Positions 1 through 64,000 of a DNA stretch of 64,000 bases are shown here, one piece after another. The stretch comes from Octopus vulgaris (lineage: Eukaryota). The stretch's first letter is position 1. Each line of letters starts with the position of its first letter. A model generated the notes under the pieces. That model was not told the origin of the DNA. It made no database searches and saw only the letters and a program-made list of their open reading frames with translations. The DNA lies in the NCBI GenBank assembly GCA_951406725.2, contig OX597830.1, positions 26,164,001-26,228,000 on the forward strand. Direction: 5' to 3'. A program made the position numbers and the translations under genes.

Positions 1-203
1 TTCGTGTTTTCAAGAACATGGATTCTATTGAATGTATGTAACGATTATGAACTGTTCCATTATACTTTTTATAATACATTTTTTTGATAAGGTTCGTTTT
101 TTCAAGAACCGAAACATGTAAAATTAAAATTTATCTAATATAGTGGCGTTTTCAAACTTCTATTTTACAAATATATACCCACTCGTATACGATCTACTCT
201 TAT

Positions 204-730
<527 letters not shown>

Positions 731-1266
731 CATATATGTACGTACCTACCTCTACATGTACATATACACGCATATATGAGTACAGGGCACCAAAGGGACG
801 TCGAACACAAAGAGAAACGAAAACATAGACACAAACCAAAGGAACTGGGCATTTTTTTAAAAACAACAAAAAATGGAGTACAGGACAATTAACACAAAGA
901 AAAAACCCCTTCTTCAGTCGCTATGGTTTCATCTACTCTACGTTTCGAAGGATATATACATACACATTTCAACATATATATATACATACATAGTCTCATG
1001 TACACACACACACACACATAGATATTTATGAATGCATGTATGTATTCATGCGAATGAAGCCTAATTGCGTTCATCAACCCCTTCTCTCTCGATATACATG
1101 AATACATCCATACATACACATATATTAATGAACTTGGCACGCCATTTTATGTTGCGTATCAGCAATACCGTTTGGGTTTTATGCAACATAGCAAGAAGCA
1201 CCCTGGATGTTTCTTGTTACAAGTCTTTCTTTCAATACAAAAATAAATTACGGAGAAAAGACTTAC

Positions 1267-1358
1267 TAATATTTTGGTGACGTTTTCAAGAAAGTTTCCC
1301 ATTGTTTTGCTGTCTAGATTCCCGAACGGATTAAACTTGGTTCCCAACTTAATTTTAC
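1267..1358 (-). CDS. Gene B exon 5: (S)KIKLGTKFNPFGNLDSKTMGNFLENVTKIL (gene incomplete in window)
   Basis: ttctctttacatag acceptor, GTAAGT donor, 92 nt, phase 1 to 0; homologous to gene A exon 5. Confidence 0.82.
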
Positions 1359-1417
1359 CTATGTAAAGAGAAAAACCATATGAAGAACAATTATTGAAGT
1401 TTTTGTCGCTGTTGTTG

Positions 1418-1419
<2 letters not shown>

Positions 1420-1463
<44 letters not shown>

Positions 1464-1528
1464 CATTAATATTATTATGACTATTATTATTATTATTATC
1501 ATTATTATTATTATTGCTATTATTATTA

Positions 1529-1568
<40 letters not shown>

Positions 1569-1697
1569 CATTATTATTATTATTATTATTGCTATTATTA
1601 TTATTTTTATTATTATTATTAATATTATTATTATTGCTTTTTTTTTTCTATTATTATGATTATTATTATCATTGCTATTATTATTATTATTATTATT
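1420..1697. repeat. (ATT)n microsatellite
   Basis: Direct reading. Confidence 0.95.
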
Positions 1698-2376
1698 GAG
1701 TGAGAGAGCAGTTCATGCCATCAAAGTGACACTGGGGTAAAATATGCGAAGCCCAATATACCCATCATGACTACCCGTCTGATAAGGGTACACCAGGCAC
1801 ATGCATCACAACCATATGTGCGCGACATGGTGATCTCATATCAAGATAAACAGCACATGACCTTGCAGGTGGGGCCCAGTTAGAATTTTCTTCAGGTTGA
1901 GTAACCCATCCCGCTCAAACGGTCCCTGAATAAGGGTTGTTTAAGGATGTTGAAAGAACAACCCATGTTTCCAAATGTGAATTATTCAAACCCCAAAGAA
2001 TCCCTCTCAACACATGGCTATGATGCTCCCCCACTACTTCTGCTCATGGTCAGAGATGCACATATCGTCAGCCACTAAGGGACATGGTCAACTGGTTAAG
2101 GTCAAACAACTGACAAGCAAATCTGTGGTATTGAGCAGAATATTTGCTGTAGCCCATCTTTTATACCAAGACAAAACAATGTACATGATAACACTTCCAA
2201 TCAGTTAAGATCAGAAGCCATGAGAGCCACTGCCTGGTACTGCATCAGGGCATAATAAACAGCACATGACCTTGCAGGTGGGGCCCAGTTAGAATTTTCT
2301 TCAGGTTGAGTAGTCCATCCCGCTCAAAAGGTCCCTGAATAAGGGTTGTTTAAGGTAGTTGAAAGAACCACCCATG
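1698..2376 (-). mobile_element. Interspersed repeat with (TAA)n tail (retroposon 3' region), internal partial duplication
   Basis: Near-identical copy at 48640-49152; 1846-1968 is repeated at 2256-2376. Confidence 0.8.
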
Positions 2377-2789
2377 TTATTATTATTATTATTATTATTA
2401 TTGCTATTATTATTGCTATTATTATTATTATGAAAGGCAAAGTCGACCTCGGCGGAATTAGAACTCAGAACGTAGCGGCAAATGAAATATCGCTAAGTAT
2501 TTCGCCCAGTGTGCTAACGTTTCTGCCAGCTCGCCGCTTTGTGCTTTCTATCTATTGCAGAAAGGAAGGCATCGAGCTGGCAGAATCGTTAGTACGCTCG
2601 GCAAAATGTTTATCGGCATTTCGCCCGTCCTCACATTCTGAGTTCAAATTCTGCGGAGGTTGACTTTCGTTTTAACCCTTTCGGGGTCGATAAAATAAGT
2701 ACCAGTTGAGCGTGGTGTCGATGCATTTGACCTAAACCCAGCCCAAAATTTGTTGGCCTTGTGCAAAAAACAATTATTATTATTATTTG

Positions 2790-3200
2790 TTGTTGTTGAA
2801 AACTCACAGCTTATTATGATGGAAAGAACATACTGTCCACAGCCAACAGACCAAGGTGACACTTGTTTACTGGTCACGCTTCAAGAATCCTGCGAAGAAT
2901 TCTTACAGTTCCAAGCAATGCTGATTTATCTGGGTGTTCTATCTTTACATTTATACCAATCTTTTTGAGTAATGTCGGTAGTTAACTACTGACACTTCCA
3001 AGTGCACCAGTTACTATTGGTATCATGTCTACTCTTCTTACTGACCACAACTTCCGTATTTCCCACTTTAAATCGTAGTTAAGTTTTTCTTCTTTCTCTT
3101 TGACCCTGTTGTTACCGGCGCATGCTATGTCGATTATCTTGCATATTCTTTCTTTTTTATTCATCACAACAATGTCCGGTTTCCGATGTCTAGTCAATTG
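2790..3200 (-). mobile_element. R4/Dong-like RLE fragment
   Basis: KPDIVVMNKKERICKIIDIAC...DLKWEIRKLW...IPIVTGALG. Confidence 0.8.
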
Positions 3201-4455
3201 ATCATTATAACACGTAGGGGAGGATAGGCTAAAAATTGCCATAAACCTACTGAGGTAATTCTTATGTTTCATTCCTACGGTGACCCTATTGGGATTAAAA
3301 CTTGGAGTGTTAAGAGAAATTAGAAAAACGCAATGCATTTTGTCCTACTCTTTAACGAATATGCTATTTGATTCTAATTTACCTACAGGGCCGGTGGCTT
3401 TGGGGAGAAAATCATGGTCAATTATACCCAGTTCATAAATTGTACTGTATTTTACTGATCCCGAGAAAATGAAAGGCAAAGGTGACCTCAGCGGATTTTG
3501 AACTCAAAATAAAGAACCAGAAGTATTACTTCGAGGTATTTTTCTAAGGCTCTGATGATTCTATTAAACCAGCATCCTACGTACTATGAGTATCAAATGA
3601 AAAGGTTCATATATTGCACTATGTAACAACATTTTTATCTTATTTCTATTTTGTCAGTAAGTGTTATTTCCTATTTGCTTCTATCTTGAAATCAAAGGAA
3701 ATGACTACTTTTCCCTTCAAATTTTGTTTTTGTGACCTGGACAGATTCAGCGCTGAGTTACTGAAATAAATATGTCGTTGTATCATATATTCCGCTCAGT
3801 ACCACAGATTTGCTTGCCAGTTGCTTGACCTTAACCACTTGAACATGTCCGTTAGTGGCTGAAAATATGTGCATCTCTGATTATGAGCAGGAGTAGTGGG
3901 GGAGCATCATAGGCGTGTGTTGAGAGGGTTTCTTTGCGGTTTGAACAAATGTAACAAAAGCAAAGTTTGAAGGAAATATCAGCCATTTTTCATACTTTCT
4001 AAGGGTAAGCAAATCGGAAATAACAGTTATAACCAAAGAACAAAAATCGTGCTCCACAGTGTTGTCAGTTACTTATTTCGTTCTTGTATTTGATCTGCAA
4101 GATTCTTAATGTGAACACGTGTGTTGAAATATATTTGGGTGTATCTGAGGAGGATCATAATGCAAATAATAAACACACATCTCAGGTTCTATTTCACGTT
4201 TCTATGTATTTTTTAATCTGTCAATTGGTTAAATAGCAAACTAATTGTTTGATTAATCGTTCGGTCGCTTAATCAATCAGGTAAATTTCTTTAAGTCATC
4301 GTCATTAATTATCTCACCAATGTCATGCCCACTTAAATCCACATCAGTCTCAAATCAGTGCGTGAGGGCGTGCGCGTTTATTTGCATAATGACATCCCAA
4401 GATACAACAAAATTAGTTATTTAACATAGCAGAAAAATTATTTCTACCAACATAC

Positions 4456-4647
4456 TGTTGAAGAAGCTGTTTTTTGAGATAAGATTCGTGCTATCTCTCG
4501 AAGAGTATTTTTCTGTATGAAGATACAAATTTTCCAAGAAGTTGTCCATCATTAAGTCTGGGGTTACCACTGTCAGCATTGCAGTGAATATTGCTCCGGG
4601 ACTACCTTCGTGATGAATGCCGAGTGTCTTCCGCCCACTGAGACTTT
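4456..4647 (-). CDS. Gene B exon 4, DBB domain: (E)SLSGRKTLGIHHEGSPGAIFTAMLTVVTPDLMMDNFLENLYL...SFFN
   Basis: ttttattcag acceptor, GTATGT donor, 192 nt, phase 1 to 1. Confidence 0.85.
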
Positions 4648-4740
4648 CTGAATAAAAAAAAATCATTCAGTGTGAAAAGATGGTATACATCGAACACAAT
4701 TAAATTTCTAGAAAAATAGAGCTCAAAAACATAATATCAA

Positions 4741-4741
4741 C

Positions 4742-4803
<62 letters not shown>

Positions 4804-4805
4804 TG

Positions 4806-4897
<92 letters not shown>

Positions 4898-4930
4898 AAG
4901 AAGAAGAAGAAGAAGAAGAAGAAGAAGAAT
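4741..4930. repeat. Compound (AAT)n(AAG)n microsatellite
   Basis: Direct reading. Confidence 0.95.
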
Positions 4931-5012
4931 AAGTTCTGGGATCGATTTGCTCAACTAAAGTCGGTGCTCCGGCATGGCTGCAGTTAAATGAATGAAACAA
5001 GTAAAAGCGAGA

Positions 5013-5057
<45 letters not shown>

Positions 5058-5059
<2 letters not shown>

Positions 5060-5950
5060 CCTTTTTATTAAAGGCACAAGGCCTGAAACTCGGGGTGGAG
5101 AGCGGACTAGTCGATTACATTGACATCGGTGTTTCACTCGACTCGAAAGGATAAAAAGTAAAGTCGACCTCGCTGAAAGTTGAACTCAGAATGTAAGAAT
5201 GGGCGACATGCCGCTAAGCACTTGGTCTGGCAAGCTAACGATTGTGCCAGATCGTCGCCTTTAACAATAACAACAGCAGCAATAATAATAATCCTTTCTA
5301 TAGTAGACACTAGGCCTGAAATTTGTGGGGAGAGGGATAATCGAAGACATCGGCTACAGTAATCAACTGGAACTTAATTTATCGACCCCGAAAGGATAAA
5401 AGGTAATGTCTCTCTTGGCGGAATTCGAACTCAGAAAGTACAGACAGACGAAATCCCGCTAACATTTATGCTCGGCGTGCTAACGATTCTACCGGATCGC
5501 CGCCTTAATAATTAGTTATACTTTAGGCACAAAGCCATGAAAATTTTGAGGAAAGTGGTCTAATCGATTACATCAACCCCAATGCGTAACTGGTACTTAT
5601 TCTATTGATCCCCGAAAGGATGAAAGGCAAAGTCGACTTTGGCGGAATTAGAACTCACAATGTAACGGCAGGCGAAATACCTATTTCTTTACTACCCTCA
5701 AGGGGCTAAACACAGAGAGGACAGACTAGGACAGACAAAGGGATTAAGTCGATCATATCGATCCCAGTGCGTAACTGGTACTTATTTCATCGCCCCCGAA
5801 TGGATGAAAGGCAAAGTCGACCTCGGTGGAATTTGAACTCAGAACGTGCAGACAAGTGAATTTGAATTTGAACTCAGAACGTAGCGGTAGAGGAAATACC
5901 GCTAAGCATTTTTTTCCGGCGTGCTAGCGTTTCCGCCAGCTCGCCGCCTT
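5058..5950 (-). mobile_element. Tandem cluster of tRNA-derived SINEs with a Meta-SINE-like core
   Basis: Repeated gaaaggatgaaaggcaaagtcgacctcggcggaatttgaactcagaac; A-box and B-box (gttcaaattcc) on the minus strand. Confidence 0.85.
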
Positions 5951-6275
5951 AATAATGATAAGTAAAATGACAATATTGCAAAAAGAGACCGATAGAATAA
6001 GTACCAGATTTGAAAAAAAAAGCATCGAGGTCGATACGTTTCGACCAAACCCATTCAAGGTGGTGCACCAGTATGACCGCCGTCAAATGACTGTAACAAG
6101 TAAAAGACAGCAGATTAATGACAGAAATGAAGATTCAGATGTACAGGTGATTAAAATCGAAGAGACTAACTCCGACTTGTTATCATAGGGATTTACACCT
6201 GGACGCATAAACTCGGAGTGATTAAAGATATAGATAAGATAATAGAAACCGTATTACGTACTATAATTTACTTAC

Positions 6276-6408
6276 CCGGCATTTCAGCAGAGAAAATATT
6301 GGCGGTCACCTGTTGGGCTGGTATTTTTTCTTCAATTTCACTTACTTTAACATGGATCTTCTTCTCACCGATAGCTTTGTTTAATATGATATAAATCATC
6401 GACTGGCC
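6276..6408 (-). CDS. Gene B exon 3, DBB domain: GQSMIYIILNKAIGEKKIHVKVSEIEEKIPAQQVTANIFSAEMP
   Basis: Poly-T plus caaag acceptor, GTAAGT donor, 133 nt, phase 0 to 1. Confidence 0.88.
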
Positions 6409-6859
6409 CTTTGAAGAAAAAAAAATCGTACATGTATATGCAGGTCTGACTATGCGGTAAGAAGCTTACTTCCCAACCACTTGTTTCAGGGTTTAGTCTC
6501 ATGGCGTGATAACCTGGGCAAGTGTCGGACTGACCAAATCTTTGTGAGTGGATTTGGCAGAGGGAAACTGAAAGAAGCCCCTCGTATATGTGTATATGTA
6601 TATACCTATGTGTGTGCGTCTTTATGTCTGTATTTGACCCCAACACAACTTGACAACCCCAACACAATTTGACCTCAGAATGTAAAGCACCAGAAGAAAT
6701 TCCGCAAAGCATTTTGTCCGACGTGCAAACGATCCTTCCCATTCAAGGGATTATGTGAGATGCACTATTTTGTGTTCTCTTATAGTTTATTGTGATTTAA
6801 TGGAAACGGATTAATGCCCGCGCAGTATTTACAATCTTTCAAATTTTGGTAAAAGGTCA

Positions 6860-7490
6860 ACGGTTTTAGGGGCGTAATAAGGCGATTACATTGAGCCCAG
6901 TATTTAACTGGTACTTATTTTGTCGATTCTGAAAGGATGATAGGTAAAGTCGACCTCGGCAGGATTTGAACTTTGAATGTAAAAGAGTCGGAAGAAATAC
7001 CGCTAACCGTATCGTCAAACACGTTAACGATTCTGCCAGCTTGCCGCCTTTATCCTGGAAATAATATAGTTTGTATATTGAGCGGGGAGCTGGCAGAATC
7101 GTTAGCACGTCGGAAAAAATGCTTAGCGGCATTTCGTCCGTCCTTGAGTTCTGATTTAAAATTTCTCCGAGGTCAACTTTGCCTTTTATCTTTTCGTTTC
7201 GGGGTCGATTAAATAAGTACTAGGTACGCACTGGGATGGATGAAATCGACTAGTCCCCTCCCCACAAATTTCAGGCCGTGTGTCTTTAATAGAAAAGATT
7301 ATTAAGGTGGCAATCTGGCAGACTTGTTAGCACGCCGGGCAAAATGTTTAGTGACATTTCGTCCATCTTTACGCTTTAAATTCAAGTTCCGCCGAGATCG
7401 ACTTAACCTTTCGTCCTTTCGGGATTGGCTCGATGTAATCGACTACCCACTCATCAGAGGTTTCTGGCCTTCTGCCGAAATTTGAAACCA
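6860..7490. mobile_element. Three SINE copies (one -, two +) of the same family
   Basis: Same core in opposite orientations. Confidence 0.8.
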
Positions 7491-7929
7491 ATATATTGTT
7501 TGTATATTAGTGTAGCCAATTTTGTTTTTTAGTCAGGAAGACAACTATTTACAACGTCTCAGCAACTGGTGAGAAGAAGGTATAGTCCAACCAAGAAATT
7601 GTTCACATTCTTACAACAGATTATACTCCGTTAAATGTCCACCCTTCGGGTGTCAAGCGGTGATGCTGAAATGAGCGACAGATCAAGCCTATCATCCAAA
7701 TACGACATGGTGGGATTTGAACTCAGAACGCAGAGATGAAACGTAACAAATATTGCAACGTATTCAGCTCAAACCTTGTTATAGTTCTACCGATTCACGT
7801 AAAAGTGAAAAGAAGGCGTCAACGGCGGGATTTCGACTCAGATCATTGAGTGCCTGATTAAATCTTCTTTAACGACTCCACTCATTTGTCGCCTAATTCT
7901 TTCTGTTGCGTAAATGTGGTACAAATGAC

Positions 7930-8385
7930 TACACTCAGAACGTTTGTAATCGTTTTACTACGTTTGCCATCTCTGCTTGTAGATGTGCTCTGATTAATTC
8001 TTGTATGTTTGACTTCTGTTCGTGTATGTCTTTTTTGTCACTGGTTATTATATTTGATATCTTTTCATGTTTCTCATAAGAATTTTGGTGAGGCATTTTT
8101 GTCCGTGTTACTTTCTAGGTGTAGAGCCTAAATTTGGAAATAGGTAGCATAAATCTCAGTATTCCGAAGTCTGGAAATGTGAACCCGACTGAAATGTTGA
8201 GTATAGTTCACAGGTTAAGCATGGAAAGATTAAAGTCGTGCGAAAAAGTGTGGGTAGGAGTATTGGTTCTCGTGGTACACCCTTTGAAAAAAGTAGATAA
8301 CTTGCTATTGTGCACCACACATACTTAGGGATTTGGGAAGATAGTTCGCTGGTCAGCGTTTTGTATTGTTTTCGAGGGTTCTAGT
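7930..8385 (-). mobile_element. Highly degenerate Penelope-like linker/GIY-YIG remnant
   Basis: Fragmentary similarity by eye only; many stops. Confidence 0.35.
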
Positions 8386-8719
8386 AGAAGAAAAAGAAAG
8401 AAGAGCACTCAGAGAGCGCAAAACTCTGAAAGGCAATACCAGCATCCTAATTCTTTATTAACCACAAAGGGGCATACACAGAGGGCGCAATACAAAACAT
8501 GCGGGGACACGAAACAGGGAGAAAAAAATTAAAAAAGGACGTATGTAACAAAAATGAACGACAGATGAAAATGAAAAAAATGCAATGAAGCTCCTTGGCC
8601 TCACCTTCAAGCAAATTCATTTATATCTTTTTGAAATTTGTTCCTGCTAATATGTCAAACTTAAACTCTTCCAACAGTTGCGGAATGTTCTAAGAAGACT
8701 AACATAAATATTGTGCCCC

Positions 8720-9205
8720 CCTTCGGTCATGAATGACCATGGGATTGCACTTAGAAAGTTACCCTCCGAGGCACAAATCTGGGCTATGTTGTTTATGGAA
8801 GACTAGCAGTCGCCCATGCATACCGGCCTCCCCTCACTACGCCCCCGATGTTATCCAAGGGAAAGGTAAAGGGGCCGATACAGCTTGGCACCAGTGACGT
8901 CGCAGCTCATTTATTAACGTGCAAGTGGCCGAGCATCTCACAGACACGTGTACCCTTAACGTAGTTCTCAGGGAGATTCAGTATCACACAGAGTGTGACA
9001 AAGCTGGTCCTTTGAAATACAGGTACAGCAGAAACAGGGAGAAAGAGTGAGAGAAAGTTGCGGTGAAAGAGTACAGCAGGGTTCACCACCACCCTCGTGG
9101 AGCTTTAGGTGTTTTTGCTCAATAAATACTCACAATGGGAATCGAAACCGCGATGCTACGACCGCGAGTCCGCTGCCTTAACCACTGAGCCATTGCGCCT
9201 CCACA
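8720..9205 (-). mobile_element. Second tRNA-derived SINE family (gtggaggcgcaatggc head)
   Basis: A-box tggctcagtggtt and B-box gtttcgattccc; related copies at 10975-11250, 16243-16545, 31008-31337, 45423-45708 and 51523-51725. Confidence 0.8.
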
Positions 9206-9678
9206 CTAACATAAATAGGTAAACAGTAAAACAATGATGTATAATATCAGCAAAATTAACGAAGAGGCGACACCATCGTCATCTCAACGATTAACCAGAG
9301 ATGACTTTTAAAATGAGAACATCTGAAGTACACTCGACAGCTCTCACAAACGAGAATAATAAAAATGAACCCGACCGCTCTTAAAAATTAAGTAAAAAAA
9401 AACGGAAGAATAATCCAGAATCCTTGTCCGTTACCAGATCGATCTCCAAATCTAATCAGTTCGTGCCAGTCACGAGGCCAAACATCCCTGAAAGTTTCAT
9501 CCGAATACGTTCAGCGGTTCTTGAGATATCTTGTCCATGGACAAACAAATACACCTGCAAACAATATCCCCGCCTTAGCGAAGAAAAAAATAGAACGAAG
9601 ACAAAAAGCAGAAAAAAACCCCACTAGAAAATAAAAGGCTTTTATGTTTATTTCTCTCTATTAAAATTGTCTACTTAC

Positions 9679-10136
9679 CGGGTATAATATCTCTGGTACG
9701 ACATCAATGCATATCAATTGGGTATCCATGTGCAAGTACTCCTCTTCATCCTCAACATTTTGATCGCTTGCAAAATATTCGTAATCTTGAATGATGCACA
9801 GCAGTAGTTCACGAACGTTTTCTGGCGTTGACTTCAATTCTACTATGTTTGAAATGGTGAAGTCAAAATACTGAAGACAGTGTATAAGGCTGACGTTACA
9901 ATGAAAAATGTTGAAATAACCGACATTGGATTCATTTGCTATGAGAAGAGGTTGAATATTATGTTCCATGCACGGCGTTAATATAATGACTTTCACTAAA
10001 TACTCTGTCATCATCCATTCTGTCAGATTTGTAGAGAGTACCATAGTTGTACTCACATCGTAGTGTTTATCAAACATATTCTTTAAATAATGTGACCAGC
10101 TCTGTCCATCTTTTTCGTAAATAAACAAGATTGTTA
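9679..10136 (-). CDS. Gene B exon 2, TIR-like domain: (V)TILFIYEKDGQSWSHYLKNMF...EEEYLHMD...IDVVPEILYP
   Basis: ttccatttcag acceptor, GTAAGT donor, 458 nt open (ORF 9661-10128); aligns by eye with gene A exon 2 (YLVKVIILTPCME vs YLIKVLIFTPLME). Confidence 0.88.
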
Positions 10137-11300
10137 CTGAAATGGAAATAATATTTTACTCTTTATATTTAATATAGAAATGAACGTTTACATATTTATA
10201 CTGGAATGAAACAAACCGGACGGATTTATATGAAATTCCTGCTCAATATTTGCTGAAATTTGTGTCGTGTGAACTAAACTGGGTTCTTGATGTAACAACG
10301 TAACACGTTTTACTTTTTTATTTTTATTTATTCTTAATAAATATGTTTAGAGAGATATAAAACTTCTAATTTATTGTCTCCACAATAAAGAATCAGTGTT
10401 GGGATAGTGATGGTTTCTGATTCAGATACAAGATCAGCAAATCTAACAGGAAGTGGTACTCGTCATCATCGTCGCCACCATTTGACTGGAACTTTTTTTA
10501 TAGACTCCGAAAGGATGGAATGCAAAGTTGATCTCAGTGAGATTTGAACTCAGAACGTCAGCAATACTACACAGCATTTTCCGGCGATCCAAGGATTTTG
10601 AAAGATTGCTTCGTAACTGTGGAGATAATAATGGCTTGTAATTTATGGCAACAAACGCCAACAATTTTGAGAGGAATGATTAGTTGATACCATGGGATAA
10701 AATTGATTCAGAGCATAAGAGTCAGAAGGCATTTTCTAACGACCAGACGCTTTTCCCATCAGTCTGTCTTAAGTTTGGGATAATAAATCTTGCTAATTCT
10801 TAACACGAGACCAGCCATTTTGAATGGAGAGGGCAAGTCGATTGTATTGACAGGCACTTTATCTTATCGACCGCGAAAGGATGTAAGGTGACCTCGGTGG
10901 ATTTTGAACTTTGAACGCAAAGACCCGGAAGAAATATTGCCAAGCATTTTGTCCAATGTACTAATGATTCTATGCGGAGGCACATGGCTTGATGGTTAGA
11001 GCAGCAGACTTGCAGTCGGGGGATCGCAGTTTAGAATCTCAGACCGGGCGATGTATGTGTTTATGGGCGAAACACCTAAGCTCCACTCGGCTCCGGCAGA
11101 ATGTAATGGCGAACTTCTTCTGACTCTTTCGCCACATCCTTCTCTCACTCTTTCCTCCTACATCTATCAGCTTACCTGTGACAGACCAGCGTCCATTCCT
11201 CGTGGGAAGCCTATACGCCCATGAAACCGGGAAACTGTCCCTTATGAACAAACAACAATAACTACTGATTCTGCAAGCTCACCGCATTAAATGTCGCGAA

Positions 11301-11356
<56 letters not shown>

Positions 11357-11374
11357 TGTATGTATGCATGTATG

Positions 11375-11418
<44 letters not shown>

Positions 11419-11547
11419 ATTTAGAGTAAAAAATTTATTAAACAATTCAATAAGGAAAGATGTTATTCACAACAGAAGACATATACTATAAAAAAATCTT
11501 ATTCTAAAAATCAATAAACTACAATAAAAAGTAAATAGTAGTAAAAT

Positions 11548-11664
11548 GACTACGCGCGTTATGGGCTATATTTTCAAATAGATGATAATAATAAAATCAA
11601 TTCAATTTAAAATTAAGTCGAACTAAAATTAATTCTATTTAAAAATATAGTCACTCATCAGGTC
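11548..11664 (-). ncRNA. Degenerate hammerhead motif with long stem II
   Basis: GAC-CUGAUGA-GUGACUAUAUUUU...AAAAUAUAGCCC-AUAA-CGCGCG-UA|GUC; GAAA is mutated. Confidence 0.55.
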
Positions 11665-11729
11665 TAAGATAATAAATAATAAAAACTAATAATAGAATAA
11701 ATGTACTTATCTTAACTTATACTAATTAT

Positions 11730-11796
<67 letters not shown>

Positions 11797-12072
11797 TAAT
11801 ATTAATTAATATTATTATTATATATATATATATATATATATATTATACAATGATTTGTCTTTTCTCAAGAATTTTCACATCGTAAATTATTGAAATCATT
11901 TAATAATTTATATTATGACTTTTATAATTTGTATTCTTATCTTACATGTATTGAATTATAAGATATATATGTATGCTATTGATGTTCTCATTTTGTTAAA
12001 TGAATAAATAATCCAACATTATAATATCAGAAAGTTGAACAAACTAAATTTGTTTCTCCATTTTCTTATTTG

Positions 12073-12119
<47 letters not shown>

Positions 12120-12124
12120 ATATT

Positions 12125-12552
12125 AAACAAAAACAACAAAAACAAAATACAAATTACATGAACATATATAAACAGAAGATACAAATATTACAGGCATCCC
12201 CCCACATACACACACTAAATAAACATAAACGCACATAGAGATACAAGCATGCGCAAATGAAGAAATACAATAGAAATACAAAATGGCTGACGGTTAGTAA
12301 GGAGAGACACAAATAAGAAAGAAGAAAACAAAGGACCACTGATGCGGTCACAGGAGTGTGACGAAAGAACTCTGGCCGAAATAAGATTAAGATTAATGTA
12401 AAAAATAAATAACACTGAAGCAAAATAACACCAAATATATAGTGCGTGTGTTTTTATTGGCTAAACTGGCAATATGACCATTCCTAAATACAACGATATC
12501 TGTTTCAACACACGATTTCACATAAAATATCTTGCACAACAAATATTTAAAC

Positions 12553-12556
<4 letters not shown>
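12125..12556 (+). repeat. About 430-bp interspersed repeat (probable Penelope pseudo-LTR)
   Basis: Near-identical reverse complement at 55373-55810. Confidence 0.85.
12333..12377 (+). ncRNA. Variant hammerhead-like motif (CUGAUGCG core)
   Basis: GGACCA-CUGAUGCG-GUCAC AGGAGU GUGAC-GAAA-GAAC-UC|UGGCC; identical copy at 55552-55596 (-). Confidence 0.5.
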
Positions 12557-12615
<59 letters not shown>

Positions 12616-13104
12616 TGTTGTGTGAATTTATCTAACTTGTTTTGGTATTACTTAGGTATGTATGAGAGCGTGTGTGTGTGTGTATATACATAACATGTGA
12701 ATTTGTATAGAAGGAGTGTGTCGATAAATATAGAAAATGCTATATTTACAATACATTGACTACTAAGCAGTGCATAGTATGTGGTTATGTATTTTATTTG
12801 TTTTTTGTGCAGTCAATATATTCATTGTAAAAACTAGGTTGCCGTATACTTTGACACACGCCTTACATACACATAAACAAATACACACACACACACAAGT
12901 CTCTTTATACATACACCTAGTTAACACCAAAACTGGTATATAATGTTAAGGTACAGGTTTTGCTATTTGTATTAAGAATAGACAAGGTTATTTTTATGTT
13001 GTTGTTTTACTAAAAGTCGGCCCAGATCGAAGTAACTTTCTTTCTTTTTCTTTTCCTCTTTTTACTGGGCTACCTTTGTCGAATGTATTATTTCTACTTC
13101 TTTC

Positions 13105-14110
13105 AAGGCGGTGAGCTAGCTGATTGGTTACCTCGCCGGGCAAAATGCTTAGCGTCATTCCTTCCCGCTTTAGATTCTAAGTTCAAATTCCGCCGAGGTC
13201 GACTTTGCATTTCATTCTCTCAGGGTCGATAAAGTGAGTACCAGTTGTACACTGGAGTGGGGTCGATGTAATCGACTTACGCACATACTCGAAATTGTTG
13301 GCCTTGTGCCAGAATTTGATATCATTATTTCGTATAGCTTTTGAATCAGCTAGCTGGCAGAAGCGATAGTATGCCAGACATAATGCTTCGCGGTATTCCG
13401 TCTGCCTTTAACGTTCTGAGTTCAAACTCTGCCACCGTTTACTTTGCCTTTCATTCTTTCGCGATAAATAAAATAAGTTCCAGTTTAGTAATGGGATCCA
13501 TGTTATCGTTGACTAACCCTCTTTTTACAGAATTTCAGACTTTGTACCTAAGACAGAATTGTTTCTTCTTGCTTAATCTTTTTTTGCTGTTTGCTTTCTT
13601 TACATGAATGCGTTTGAAAGTGATTTTGCTGGTATTTCTAGTAGACAGGTCCAGAGTTTGCACAGTCAGCGAGTGGTGGTGGATATTACACACAAATTTG
13701 CTACTAGTCTAAGGCGGTGAGCTGGCAGGGTCATTAGCACGCCGGGAGAAATGCTTAGCGGTATTGCGTCTGCCGTTACGTTCTGAGTTCACATTCCGCC
13801 GAGGTCGACTTTGCCTTTCATCCTTTCGGGTTCGATAAATTAAGTACCAGTTACGCACTGGGGTCGATGTAATCGACTTAATCCGTTTGTCTGTACTTGT
13901 TTGTCTCCTCTATGTTTAGCCCCTTGTGGGCAATAAAGAAATAGGTATTTCGTCTGTCGCTACGTTCTGAGTTCACATTCCACCGAGGTCGACTTTGCCT
14001 TTCATCCTTTCGGGGTCGATAAATTAAGTACCGGTGAAACACTGGGGTCGATGTAATTGACTATGCTTCTCCCCCAAATTTCAGGCCCTGTACTTATAGT
14101 AGAAAGGATT
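13105..14110 (+). mobile_element. SINE cluster including a dimeric copy (13711-14110)
   Basis: aaggcggtgagctggcag...gaggtcgactttgcctttcatcctttcgggg. Confidence 0.85.
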
Positions 14111-14634
14111 ACACACAAAATTGCTACTAGTCTGATTCTGCTTTTCACCGTGTTCATCATGGAGAAAATATCTCGATGTTAACAAGAGGGGTGTAAATAG
14201 AAAATCATGTCACAGCGTCACCTCACCAAACTGTCTGGCGCATAGCAATGCATTGGATTTCGGAGTAATTATTTCTTCTTCAGTGACAGAAACCAGACAA
14301 GTCAGCTCTGTGAGCTAACACCAGGGATTATATTTACGGATTATATTTGCAGTGAGCCACCGATTAACATTACCTGTCATTGAATGGTAACAGGAATATA
14401 AAATTCCTTCGTAGCGCCGCCCTGTCTGGAGAAGAGATAACAATACCGAAATGCAACCTGACCAGGGCACGCTGCGAGCTGACTCGGTAAATTTACACCC
14501 AGTTGTAAATAACAAAAACAATTATCTATGGCAATGGCAAAACGCAATGAAATCTTTGCTTACGGATTAGAATATATTTCAAGCAGATTTGAACTGGTAG
14601 CAAGTTTACACGATACTGCTTAGATTTGCAACCT

Positions 14635-14733
<99 letters not shown>

Positions 14734-15559
14734 TGTGCAAGTGTGTATGTAGCTGTGGGGTGGGAATGTTTGTACGTTATCGCTATCGAATGAAACAATG
14801 GAATTACTTCTAGTAACTTATACAGTGTCACAGAGATAGAGAGGGACAGGTAGAGAGACAGAGAGTGAGAAAGATACGGAGAGAGAAAGAGAGAGAGGGG
14901 GATCAACCTCTCGCTGAACCTCTCGCTTCCACCGAAACATGCCTCGTTTTCAGGTTATTACGAAAGAATAGTTTTGTATATGATCATAATGTACCAAACC
15001 AGATCAGCAAATTATTATTAGATAAGGCTAAATATTATCTTATATAACATATCGCATATATTTTTGTTGTTTAGATCACGGGATATATTTATTTATGTAT
15101 TTTTCAGATATCGCGTAATCCGAACTATTCTATGCAACGCGACCTTTCTAAAACCGCAATGTGTAATTTTAAGACAATCTAGCGATTTCAAGCATGAAAG
15201 GCCAGTGCATCAAGCCTCCCTTAGTGTGGTGGACCTCCGTCGTTCTCCTATGAGGATTCAGTTGCTTGATCAACTGAGTTACCTGCTCTTGTTTTAACAC
15301 ACAAATGGTCAAATATTCTAAAGTCACCGAATCAGCGGGACGCAGCGTGTGTGACAATGTTGTGCTGTTCGAGTTACGAATTCAATGCATCCGACAGGCT
15401 TCAGTACACTTTCCGTCAACCTAGAACCACTCAAAATATATAGGACAAGTCAAGGCTTTAGAAAATTAAATTTGACAAAATTTTGCGCTGTGGAATCGCA
15501 AACCGAGACCTCATGTGTGGACACCGCTTCGCTTCGTGTCTTCGTGTTCTTGTTTGATG

Positions 15560-15870
15560 AGATTGGGGTCATTCCAGGTTAGTGGTCCCAGAGACGTCAT
15601 CATGCGCAGGGTCGACCAGATCTGCCAGTGCTCTGATGATGAGACTTTCATCTTGTCGACGAGCCTACATACCGTGGGTCACTTTTAGTCTGGAACCTTC
15701 CCGGGAGACCAACCAGCCTAGGGTGTCCCTACCAGCAGCATAGCTCTAGACGGAAACGCTCTCTTTGTTCTATGGAACACTCAAGTACCCTCGCCACGAA
15801 CAAGCACAGGCAGGTATTAAGAAGAATAACAGCACACATAGACTCACGTGCACAGTGTCTGTCTACCTCT
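15560..15870 (-). mobile_element. Possible degenerate L1/Tx1 endonuclease fragment
   Basis: GC-richer stretch with DESLI..LADLVD and LTW remnants; weak. Confidence 0.3.
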
Positions 15871-15875
15871 CTCTT

Positions 15876-15906
<31 letters not shown>

Positions 15907-16593
15907 GCTTGTACAGTCAACTTCTTAAACAAACACCCAAACTGAACCTACTGCTCGATGCAGTCCACGTGAAATAGCTATGAATAATTCTCTCAGCTAT
16001 AGGCCCAAGTACTGAAAGTTTGCAGGGGAAGTGCAGTCGATTGCATTAATCGCCAGCGCTCTGTCAGAATCTGTTTTATCGACTCTCAAAAACATGAAAG
16101 GCAAAGATGTACTCGGCGTGATTTGAACTCAGAACGTAAATCGAAAGAAATGTCGCTAAATATTTTGTCCGGTTCCTAACGATTCTGCCAGCTTGCCGCC
16201 GGAAATAATGCTGAAGTGCATAAGGCTGACAATTTGAACATAAGGCAGTGGCTTGGTGGTCAGGGTATTCAGCTTACGATTGTGAGGTTGTGAGTTCGAT
16301 TCCTGACGAGGCAAAAAACTTTATTTCACATTGCTCCAGACCACTCTACTCCCCAAAAGAATTAATAACTCCAATTGAAAGAGTTAGCCTTGTCCCATTC
16401 TGTGTCGCGCTGAATCTCCCCAAGAACTACGTTAGGGACACACGTGTCTGTGGAGTACTCAGCCACTCCACATTAATTTCACGCGCAGGCTGTTCAATTG
16501 ATCCGATCAACTGGAATGTTCATTGACGTAACCGACAAAGTGCCAGAACGTCAGATAGTATGCATGTAGTATTTATTCTGGCAGCATACATTC

Positions 16594-16780
16594 TACGACG
16601 GGGTGCTGAAAAGTTCCTGGTTTTAAGGGTATCGCGAAAGCCTGGTTGAAGGCCCAACCTTCCGAATTCTTTTACAGGGCTTAGAAAAACTGAAGGACCA
16701 TGTTGAATAAAATCATAATTAACTGATCCTCTTATGTTTTCTTTCACCCAAAGCCAAGAACTTTTCAGGGCTCAACTCAA
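16594..16780. mobile_element. Mariner-like MITE
   Basis: TA-cgacggggtgctgaaaagttcctgg / ccaagaacttttcag; related copy at 63428-63640. Confidence 0.65.
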
Positions 16781-17716
16781 CATAATCTTTGTCTTTCATC
16801 GTATCAGAGTCGATTAAATCAAGCAACCATGTAGTACTGGTATAAATGGAATCGACTGGTAAACCCGCAACAAAATTATTGGCCTGATACCTGAATTAAA
16901 CAACATTATATTCTGCATAGACACGCATCTTTCTAGTATTTCTTTTTTTTTTTTTTTTTAGCAATACCACTGACGGGCTATTAAAGCCAACATTATATAC
17001 ATTAGAAATAACTGCTAAATCTTCATCAAAGCGCAACCAGCTTTTCCTATATTAGCGTTTATCAGCAGGCTCAAACCAACGCGGCGCACTGTCTGGCATT
17101 AGCAGGATTATTATCGTTAGCCGAGATCCCGAAATTTGTGTTTCCCGCCACAAGGAGGCTATCAAAAATATCAGGTATTTGATTTTGAATTTAAAATACT
17201 AAGACTTGGAACCGATATCGCAATGTATTTCTATCGAAGCTCTAAGTCTGTCCTGGATCAGTATTTTATTTAATCGACCCCGAATGGATAGGAGTGAACT
17301 TGACATCATCGGAATTCGAACTCAGGACGTTAAAGAATAGGGCCGTTACCACAAAGCATTTTGTCCAACACTATCAATTCTACCAATTATCGTCTAGGGC
17401 TAATAGCTTTCTTTTTCATCGATCCGGAAGGGATAAAATACGAAGCTGCGCTCTGCAGGATTCGAACTCGGATCAGAGTACAGTGGGACAGAACCGATAT
17501 CTTTTATCTTTTTACTGTTGGGGAACAACCTTGAAGAAATTCTGGTCGACTGGATCGATCCCAGTACTTGCTTCTTTTTTTTTTCTTTTTGCTTTTGCTT
17601 TTAAACCTCGTACATATTCTATCGGTTCCTTTTTCAGAACCGCTAGGTTACATTGACGTGAACACACCAACACAAATTGTCAAGCGGTGATGGGGTCAAA
17701 CACAGACACAAAGGCC

Positions 17717-17751
<35 letters not shown>

Positions 17752-17773
17752 TACACATATATACATAATACAT

Positions 17774-17863
<90 letters not shown>

Positions 17864-18402
17864 AGGACAGGTGTCTTTCACTTTCCATCTACCAACCCCA
17901 CCAACAAAGCTTTGGTCGGCCCAAGTCTATGGTTAAGGACAATTGCCCAAGGTGCTACGCAGTAGGACTGAACCCGGAACCATGTGGTTGGGAAGCCAGC
18001 TTCTTACTAAAGAGTCAAGCATAATCAGTTCCGTCAGAAAACTGCCCCGGAGAAATACTGCGATGATCAATCTCCAAAAGACAAAGAGTAAAGCCGACGT
18101 CGGCGGGATTCGAACACAAAGTGCAAAGGCGTGGAACCGACATCACGAGGAAACTCGAACGATACTCTAACAAGTTCGTTAATCCATTGACCTGGACAAG
18201 TATTCTTTTTCATCGACCCTCGAAAGGATAAAAGTCAGACTTGACCTCGGCGGGTTTTGAACTCAGACCACAGAAACCAAAATCACCAATCGTTTTATCC
18301 GACGCTCGAATTTCATTTTACATCGAGCGGTCATCTTTGAATAACAAAAGAAAACGTTGGATACTGTCTTAGAACGGTACACACACACAGAGAGTCACGC
18401 AC

Positions 18403-18403
<1 letters not shown>

Positions 18404-18466
<63 letters not shown>

Positions 18467-18607
18467 GTATATATGTATATATATATATGTATGTATGTAT
18501 GTATGTGTATATATGTATATATATATATGTATGTATATATATATGTATGTGTATATATATGTATGTGTATATATATATATGTATATATATATGTATGTGT
18601 ATATATG

Positions 18608-18638
<31 letters not shown>

Positions 18639-18649
18639 ATATATATACA

Positions 18650-18734
<85 letters not shown>

Positions 18735-18737
18735 ATC

Positions 18738-18824
<87 letters not shown>
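18404..18824. repeat. (AT)n/(ATGT)n microsatellite
   Basis: Direct reading. Confidence 0.95.
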
Positions 18825-18829
<5 letters not shown>

Positions 18830-18886
18830 GCGGTGCCCCAGCATGGCCACAGCTCGTGAGCTGAAACTAGAATCAATCAATCAATC

Positions 18887-18918
<32 letters not shown>

Positions 18919-18984
18919 CCATAGATGAGCAGCAGTTTGCAACGTTTAACCCGAAAAAATAATTGTCACTAAATGTAGTTAGGA

Positions 18985-19237
18985 TGTTAGGAAACGCCTA
19001 CATTGCTAGAAATAAGAGCTAAACCACTCTAATGTTGTAGTTAAGGCACATGAATGAAACCATTTGTACTAACAGGGAACTTAATCGTCCGAAAAGGGCC
19101 GATCGGGTATGAATCTTAATCGACACTTTTCGCAGGTTTACGGTCCCTGTTTGTGCATATGTTTTCATTTATGTACGTGAATTACAGCATTAGATCTGTT
19201 TAGCTCCTATTTCTAGCAAGGTAGGTATTTTCTAACA
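18985..19237. repeat. Diverged foldback related to the 53720/54560 Penelope repeat
   Basis: cctacattgctagaaataagagctaaa / tttagctcctatttctagcaaggtagg. Confidence 0.65.
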
Positions 19238-19380
19238 CACTAGTCACATTTCACACACACACACACACACACACATATATGTATATATATATATATGTAT
19301 GTATGTATGTATGTATTTGTGTGTCTGTTCGTGCTTATGTGTGCTTGTATATATATATATATTTATATACACACACACAT

Positions 19381-19463
<83 letters not shown>

Positions 19464-19572
19464 GTGTGATATACATATATATATAAATCATAAATGTGTA
19501 TATATATATATATATATATACATGTTTGCATGTATAAATAATATATTTTTTATTTATATATATATATATGAG

Positions 19573-19619
<47 letters not shown>

Positions 19620-19625
19620 AATGTA

Positions 19626-19661
<36 letters not shown>

Positions 19662-19798
19662 TGTATGTATGTATGTATGTGTGTATGTATGTGTATATCT
19701 GTGCCTTTGTGTCTGTGTTTGTATCCCGTCACCGCCTGACAATCGGTGATGTGTTTACGTCCCCGTAAGTTAGTGATTCGGTCAGCCGATAAATCGAT

Positions 19799-19850
<52 letters not shown>

Positions 19851-20034
19851 TATATATATCGGCCTTGTAATAATACGCAAAGAAATATAAGTAATGGGCA
19901 TTATTTGTTCGACTAAAACCCTAAAACTCAAAAAAGGTCAATAAACAATGTAGACCGAAACAAATTACAAACTGACCGCCTGACTACAAAAAAAAAAAAA
20001 AAAAAAAAAATAATAAACAGGGTATTACACTTAC

Positions 20035-20062
20035 CGTTCCTACTATCGTTTAACATTGCCAT
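20035..20062 (-). CDS. Gene B (BCAP/PIK3AP1-BANK1-Dof-like paralog), coding exon 1: MAMLNDSRN
   Basis: gacgaaATGG start, 28 nt, G/GTAAGT donor; phase 1 matches the acceptor at 10136; same layout as gene A exon 1. Confidence 0.72.
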
Positions 20063-20260
20063 TTCGTCGTTGTATCCCTAAATCACTTTGGAACATATAA
20101 GTGTTTCGTTTGTGAAATTATTTATTTCACAGAGTAAATATATTCTGAGTCTGTAGCAGTCTGTATAAAATAGTCAATGTTATTCAACATAGTACCTCTC
20201 AGGATAATATTTAGCTTGTATTTCTCGCCTTTTAATATTTACCTGCCTTGATCTACGACG

Positions 20261-20323
20261 ATTGGATAAAGCGTGTTACGTCACTTCCTTTTTTCTTCAA
20301 AGAGAAAAAAATTGGGTTTTTCC
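20261..20323 (-). promoter_or_regulatory. Candidate gene B promoter motif cluster (CCAAT x2, TGACGTAA, GGAAGT, kB-like GGGTTTTTCC)
   Basis: Motifs read directly about 200-260 nt upstream of the ATG; function is inferred only. Confidence 0.3.
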
Positions 20324-20643
20324 TTGTATATATCGTTCATACACAAGTACGTACACGCACACCCACACACTTGCACAAGCACAAATAAATGGCACTTTTA
20401 CATATACATACACGTCGGTATTTCCCTCTGTAACAACAAATTTATCCAAAACTTATCTTTTCTTGCACCATAGAAATATAACTATAGGTTAGATAAAATA
20501 ACTAAATATTATATAACATAGTGCTATATAGATTTGGGGAAAAACTCATGGACCTGCTGAAGCAGAACCAACACGGGTATTAGAAAGAATAACACCATAC
20601 ATACATTCACACACACAGAAGTGCACATCCACATGTGTGTCAG

Positions 20644-20686
<43 letters not shown>

Positions 20687-20740
20687 CTCACCCCTTCTCT
20701 CTCCCTCTCTCTCTCCCTCCCTCTCTGTCTGTCTGTCCGC

Positions 20741-20769
<29 letters not shown>

Positions 20770-20773
<4 letters not shown>

Positions 20774-21815
20774 ATCTCGGCCACACTGACATCATCATAA
20801 AACCGGCCGACCAGGGTGGAGCCTTGGTGGTTTGGCGCGCAGACCTCTACAAATCCGAAGCTCTCCGACAACTTCAAGACACTTCCTTCTACTGCCCTCT
20901 GTCCTCTGACCCCGCGCCCAGCTACCAACAGACTGTGTCCTCCACTATCCATGACCTCGTCTACTCCTCCCGTCTCCCTCCACCGCCTTCAGCTTCATTG
21001 TACACACCACGCACACCCACCATTTACTTCATCCCCCAAATCTGTAAACCTAACAACCCTGACTGCCCCATCGTTTCCGCCTTCAACCGCCCCACCGAAC
21101 TCACCTCCAGATATCTTGACCGTGTCCTTGCCCCCATAGTGGCTTCCCTCCTCTCTTACACCCACACTCATTCGTCTGGCCGAACTTGTCGTCTCACTCA
21201 ATTATACTTCTCGTTCGTGGGTGATTTCTACCAGCTGACTCAGGAGTGTCCATGGGAACGAGAATAACCGCCCCCCCCCCCAACTATGCGAACCTATTCG
21301 TTGGCTACGTTGAGGCCCAAATATTCTCAGGTTTTACTGGTCCCACTCCCGAACTATACGGCCGTTATATTGACGACTGTATCGATGCGACCTCACTCTC
21401 CCGCGAACGTCTAGACTCCTTCCTCTCTTTTGTCAAATCTTTCCATCCTGTCCTCCACCTCTCCTGCACTATCTCAGATACTTCTGTCCCCTTTCTTGAC
21501 ATTTCGGTCTGCATCATTACTCCACTCTCACCGCCATCCACTACAAACACACAGACTCACACTCATACCTCAACTAATTTCCCTCCCACCCTAAACACAC
21601 CAAGCTTTCCACCCCCAATTCCCAATTCCTCCGTCTACGCAGGCTCTGTAGTGACGACCATGACTTTGAGGCTCAGTCTCAACTCATGGCTCGCCACTAC
21701 ATCCTACGTGGATATCCCCTCACTGCCCTTGCCGGAGCAAGTTCCGTGGCCATCCGGACACCCGTTTGCGCCGCCGTGAACAGGGATTAATCTTCTCTCT
21801 TCGCCCCTTTGCGCT
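20770..21815 (+). mobile_element. Penelope-like element reverse transcriptase, degenerate
   Basis: IIIKPADQGGALVVW, IYFIPQICKP..PIVS, SMGT..PNYANLF, RYIDD, PFLDI, SQFLRLRRLCS, RGYP. Confidence 0.9.
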
Positions 21816-21817
21816 AT

Positions 21818-21867
<50 letters not shown>

Positions 21868-22506
21868 AATGTAGTGGAACGTGTAGCACCCAACTTTGGG
21901 ATTAACTGCTACACCAACCATCTCGTCCTTTCCATCAAGAATAAGGACTAAATACTAATATTAGCTTACAAATTTCCAATGTCGTGCTAATCGCTTCAGT
22001 GATCTACAGCGTGTACATGTGGAAGTGTTAGAAAAACAACAACAAAAGAAAAAAACCGAAAACAAGATTATATTTGATACACCATTACTGGTGTGTTATT
22101 TATAGACATGTAATTTGCCATACGGAGTTATTTCCCTTAGATTATTTCGTTTAATATATGTACGTATATTTAATTGTAAAGTAATGAGTATAACTACGGG
22201 CATACATACATACATGCATGCATACATACATACATACATACATACATACATACATACATACATACATACATACATACATACATACATACATACATACATA
22301 CAAATAAATATCCAGTCATGCAGAGAGAAAACACGTTGAAAGACAAGATCGGTTATCTTTGTTTGGGACAGATAAAAAAAATGTACAAAGGTTTTCAGAA
22401 CAGTAAGGCAGCCAACCAACATAAAGAATGTGTCATAAGAAGAGTGAAGTTTATGTAGCGTCGCTTTGTTATGTAGTTTATGTAGCGTCGCTTACATTCC
22501 TTGAGG

Positions 22507-23203
22507 AATGTATGTATGTATGTATGTATGTATGTATGTATGTATGTATGTATGTATGTATGTATGTATGTATGTATGTATGTATGTATGCATGCATGTA
22601 TGTATATATGCATGTATGTATGCATGTATGTATGCATGTATGTATGTATGTATGTATGTATGTATGTATGCATGCATGTATGTATATATGCATGTATGTA
22701 TGCATGTATGTATGCATGTATGTATGTATGTATGTATGTATGTATGCATGCATGTATGTATGTGTGTGTAGGTATTTATGTATGCATGTATGTATGTGTG
22801 TATATGTGTATGTATTTATGTGTGTGTATGCATGTATGTATGTGTGTGTATGTATGTATGTATGTATGTATGTATGCATGCATGTATGTATGTGTGTGTA
22901 GGTATTTATGTATGCATGTATGTGTGTGTGTATATGTGTATGTATTTATGTGTGTGTATATATGTATGTATGTGTGTGTATGTATGTATGTATGTATGTA
23001 ATGTATGTATGCATGTATGTATGTATGCATGCACGTATGTATGCATGTATGTATGTATGTATGTATGTATGTATTTATGTATGTATGTATGTATGCATGC
23101 ATGTATGTATGCATGTATGTATGTATGTATTTATGTATGTATGTATGCATGCATGTATGTATGTAAGTATGCATGCATGCATGTATGCATGTATGTATGT
23201 ATG

Positions 23204-23234
<31 letters not shown>

Positions 23235-23331
23235 GCATGCATGTATGTATGCATGTATGTATGTATGTATTTATGTATGTATGTATGCATGCATGTATGT
23301 ATGTAAGTATGCATGCATGCATGTATGCATG

Positions 23332-23362
<31 letters not shown>

Positions 23363-23423
23363 GCATGTATGTATGTATGCATGTATGTATGTATGTATGT
23401 ATGTATGTTTGTATGTCTGTATG

Positions 23424-23457
<34 letters not shown>

Positions 23458-24170
23458 TGTATGTATGTATGTATGTATGTATGTATGTATATATGTATGT
23501 ATATATGTATGCAGGTACATATGAATGTCACATTAAACTGCATTCTCCGCTGACATATTGTTGCCGCAATGTTGCTTGTGTTTTTATCTTATCTGTCCCA
23601 AATAAAGATATCATGTCTCGTCTCTCTATCTGCCTGTCTGTCTGTATGTACGTCTGTATGTCTATCCGTCTGTATGTATGAATGTGTATGTATGTATATG
23701 TGTGCATGTATGTACGTATGTATGTACGTATGTATGTATTATGTATGTATGTATGTATGTATGTATGTATGTATGTATGTATGTATGTATGTATGTATGT
23801 ATGTGGGTGTATGTATGGATTTATGTATATGTATGTATGCATGTATGTGTGTATCTATGTATGTATATATATATGTATGTATGTACATATGTACGTATGT
23901 GTGTGTATACGTTAGTATGTATGTAGTATGTATCTATGAATGCATGCGTGCATTATGTAAGTATGTATGTATGAATGTATGTATGTATGTATGTATGTAT
24001 GTATTTATGTATGTATGTATGTATGGCTGGATGTATGTGTGTATGTATATATGTATGTGAGTGTATGCATGTATGTATGTGCGTATGTATATATGTATGT
24101 ATGTATGTGTGCGTGAACGTATGCATGTTTGTGTGTATGTATGTATGTATATATATATATATATATATAT
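22507..24170. repeat. Long degenerate (TATG)n array
   Basis: Direct reading; local higher-order duplications. Confidence 0.95.
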
Positions 24171-24223
24171 AAGAAATACTAAATTTCTAAATCTCTCGTA
24201 CAGACATGTACGGTGGTGGGGCG

Positions 24224-24496
24224 ATAGAATGGTTGTATACTGTCAATCTAACACGAACGTGACAGTAGGGGGTACACCACCGCTGTATAGCCCTAGGAAG
24301 CATCGACGCCTCCTGATGGCTTTGACACATTATTCCCTGTGTCCTTATATACATAAAAAAATATGTGTCCTTAAGGACACAGGGAAAAATGTGTCAAAGC
24401 CATCAGGAGGCGTCGATGATTCCTAGGGCTATACAGCGGTGGTGTACCCGCCTACTGTCACGTTCGTGTTAGATTGACAGTATACAACCATTCTAT
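24224..24496. repeat. Near-perfect inverted repeat (about 124-bp arms)
   Basis: 24224-24347 versus 24372-24496, about 3 mismatches. Confidence 0.9.
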
Positions 24497-24569
24497 ATAT
24501 ATATATATATATGCATGTATATTCATCTCTATTTCTAATGAGTTTAAAGTCTTCCTGTAAATAAAGAAT

Positions 24570-25320
24570 GCAGATAGCAAAGCAATGTCACATATCGAAC
24601 TTCACTCTTCCGCTGGCAGATTGTCGCCGTAATGTTCCAAGGTGCAACCAATAATGTCGACTGTCATGTTTCTCTGTAAGATATCACCCATGTGAGTAGC
24701 AGCTGCTCGAAATGTTATCAGGGTACCATCTCCCTATGCAACATGACGTTGTTGCTAAAACAATATGCAATACCATTCGGAAAAAAAAAACACCGTCCCA
24801 GATTAAATGTAGAGAATCGTCCTGTCATTGAATACGTGGTCAATTACCAGCACAAAGAATACTGGTGGAACATTCCCATCGAAACTTCAGTCAAGTGTAA
24901 ATATAACAGGCCGAATATTATTGTTGGGACAGATAAAATAAAGTATGTACCATCATAGAGGCCAGCTACCCTGCTGATGCGAATATCTCTGAAAATCGAA
25001 GAGAAGGAGGATAACTCAAGATAGCTGCTTCGAAATCTCCAGCTTCTATAGCCGGGTTACAAATTTACATTTGTAGCGTCAATAGTAGGAGCACTTGGTA
25101 TTGTAAGTGCCTAACTGTAGGTCTGAATAAGCTTGGATTTTCAGAAAAAGAAATCAACCAACTAATTCGCACATTACAAATGCAATCTGTAAGTGGAACT
25201 ATAAAACTATGCAAAAATTTTCTCAGGCTTAAAATGTGACGTTGTTTTCGTTAAATACATTCCAAAGGTGGAGATTTGTATATTTGTTAGAAACCAGCTA
25301 CTTCAGAGGAAGGATTTAAA
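24570..25320 (+). mobile_element. Degenerate RLE retrotransposon 3' end followed by (CATA)n
   Basis: EYWWNIPIETSVKCKYNRPNII and IVGALG-like motifs with stops and frameshifts. Confidence 0.7.
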
Positions 25321-25338
25321 TGATTAGATACAGCAGTG

Positions 25339-25465
25339 ACATACATACATACATACATACATACATACATACATACATACATACATACATACATACATAC
25401 ATACGTACATATATACATACAAACATACATACATACATACATACATACATACATACATACATACA

Positions 25466-25499
<34 letters not shown>

Positions 25500-25513
25500 C
25501 ATACATACATACA

Positions 25514-25547
<34 letters not shown>

Positions 25548-25728
25548 CATACATACATACATACATACATACATGCATGCATACATACATACATACATAC
25601 ATACATACATACATAATACATACTTACATACATACATACATACATAGAAACATACATACATACATACATACATACATACATACATACATACATACATACA
25701 TACATACATACATACATACATACATACA

Positions 25729-25762
<34 letters not shown>

Positions 25763-25805
25763 CATACATACAAACATACATACATACATATATATATACA
25801 TACAT
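25339..25805. repeat. (CATA)n microsatellite
   Basis: Direct reading. Confidence 0.95.
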
Positions 25806-25859
25806 AGTGTCTGATAACCGGCTGACGGAAAGAAGGGAGTGTGGGAGTGTGCCAAACAG

Positions 25860-26960
25860 CTTCTGATAAACAAAGCTGTACTGTCTGAAAAAGTACAAAC
25901 AAAAACGTATCGTATGGTTTCATTATGGGAAGGCATTTGATTCTATTCCCCACGAATGGCTGCTGAAGTGTCTCCATTTAGCAAAAGTGCCTGCTACCTT
26001 AATTTCTGTCATTAAAAGGCTCACAAAAATCTTGACCACAATCCTCACATTTAGAACAGACAGTGGAACGATCGTTTCCAATTCCATAAAGATTTCAAAG
26101 GGAATATTCCAGGGAGATAGCGTCTCTTTACTTCTGTTCATTTTGGCGTTAAACCCATTATATTATCATTCTTGCTATAAAAAACAAATGGCTACATGCT
26201 AAGGTGTGCAACTTCAAGAGATATTAATGTAACCCATAATTTCTTTGTGGATGACCTTAAGATCTATGCTAACAATGTTAGCAATGCCCAAAAAACACAA
26301 CTGGAATTAATAACATTTTCAGCTGACATAGAAATGGAATTTGTCCACAAGAAATGTTCATACTTAAATGTTGAACGGGTAAAATCAGTCTCTCAGACAG
26401 CAAACATGTCTCACTATCTCTCCAGTTCCACACAAGGAATGCTGCAAGTACCTTAGCATGGATGAAAATATATCATACCGAAGTACTGTAAATAAAGACA
26501 GAGTGATCCAAGAATGTTATACCAGCTTAAGGAACATGGAAGTCTGAAGTCTCCTCTTACAACACGACAATGTCTCACAATGCAGTAATGGTGCTGGTCC
26601 CAACATTTGGGATAATTGCTGGTCATTGGAAGAAATCCACTTCATAGGCATTAAAACCTTTAAGATTCTAACATCAATTGGCAATCTCCACAAAAATAGT
26701 GATAACGACCGGCTCTACCTAAGAGGAGATAAAAGAGGTAAGGGGCTTGAGATCAGTGCAGACAACCGTCGAATGTCGCATAGTCTCTCTCAGATATCAC
26801 AACAACAGCAGCATTAACTTAGTGCTGAAAAGGGAAGAAAACTATTTTGTACGTATTGGAGGTGAGCTTCTCGGGAAGTATTCTTTCCTGATGACTTCAA
26901 ATACAACCTCAAATCAGCCATCTTTGAACTTCTCGGCTTTAAGACCTGAAATGTAAGATT
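25860..26960 (+). mobile_element. Degenerate RLE-clade reverse transcriptase fragment
   Basis: AFDSIPHEWL, GIFQGDS, HNFFVDDLKIY, DRLYL motifs across frameshifts. Confidence 0.8.
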
Positions 26961-27148
26961 TTCTCGACCATGATGGTAGAGGCTCATATCGTTCTATGTT
27001 GAATGCATTCATATGGCCGCATTTTGTCAAGGACTAAATCTACCAATATTATCATGGATCACCAAGCCCCCATAAACAGCTGTTGGTCTTATGATACCTT
27101 TCTTCAACCACTTAAATTTTCACTATCATTTGTGCCCTGTATAAGATG

Positions 27149-27188
<40 letters not shown>

Positions 27189-27407
27189 TGAGGGTAGATG
27201 AATGTATGTGCACGCACATGGGTGTGTGGGCGCACATGTGTAGGTATGAACAGGCGCGCTAAAGCGAATACTATGAACTTTTTACCCCTTACTTTACTCC
27301 CTTACTTAGCGGTCATTCGAATAGCTCTTTTGTCTTAATAACGGTTAATCACACAGTAATTTCCCTTTTTATAACGGTCAGTTTTCATAGCATTTTTCCG
27401 ATGGCCA

Positions 27408-27468
27408 GATAAATGAAGAGATGGCAGCGTGAATTTCCACCTCGGCATCCGAAACTCGGAGTTTTATC
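27408..27468 (+). ncRNA. Hammerhead motif with altered C3 (probably inactive)
   Basis: GAUAA-AUGAAGA-GAUG...CAUCC-GAAA-CUCGGAG-UU|UUAUC. Confidence 0.65.
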
Positions 27469-27487
27469 ATGGCTACCAAATAATTGT

Positions 27488-27568
<81 letters not shown>

Positions 27569-27768
27569 GTGTGTGTCCTTGTATGTATGTATGTATGTAT
27601 GTATGTATGTATATATATATATATATATATATGTAGTTCCCGGGTTGATTCGGGGTTAACCACAGTAAGTATACTCAATACATAGCAGAGTAAAATTAAT
27701 TTATTATATAAGGAGCTTCTACAGGACTAGTACTGTCCTGTGAAGCTCCTTCTATATAATAAATTATA

Positions 27769-27804
<36 letters not shown>

Positions 27805-27844
27805 ATTGTGTGTGTCCTTGTATGTATGTATGTATGTATGTATG

Positions 27845-27895
<51 letters not shown>

Positions 27896-28311
27896 ATATA
27901 TGTAGATTCGTACATGCACAAATTAAACGAAAATTACTCAGAATTTAGACAACTAATTGTTGCTGGTAGCATAACGTTGGGGAGAAAACATGAATGCAGT
28001 ATACTGAACAAAATACCAAATAAATTCTTGTTTATTTAAGATTATCTCTGCTTCAAAGTTGTGTTGATCAATCGCCTTGTGAGATAATCTGAAGAATTAA
28101 AAATTCCCAGAAATTGACATTCCATTGAGGAAAAGACAATCTGGCTGTCTAGACACGAGATGGCGTCTGTGGGCATGTTTTTCTGCCTCAAAAGGCGTCG
28201 TCGGTACAGCATTTATCTTACCTTATTTCCGGCAGAGCGGACATTTATCCAATAAATTTAAATTAAATAACTCTGAAGCAAGATTCTGATTTATATGAAA
28301 ATATGTGGTTA

Positions 28312-28328
28312 TTTTATTTTTTTTATTT
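28312..28328 (-). promoter_or_regulatory. Candidate polyadenylation signals (two AATAAA) of gene A
   Basis: tttatt occurs twice on the + strand, downstream of the predicted stop; AT-rich background weakens the call. Confidence 0.3.
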
Positions 28329-28602
28329 TTCTAGCTTTGATTTTTGTTGTAACATTTAACAATTAAACGTATAAATAAATATAAAACGTATATGTAAAGC
28401 GTATATCAAGTGTATATGATGTCCGTATAAATATTTCTTTTTTGTAGAATTCTTTGAATATTAAATCTATCAACATTGCCACATGCATATGGTTATTGCG
28501 TATAGTCTATTTCGATTCTTCTTTGCTTCCTCCTCTCTATGTTTTAGTCTTTTCGTTGCTTTTGCAAGGTAAGCAGGTGTAGTGGAGAAAGTGCTGTAAC
28601 TT

Positions 28603-28686
28603 TTATGGTCTTCCATTTATTCTGTCCGGTAAAATTGGTGGTACTATATTATCTAGATACGAGCTTATCTTTTGTCTGTTGATGAG
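28603..28686 (-). CDS. Gene A terminal coding exon: LINRQKISSYLDNIVPPILPDRINGRP-stop
   Basis: Strong acceptor (ttttccttatttgcag), phase 0, TAA at 28603-28605, AATAAA signals about 280 nt downstream. The nine exons sum to 1146 nt (381 aa plus stop). Confidence 0.62.
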   Translation of the reverse strand, partial: LINRQKISSYLDNIVPPILPDRINGRP

Positions 28687-29525
28687 CTGCAAATAAGGAA
28701 AATGCTTAATTATCCCACATGGTTAATATAAATTGTATATGTAAAATAAATACGAAATTTATGCACGTATATTAAAGAAGAATGGCTCGACATGCTTTTT
28801 AATATCGTACGATTATTGCTATTCCATTTTCGTTTATTTTCACGTGATCTTCGATATCCTTCAATAAATAAAATAAATAAATGCGCTCTTTTAAAGCCTA
28901 GCCAGGCTCATGGGCCCGGTTTCCCGGTTTCTATGGCGTATATGTTCCCCAGCTGGACGGGACGCTAGTCCATCGCAGCTTTACTGAGTGGACTGGAGCA
29001 ACGTGAAATGAAGTGTTTTGCTCAAGAACACAACGCGTCGCCCGGTCCAGGAATCGAAACCACAATCTTACAATCATGATGCTGACACCCTAACCACTGA
29101 GCCACGTGCCTACACGATATCCTTCAATAATGTATTATCATTTCTCTCGTTATTTTTATTGCTTTACCCGAAATTTCTTTCCATTGTGGTTAGAGTTTTT
29201 CAAAACTATAAAGGACAACCATTGGATAATTTTGCGTTATCTCTCTTAGGCACTTTTTGGGGGGAAATTTCAACATTTGCCATTCAAACATTTAGCGACA
29301 AACCTATCGCTTATTGACAAAATATTTTCATCGACTCATCTCCGTTGTGGCAGCCGTAAGTCATCCAGTATTCATGAGAATCGGTTCCTTAGAAGATGTC
29401 CTTGTTTGCACAACCACACACTATACTATAAAGTGTACAACAGTATGGATACAGGATTGAATCACACTCTCTCTCCCTCTTTCTGTCTGTCTCTATCTGT
29501 CTGTCTGTTAAATTTATAAACAACT

Positions 29526-29677
29526 TATAAACAAAGGCAAAAGAAAAAAATTCCAATGCCTAATATGCTGAAAATAGACAAATCGTCAATAACCATATGA
29601 TTCATATAATTATATGGTTATTGACGATTTGTCTATTTTCGGCATATTTGGCATTGGAATTTTTTTCTTTTGCCCTT

Positions 29678-29684
<7 letters not shown>
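29526..29684. repeat. Foldback (about 73-bp arms)
   Basis: tataaacaaaggcaaaag...aaccatat / atatggtt...cccttgtttata. Confidence 0.85.
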
Positions 29685-29771
<87 letters not shown>

Positions 29772-30445
29772 TTCTGTTTTCTTTTCACTTTGTAGTTTAC
29801 TTTGTACCTTCTCGCATTGTTCTGGCTTTACACATACACAAAAACACGCGCGCGCACACACGCACACACACACACACGCATATTCTATCTTCTCCACCTC
29901 CTCTTGCTCCTGCTCTGCTTCTTCCTTCTTCCCCATTCCTCCTCCTCCTCTTACCTCTCTTTCTCTTCTTCCTCTACACAATTTTGTGCAATGTGTTTCA
30001 GCCAATCATATCAATGTGGTTGAGTGGCTTTTGTCTTCTAATAAGATGCGGAAGCGGAAGTCACCCAAAATATAAGATCCGATATAACCAGGTATTGGTG
30101 ATGCGCAAGGGTCAAGCCTGACCCGACCGTAACGAGGTTGTGACAAGGTTTGGCAATCAAGTACTTCAAATTCAACAAGGGTGGCCACGTTCAGGTCGCT
30201 TACAGCAGACAAGCTGCTAACTTTCTTCTTTTATCATTTACTAGTTCCGGTTCACTGCCTTGAAGTGTTTCTACTCGAACAAATCGATCTCCTTTTCTGT
30301 GTTTCATTTTGCTGTCTAGTATATATTCTGCTGGTCTCCGTTGTCGAACCACTAAGTTACGGGTATGTAAATAAAGCAACACAAGCCCAAAGACGCATAT
30401 ATGCATACATGCATACACATATACATACACAAACACAGACACACA

Positions 30446-30486
<41 letters not shown>

Positions 30487-31007
30487 ATAGGAGGAAGAGT
30501 AGGAGGAAGAAGGACAGGAGGAAGTTTAGGGGGAAGATGGAGAGAACGAAGGGGAGAATGAAGAAGGAGGAAAAAATGAAGAGGAGGGAGAAGAGAAGAA
30601 AATAGGAGTGGAGGTGGCGGCTGAAGAAAACACGAAACAATATCCAAGAATGTTGTGCTTACTTTTTGGTAATTAAAATTTCGTGAGTTTCTGGCTCTTA
30701 TTTCTGGAATCTGAAACAGAAACAACAAACCAAAATTATTTGAAAATTGTTTTTTTATGATGTAAAAGCAAATATCTTTTAATTAACAATTTCTTTAATT
30801 ATAATTGAAAAAGCAAACGGATCGGGTGTCAGCTTCATCGAAGAAGCATTTTATTTGTTCGATTCATACTCTTAATTCCGGGACACAGGGTGTCCAAGAA
30901 TGATCTATTTTAATGAAATCGGAATTATATAATTTCAATGAAATTAGGCAAATTTTAAAACAATTGATACAATTTTATGCGTATTACTTTATTGTGAACT
31001 GATAAGA

Positions 31008-31337
31008 AGTGGAGGCACAATGGCCCAGTGGTCAGGGCAGCAGACTCGCAGTCGTAGGATCGCTGTTTCGATTCCCAGTGTTTATTGAGCCAAAAAAACA
31101 CGTAAGGTTCCACGATCTCCGGCAGAGGGTGATGGCGAACCCTGCTGTACTCTTTCACCACAACTTTCTCTCACTCTTTCTTCCTCTTTCTGTTGTGCCT
31201 GTATTTCAAAGGGCCAGCCTTGTCACACTCTGTGTCACGCTGAATCTTCCCGAGAATTACGTTAAGGGTACACGAGTAGGCAGTTCCGTTGATCGTATCA
31301 ACTGGAACTCTCGCCGCCGTAACCGACGGAGTGCCAC
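31008..31337 (+). mobile_element. tRNA-derived SINE (second family)
   Basis: Same head; body shared with 8920-9205. Confidence 0.8.
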
Positions 31338-31564
31338 TTATAAGATAAGAATATAATCATTAAAATGATTATATTAGTGGTCTAGCACATAAAAATGACC
31401 TTATAGGTAACATTAATTTATTTACGTATATAATTTTAAAAATACACTTTTAGTTAAGGGCAACTGGAAATGACCAGCGTCTATGCTAGAAGTAGATTTC
31501 AAATATTTACAATCCGCTCTAAATTAAGTTCTCTATATGCAACCCATTATGATACTAAAGCAAA

Positions 31565-31665
31565 TCTCTCTATATATAAAGCTGAAGTTGTCTGTGTATG
31601 GCAGGTTTGGTAGCCTTCAACTAACACTATCTCCTCCGAGACGCTGCGGCGCAAGTTGACCAAAA
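31565..31665 (+). mobile_element. 5' fragment of the same non-autonomous Helitron
   Basis: About 100 nt nearly identical to 33000-33100, then (GAA)n. Confidence 0.8.
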
Positions 31666-31840
31666 GAAGAAGAAGAAGAAGAAGAAGAAGAAGAAGAAGA
31701 AGAAGAAGAAGAAGAAGAAGAAGAAGAAGAACAAGAACAAGAACAAGAAGAAGAACAAGAAGAACAAGAAGAAGAAGAAGAAGAAGAAGAAGAAGAAGAA
31801 GAAGAAGAAGAAGAAGAAAAACAAGAAAAACAAGAAGAAG
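31665..31840. repeat. (GAA)n microsatellite
   Basis: Direct reading. Confidence 0.95.
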
Positions 31841-32999
31841 GGGACGGGGAAGGGGAAGGAAGAAGAGAAGAAAATGCGGAAGAGGAAGGAGTGGAGGATG
31901 TGGTGGCTGAAGGAAACACAAATCAAAATATCCGAGGATGCTGTACTTACTACTCGGTAATCAATATTTTGTCTCATTTCAGCTCGCTTTCTTGAATGTG
32001 GTTCCTGAAAGCGAATGATTTGAAATTTTTTTGTGTTCTTTATTTATGATGAAAAGGAAAATGTTCTTTAATTAACGATTTGACAAATTATAATTAGAAA
32101 AAAACTAAGTGGATCAGGTGTCGGTTTTGTCAGGTAAGCATTTCATTTACATTATTTACATTTGATGAAATATCCGTCTAATGTAAATAATGTACATAAT
32201 TCCTCATCTCTTAAATATACGTGATTAATATAAATAAAAGGGAGCTTTTAGAAAAATTCTCCGATTTCATTAAAATAGATTGTTAATTGTAGGACACCCT
32301 GTATATTTACTGAGTATACATCAAGCAAAATGAGTGTACCTTAGGCGTTTTTTATTCTCCTTGTGTACTGGAATGTCTTTTATCTTTTTATTTTTTGATT
32401 AAGTCACCTGACTGCGGCCATGGTGAGGCACCATCATAATGGATGTTAGTCGAACAAATCGTCCCCAGGATTTATATTTTTAAAGCATACTACTAATTCT
32501 ATCGGTCTCTTTCGCAGAACCGCTAGGTTACAAGAGCGTAAACACTCTAACATCAGTTTTTAAGTGATGCTGTGTCGGACAACCACAGACACACACACAT
32601 ACACACATACACACACACACATTTTTATATATGTATAACACGGGCTTCTTTTAGTTTCTGTCTACCGAATCCACTCACAAACCTTTGGTCGACCCAAGAA
32701 CATGGTAGAATCACTTGCCCAAGGTTCCATAGAGCGGAACTAAATCCGAAACCATGTGGTAGAGAGGCAAGCTTCTTACCAGACAGCCACTCCTGCGATA
32801 CATTGTATAATGTATTCAAATGTATATAATATTTTGGAGGAATAAAAAATAAAGACGGGATGAAAATGACGGGCAAGACTTGGGTCGCACGATGGGGATT
32901 AAAACAACAACAACAAGAAGAAAACAAACAAGAGAATGTGTAACACTTTGTGAAACATGGTGGAACATTTGTCACACAACTGTTTTAAAGAATACATTA

Positions 33000-33362
33000 T
33001 CTCTCTATATATAAAGCTGAAGTTGTCTGTGTATGGCAGGTTTGGTAGCCTTCAACTAACACTATCTCCTCCGAGACCTTGCGGCGCAAGTTGACCAAAA
33101 TTGAGAGTATGATAGAAGAAGGCTTGCTCTTCCTTCCATAGAAGAAAAAATTCAAATCGGACTATGTTAACACCAAAAGTTATTTGCATTAAAAAGGTGC
33201 TTTTTTTTCTATGAAAATCCCTATTTTTTACGATTTTTTTATTCAACCAAAATGTTCACTTAAAGAGAATAACAAGCTACATAATTCAAAATTTTTACTT
33301 TTCAAAAATTCCAATTCTAAAGGGTCGAAACAAACCCGAACAACGCTGGGCGATACTGCTAG
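33000..33362 (+). mobile_element. Complete non-autonomous Helitron
   Basis: A|TCTCTCTATATATAAAG 5' end, hairpin-like cccgaacaacgctggg, CTAG|T 3' end, no target-site duplication. Confidence 0.85.
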
Positions 33363-33419
33363 TAGTATATAAAGGAGGGACACGGGTGAAAGAAACAGAT
33401 AAATAATAGAATATGTAGT

Positions 33420-34400
33420 GCTGTTGTAACAATTGATATAATGCATAAATGAATGTGTAAGATTGAAAGATACTTACTGAGTTTTGAGGTGGTCGCATGT
33501 AAATTCGTTGCTCTAAAAAAGACAAGAAGAATTTATTGATGAGGACGAAAAAGGTAATTATGCCCATAATTCGGTTTTCGTGCCTACCTTCACCTATGTT
33601 TATCAATGTAGTGAGACCAAAATGGAATTGCTCTGTGAGGTCTATGGAGTAGAGACACTCGATAAGGTGGATAGCTCGGAGATTAATGAGTCCTTCCAGG
33701 CCGACCGCTACTTTTCCACGTTGAAAGGTCACTGTTCTGGTACTACAGATATGTGATAAGAATGTCGCAGGAAAGGCGGCGAGCTGGCAGAAACGTTAGC
33801 ACGCCGGGCGAAATGCATAGCCGTATTTCGTCTGCCGTGACGTTCTGAGTTCAAATTCCGCCGAGGTCGACTTTGCCTTTCATCCTTTCGGGGGCGATTA
33901 ACTAAGTACCAGTTACGCACTGGGGTTGATATAATCGACTTAATCCGTTTGTCTGTCCTTGTTTGTCCTCTCTGTGTTTAGCCCCTTGTGGGTAATAAAG
34001 AAATAGGTATTTCGTCCTCTGTTACGTTCTGGGTCCAAATTCCGCCGAGGTCGACTTTGTCTTTCATCCTTTCGGGGTCGATAAATTAAGTACCAGTTAC
34101 GCACTTGGGTCAACGTAATCGACTTAATCCCTTTGTCTGTCCTTGTTTGTTCCCTCTATATTTATCCTCTTGTGGGCAATAATGAAATAAGAAGGTTGCA
34201 GGAAAGAATCGCAAGACGGATTTTTCAAACCGAGCGAACCGGCACGAAACCTAAGAGTAGACCATGACCAAGATAGTTAGATAATACTTTCCAACGGGAA
34301 AGTCTAACGCGGGTTGTTTCTGATAGGGCTTTATAGAGGAGGTGCCTGAAAATTCTATCTTCACGACTATCCTACGTATAGTGGAAGAGATGGATGGGTA
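33420..34400 (+). mobile_element. Degenerate RTE-clade LINE 3' region, split by a SINE
   Basis: HNSVFVPTFTY...EVYGVETLDKVDSSEINES...FHVERSL, resuming ERIARRIF after 34190. Confidence 0.65.
33774..34190 (+). mobile_element. Dimeric SINE with about 20-bp target-site duplication
   Basis: ataagaatgtcgcaggaaag / ataagaaggttgcaggaaag on either side. Confidence 0.9.
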
Positions 34401-35083
34401 GATATATTTTATAATTGATTGACTTGAGGTCATTAAATAAACAGGATCTGGCTAAAAGCATTCAGATGATAAGAAACTAACTAGAGATAATATGTTTCTT
34501 TTTAATGATTAGTCAGAAGCGAGAAGCACCTGAAAAGGGCCTCTGAGAAGGCACAAACTATGACCTTTTAAAAGGTCTTCGAGACTGATGGCAAAGAGGG
34601 AAGAAACTATCCCCAAAATGGTGTCCTAGTCTTAATGATTGTAACAGAGCAGATTCCTCTCCTATTGACATCCAAGAGCCAGGCAGTGACCCTTGGATGT
34701 TGTGGAGGGATTTGAACTCATAAAGCATAGAGATGGAACATTTATAACAAAACTTTCTTCACGGGAAAAGACAGTGTTCAAGGCTTTTTACAAGAGCTTC
34801 GAGACTGATGGGAGAAAAAAATGGGAAAGATGGACTCTTCAAACTGGGAACCTGACTTGAATGCATGCAATAGAGTACAAATCCATTCGGCTAAGGTTTC
34901 AGACTGGTACTTTGTACTTTACTTCATCAACGTTGAAAAAGTAAAAAGTGAAGGTGATCTCAGCAGAATTTGAGAAGGCAAGGAGCCAAAATAAAAATAT
35001 GGGAAAACATTTTCTCCGATGCCACACCGACTCTACTAAGAGGTAGCGGTATATACCTGCATAAGTTAATTTTAGCTAATTAC

Positions 35084-35159
35084 ATAAGAAGAATCTCTGT
35101 ATGGTAGTCTACTCTCTGGGACCCGAGAAATACGATTTTGCAATTTCCTGCTCATCAAT
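35084..35159 (-). CDS. Gene A exon 8: (R)LMSRKLQNRISRVPESRLPYRDSSY
   Basis: tttgtgcag acceptor; only the phase-2 frame is open, as exon 7 requires; GTAATT donor, phase 0. Confidence 0.55.
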
Positions 35160-35583
35160 CTGCACAAATTATTTGTTTACGGTGATTAAATGATCGTGCT
35201 GCACATTACCTCATGCCTTCCCTCAAGTCGTCATTATCTGTACAGATGCTTCATGTCAGATGCGAAAGTGATCGCAAAGCAACATATAATGAAGTGTTTT
35301 GCTCACGATCACAATGCGCCAGCCCAGGAATCGAGCTCACGATATCGCGATTGTAAGCACAACACTCTAACCACCAGATCATGCGCCTTCATATAAAATT
35401 AAATTGTCTATAGTAAGCTCATATGAACCATGAGAACCCTTTAGAGAATATATATAAGGAAATATATAAGAGCCAAGGGCTTTTGTAGAGTTAAAATTTG
35501 TTAGATGCGACCCTCCTGGCTAATATTTATCATAACTAGGTATCCCGACCAAACATCATCTTTAGTAGGCCATCATTATTAAC

Positions 35584-35689
35584 CTAATCATTTCAGGAAC
35601 GCTCGTTGTAAGAGCAAATAACTCTGCTGTTGGGAATACTTTGTTATTTCCCATGTTTTTTATAATTTCCGTAATCAGATGTATAAAAC
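35584..35689 (-). CDS. Gene A exon 7: (S)FIHLITEIIKNMGNNKVFPTAELFALTTSVPEMI
   Basis: Long pyrimidine tract plus TAG acceptor; open in phase 1; AG/GTTAAT donor (weaker). Read-through would stop at 35562. Confidence 0.62.
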
Positions 35690-36210
35690 CTATTTTGGCG
35701 AGGAGCAGGGAAAAGACATAAAAATAAAAAAAAGAAATGCTCAAAACTGTATTGAAGACCAGAATGAAAAGATTCCTAATTTTATTGTTCTCTTCACTAG
35801 AACATCATTTTTTCTTAAATTATACGCTTTTTTCCTAAATTATAGTATCTTATTTAATGTTTATCTTATATCTTACATCCACCAGATAATTTCTAAGTAT
35901 GTTTTAAATATAAAATTAGTAACAGTGACATTTCCAACCAAGTTTCGTTGAATTCCATCTTAAAGGTTCTTGTAGCAAGCATCGTCTGTTTGGTTTTTCA
36001 GGGGAGGAAGACATAAACATCCCTAATATCAGATATTTTGGTGTTTTGGTGCTTTCCCGAGTTAAAGGTGACGATAATCATTACTTTTCCGTATAGGTGC
36101 TGCTTTCGTCTCTTATAGAGATTTTCTTAACGAGCTAGTTTTTTACTACAAAATCACTGACTGTATATCAGTTAATTTCTAATATATTGCAAGCTGGAGT
36201 AAACTACTAC

Positions 36211-36665
36211 TATGTCCTGCAAACTGGACTCTCTTACCTTTCACAAGAGATAACACAGGTGGTAGTTTCCCATATATTTGCATTTTGGTTGGATGGCGCT
36301 TCCACGAGAGATTTTGAGCTCTCATAAGGAGGCGAGTGTAGGTTCCATCCAATCGCCTCTCAAGCTTCTTTGATAGCGTCCAGGTTTCTGAGCCATATAG
36401 TAGAATTGGTTCGACTGTGGCTTTGAAGATTTCAAGTTTGAAGTCTCTACTTAGATTTGATGACCAGATCTTATGCATGTCATTACAGGCTGACCAATTT
36501 GCTGGACATTGTTGTAGAGCTGAAAAAGAGGTAATTTCTACTCTTCTCTGGAAGCCATCTACTCGCAACTCTCCTACCCTGATGTAATCTCCAGGGATAC
36601 AGGCATCAAGCATGAGGACCTCCGTAATGCCATGATGGACCGTGAAGTCTGGCGTGAACTCAAGG
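36211..36665. mobile_element. RTE-clade LINE fragment with 5' inversion
   Basis: Minus strand ...ILLYGSETWTL...VQFAGH; plus strand continues AGHCCRAEKE...AMMDREVWRE. Confidence 0.85.
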
Positions 36666-36771
36666 GCGCAGGAGGGGAGACAGTATGTTAGTATTGAAAG
36701 GATGAGGAGGCGAAATGAAAGAAGGGGACGTTGTGCCGTTATTAACAAAAATATGGCATTAATGTACTCAC

Positions 36772-36802
36772 TTCTCTCTGGTAAAGGAGGTGCCTTGTCG
36801 TC
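36772..36802 (-). CDS. Gene A exon 6, 31-nt microexon: DDKAPPLPER
   Basis: Strong acceptor (cttttctctattttcag) and GTGAGT donor; phase 0 to 1 bridges exons 5 and 7. Confidence 0.75.
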
Positions 36803-36944
36803 CTGAAAATAGAGAAAAGACAAAGTTTATATCCATCCACCCCCGACAAACACCACACACACACACTCGTACATTCACATACACACACATACGCACGTAT
36901 GCATGTACGTATGTATGCATGCATGTATGTATGTATGAATTTTT

Positions 36945-37175
36945 TTTCTTTATTACCCACAAGGGGCTAAACACAGAGGGGACAAACAAGGACAGACAAA
37001 TGGATTAAGTCGATTACATCGACCCCAGTGCGTAACTGGTACTTAATTTATCGATCTCGAAAGGATGAAAGGCAAAGTCGACCTCGGCGGAATTTGAACT
37101 CAGAACATAACATCAGACGAAATACCGCTAAGCATTTCGCCCGGCGTGCTAACGTTTCTGCCAGCTCGCCGCCTT
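36945..37175 (-). mobile_element. Full-length SINE monomer
   Basis: Head aaggcggcgagctggcag to tail aataaagaaa. Confidence 0.9.
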
Positions 37176-37339
37176 ATGTATGTATGTATGTATGTATGTA
37201 TGTATGTATGCATGCATGCATGTATGTATGTATGTATGTATGTATGTATGTATGTATGTATGTATGCATGCATGTATGTATGTATGTATGTATGTATGTA
37301 TGTATGTATGTATGTATGTATGTATGTATGCATGCATGC

Positions 37340-37970
37340 ATGATTGTATGGTGTCAAAGACCAAAATGATAAAGTTTGTTTATTGATCAACATGCCTTGT
37401 GATCATAATATCTCTGCAAAAGATTAGACAAGGTCAGAAAGTATAAAAATTTCCTCAATGAAATCGAAAACCCTTTGGTTTCTCAAGGCAGTTGTTTTGT
37501 TAGTGATTGTAGGAACACTTGGAATGATCAAAAAAGGAACAGAAAAGTATTTGAGGATGATCCCTGGTTTACCATCCATGCAAAAAGTGCGATAGGTTAT
37601 CTAAAGCATAGGTTCTCAAAGCGGGCGCTACCACCCACCGTTGGACGTTGAGACGGTCCAGGTAGGCGCTGGTGGAGATAGGCGGTGGAGAAAAAGGAGG
37701 CATTGGAGGAAGGCAGTGAATTGGGGGAAGCTATGAATTTATTATAATATTATTATAATTTTGTATACAAATTATATAATATTATATTAACTGACAAATG
37801 ATTCATAGTATATATAAATTAGTAATATATAAAATTTATTATTTATACAAAAAATAGGGGTAGGCGCTGGGGGTATCATGGTGCCATGAGGTGAGGGGGG
37901 GGCAAAAACTTTGAGAGTCTCTGGTCTAAAGTTGTACGTCACACGTATTGGCAAGAGGTTTATCGCTGTG
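37340..37970 (+). mobile_element. Dong-like RLE 3' fragment interrupted by a hAT MITE
   Basis: VIVGTLGMIKKG..IPGLPS before the MITE, TSHVLARGLS after it. Confidence 0.65.
37607..37923. mobile_element. hAT-type MITE
   Basis: Imperfect TIRs cataggttctcaaag / ctttgagagtctctg; 8-bp target-site duplication atctaaag / gtctaaag. Confidence 0.75.
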
Positions 37971-38241
37971 GATTTTTTTCTTTTTTTTTTCCTTTTCTCT
38001 TCTTTTACTTTCTTTTTCGAGTTTCTTTTTCTTTTTGTCTTTTTCTTTCCCTTTTTTTTCATCACTTTCTTTCTATTACATAACTTTGTAAATGAAAATC
38101 TACTGTGTTTATTTTAATGGCCTACCAATGTATACAGTGAGTTTCTCTGCCCTATGTATCGGGAAGACACTCGGCAAGAAATTAAAACAAAATTCAAAGA
38201 GGGAGAAAAATTAAATAATAATAATAATAATAATAATAGTA

Positions 38242-38334
<93 letters not shown>

Positions 38335-38473
38335 GAAAATTGTTGGTACTTATTTCATCGATTCCGAAAGGATGTAACGATGAAACGATTCCACCGGTTC
38401 CCAGCCTTAAATACTAATACTAATTATACTAATAATACTAATACTAACAACAACAACAACAACAACAACGACG

Positions 38474-38544
<71 letters not shown>

Positions 38545-38553
38545 TAATAAAAA

Positions 38554-38608
<55 letters not shown>

Positions 38609-38614
38609 TATTAC

Positions 38615-38715
38615 TTCAGTCTCTGAAACATTCAATGCATCTTTCACTATATCCAAAAGGAGACCTTGGTAACAGTTATGTAGACCTTTGAAAATATTCT
38701 TAGATTTGGTAAAAC
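38615..38715 (-). CDS. Gene A exon 5: (G)FTKSKNIFKGLHNCYQGLLLDIVKDALNVSETE
   Basis: ttcattctcag acceptor, GTAATA donor, 101 nt, phase 1 to 0; homologous to gene B exon 1267-1358. Confidence 0.82.
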
Positions 38716-38902
38716 CTGAGAATGAAGAAACGGAAAAAAGAAAAAGCGATCCGTCAAATACAAAGATGGCGATGACAACGATGATGGAGACATGTTAATT
38801 ATGGAGACATGTTAATTATTGTAATACTGATGTTATTCAATATGGTATTGTAAGTAAAAACTTAATGCTCACCGAATAAGAATTATGCCTCGTGTAAATA
38901 TT

Positions 38903-39382
38903 CTTTTCTACTCTAGGCACAAGACCCGAAATTTTGGGGGAGAGGGCCAATCGATTAGATCAACCCCAGTACGCAACTGGTACTTAATTCATCGAAAGGA
39001 TGAAAGGCAAAATCGACCTCGGTGGAATTTGAACTCAGAACATAAAAACAGACGAAATACATATTTCTTTATTGCCCACAAGGAGCTAAGCATAGAGGGG
39101 ACAAACAAGGACAGACATAGGTATTAAGTCGATTACATCGACCCCAGTGCGTAACTGGTGCTTAATTTATCGACCCCAAAAGGATGAAAGGCAAAGTCGA
39201 CCTCGGCGGAATTTGAACTCACAACGTAACGGCAGACGAAATACCGCAAAGCATTTCGCCCGGCGTGCTAACGTTTCTTATTTCATTATTGCCCACATGG
39301 GGTTAAACATAGAAGGGACAAACAAGGACAGACGAAGGGATTAAGTCGGTTATAACGACCCAGTGCGTAACTGGTACTTATC
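38903..39382 (-). mobile_element. Multimeric SINE
   Basis: Core and tail modules repeated. Confidence 0.85.
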
Positions 39383-39544
39383 TATGTATGTATGTATGTA
39401 TGTATGTATGTATGTATGTATGTATGTATGTATGTATGTATGTTTGTATGTATGCACATATGTATATGTGCTTACACACACATCTATAAAAACATACATA
39501 CTTACAGAATGTTTCAAATATTTACACACTAATGTAAAATTTAC

Positions 39545-39703
39545 CTCTATAATTTATGCTTGGAGACTTGCAAGATCTGTAGTACTCGAATATGTCATTG
39601 ACCAAGGATTCTGTGGTGATTATCAGAATATTTGAAACGAATACTTGCTCTTCAGGACGCTTATCGTCAAACAACTGTACAGTTTTGTGTCCGGGTTTAC
39701 ATT
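39545..39703 (-). CDS. Gene A exon 4, DBB domain: (Q)CKPGHKTVQLFDDKRPEEQVFVSNILIITTESLVNDIFEYYRSCKSPSINYR
   Basis: tttttctgcag acceptor, GTAAAT donor, 159 nt, phase 1 to 1; homologous to gene B exon 4456-4647. Confidence 0.88.
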
Positions 39704-39884
39704 CTGCAGAAAAAAAAGCCCAGCAAAAAACAAACTTAATATTAATAGCGTGCTAAGGAGAATGGTAACGGTAAGGGTGGTGGGGAAGTTAGTGGGGAAA
39801 TGGTGGAGGTGTTGGCGGTAATGACGATGATGATGAATATAATGACAACGGTATATATATATATACCAATGTTACATTTTCTTT

Positions 39885-40097
39885 TTCTACTTCTATGCAC
39901 AAGGCTAGAAATTTTACAGGAGGCGGGGCCAGTCGATTAGATCGACTCCTGTATGCAACTGGTACTTAATTTATCGACCCCGAAAGGATGAAAGGCAAAG
40001 TCGACCTCGGCGGAATTTGAACTCAGAACGTAACGGCAGACGAGATACCGCTAAGCATTTCGGCCGGTATGCTAACGTTTCTCCTAGCTCGCCGCCT
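39885..40097 (-). mobile_element. SINE monomer
   Basis: Same core. Confidence 0.85.
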
Positions 40098-40224
40098 TCC
40101 AATCTTACATATTAAACACATTCCTAGGAGGCAGTACGCAAATATTAATGCCATATCCAATAATGTTACATCGTTGTATTAACTTGTTGTTTAAGCAATG
40201 TGTTTGTAGATGAATAAGGGATTA

Positions 40225-40278
40225 GATGGGTGCTGATGAAGGAGAAAAAGCTCCCGAAAAGTGGCATATACCTACATC
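40225..40278 (+). ncRNA. Minimal type I hammerhead motif
   Basis: GGGUG-CUGAUGA-AGGAG AAAAAG CUCCC-GAAA-AGUGGCA-UA|UACCU; core intact, one stem III mismatch. Confidence 0.65.
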
Positions 40279-40494
40279 ATCCTTTTTTCATCTTCGATCG
40301 CATTGTTCGTTTTTTTACATCTGACGTCTCGGGTACGAAACGTCGTAACGAAAATCAGTGTTGGTTATAATTTCTATGGAACATCTGTAGAGATGACCCT
40401 AGCAAGTAGTGTAAATCGCACTGCTAACACATGAGAACATGGTATTGATTTTATACACACATACACACTTATAGACATATATGTTATAACTTAC

Positions 40495-40624
40495 GTGGAA
40501 GGGTACAGCTCCCAATATTTTCCGCACACTGGAATACTGGGATACTGTCTGGACATTCCGAGATTTTTATCGAATACGTGGTGTCTTTTTGCTCGTTGAA
40601 TCCAATAAAAAGTGTGTTTTGACC
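40495..40624 (-). CDS. Gene A exon 3, DBB domain: GQNTLFIGFNEQKDTTYSIKISECPDSIPVFQCAENIGSCTLP
   Basis: ttgacag acceptor, GTAAGT donor, 130 nt, phase 0 to 1; homologous to gene B exon 6276-6408. Confidence 0.88.
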
Positions 40625-40762
40625 CTGTCAATAGATGAAATATGAAACATCTAATGTAACAGTGAATTATCATAATCCATCATCATCATTCTCCTCCTTC
40701 TCCTCCTCCTCCTCCTCATCATCAAGTACGCAAGCAATGCTCTCGCTCCAAATACACACATA

Positions 40763-43700
40763 TCTCTTATGATAAAAGGCAGATTTTCTCTGCCTGTTCC
40801 CATGTTTCTTTTTAATACAATTCTACAATATAGAATTTCTTCAATTGGAATTTACCTATGATTTTTCCAAGTAGATTCGATTGGGTCACGGCATGTAAAG
40901 TTTTTTCAATTTGACCCCCAATTAAGCAAAAATTCGAGAAAACTCAATATTTTACGATTTGCCTCTCATTTCAAGTGGTTTACTCCTGCTATTACCACCA
41001 CACTTTCTCCTACTTTCTCTTTGCAAGGGTGAAACTATTAAAGTGAAAGTATTATATAACAGGGATGAGCCATTAAAACTGGTCATCCTTTTTGCTAGAG
41101 GAAGATCCGCTATGGTCTTATATGCTACACCACTGGTTTTCAATTCATATTAATCAAATTAATATTCAATTTTTCACCCTTATTATGTGTGTGTGTGTGT
41201 GTATTAGCAATTCGTATAAAATTGCATCAATGACTTGAACTTGAATAAGTGGTTTCACATAAATGGGGATAAATTAAAAAGGTTTGTTGTTATTATTATT
41301 ACTGTTTGACTATTGTAATCACGTTTGTTTGTTCCCCGTCAGGGAAACGTTGTTGTGTTGCATTTGTTAAATAATTGTAAACCGTAACCCTCCCCCTTTC
41401 GGAGAAGGGGCTTTGGTTATTGTTTAAAAATTGAATTGTGTCCCTGTTTGGGGAAATTGACAATATTTTCACCGTCTTTACGGAAGCATTTTTGTTAAAA
41501 TGCCTTCGATAGAAGAAAGTCCAAAAATGAATTTCGCTGCAGCCGTACACTTCTATACAAGAGGGAGGACAAGATCCACTTGATCGAAATTGCCAGAGAC
41601 GGGCCTACAATTCCATTCTGTTATATATTTTGAGTATTGTTATTACTAGCGATATCAAGATATAACTTTGTATTTTGTATTTTATGTGTAGATGTATATA
41701 TATATAGATGTACATGTAATATGTACACATATATATATACACATATATACATGCATAATATATCTACCCATACACACATACGCACACACACATACACAAA
41801 CACACACACATACATAGGAGAAGGTGTGGCTGTGTGGTAACAAACTACGTTCGAAGATACTGTACTTGATATGGGCGGTAGTGCCTTGCCGGTCTATGGC
41901 CTACCTTCAACAAACCGGGAAGGCACAAACACTCTGTCTTCACATTTGCTGCGTGAGACATGTTTTAATGTTGACGAGCTTGCCGAGTATATAGCCGACA
42001 ATGAGCCAAAGCTCCTTCTAGAACAGAAGTTCGCTTACAACTCCGTTGTTAATTCAGTCCGGGCCCAAGCTGGGGGGATTTTTTCCCTGCACGCTCCTGG
42101 GGGCACTGGGAAAACTTTTGTCAACAAATTAATATTGGCTGAGATTAGGCGAACACAAGGCATTGCCCTATCTGTGGCATCATCTGGAATTGTGGCTACT
42201 TTGTTGCCAGGCGGCAGGACAGCTCACTCCACTTTCAAGCTCCCGCTTGACTTAGCGAAAACTGAGACACCAACTTGCAACATCAGTAACAGCTCCGATC
42301 AGGCAGAAGTCTTCAGACGATGCAAGCTTATCGTTTGGGATGAATGCACGGTGGCCCACAGAGGTGCTCTTGAGGCACTAGATAGATCTCTCAGAGACAT
42401 CAAACACTCTTCAGCTCCCATGGGAGGCATAACACTTCTTCTTTCAGGGGACTTCCGACAAACACTTCCCGTTATTCCCAAAGGGACGAGAGCTGATGCA
42501 GTAAGTGCGTGTCTTAAGTCATCTACATTGTGGCCACTGGTGAAGACTCTCAAACTTCACACCAATATGCGTGATATGCGACTTGATATCACATCAGCAG
42601 CATTTTCTCACACCCTCCTTGCACTTGGCGAAGGCAAAATACCAGGGGATGAAAATGGTAATATTGCCATCGATTCCATTTGTACCATTGTTAAAACGCC
42701 TTCTGATCTCAGAGATGCAGTGTTCCCAGATCTACAAGCTAATTATCAGAATATGGATTGGATTGGCCAAAGGGCTATTCTGGCACCGAGGAATAAAACT
42801 GTTCACCATATTAATGATGAAATGCTAAAACTCATTCCTGGGGATGTCTATGTATATAAGTCTATCGGTACAACTCCTGACCCAGAGGACGTCATCAACT
42901 ATCCAATAGAGGTACTCAATTCCTTTGAGCCCACCGGACTACCACCACGCATTCTCAGACTTAAAGTTGGTGCCCCTATAATGCTCATTAGAAATTTGTT
43001 TCCCCCAAAACAATGTAATGGCATACGTTTGATCGTTAGGTCCTTATCTCCCAATCTGATTGAGGCCACCATTATCACAGGGTGCGGTCGAGGCAACGTT
43101 GTGCTCATACCTAGGATGCATCTTTTCCCATCAGGAGCAGACCTATCTTTCATATTTCGGAGGTCCCAGTTCCCAGTAAGGCCATGTTTCACAATGTCAA
43201 TTAACAAAGCGCAGGGTCAAACACAGTCTGTGGCGGGAATACATTTTGGAGAGCCATGTTTCTCTCATGGTCAGCTTTATGTTGCCTGCTCGCGCGTCGG
43301 CAGCAACAGTGATGCTTTCGCATTCGTTCCACAACGAAAAACAACAAACATTGTGTACAAGGAGGTTTTATAGGATTACTACGTTTCATCATTTTCGAAC
43401 ACGTTAGTATTTCACTTACATACGACTCTCTTTTATGATGGCATTTACATTTCTAGGCGTTTCATGACATTAATTCACACTTAACCAACACCTGTCCTTC
43501 GCTCACCTCTATTTCTATCCATTCATCATCAAACCACCAGCCTCATCTTCTATATCCAACGTACATGACACATCTACCCCCTACATTTACACTCTCACTG
43601 TTAAAGTTTACATAAGCAACACGATCGCAACATACACTTTGGAAACTAAGCAACAGATCATTTTATACAACAACAAATTTAATCATAACGCCCATCAATG

Positions 43701-44211
43701 AAAACATCTCCACCACTGTGTTGTGATTCATCTAATCAGCACCACTACAGTCTTGCCGGTCTGACATATGGTGAGTAGATGCTATTGTTCTATATTTTAT
43801 AAATTACCCATATTTACTTACCCATGCTTCATTCCCCTCTTGCCTACATAGGGCATCCATTCTCTTTTAACACAGCATGAAGTTTTGCAACAGCACATCC
43901 GCTGCCGTTCGTGGAAAACGAAGAGACCCTATTCACCTGCGAACGTTTTACACCGCCTTCCATGACTATCAAATTCTTACAATTATGAGAACAACAACAT
44001 GGCTCTTTTCAAGGCAACCTCACATTCAATTCTTACGCCATTCTACGAGGGGGTAGGAACCCCTTTACACGGCTTTCTATACACTTACAAATACATTCAT
44101 TCGCCGTAAACTTATATCAATATTTGCCTGAATAATCATCATAATTCAGTGCAATCATTAACAGTACTTTCAAGCAATTCAGCCCCGAGCATCGCCGGGT
44201 AATTCTGCTAG
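40763..44211 (+). mobile_element. Helitron, internally deleted, in gene A intron 2 (antisense)
   Basis: A|TC 5' end at 40763; subterminal hairpin cccgagcatcgccggg (44184-44199); CTAG|T 3' end; encloses the helicase ORF. Confidence 0.8.
41871..43373 (+). CDS. Helitron PIF1-family (SF1B) DNA helicase, C-terminal half of RepHel, 500 aa
   Basis: Walker A APGGTGKT, Walker B IVWDE, GDFRQTLPV, QFPV..FTMSINKAQGQT, FSHGQLYVACSRV, terminal TTNIVYKEVL. Confidence 0.92.
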   Translation: MGGSALPVYGLPSTNREGTNTLSSHLLRETCFNVDELAEYIADNEPKLLLEQKFAYNSVVNSVRAQAGGIFSLHAPGGTGKTFVNKLILAEIRRTQGIALSVASSGIVATLLPGGRTAHSTFKLPLDLAKTETPTCNISNSSDQAEVFRRCKLIVWDECTVAHRGALEALDRSLRDIKHSSAPMGGITLLLSGDFRQTLPVIPKGTRADAVSACLKSSTLWPLVKTLKLHTNMRDMRLDITSAAFSHTLLALGEGKIPGDENGNIAIDSICTIVKTPSDLRDAVFPDLQANYQNMDWIGQRAILAPRNKTVHHINDEMLKLIPGDVYVYKSIGTTPDPEDVINYPIEVLNSFEPTGLPPRILRLKVGAPIMLIRNLFPPKQCNGIRLIVRSLSPNLIEATIITGCGRGNVVLIPRMHLFPSGADLSFIFRRSQFPVRPCFTMSINKAQGQTQSVAGIHFGEPCFSHGQLYVACSRVGSNSDAFAFVPQRKTTNIVYKEVL

Positions 44212-44389
44212 TTTGTAATAAAACAATTATAAATTTCTTATTGTTGGCGTATTTGTTTGAAATTCATTATAATTTACTATAACTCATTATAATTGATTCA
44301 GAAATGTTCTTTATATATTACATGCATTAATGCTAATGAAGTTAAGGTATGGACATATAAGGTGCATGCATGGTATGGCCATATAAGGT

Positions 44390-44940
44390 ACATGCATGGC
44401 TGTGTGGTTAAGAAAATCGCCTTGCAACCACCTGGTTTCAGGTTCGGTTCCACTTCGCGGCACACTGCACAAGTGTCTTGTATTATAGCCCCGAGCCCGA
44501 GTCGACCAATGTCTTGTGAGTGGATTTCGTAGACGAAAACTGAAAGAAACCCGTTGTGTGCGTGTGCGTGTGTGTGTGTGCGTATGTGTGTGCGTGTGTG
44601 TGTACATTCTTGTATTTGTTTCAATCATTTGACTGCAGCCATGCTGGAGCACCGCCTTTTGTCGGACAAATCGAACCCAGGACTTATTCTTTGTGAGTCT
44701 CTTTTGCCGAACCGCTAGCTTACGAGGACGTAAACACACCAACATCGGTTGACAAGGGATGTTGGCGGGGGGGGGGACAAACACAGACATACAAATGTAT
44801 ACACCCACACACACACATATATACGACGGGCGTCTTATAGCCTCGGCTCGAGGCTATTATAACAGACACTTGCCCACGCAGTGGGACTGAACCCGAAACC
44901 GTGAGGTTAGAAAGGAAGCTTACCACACAGCCACGCCTGC
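44390..44940. mobile_element. Microsatellite-carrying SINE family, two copies in opposite orientation
   Basis: ggctgtgtggttaagaa head at 44398 (+) and 44933 (-); relatives at 17500-18010, 32380-32795, 47330-48125 and 51175-51410. Confidence 0.65.
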
Positions 44941-44973
44941 ATCTGCGCACCTACACTTGCGCCCTTACATCTA

Positions 44974-45029
<56 letters not shown>

Positions 45030-45080
45030 CACATACATATATGTGTGTATGTATATATATATATGTCTCTGTGCGTGTGC

Positions 45081-45120
<40 letters not shown>

Positions 45121-45422
45121 ATTTGTCTGTGTTTCCTCTCCACAACTACACGACAATCGTGTTTCTTTTGTTATGCAGCACATTAGCTCATCGCCACCCC
45201 TACCCCCACCCCGACCCCGACCCCCACCTCCATCACATTTATGTTGCTTTTTACTGGCGCACGTGATGTCGCATGGCAAATGTCGAAATAATTGAAGTTG
45301 TTTTGCTCAAAAATACAGCGTACCATTAATGGCATGAACCTGGGTACTTTAATTTAGTAATCGTCGAAACGAATTTCACGAATTTTCTATATTCAGTTTT
45401 TATCAGATGTAATCTTATAATT

Positions 45423-45708
45423 GTGGAGGCACATGGCCTAGTGGTTAGAGCAGCGGACTCGCGGTCGAGGGATCGCGGGTTCGAATCTCAGACTGTGCGA
45501 TGAGTGTGTTTATGAGCGAAACACCTAAGTTCCACGCAGCTCCGGCAGAAGGTAATGGCGAACTTCTGCTGACTCTTTCGCCACAACTTTCACTCTTTCC
45601 TCCTGCATCTTGCAGCCCACCTGCGACAGACCGGCGTCCCGTCCAGGTGGGGAACCTATACGCCAAGGAAACCTTATGAGCCAGGCATGGCTTGAGAAGG
45701 AGCAAACA
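45423..45708 (+). mobile_element. tRNA-derived SINE (second family)
   Basis: gtggaggcacatggcctagtggttagagcagcggac...ggttcgaatctc; non-tRNA body follows. Confidence 0.85.
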
Positions 45709-45863
45709 ATCTTATAACTGGGAGGCAACAGCAGAGTAGATAAATAAAATTTCTGTAAAAACAACAAAAAAATGTGAGTGAGAATCGAAATCACGCTAAA
45801 CCGATGTGGAAAGCAATACCCTAACCGCTGGGTCAAAAGTCTTCACTATTATTCTATACTTAC

Positions 45864-46297
45864 AGGATAAAAGGTATTCGGGAAAAAACGGAATGGAAGT
45901 TTCTTTTCATCAATTTCTTCGTAATGATCGAAGTAGGATTCGTGTAGCTCGATAATATTCTCAAGAACATTTCGAACAGTCGTCTCTACTTGGTCTATCT
46001 CTTTAGTGTACACTATGTTCATTTTTTTATATTGGCATACAGACTGCTCTATATCAACGGAGCAATGAAGTAAGACATATAAGCTTAAAGTGTCATTTTT
46101 CAGAGTGGCACTAACTTTGTCCTCCTCTTCCATTAATGGCGTGAAAATGAGTACTTTGATTAAATAATTGTTGAAATGAGTATCGCAAATGTCTTTATAC
46201 TGAGTGTTGTCAGATGAAATTCTATACTCCGTAAGTAACATTTCTTGCAAATACTTGCTCCAATCTTCGCCATCAGCAGAGTGAATAAATAAAATTT
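45864..46297 (-). CDS. Gene A exon 2, TIR-like domain: (K)ILFIHSADGEDWSKYLQEML...FRFFPNTFYP
   Basis: Poly-T tract plus ACAG acceptor, GTAAGT donor, 434 nt open. N-terminus resembles the BCAP TIR start (ILIVYSxDAEEWxQYL, recalled). Paralogous to 9679-10136. Confidence 0.88.
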
Positions 46298-46402
46298 CTG
46301 TAAAAAAAAAAAAAAAAACTTAAATAGTGAACGATAACAAAAAAAAAGCAAAAATTAATAGAACATAATGTTGAAAAATGTAAAACGCCAAACAATGAAA
46401 AT

Positions 46403-46925
46403 ATGTTTCTTTATTAGCCACACAGGGCTGCACACAGACAGAACAAATTACAAGGTAGAGCTTTTCTTTTGGGGGTAAAAAAAAAAGGGGGGTTGGTTTT
46501 CGATCAAAAGGGATCGTAAAAGGAAATAAAGAGGACAAAAAAAGGGGAGGATTTTAAAAAAAGGGGGGGGAGAGGAAAAAAAAAGAAATGGGGAGAGGAA
46601 AAAAAAAGAAAAGGGGAGAGGAAAAAAAAAGTTGATCAATAGGGATCGTAATCACAGAAATGTCAATATGAAGTGTAAAGGGGAGGACAGGTGAGGTTTA
46701 CCCGTGGAAAGAAAAGCCTACGGAAAAGACCACGGTAACCTCGGTCAATGAAGTCACATGTTATATTTCTTTCTTTTTTTTTTTTTTGCAAATAAGCAAC
46801 TCTCTGTATTAATTTTTACGGTTCATAGAATCATAGTCAAGGTGGCTTCGTCATTCATACGTGCCATCCTTGCTACATTCACCCATCTTTTTTTAAAACA
46901 TTCACTAGACAAAACTTGCCTCCTA
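46403..46925 (-). mobile_element. Probable Tx1/L1-like LINE 3' end
   Basis: ORF tail RRQVLSSECFKKRWVNVARM-like, pyrimidine-rich 3' UTR ending aataaagaaa; clade assignment is recalled, not searched. Confidence 0.55.
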
Positions 46926-46957
46926 AAGATAAGTTAGCTGGTAATCTTTGGTCTTAT

Positions 46958-47194
46958 GTGTATCCAATATTTTGGGACATACAAGTCTCTTCTTCAGGGT
47001 TAAAAAATAACTGCCCTTGATTAGATGTTTCTTGTCGGAGATAAAATAATTCTATGATTATATTTGAATTTTAAACGCTTGAAAATTCAAATATAATCAG
47101 AATTATTTTATCTCTGATAACAAACATCTAACCAAGGGCAGTTCCTTTTTAACCCTGAAGAAGATTCTTGTATGTCCCAAAATAGTGGATACAC
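46958..47194. repeat. Imperfect foldback with degenerate hammerhead-like motif at the outer end of each arm
   Basis: Arms of about 115 bp; CC-CUGAAGA-AGAGAC UUGUAU GUCCC-AAAAUAUU-GG. Confidence 0.75.
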
Positions 47195-47896
47195 TTTTAG
47201 TTTACGTTACCTCATCTTAAAATCTATTTGTATTGTTTAGCCTTTTACATCTTTCAACATTATATTCCATGTACAATGCTTCGAGCTAACTATAAAATCT
47301 TATTATAATAGAACGTAATTTTATATAAGGTGCAGGCATGGTCGTGTGGGTTATAAATTCGTTTCGAAAGCATATTGTTTCTGGTTCAGCCCCATTGTAT
47401 GGCATCTCGGGTTAGTATCTGCGACTGTAAGTCCAAACCAATTAAAGTGTTGTGAGTAGAATTAGATTTGGATTTCGTAGAAGGAATCTGTGGAAGCATA
47501 CATGAAGTTACAGATCAGTGGCGCATAGTGGTTGTTATACACCCAATGCCACCAAATTTCAAGCAGGGCAATAACGGAAGTTTTCCATTAAAATAATTAA
47601 ATTAATGAGTATGGTTAATATTTGTAATGAATTTGCCATTTTCGGTGGCTGTGCAGCGGACACCTAGCGCACCTACCACACCTGTGTATACACCCCTGAT
47701 ACGCATGTATGTGTATGTATGTGTGTGTATGTTTGTATACATGTATATATGTATATGTGCGTGTGTTTGTATATATCTATATGTGTCTGTCTGTGTTTGT
47801 ATACATGTATATGTATATGTGTGTGTGTTTGTATACATTTATATGTATATACGTGTGTGTGTTTGTATACAGGTATATGTGTATGTGTGTGTGTGT

Positions 47897-47937
<41 letters not shown>

Positions 47938-48591
47938 TGGATGTTTGTCGTCACATCGCTGGACAACCGGTGTTGTTTGGTTATCGTCGCCTGCAGTTCG
48001 ACGAAGAACACCAATTGAACAAGTACCGGTGTAGATAAAGAACTGGGGTAGATTTGTTCGGACAAACCATTCCAGATGGTGTTCCAGCATGGCAGCAGTC
48101 CAGTGATTGAAACAAGTAACAGAATAGACATAACACATCAAATTTCGAAGTTGAAAACAAGGAAAAGGTCGGCATGTGACGCTTATGTCACTCAAAATTA
48201 TCAGAGCAAAAGTCAAAAAGAACCACAACAACATCAAATAATAAAAAACTTCAATGATCAAATAGGGTGAGAAATCCCGTTGTAATTCTTCTGATGGGTA
48301 AATCTGGGTTCGTTTCCCTGGATTATGAATATTCTTTTCTACTCTAGGCACAAGGCCCTAAATTTTGGGGGAGGGGCCAGTCGATTAGATCGACCCCAGT
48401 ATGCAACTGGTACTTATTTTATCGACCGCGAAGGATAAAAGGCAAAGTCGACCTCGGCAGGATTTCAACTCAGAACGTAAAGACAGAGGAAATACCGTAG
48501 TTGTGTGAACATTAGGGTGCATGTGTAGTCCTATGGGTATTAAAATGTATATATGATTGTCTAGACATTCGAGTGTATGCGTGATTGATCA

Positions 48592-48639
<48 letters not shown>

Positions 48640-49152
48640 GAGTGAGAAAGCAGTACATGCCATCAAAGTGATACTGGGGTAGAAAATATACGAAGCCGCC
48701 CAGTATACCCATCATGTCTACCTGTCTGGTACACCAGGTAGACATGATGTACACCAGGTAGATGCATCACAGCTATATGTTGCGACATGGTGATCTCATA
48801 TCAAGATAAACAACACATGACCTTGCAGATGGGGCCCAGTTAGAATTTTCTTCTGGTCGAGTAACCCATCCCGCTCAAAAGGTCCCTGAATAAGGGTTGT
48901 TTAAGGATGTTGAACGAAACACCCATGTTTCCGGAGGTGAATTATTCAAACCCCAAAGAATCCCTCTCAACACACGGCTATGATGCTCCCCCACTACTTC
49001 TGCTCGTGATCAGAGATGCACATATCGTCAGCCACTAAGGGACATGCTCAACTGGTTAAGGTCAAACAACTGACAAGCAAATCTGTGGTATTGAGCAGAA
49101 TATTTGCTGTAGTCCATCTTTTATACCAAGATAAAACAATGCACAATGATAA
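48640..49152 (-). mobile_element. Second copy of the (TAA)n-tailed repeat
   Basis: Matches 1698-2190. Confidence 0.8.
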
Positions 49153-49222
49153 GACAAAACAAAGTACATAATATGACAAAACAACAACAACAACAACAAT
49201 AATAATGATAATGATAATAGTG

Positions 49223-49258
<36 letters not shown>

Positions 49259-49309
49259 GGTGTGCCCCGGCAAGTGATTGCATCAAACATGCAGATTAAA
49301 AGTAAATGA

Positions 49310-49310
49310 C

Positions 49311-49355
<45 letters not shown>

Positions 49356-49373
49356 TCTTTTCTATATAATAAT

Positions 49374-49454
<81 letters not shown>

Positions 49455-49476
49455 AAGAAGAAGAAGAATTCTTTTC

Positions 49477-49529
<53 letters not shown>

Positions 49530-49547
49530 TCTTTTCTATATAATAAT

Positions 49548-49632
<85 letters not shown>
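49310..49632. repeat. (AAT)n/(AAG)n array with a three-times repeated aattctttt(t)ctata spacer
   Basis: Direct reading. Confidence 0.9.
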
Positions 49633-49809
49633 TGTTATTTTTAATATAGGTAGAGAATAAGAAATAAAAGAAGCGGGGCTGATAAGTGTAGAAAGATAAA
49701 TGACGAAATGGAACGAAATAAGATTTAAAGTTAAGCATGTGAATATACATTTGAAGACATTTCTTGTGGTGCTTTACAGAGTTTTTGCCTATTGTTTACA
49801 TTTACTTAC

Positions 49810-49834
49810 TTTCGTAGTTTCCACTGTCAGCCAT
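49810..49834 (-). CDS. Gene A (BCAP/PIK3AP1-BANK1-Dof-like TIR-DBB adaptor), coding exon 1: MADSGNYE
   Basis: gaggcgATGG start context; 25 nt then a GTAAGT donor; phase 1 matches the acceptor at 46297 (junction codon AAA). Confidence 0.75.
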
Positions 49835-51753
49835 CGCCTCTGTTTAGTAGTACTCGAGTAGTTTCACTGATTTCTTCTCTCTTCTCTTGTTCTCGTTTTC
49901 TCTGTCTGTATGAATGTGTGTTTGTCTAAATCTACGAGACGCTTGTATTTTATGCTATTTGAAATTTCTGTTCGTCACTTTTATATGACACCATTATATC
50001 TCCGCTGTTAGTGGTTTAAGTTACAGATTATATTTACTGAATGATTCACAATGGAAATGAACAACAGGAAACAAAATTAGCCAATTGAAATGCTCGTCTT
50101 CCACCCAGGGTGGCGACGGAGGGCAGGCTCTGATATTATGTTTCGTTTCACCCTACCGATTTCGCTAAGGAAGGTGGTGATAAGATTGGGACGGTGGGGA
50201 AGAAAAAACCGTGTCAACATTAGTAGACACTCCTTTCTACGTATGTCTACTACATGAAAATGGCCGAGTCCAGAAGTTAAATGAAAGATTGCCACTACTT
50301 GGGTGGTATTATGTTTACCAACCTCGAAGTTACGAAGAAAAAAAAAAGTCGACCGCAGAAAGATTCGAACTCAGGGCTAGAGACATATTACCAAACAGGC
50401 TAACAAACTCCCACCTACTGTTCTAACTCGCTACCTGTCAATAAAATCTGATAAATTTATAGTTTACTTCAATTCACACCGTAATAGTTTATTACTCAAA
50501 ACATGACCGTATGATTACGAAGCTGCTTTGCAACCATGAAGTCCACTGCAGGGCACCTTGCCCCAGTGTATTCTACTATAACCCCGAGACGACCAAATAT
50601 CTTATTAGGAAATCTGGTAGACAGAAACTACGTGGAAGCCCGTCTCATATTATATTATATTATGTTATATTGTATATTATATTATATTATATTATATTAT
50701 ATTATATTATATTATATTATATACATGCGAGTGTTTGTGTTTGTCTCCCCTACACCAATTAATAACACAAACACACGCATATATATAATATAATATAATA
50801 TAGTTTAAGATAATATGATATAATACAATCACAGCGAGGTGGCAGAATTGTTAGCACGCTGGGCGAAATGCTTAACTCTATTTCTCCTTCCGTTACGATC
50901 TGAGTTCAAATTCCACCGACGTCGACTTTTTCTTTCATCCTTTCGGAGCCAGTTAAATGAATATAAGTTACGCGCTGTTGTCGATGTAATCGACTTAATT
51001 TCTTTGTCTGTCCTTGTTTGCCCCCTGTGGGCAATAAAGAAAAAAAAATATAATTGTTTATATAATCGCCGTAACTTTGTTTTTTAAAGATTAAGCAACC
51101 CTTAAAGGCGGTAGCCCCTTGGTGGCAGCACTCCAGTGACACAAATAAGTATGCTGGGTGTGTATATATATATATTCTTTTATTCTTTTACTTGTTTCAG
51201 TCATATGGCAGCGGCCATGCTGGAGCACCACTCTGAACGGTTATAATCGAATAAATCGACCCCAGGAGTTTTTTTACGCCTAGTACTTATTGTATCGGTC
51301 TCTTGTACCGAACCGCTATGTTACGGGGACATAAAGACACCAGTACTAGTTGTCAAGCGGTGATGGTAGGGGTGAACAAATATATATACAAAGACACACA
51401 GACACACACACAGATATATATACATGTATGTATAAATTTCACACATGTTATAATTGTGTGTGTGTGTGTGTGTATGTGTGTGTGTGTATGTGTGTGTGTG
51501 TGTGAATGCGCGCGTGTCCGTGAAGGTGCGTGGCTTAGTGGTTAGAGCATTCGGCTCATGATCGTAAGGTCGTGAGTTCAATTCCCAGCGGCACGTTGCG
51601 CCAGTCCACTCAGCTGGCAAAAATGAGTAGTACCTGTATTTCAAAGGGCCAGCCTTGTCACACACTATCAAGCTGTTCCGTTGATCGTATCAGCTGGGAC
51701 CCTCGTCGTCGTAACCGACAGAGCGCTCCTCGTTATATATATATATATGTGTA

Positions 51754-51811
<58 letters not shown>

Positions 51812-51819
51812 CACACACA

Positions 51820-51871
<52 letters not shown>

Positions 51872-52051
51872 ATAAAAATATGGTAAAGTAAAAAAATTAA
51901 CTCTACCACACACCGAACTTTTCAGAAATAGCAGCCAAAAATTTGGCTATTTCTTCAACTGCAAATAAAAGTCTCCAGACAATGCATACTCAGAAAATAA
52001 CTCACATAGGTATAAGGGAAAAACAATGAAAGATCACATCCATATACGATA

Positions 52052-52114
52052 CCCGAGGACAGTCTGTTTCTGGATTTGTGGGTAAAACGCCACTTTTCCT
52101 TCATCAGCTCAGAG
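52052..52114 (-). ncRNA. Hammerhead ribozyme, identical copy
   Basis: Reverse complement of 52903-52965. Confidence 0.8.
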
Positions 52115-52611
52115 ATTTCTTCTGATTTAGATTTGAAAATACTAAGAATCAAACATACCCGTCCGATATCTGTAACATCGGACAAACCATGCCAGACACC
52201 CAGTACTAGCGAATCCAAAAATACGAATGAGATCTATTATTCTCCCTGTCCACCCACGTGAGTCATAGAGCATTACATTTCTACAGAGGTAAAAACTGCA
52301 GTTCAAATTCTTGGAGATAAAGCATTATATTGTCATCAAAAAAGGGTTAGAATTAATTAATTGTTAATAAATTCGACCAAGCAGTATTCGGTATGTAAAG
52401 ACCATTTACGGTATATTTGAAGTATTAATTTATAAAAATATGGTAAAGTAAAAGAATTCCCTCTACCACACACCGAACTTTTCAGAAATAGCAGCCAAAA
52501 ATTTGGCTATTTCTTCAACTGCAAATAAAAGTCTCCAGACAATGCATACTCAGAAAATAACTCACATAGGTATAAGGGAAAAACAATGAAAGATCACATC
52601 CATATACGATA

Positions 52612-52674
52612 CCCGAGGACAGTCTGTTTCTGGATTTGTGGGTAAAACGCCACTTTTCCTTCATCAGCTCAGAG
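52612..52674 (-). ncRNA. Hammerhead ribozyme, identical copy
   Basis: Reverse complement of 52903-52965. Confidence 0.8.
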
Positions 52675-52902
52675 ATTTCTTCTGATTTAGATTTGAAAAT
52701 ACTAAGAATCAAACATACCCGTCCGATATCTATAACATCGGACAAACCATGCCAGACACCCAGTACTAGCGAATCCAAAAATACGAATGAGATCTATTTT
52801 TGGATTCGCTAGTACTGGGTGTCTCTATGGTTTGTCCGATGTTACAGATATCGGACGGGTATGTTTGATTCTTAGTATTTTCAAATCTAAATCAGAAGAA
52901 AT

Positions 52903-52965
52903 CTCTGAGCTGATGAAGGAAAAGTGGCGTTTTACCCACAAATCCAGAAACAGACTGTCCTCGGG
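52903..52965 (+). ncRNA. Minimal type I hammerhead ribozyme (intact core)
   Basis: CUCUGAG-CUGAUGA-AGGA...UCCA-GAAA-CAGACUG-UC|CUCGGG; predicted cleavage after 52959. Confidence 0.8.
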
Positions 52966-53495
52966 TATCGTATATGGATGTGATCTTTCATTGTTTTTTC
53001 CCTTATACCTATGTGAGTTATTTTCTGAGTATGCATTGTCTGGAGACTTTTATTTGCAGTTGAAGAAATAGCCAAATTTTTGGCTGCTATTTCTGAAAAG
53101 TTCGGTGTGTGGTAAAGTGAATTTTTATATATATATATATATATATACATATATATACACATATATATATATATATATATACATACATATATATATATAT
53201 ATTATCCATAATAATAAAGGGTAAAATTAATTAATTAATTAATAATTAATAATTTTACCAAGTCGTTCGGTATGTTAAAAGAACCATTATCCGTAAACTT
53301 ATACATAAAATTTTATAATCATGAGTATAATTATAATTAGGGTTCAGCAAAAATTTGCTTCAACACATACTGAAATTTAGAAATAGCAGTTAAAACTAAC
53401 TATTTCACTACTATAAGAAAATTCCCCAAATAGCAATACTCAACAACCCACACAGGTAAAGAGAAAAAAATAACGAATCCACCTGGCTTTGATTA

Positions 53496-53578
53496 ACTGT
53501 GCACGCGTTTTGGAGGTTTGAGAGATGTGAAAAATGTAAAATCATATTTCACTCTATCATTCTCCTCTTCAGCACAGT
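53496..53578 (-). ncRNA. Degenerate hammerhead motif
   Basis: ACUGUG-CUGAAGA-GGAG...CUCC-AAAA-CGCG-UG|CACAGU; G12 and the cleavage triplet are mutated. Confidence 0.6.
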
Positions 53579-53829
53579 AATTCAAGATTTTAAATTTGAG
53601 AGTACAGCAAAAATTAAACACTTTTTTGCTGAACCCTAATTATAATTATACTCATGATTATAAAATTTTATGTATATATATAGGAAAATCATTGTCGTCA
53701 AATGAACTTTATGAAGGATATGAATAACACCTACATAGCTAGAAATAGGGGCCAAAATGTTCCAATGTTGTTACAAAGCACATAGCATATATTCTGATAG
53801 GGGCTGCAATCACCCCGAATCAAGAATTC

Positions 53830-53879
53830 CTTAGACTGACCGGCCAGTATCGTCTATTTCCCAAGCCATCTTCAGTAAG
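53830..53879 (-). ncRNA. Degenerate hammerhead motif
   Basis: CUUA-CUGAAGA-UGGCU...AGAC-GAUA-CUGGCCGGUCAG-UC|UAAG. Confidence 0.55.
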
Positions 53880-53971
53880 ACCAGTTCGTTCGGTTGATTC
53901 CGGGCTAGCAGATCGCTAATGTTTATACAACAAATGAATAAAAACTACTGTTTGCAATATTATACCGTAAA

Positions 53972-54358
53972 AAGGCGGCGAGCTGGCAGAAACGTTAGCA
54001 CGCAAGGTAAAATGCTTAGCGGTATTTCACCTGTCTGCACGTTCTGAGTTCAAATTCCGCTGAGGTCGACTTTGCCTTTCATCCTTTCGGGTTCCATAAA
54101 TTAAGTGCCAGTTACATACTGGGGTCGATATAATTGACTTAATCCGTTTGTCTGTCCTTGTTTGTCCTCTCTGTAGGTAGTAAAGAAATAGGTATTTCAT
54201 CTGTCTTTACGTTCTGAGTTTAAATTTCACCGAGGTCGATTTTACTCTTCATCCTTTCGGGGGATCGATAAATTAAGTACTAGTTGCGTACTTGGATCGA
54301 TCTAATAGGCTGCCCCCCCCCCCAAAGTTTCGGGCCTTGTGCCTAGAGTAGAAAAGAA
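53972..54358 (+). mobile_element. Dimeric SINE inserted between inverted Penelope repeats
   Basis: Same core twice; aatattatac(c/g)gtaaa on both sides. Confidence 0.85.
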
Positions 54359-54410
54359 TATTATACGGTAAAGGAAAACTATAGTCGCCAACTAAACTTG
54401 ATTATGGGCG

Positions 54411-55115
54411 AGCTAGCCCGGAATCAACCGAACGAGCTGGCTTTACTAAAGATGGCTACGGAAATGGCCGGTTGGTCTAAGAAATTCCCGGTTCGGTGTT
54501 CGGGGCGATTACAGCCCCTATCAGAGTATATGCTATGTGATTTGTAACAGCTTTGGAGCACTTTAGCTCCTATTTCTTGCAATGTAGGTGTTTTCACACC
54601 ATTAGTCAAGTTTAGTCAAGAGGTTATTTTCATTACGTAGGAAAATAACCAGAGATGATGATAGAAAGAGAATCCAACAGGATCTAGAAAAGACGTACAT
54701 GAAAGACTTTGAAATGGTGAAGACACGCCAGATTAAGAGGTTTATGAAACTCAAATCTCAGAGAATGAAGACTGAAGTCCGTCGCCCACCTTTGAAAGCA
54801 GTAATTAATGTAAGTAGCCGACATCTAGAAAGCTCTGAAGAAGCAGTACTAAACAAAGGTCTCAACTTTGCGACAACCATTAAGCGTATTCCATACTTGG
54901 ACATAATAGCCCCTATTAAAGTGATAGCTATAAAGATACCAAAAGCTCAGGGAGATGAACTAAGGTGGAAAGTGAGACAGGTACAAGAAAAAGCAAAACT
55001 TCCCAAACTAAACATCACTAAGGAAGAAATGATCGCTATCAAAAGACTACAGAGTGACAATTCCATCATAATACTTCCAGTAGACAAGGGGAATGCTACA
55101 GTGGTGATGAAAAAA
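54411..55115 (+). mobile_element. Penelope-like element 5' part (repeat copy plus ORF N-terminus 54699-55142)
   Basis: VINVSS..L...EEAVLNKGLNF and NITKEE..AIKRL..IIILPVDKGNATVVM; preceded by a repeat whose inverted copy lies at 53720-53910. Confidence 0.85.
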
Positions 55116-55221
55116 GGTTACCTTCATTACTTAGAAAAATAACCAGAGAAGTTTAGTCGACGACTATAATTTTCCTTTACGGTATAATATAGCAAACAAC
55201 TGCTTATATGCATGTGTATAT

Positions 55222-55372
<151 letters not shown>

Positions 55373-55810
55373 GTACGTTTATATATTTGTTGTGCAAGAT
55401 TTTTTATGTGAAGTCGTGTGTTGAAACAGATATTGTTGTATTTAGGAATGGTCATTTTGCCAGTTTAGCCAATAAAAACACACGCACTATATATTTGGTG
55501 TTACTTTGCTTCAGTGTTATTTATTTTTTACATTAATCTTAATCTTATTTCGGCCAGAGTTCTTTCGTCACACTCCTGTGACCGCATCAGTGGTCCTTTG
55601 TTTTCTTCTTACTTATTTGTATCTCTCCTTACTAACCGTCAGTCAGCCATTTTGTATTTCTATTGTATGTCTTCATTTGCGCATGCTTATATCTCTATGT
55701 GCGTTTATGTTTATTTAGTGTGTGTATGTGGGGGATGCCTGTAATATTTGTATCTTCTGTTTATATATGTTCATGTAATTTGTATTTTGTATTTTGTTGT
55801 TTTTTTTTGT
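55373..55810 (-). repeat. Second copy of the 430-bp repeat
   Basis: Reverse complement of 12125-12556. Confidence 0.85.
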
Positions 55811-55993
55811 TTTTTTTTTTGTTTTTTGTTTTTTGTTTTTGTTCTTATTTTGTTCATGTGTTTACATCCACCCATTATTATCATTACATATGCTTGTATG
55901 TATGTATGTATGTATGTATGTATGTATGTATGTATGTATGTATGTATAACAATAATACTAGTAATAATAATAATAAATTGAATCGAAAAAAAT

Positions 55994-56039
<46 letters not shown>

Positions 56040-56079
56040 CATATATATATATACATATACATATACATATATATATATA

Positions 56080-56397
56080 GTTATTTATTTCTATTAGTTT
56101 ATCTATTTATCTGTGTATTTATTATGTTTTCAGGATCCTCTATCGTCATATGTTGTGGTGTGTGTTAGTGCTCCATTCTAGTTTTCTATTCAGGCTAGCT
56201 TTATTTTCTATTATGTGTGTAGATCAGATGCAACAATTAGACAAATTACAGAAGCTACACACATAATAGAAAATAAACCTAGCCTGAATAGAAAACTAGA
56301 ATGGAGCACTAACACACACCACAACATATGACGATAGAGGATCCTGAAAACATAATAAATACACAGATAAATAAATAAACTAATAGAAATAAATAAC
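56080..56397. mobile_element. Penelope-derived foldback (about 143-bp arms, 32-nt loop)
   Basis: Loop plus right arm encode DATIRQITEATHIIENKPSLNRKLEW, matching the GIY-YIG C-terminal E..hI....P.LN motif. Confidence 0.75.
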
Positions 56398-56439
56398 TAT
56401 ATATATATATATATATATATGTATATGTATATGTATATA

Positions 56440-56526
<87 letters not shown>

Positions 56527-56633
56527 ATATCAGTTTCCGTCTTCCAGATCTACTCACAGGACGAGGTTATAGTAGAAGACACTTTCCTAAAGTATTTCGC
56601 CCGGCGTGCTAACAATTCTGCCAGCACACCGCT

Positions 56634-56689
<56 letters not shown>

Positions 56690-56690
<1 letters not shown>

Positions 56691-57584
56691 TCGAAGACAA
56701 CTGGAAAGGCAAACACCTGCATGGAAAATATCCTAACAACCTATTCAAGCCAGATATTGATAAAAAATCTAACACACCAATGGCTAGAAGAGAGAAGTCT
56801 GAAAGAGGAAGCAGAAGGTTTTGTTATTGCAGCGCAAGATCAGAGCTTACCTACCAGAAACTACCATGCAAACGTTCTTTAAAATGGATGTGACCCCTCA
56901 AGCAGAATTTTCGGGATATTCACAAAGACAATTGATCATGTTTCTGGTTGCCTAGCCTTCGCTGAAAAGGAGTACTTCATAAGACATGAAAGACTAGGGT
57001 AGTACATCCACTGGAATGCTTGTATATATTACAATATTAAATCCCATATTAAGTGGTACAGGCACCATCCAGAGGATGTGGTAAGTGGCGAGGGTGTCAC
57101 CATACTTTGGAACTTCCCAATACAAATAGACAGAAAAATTGACTCCAATCGACCAGGCATTGTCATCAAGGACTACAACAGAGGAAGTTGTCTGTTAATA
57201 GCTATGTCCGTTCCACAAAATCAAAATGTTTCAAGAAAAGAATACGAAAACCTTTCTCACTATAAATATCTGCAAATTGAAATCGCAAAAATGTGGAAGC
57301 TTAGTACAACAATAATAACAGTAATAATTGGTGCATTAGGAATAATAAATGGAGCAAAACGTATATTAAACAACTCGCTGTTAACTCCAGTCTCCGTGAA
57401 CTGCAAAAGATAACCTTGATAGGTACATCCTATATACTGCGGAAAGCACTCTCCATCTAATATAAAATAAATGTAGTGAAAATTTTAACATGCATAGCAA
57501 ATCAAAAGTGCCCTCGATACTCTTGGCCTCCAGAAGATGCCCAGTACTGAGGCAGCTGAAATAAAGTTATAATGGAAAAAAACT

Positions 57585-57585
<1 letters not shown>
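56690..57585 (+). mobile_element. R4/Dong-like RLE non-LTR retrotransposon, degenerate 3' fragment
   Basis: Translates to GKYP, EGFVIAAQDQSLPTRNY and LWNFPIQIDRKIDSNRPGIV with frameshifts; (TAA)n on both sides. Confidence 0.85.
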
Positions 57586-57614
<29 letters not shown>

Positions 57615-57615
<1 letters not shown>

Positions 57616-59273
57616 CCTCTCTCAAAGCTGCTCAATGACGCGCAGTACGGGTATAAAATGTTTGATAAAAATATAAATCATCTCGTTTACATGGATGATT
57701 TAAAGCTTTTTGCAAAAAATGACGAACAACTCAAGGGCTTACTAGCGATAGTCAAACAATTCAGTGACGACATCAGAATGCAATTCGGCCTCGATAAATG
57801 TGCAAAGGCTACCTTTATCAAAGGAAAAATGACAGAAACATCTAACGTTAACCTTGACCAACAGAATGTCATAAAAGAACTAGATCCAGCGGAGAGCTAC
57901 AAGTACCTAGGGGTAATTGAAGGGAACGGAATAAGGCATTCAGAGATGAAGGAAAGGATCAGGAGAGAATGCTATCGAAGAGTGAGAGCAATACTCAAGA
58001 CAGAGCTGAATGCAAGAAACAAGATCGAAGCGATCAATGCATTAGCCATACCAGTCGTGACTTACAGTTTCAATATTGTTAACTGGTCAATTACTGAAAT
58101 ATGTCAGCACGACAGAAAAATAAGGAAACTGTTGACAATGCATAGAATGCACCACCCTAAGGCAGATACAGAACGACTCTATCTGCCAAGAAAAGAGGAG
58201 GCCGTGGTCTTTTGCAACTGGCAATAACAATGAAGATTGCTACAATTGGCCTAGACACCTACCTGAAAAACTCTGAGGACTGGATGTTAAAACTTGTCTC
58301 AAAACATGAAAACAAGAAAGCATCATACTCAGTAACAAAACAGGCAAAGGAATATCTAAGTGAATTCCGAATACAACCAATTTCGGAATTAGAGATAGAT
58401 ATACGAGAAACAAGCACAGAAAAAGCTAGGCGCATGAAAACCCGTGCCAAAACTGCGGCCTTAGATATTCTGAATAATAAATGGCAAGAAAAACCTCTCT
58501 ATGGCAAATACCCAAAGAGAGCGAATAATGCAGATATCGACAAAGCCCTGACCCATCAATGGCTGATGGCCTCTGGCTTAAAATCTGAAACAGAGGGGTT
58601 TATCATAGCAGCTCAAGATCAATGCCTACCAACAAGAAACTATCAGGCCAACATATTAAAGAACTGCAGTAGCACAACATGTCGTGTATGCCGACAACAA
58701 AATGAAACCATTGACCATGTTGTCTCCAAATGCAGTCTTCTAGCGCCTACAGAGTACCTCAGTAGGCATGATATAGCTGCACAATATATTCTCTGGGTAA
58801 TTTGCAAAAACCTGGATTTACCCCATGTAAACAACTGGTGGGAACACAATCCATCTCCTGTGCTTGAAAATGACCACATCTCACTCCTCTGGAACTTCAC
58901 CATTCAAACTGACAGGAAGATAGATGCAAATAGGCCAGACATTATATTGAAAGACTTCAGACAAAGAACATGCCTCCTCATTGATATGACTGTCCCAATC
59001 GATATAAACGTATCTGTCAAGACCTACCAAAAACTGAGCAAATATAAAGATCTTGAAATAGAAATCAGCAAAATGTGGAAGCTAAAGACTAAAACAATAC
59101 CTGTTGTCATAAGTGCCCTGGGAATGATAGCGAAAGGGAATGATTGCTACCTAACTCAGATACCAGGAAACCCCAAAATGGCAGAAATTCAAAAGATAGT
59201 GCTCATGGGAGCTGCTCATATCCTACGCAAAATACTCTCTATGTAATCCCAAGGTTTAAAACAAACTTTTTTT

Positions 59274-59304
<31 letters not shown>

Positions 59305-59450
59305 TGTATTAGACATTCACTTGTACAACACAAAAAAAAAATAATAACCCCAAATATATGGCACAGAACATCCAACCTGTTGTCTCTTGAGGTCTCTGGG
59401 TGAGACTTGGAGCCAACTTGTACAGACATAAAGCAAAAGTGAAACATAGA
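57615..59450 (+). mobile_element. R4/Dong-like retrotransposon, 5'-truncated (RT C-terminus, CCHC knuckle, RLE endonuclease; one frameshift near 58200)
   Basis: ORFs 57658-58227 (HLVYMDDLKLF, YKYLG) and 58212-59246 (CRVC..ETIDHVVSKC, RHD, NRPDI..D, KLSKY); (TAA)n on both sides. Confidence 0.93.
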
Positions 59451-59472
59451 ATAATAATAATAATAATAATAA

Positions 59473-59503
<31 letters not shown>

Positions 59504-59574
59504 AAGAAGAAAAAGAAGAAGAAGAAGAAGATGAAGAAGGAGAAGAAGAAGAACAACAATAATAATAATAATTT

Positions 59575-59726
59575 TTTTTTTTAGACATTCATTAGTACAA
59601 CACCCCCCCCCCCAAATATATGGCACACTAGGCATAACAACAACATGAACTTCCAACCTGTTGTCTCTTGAGTTCTCTGGGTGAGACTTGGAGCCAACTT
59701 GTACAAATATAAAGCAAAAGTCAAAC

Positions 59727-59799
<73 letters not shown>

Positions 59800-60001
59800 A
59801 AGAAGAACAACAACAACAACAACAACAACAATAATAATAATAATTTTTTTTTAGACATTCATTAGTACAACACCAACCGCCCCCCCCCAAATATATGGCA
59901 CACTAGGCATAACAACAACATGAACTTCCAACCTGTTGTCTCTTGAGTTCTCTGGGTGAGACTTGGAGCCAACTTGTACAAATATAAAGCAAAAGTCAAA
60001 C

Positions 60002-60005
<4 letters not shown>
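59575..60005 (+). repeat. Two extra tandem copies of the Dong-like 3' UTR with compound (TAA)(GAA)(CAA) spacers
   Basis: ttagacattc...aaagcaaaagtcaaacat recurs at about 59310, 59581 and 59851. Confidence 0.85.
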
Positions 60006-60070
<65 letters not shown>

Positions 60071-60094
60071 GAAGAAGAAGAAGAAGAAGAAGAA

Positions 60095-60196
<102 letters not shown>

Positions 60197-61090
60197 GAAC
60201 AGCAACGAACCATGATAAAACGATGGCAAGAAAAGCCCCTTCATGGTAAATATTGCACTAAACTAAACGCAAAAGAAATAGACAAAGAAAAATCCTAGCA
60301 ATGGTTGAGAAGCTCAGGACTCAAAGCAGAAACAGAGGGATTTTTAATTGCAGCACAAGACCAAAGCCTCCCCACCAGAAATTACCAAAAACATGTAATG
60401 AAAAGAAATATTACAAGTAACTGCAGAATATGTGGAAATGGACAAGAAACAATAAATCATATTATCTCTAGCCGCCCAGTCCTGGCTAAGAAGGAATATA
60501 TTCACAGACATGACAGAGTTGGAACCTACATACATTGGAAGCTATACCAACATTATGGAATAACAACAGAAAAAAGATGGTATAGGCACACACCAGAAAA
60601 GGTCACAGAAAACGAGAAAGCAACCATACTCTGGGATATGCCGATACACACAGATAGAGAAATTAAGGCCAACAGACCAGATATAGTTGTCAGAGATCAA
60701 GAAGAAAAAAAATGCTTTCTAATTGATGTATCAATACCGGCAGATGACAACGTGTCTCTAAAAGAAATGGAGAAACTCTCAAAATACAACGACCTGGAAA
60801 TAGAGGTAACTAGAATGTGGAATCTGAAAACAGAAACAATTCCTATCATAGTAGGTGCATTAGGCATGATAAAAATATATTCAGACAAATACATAACAAA
60901 AACACCAGGACTTACAAACACATATAACATACAGAAAATTGCACTACTAGGCACTGCACACATCCTACGCAGAACACTTTCCATACAATAACCATCAGAG
61001 CATCACAACAAATCACAGCACATACCCAAGACACACAGAGCTGCGCTCGGTAGTGAAGTGAAAGCACGCTATAAAAATAAAACTACTGAA
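60197..61090 (+). mobile_element. R4/Dong-like retrotransposon, second subfamily, 3' fragment
   Basis: ORF 60305-60991 (CRIC..ETINHI, RHD, NRPDIVV, KLSKY); upstream in-frame stop; (TAA)n flanks. Confidence 0.92.
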
Positions 61091-61113
61091 TAATAATAAT
61101 AATAATAATAATG

Positions 61114-61652
<539 letters not shown>

Positions 61653-61691
61653 ATGATTATAATAATAATAATAATAATAATAATACTGGGT

Positions 61692-63250
61692 CTAACTCAT
61701 GTCATAAAAGAGTTAGACCCAGTGGAGAGCTACAAGTACCTAGGGGTAATTGAAGGGGATGGAATAAGGCATTCAATGATGAAGGAAAGGATCAGGAGAG
61801 AATGTTATCGCAGAGTAAGTGCAATACTCAAGACAGAGCTGAATGCGAGAAACAGGATCGAAGCGATCAATGCTTTAGCCAGTCGTGACTTACAGTTTCA
61901 ATATCGTAAACTGGTCAATTACTGAAATATGTAATCTTGACAGAAAAATACGAAACCTGTTGACAATGCATAGAATGCACCACCCTAAGGCAGATATAGA
62001 TCGACTTTATCTACCAAGTAAAGAGGGAGGCCGTGGTCTTTTACAACTAGCAATGACAATGAAGGTTGCTACAATTGGCCTAGACACCTACCTGAAAAAC
62101 TCTGGATGTTAAAGTACTGGATGTTAAAACTTGTCTCAAAACATGAAAACAAGAAAGCATCATACTCACTAACAAAACAGGCAAAGGAATACCTAAGTGA
62201 ATTCCAAGTGCAACAAATTCCGGAATTAGACACACAAGAAACAAGCACAGAAAAAGCTAAGCGCATGAAAACCCGTGCTAAAACAGCTGCCTTAGATATT
62301 CTGAATGATAAATGGCAAGAAAAAACTCTCAATGGCAAATATCCAAAGAGAATGAATAATACAGATGTTGACAAAGCCCTGACCCATCAATGGCTAATGG
62401 TTTATGGCTTAAAATCTGAAACAGAAGGATTTATTATAGCAGCTCAAGATCAATGCCTACCTACAAGGAACTACCAGGCCAACATTTTAAAGAACTGCAG
62501 TAGCCCAACATGTCGTGTATGCCAGCAACAAAATGAAACCACAGATCAAGTTGTCTCCAAGTGCAGTCTTCTTTCGCCTACAGATTATCTCAACAGGCAT
62601 GATATAGCTGCACAATATATTCACTGGGTAATTTGCAAAAGCCTGGACATGCCCCATGAAAAAAACTGGTGGGAACACAAACCACCGCCAGTGCTTGAAA
62701 ATGACCACATCTCACTCCTCTGGAACTTCACCATTCAAACTGACAGAAAGATAGACGCGAATAGGCCAGACATAATAGTAAAAGACTTCAGACAAAAAAC
62801 ATGCATCTTCATTGATATGACTGTCCCAATCGATATAAACGTATCTGTCAAGACCTACCAGAAACTGAGCAAATATAAAGATCTTGAAATAGAAATCAGC
62901 AAAATGTGGAACCTGAAGACTAAAACAATACCTGTTGTCATAGGCGCCCTGGGAATGATAGCAAAAGGGGCTGATTGCTACCTAACTCAGATACCAGGAA
63001 ACCCCAGAATGGCAGAAATTCAAAAGATAGTGCTCATGGGAACTGCTCATAGCCTAGGCAAAATACTTTCTTTGTAATGTCAATTTTAAAAAAAACACAT
63101 AATTTTCGTATGGTTTTTTAGGCATTCACTAGTACAACACTAGTACAAAATCCAAATATATGGCATCCTAGGCATAACACCAACATGAACTTCCAACTTG
63201 TTGTCTCTTGAGGTCTTGTGCAAATGTAAAGCAAAATTCAAACATAGAAT
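61692..63250 (+). mobile_element. R4/Dong-like retrotransposon, first subfamily, 5'-truncated and frameshifted
   Basis: ORF 62106-63077 closely similar to 58212-59246; same 3' UTR; short TAA tail. Confidence 0.92.
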
Positions 63251-63427
63251 AAGAATAATAATGATAATGGTTTCAAGTTATAATTTCTTTATTTTCTCCA
63301 AGGACATAAAAGCGGGACATTACTTAGACAAAAATATTTAAAAAATGCTAACATATAATTTTACATCGGGTGAGTTATTATAACAGTATAAAGTTGAGAA
63401 AAACATGACAAATAAAAATTATATTAT

Positions 63428-63640
63428 ACGAAAGGATGCTGAGAAGTTCCTGAATTTAAGCGTATCGTGAAAAACCTGATAGGAGGCCCAAACCTCCGAG
63501 TTTTAGAGGTCTTAGAATAACTGAAGGATCACTGCAACAAGTGTGTGAATTTGAGAGCGGAATATGTTGAAGAAAATCATAACTGATCCAGTGGTATTTT
63601 CTTTTGCCAAAAGCAGTAACGTTTTGGCAGCCACTCGTAA
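63428..63640. mobile_element. Mariner-like MITE, second copy
   Basis: tacgaaaggatgctgagaagttcc...gcagccactcgta; internal similarity to 16594-16780. Confidence 0.65.
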
Positions 63641-64000
63641 ATAATATATAATAACAATTTAGCAATATTATGAAAAGAACATTGTAAATTTAATTGCCCA
63701 AAACGGTTTCAATTGTTCAAATGAAGCAAGCAAATGCCTTTTCCCAGCGGTCATTTATAAACGTTTCTTCAAAGTTGAGTTATGCAGCTATTTCGAACCT
63801 TTTATCCATTGTCATCCATCTGATAATGGAGGGAAAACTGTTCTAGTTCCTTGGTATACTAAAAAGAAAACTTCGAATGACCAGTCCTTGTTTTCTTTGT
63901 ATCGTCTATCTGGATGTTTTGTTGTCCCTTTTATATCACCTAACTGTCCAGGTATTTTGCGTTCTTGTCCCATTTTGTATTTATATATAAATATGTATAT

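Follow-up and report, generated by a model that had tools for sequence, protein, structure and literature searches.

A probable non-autonomous Penelope-like insertion bearing three hammerhead motifs in Octopus vulgaris

A typical Penelope insertion consists of two direct pseudo-LTRs (pLTRs) and an adjacent inverted pLTR joined head-to-head, with an optional tail; the inverted pLTR overlaps by 15 bp and is 37 bp shorter, unrelated sequence can be carried in trans between the pLTRs, and self-priming on the antisense template has been proposed (PMC3846280). Penelope-like elements (PLEs) more broadly form a partial tandem with an inverted 5′-truncated copy, carry a tail, show a bias toward microsatellites, bear hammerheads in their pLTRs, and have non-autonomous derivatives (PMC8557442). 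The PLE hammerheads are minimal (min-HHR), with an extra base after A9, a G10.1-C11.1 pair, a palindromic helix III, and weak, dimer-dependent cleavage, and two of them can lie on opposite strands at a spacing of 100-700 bp (PMC4209133). A PLE protein assayed in vitro cleaves AT-rich DNA and extends both strands, with internal initiation; the hammerhead is protein-assisted, and dispensable for insertion in vitro, as PAc ribozyme mutants still insert (PMC11167929). Among retrozymes, whose units are related to pLTRs, eight of nine dimers gave no cleavage and one was cleaved (bioRxiv 10.64898/2026.07.22.740005). Penelope expansions have been described in octopus, and the available portion of that account makes no mention of ribozymes (PMC8967140). 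A literature search returned no octopus report of a hammerhead-bearing non-autonomous Penelope family, and the supplements of the retrozyme papers may list cephalopod cases.

The locus described here lies in a 64-kb stretch of Octopus vulgaris DNA (the window) and is, in our judgment, quite probably one insertion of a non-autonomous PLE of the non-LTR retrozyme type, mobilized in trans. The PLE hallmarks found at the locus are partially tandem direct pLTRs, an inverted 5′-truncated head-to-head copy, (TA)n on both flanks, and, in each pLTR-like repeat, a type I hammerhead that was recognized by descriptor and follows the consensus apart from one extra A. The link to PLEs is thus likely, drawn by analogy from layout, motif type, and target, not from homology to a coding PLE.

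Layout of the array and its copies

Self-BLAST reveals a minus-strand direct repeat of 376 nt with 6 substitutions and a period of 560, comprising a downstream pLTR-like copy 1 (51866-52241) and an upstream, 5′-truncated copy 2 (52426-52801), together with an inverted, 5′-truncated plus-strand copy 3 of 335 nt (52795-53129). A sequence-only reading of this DNA had described just such a minus-strand pair 560 nt apart with an inverted plus-strand copy, and that description holds; the direct-plus-inverted arrangement itself is not special and proves to be the standard footprint of a PLE insertion as set out in PMC3846280 and PMC8557442. The array extends over 1.67 units on the minus strand (936 nt) plus the inverted arm, which is 41 nt shorter than the direct repeats. 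Copies 2 and 3 meet in a head-to-head inversion junction (52788-52801), where they overlap by exactly 4 nt (52795-52798), or by 6 of 7 nt if the overlap is carried as far as 52801. Both outward-facing ends of the array are 3′ ends and lie on (TA)n, and the two inner ends are 5′ ends.

The 3′ end of copy 1 adjoins the left (TA)n-rich microsatellite at 51734-51867, which is pure TA at 51734-51747, 51757-51810, 51820-51837, and 51840-51867, and the 3′ end of copy 3 adjoins the right one at 53126-53201. The left microsatellite was likely the insertion target, an observation on microsatellite targets that covers this locus and a neighboring relative only; no target-site duplication is readable within the (TA)n. 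Copy 1 runs about 23-26 nt past the end of copy 3, compared with 30-40 nt for a PLE tail, and a further family 3′ end lies near 52330-52339. Between the direct repeats is a body of only 184 nt (52242-52425, minus strand) without an ORF, which belongs to the repeat family and of which 52338-52425 is homologous to the 3′ end of the neighboring older element; no ORF for RT plus GIY-YIG lies between the direct repeats, and the array is therefore not an autonomous PLE.

The three copies are 97-98% alike overall. The inverted arm differs from copy 2 (52449-52788) at 9 of 337 columns, indels included, and from copy 1 at 7 of 337, and all differences fall outside a 153-nt stretch around the hammerhead motif that is identical in the three. 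The identity noted earlier for the three hammerheads therefore holds for the motif and does not extend to the repeats as wholes.

The 560-nt unit has a GC content of 35%. Read as a circle, its longest ATG ORF encodes 49 amino acids in the sense direction and 19 in the antisense direction; a stop-to-stop frame of 111 amino acids at 52736-53071 has no Pfam match, and inspection of the unit's frames showed nothing like RT or GIY-YIG. No ATG ORF thus exceeds 49 codons, in agreement with the initial view of an element without a meaningful ORF.

The hammerhead motif and its predicted folds

Each copy contains a 62-nt type I hammerhead motif, letter-for-letter the same in all three: motif 1 at 52052-52113 on the minus strand (CUGAUGA core from 52107, predicted cut after the C at 52058), motif 2 at 52612-52673 on the minus strand (core from 52667, predicted cut after the C at 52618), and motif 3 at 52904-52965 on the plus strand (core from 52910, predicted cut after the C at 52959). 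The features first picked out by eye, a CUGAUGA/GAAA/GUC core, a stem III with a 1-nt loop, and an A-A at the base of stem II, are all present. Helix I has 6 bp, 3 of them G.U, and the cleavage triplet is GUC; helix II has an internal loop and an A on either side of its base; and helix III is the palindromic ACAG-A-CUGU. The motif fits the PLE min-HHR consensus in its extra base after A9, its G10.1-C11.1 pair, and its palindromic helix III, and departs from it by one additional A before GAAA, at the base of helix II. AGAAA is read in 1 of 56 core cells in Fig. S3 of PMC4209133, where the extracted text does not allow the row to be assigned, and a mismatch at the base of helix II occurs in active axolotl ribozymes (PMC7229834).

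A structure-aware hammerhead descriptor, composed post hoc after the motif had been seen, matches the 64-kb window at the three copies and nowhere else; in block-wise dinucleotide shuffles it matched once in 5 of 200 and never more often (mean 0.025), and as the three matches are one motif copied, this amounts to a chance of about p = 0.025 for the motif alone. Rfam models do not recognize it: no hammerhead appears among the best 150 of the 257 matches listed for the whole window, nor among the 4 matches to 52000-52200 at E ≤ 10, so that the covariance-model check proposed at the outset came back negative. Rfam matches to MIR6440 and mir-974 at 52693-52884 are a mere reflection of the hairpin, and a CTGATGA...GAAA at 7457 (-), which fails the descriptor, sits in an abundant SINE-like family and was discarded as a hammerhead. 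At 40233 (+) there is a further CTGATGA...GAAA with a plausible helix II and, under the descriptor, without helix III or helix I, possibly another decayed PLE hammerhead.

Folding predictions suggest that the ribozyme would be weak as a monomer and would act as a dimer through its palindromic helix III. This helix is computed at +2.1 kcal/mol as a lone hairpin and at -6.9 kcal/mol as an intermolecular duplex, in line with the expectation of dimer dependence, which we regard as probable. The active hammerhead fold is predicted at -9.6 kcal/mol against a minimum of -13.2, and in context the pairing probability is about 0.01 for helix I and 0.008 for helix III between copies. A local hairpin that pairs 52125-52121 with 52109-52113 (p 0.82) is predicted to tie up helix I.

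Cuts at 52618 and 52058 would free a 560-nt RNA, for which the predicted circle has an energy of -164.6 kcal/mol (z -6.1 over 60 shuffles; for the antisense strand, z -2.5 over 20) and combines a rod of ~70 bp with a 39-bp hairpin and a further, small one that holds the 5′ strand of helix I. Such a fold would fit a retrozyme-like RNA and is not decisive, its stability not being unique to the unit: of 32 control tiles free of microsatellites, 3 have z ≤ -5 (8 shuffles each) and 1 has a larger energy gap. Three of the tiles (6721-7280, 41441-42000, and 50401-50960), for which folding predicts exceptional stability (z -5 to -9, 8 shuffles), are probably inverted repeat remnants.

Several possible signs of selection or editing on the rod were considered and set aside. 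Blind alignments of the predicted rod gave raw G.U:A.C ratios of 13:1 and 12:1, an apparent trace of RNA-level selection that is largely compositional, since shuffles already yield 70% and 82% G.U (p = 0.048 and 0.29); the long-range complementarity itself is modestly significant (3/500 and 0/500 shuffles), with split points picked after folding. An ADAR footprint was sought in the neighbors of the G.U Gs, where a 5′ G occurs at 4/29 against 28/97 for the A-U As (p = 0.14, uncorrected) and a 3′ G at 11/29 against 19/97 (p = 0.05, uncorrected), a hint at most. Eight family variant places fall at paired positions, where 5 keep the pair and 3 break it, which is uninformative. A structure common to the unit and its older relative is unsupported: the fold returned by RNAalifold for the pair is weak and different, and the junction stem does not form in the older relative alone.

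The sequence-only reading had the locus release a 560-nt unit. In a transcript of the whole locus, on either strand, copies 2 and 3 are predicted to pair with each other, leaving 99-100% of ribozyme bases paired at long range; two of the three ribozymes would thereby be buried, which makes the locus a poor source of a 560-nt circle. Release is thus predicted to be blocked unless transcription begins inside the truncated copy 2, and the read-through product here would likely be a hairpin of ~330 bp, or long dsRNA, not a circle.

Family members, neighboring elements, and gene A

The unit belongs to an abundant repeat family, as the search for genomic relatives in public sequencing runs makes clear. 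At least half of its words are present in 20 of the 24 runs listed (10 studies, four organisms), none of which is on record as RNA; that X7 is an RNA run is a guess. Contigs matching the unit number 646 in X1, 513 in X2, 473 in X13, and 36 in X7, and in each of these 4 runs they cover 30 of 30 bins. X13 record 11 covers the hammerhead (52032-52108) with 0 differences at a depth of 13,542, and the shallowest variant contigs listed for X13 have depths of 36-58; contig depth, summed or not, is not copy number, and contigs show presence only, so that the figure of hundreds of near-identical family copies, which we infer from the depth ratio of one record, is a rough estimate. As the motif is unchanged in this deep contig, having an A on either side of helix II is characteristic of the family and does not reflect damage to this particular locus.

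In X1 and X2 the head-to-tail junction is represented by several variants of low depth, the older relative extends through it as well, and 52293-52391 is bridged, with 4 differences, by X2 record 24; the 560-nt continuity is therefore common to other copies. Two hammerheads lie 560 nt apart here, in only 1.67 units, and longer tandem arrays were not seen. As for the inversion junction, no strand-changing joint is listed in any of the 4 runs, whose contigs show presence only. At 51903 the letter of the window is kept by at most 0.2% of summed depth in each of the 4 runs; copies 1 and 2 share this rare letter (51903/52463), and copy 3 has the common family letter. X7 also contains a 327-nt contig across the hammerhead, its RNA origin guessed and its locus of origin not assignable. 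Exact-pattern scans gave 0 matches in metagenome contigs and 0 in viral contigs, and within the window all 3 nhmmer matches to the unit are the copies themselves. Abundant relatives and the lack of any ORF over 49 codons together agree with the original picture of a young, non-coding, hammerhead-bearing element of the Penelope or retrozyme kind.

Immediately beyond the right microsatellite is an older relative (53200-53676, minus strand; 66% identity over 272 columns), whose hammerhead (core from 53572) has decayed, with GAAA reading AAAA and the triplet lost; the relative has a perfect 54-bp inverted arm of its own (53300-53353/53623-53676) and represents an independent insertion, of like geometry, into the same TA run. 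Farther on, hammerhead-like repeats form another inverted head-to-head pair (about 53700-53910 on the minus strand and 54410-54620 on the plus strand, cores at 53875 (-) and 54448 (+)), 77% alike over 212 columns, with one core mutated and SINE-like copies between the arms. This pair precedes a PLE ORF fragment (54606-55139, plus strand), an N-terminal part that is 46-57% identical over most of its length to the unnamed RT proteins P0003-P0008; the full-length homologs carry RT and, by eye, a GIY-YIG-like C-terminus. Two older PLE insertions of the same geometry thus lie within 1.5 kb of the element.

The window as a whole is microsatellite-rich animal DNA and holds other mobile remnants: a frameshifted PLE-like RT remnant at 20593-21779 (+), 25-31% identical to P0003-P0011; an open frame of 510 codons containing a PIF1 helicase (E 8e-63) at 41841-43373 (+), within an intron of gene A, which we take to be probably a Helitron fragment; and, at 56700-63100 (+), several apparently repeated fragments of ORFs from non-LTR retrotransposons (RVT_1 at 57565-58224, zf-RVT at 58161-59243), presumably R4/Dong-like. 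A tRNA-like Rfam match at 51526-51595 (+), scoring 31.9 against a gathering threshold of 29, is likely the head of a tRNA-derived SINE.

Gene A, which we assume to be BANK1/BCAP-like, lies on the minus strand, with a first-exon ATG at 49834 that agrees with the N-terminus of Octopus proteins P0001 and P0002 and with exons down to 28606; the exon at 45852-46319 shares 97-98% identity with two Octopus proteins (2 matches among 187 candidates), which identifies the host as an Octopus, and the N-terminal domain of gene A has a weak TIR_3 match under the Pfam cut-off. A diverged tandem paralog with 27-32% identity is found at 10131-6277 (-). A bacterial promoter scan at gene A was disregarded as not applicable to the octopus host. 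The ATG is 2.03 kb from the edge of the element and 2.2 kb from the first hammerhead, and SINE-like repeats with many copies in the window, microsatellites, and a tRNA-like remnant lie between, the whole stretch being dense with retroelements. The distance of 2.2 kb and the shared strand noted at the start are thus correct, but the connection implied between element and gene does not follow from them: co-orientation is a coin toss, repeats intervene, and, given the two older insertions of the same geometry next to the element, proximity to gene A carries little weight. The gene is likely a bystander, and we see no ground to suspect regulation of this neighboring gene with its TIR-like domain.

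Alternative readings, mechanism, and known systems

The same array could be made of 5′-truncated 3′ ends (pLTR plus tail) of an autonomous PLE, the 560-nt period being a product of partial tandem formation without any family unit. Most PLE copies are indeed 5′-truncated and arranged in partial tandems (PMC8557442), the array can be read as truncated pieces of 462 nt and 474 nt, and loose ends at 52319-52339 (X1 and X2), with the end of the older relative nearby, would mark the 3′ terminus; we nevertheless hold this to be unlikely, since X2 record 24 and X7 record 30 both read through 52328-52338, differing from the window at 4-5 places, the loose ends listed have no common alternative upstream sequence (share running on unlike 0, 0, 0, and 0.02), and the unit frames, on inspection, are unlike RT and GIY-YIG. 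That the inverted arm or the whole array arose as an artefact of assembly or amplification, a palindrome error being a concern raised at the start, is hardly credible: assemblies have trouble with such structures (PMC8557442) and the inversion junction was not seen in the contigs of the 4 runs, but the arms differ at the 9 of 337 columns given above and end at different points, the letter common in the family stands in copy 3 against a rare one in copy 2, and the same geometry recurs in the two older neighbors.

A separate matter is whether the hammerhead works. It could be a dead relic or a chance match within a genuine PLE-type insertion, a reading that overlaps with ours as to origin; catalytic death, to which alone our estimate refers, strikes us as possible if somewhat doubtful. 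The silence of Rfam, the post hoc descriptor with its p of about 0.025, the A on both sides of helix II, the predicted disfavor of the active fold, and the in vitro insertion of PAc ribozyme mutants (PMC11167929) speak for it, and they must be set against core letters that are all intact and unchanged in the deepest contig listed, the fit to the min-HHR consensus with its AGAAA precedent (PMC4209133), the mismatched helix II bases of active axolotl ribozymes (PMC7229834), and the homologous decayed motif at the same place in the older relative. At the other extreme, the locus itself might be an active source of 560-nt circular RNA that may even act on gene A in cis, as two intact motifs on one strand 560 nt apart, the strong predicted circle fold (-164.6 kcal/mol, z -6.1), and the 327-nt X7 contig across the hammerhead (RNA by guess, locus not assignable) would have it. 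This seems to us very improbable: hammerhead 2 is predicted to be buried in the 330-bp hairpin of a read-through RNA and helix I to be sequestered (p 0.82), copy 2 is 5′-truncated about 125 nt upstream of its hammerhead so that a promoter may be missing, and SINE-like repeats and microsatellites separate the element from gene A.

If the locus is a non-autonomous PLE insertion, as we prefer, a Penelope RT/GIY-YIG endonuclease acting in trans would have cut the AT-rich (TA)n target, and one DNA end would have primed a 936-nt cDNA of 1.67 units; such a cDNA is longer than one unit, which implies that the template was a multimer or a circle, and family multimers would be processed into 560-nt monomers by the dimeric hammerhead. 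The other DNA end would have received a 335-nt cDNA, with the truncated 5′ ends joined via microhomology, and the three hammerheads would simply be a consequence of three copies. As copies 1 and 2 share a rare letter that copy 3 lacks, copy 3 likely derives from another template molecule or unit and not from a fold-back of copy 2, although gene conversion between the direct copies could also account for the letter they have in common. Compared with the self-priming proposed in PMC3846280, the letter pattern favors a second template without settling the matter.

A bolder version, which we put forward as a conjecture with rather little probability, is that the 560-nt unit would be a viroid-like, rod-shaped circular RNA serving directly as template for the Penelope RT, with the 1.67-unit copy, in which one rare letter occurs twice, arising when a single circle was reverse-transcribed by the rolling-circle route, the inverted arm arising from a second molecule primed at the other DNA end, and the A.A-closed hammerhead kept off by the local hairpin. 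Were this true, a young, high-copy family would make the long-proposed circle-templated transposition of PLEs testable, and the heavy A-to-I editing of octopus may have marked the rod.

Among described systems, the closest in layout are the EN+ PLE insertions (Penelope/Poseidon, Neptune; Pen2a_Av of Adineta vaga, PMC3846280), which share with the octopus array direct pLTRs, a shorter, overlapping head-to-head inverted copy, an apparent 3′ extension at one end only, an AT-rich or microsatellite target, and a type I hammerhead in each repeat; unlike them, the octopus array has only 184 nt, without an ORF, between its direct repeats, an extension of 23-26 nt, an overlap of 4-7 bp, and no readable target-site duplication. 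The hammerhead resembles the min-HHR (PMC4209133) in its CUGANGA-H-G...C-GAAA core, extra base after A9, long helix II, palindromic helix III, and predicted dimer dependence, and differs in the additional A between C11.1 and G12, in a helix III that is a 9-nt palindrome with a central A.A, and in a 6-bp helix I. Likewise non-coding PLE derivatives, with pLTRs and head-to-tail insertions in microsatellites, are the non-autonomous Chlamys elements, MRC1 among them (PMC8557442); in contrast to the octopus element, Chlamys and Naiad are mostly without hammerheads, and since cephalopod Naiads are reported as old remnants (PMC8557442), a Naiad partner is unlikely.

As a family, the octopus unit comes closest to the metazoan non-LTR retrozymes (PMC7229834; bioRxiv 10.64898/2026.07.22.740005), with which it shares a non-coding unit with one type I hammerhead each, apparently in head-to-tail order, a low GC content (35%, against a criterion of <45%), a strongly structured predicted circle, and a proposed mobilization by PLEs. 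Its 560 nt fall within the retrozyme range of 51-972 nt (bioRxiv 10.64898/2026.07.22.740005) and exceed the 220-390 nt typical of invertebrate monomers; unlike retrozymes, the locus has only 1.67 units and an inverted arm, its hammerhead is of the PLE type and not canonical, and helix I is blocked in the fold predicted for its circle, whereas in the majority of metazoan retrozyme circles the ribozyme is predicted to remain free (PMC7229834). The locus would add a cephalopod family to the hammerhead-bearing non-autonomous derivatives of Penelope and provides a compact example of a complete PLE insertion footprint without coding sequence, and its copy-specific letters bear slightly on how inverted arms form, pointing to a second template rather than to fold-back; greater weight would come only with a demonstrated circle and cleavage. 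By analogy with these systems, the octopus element likely behaves like a PLE insertion at this locus and, as a family, like a non-LTR retrozyme.
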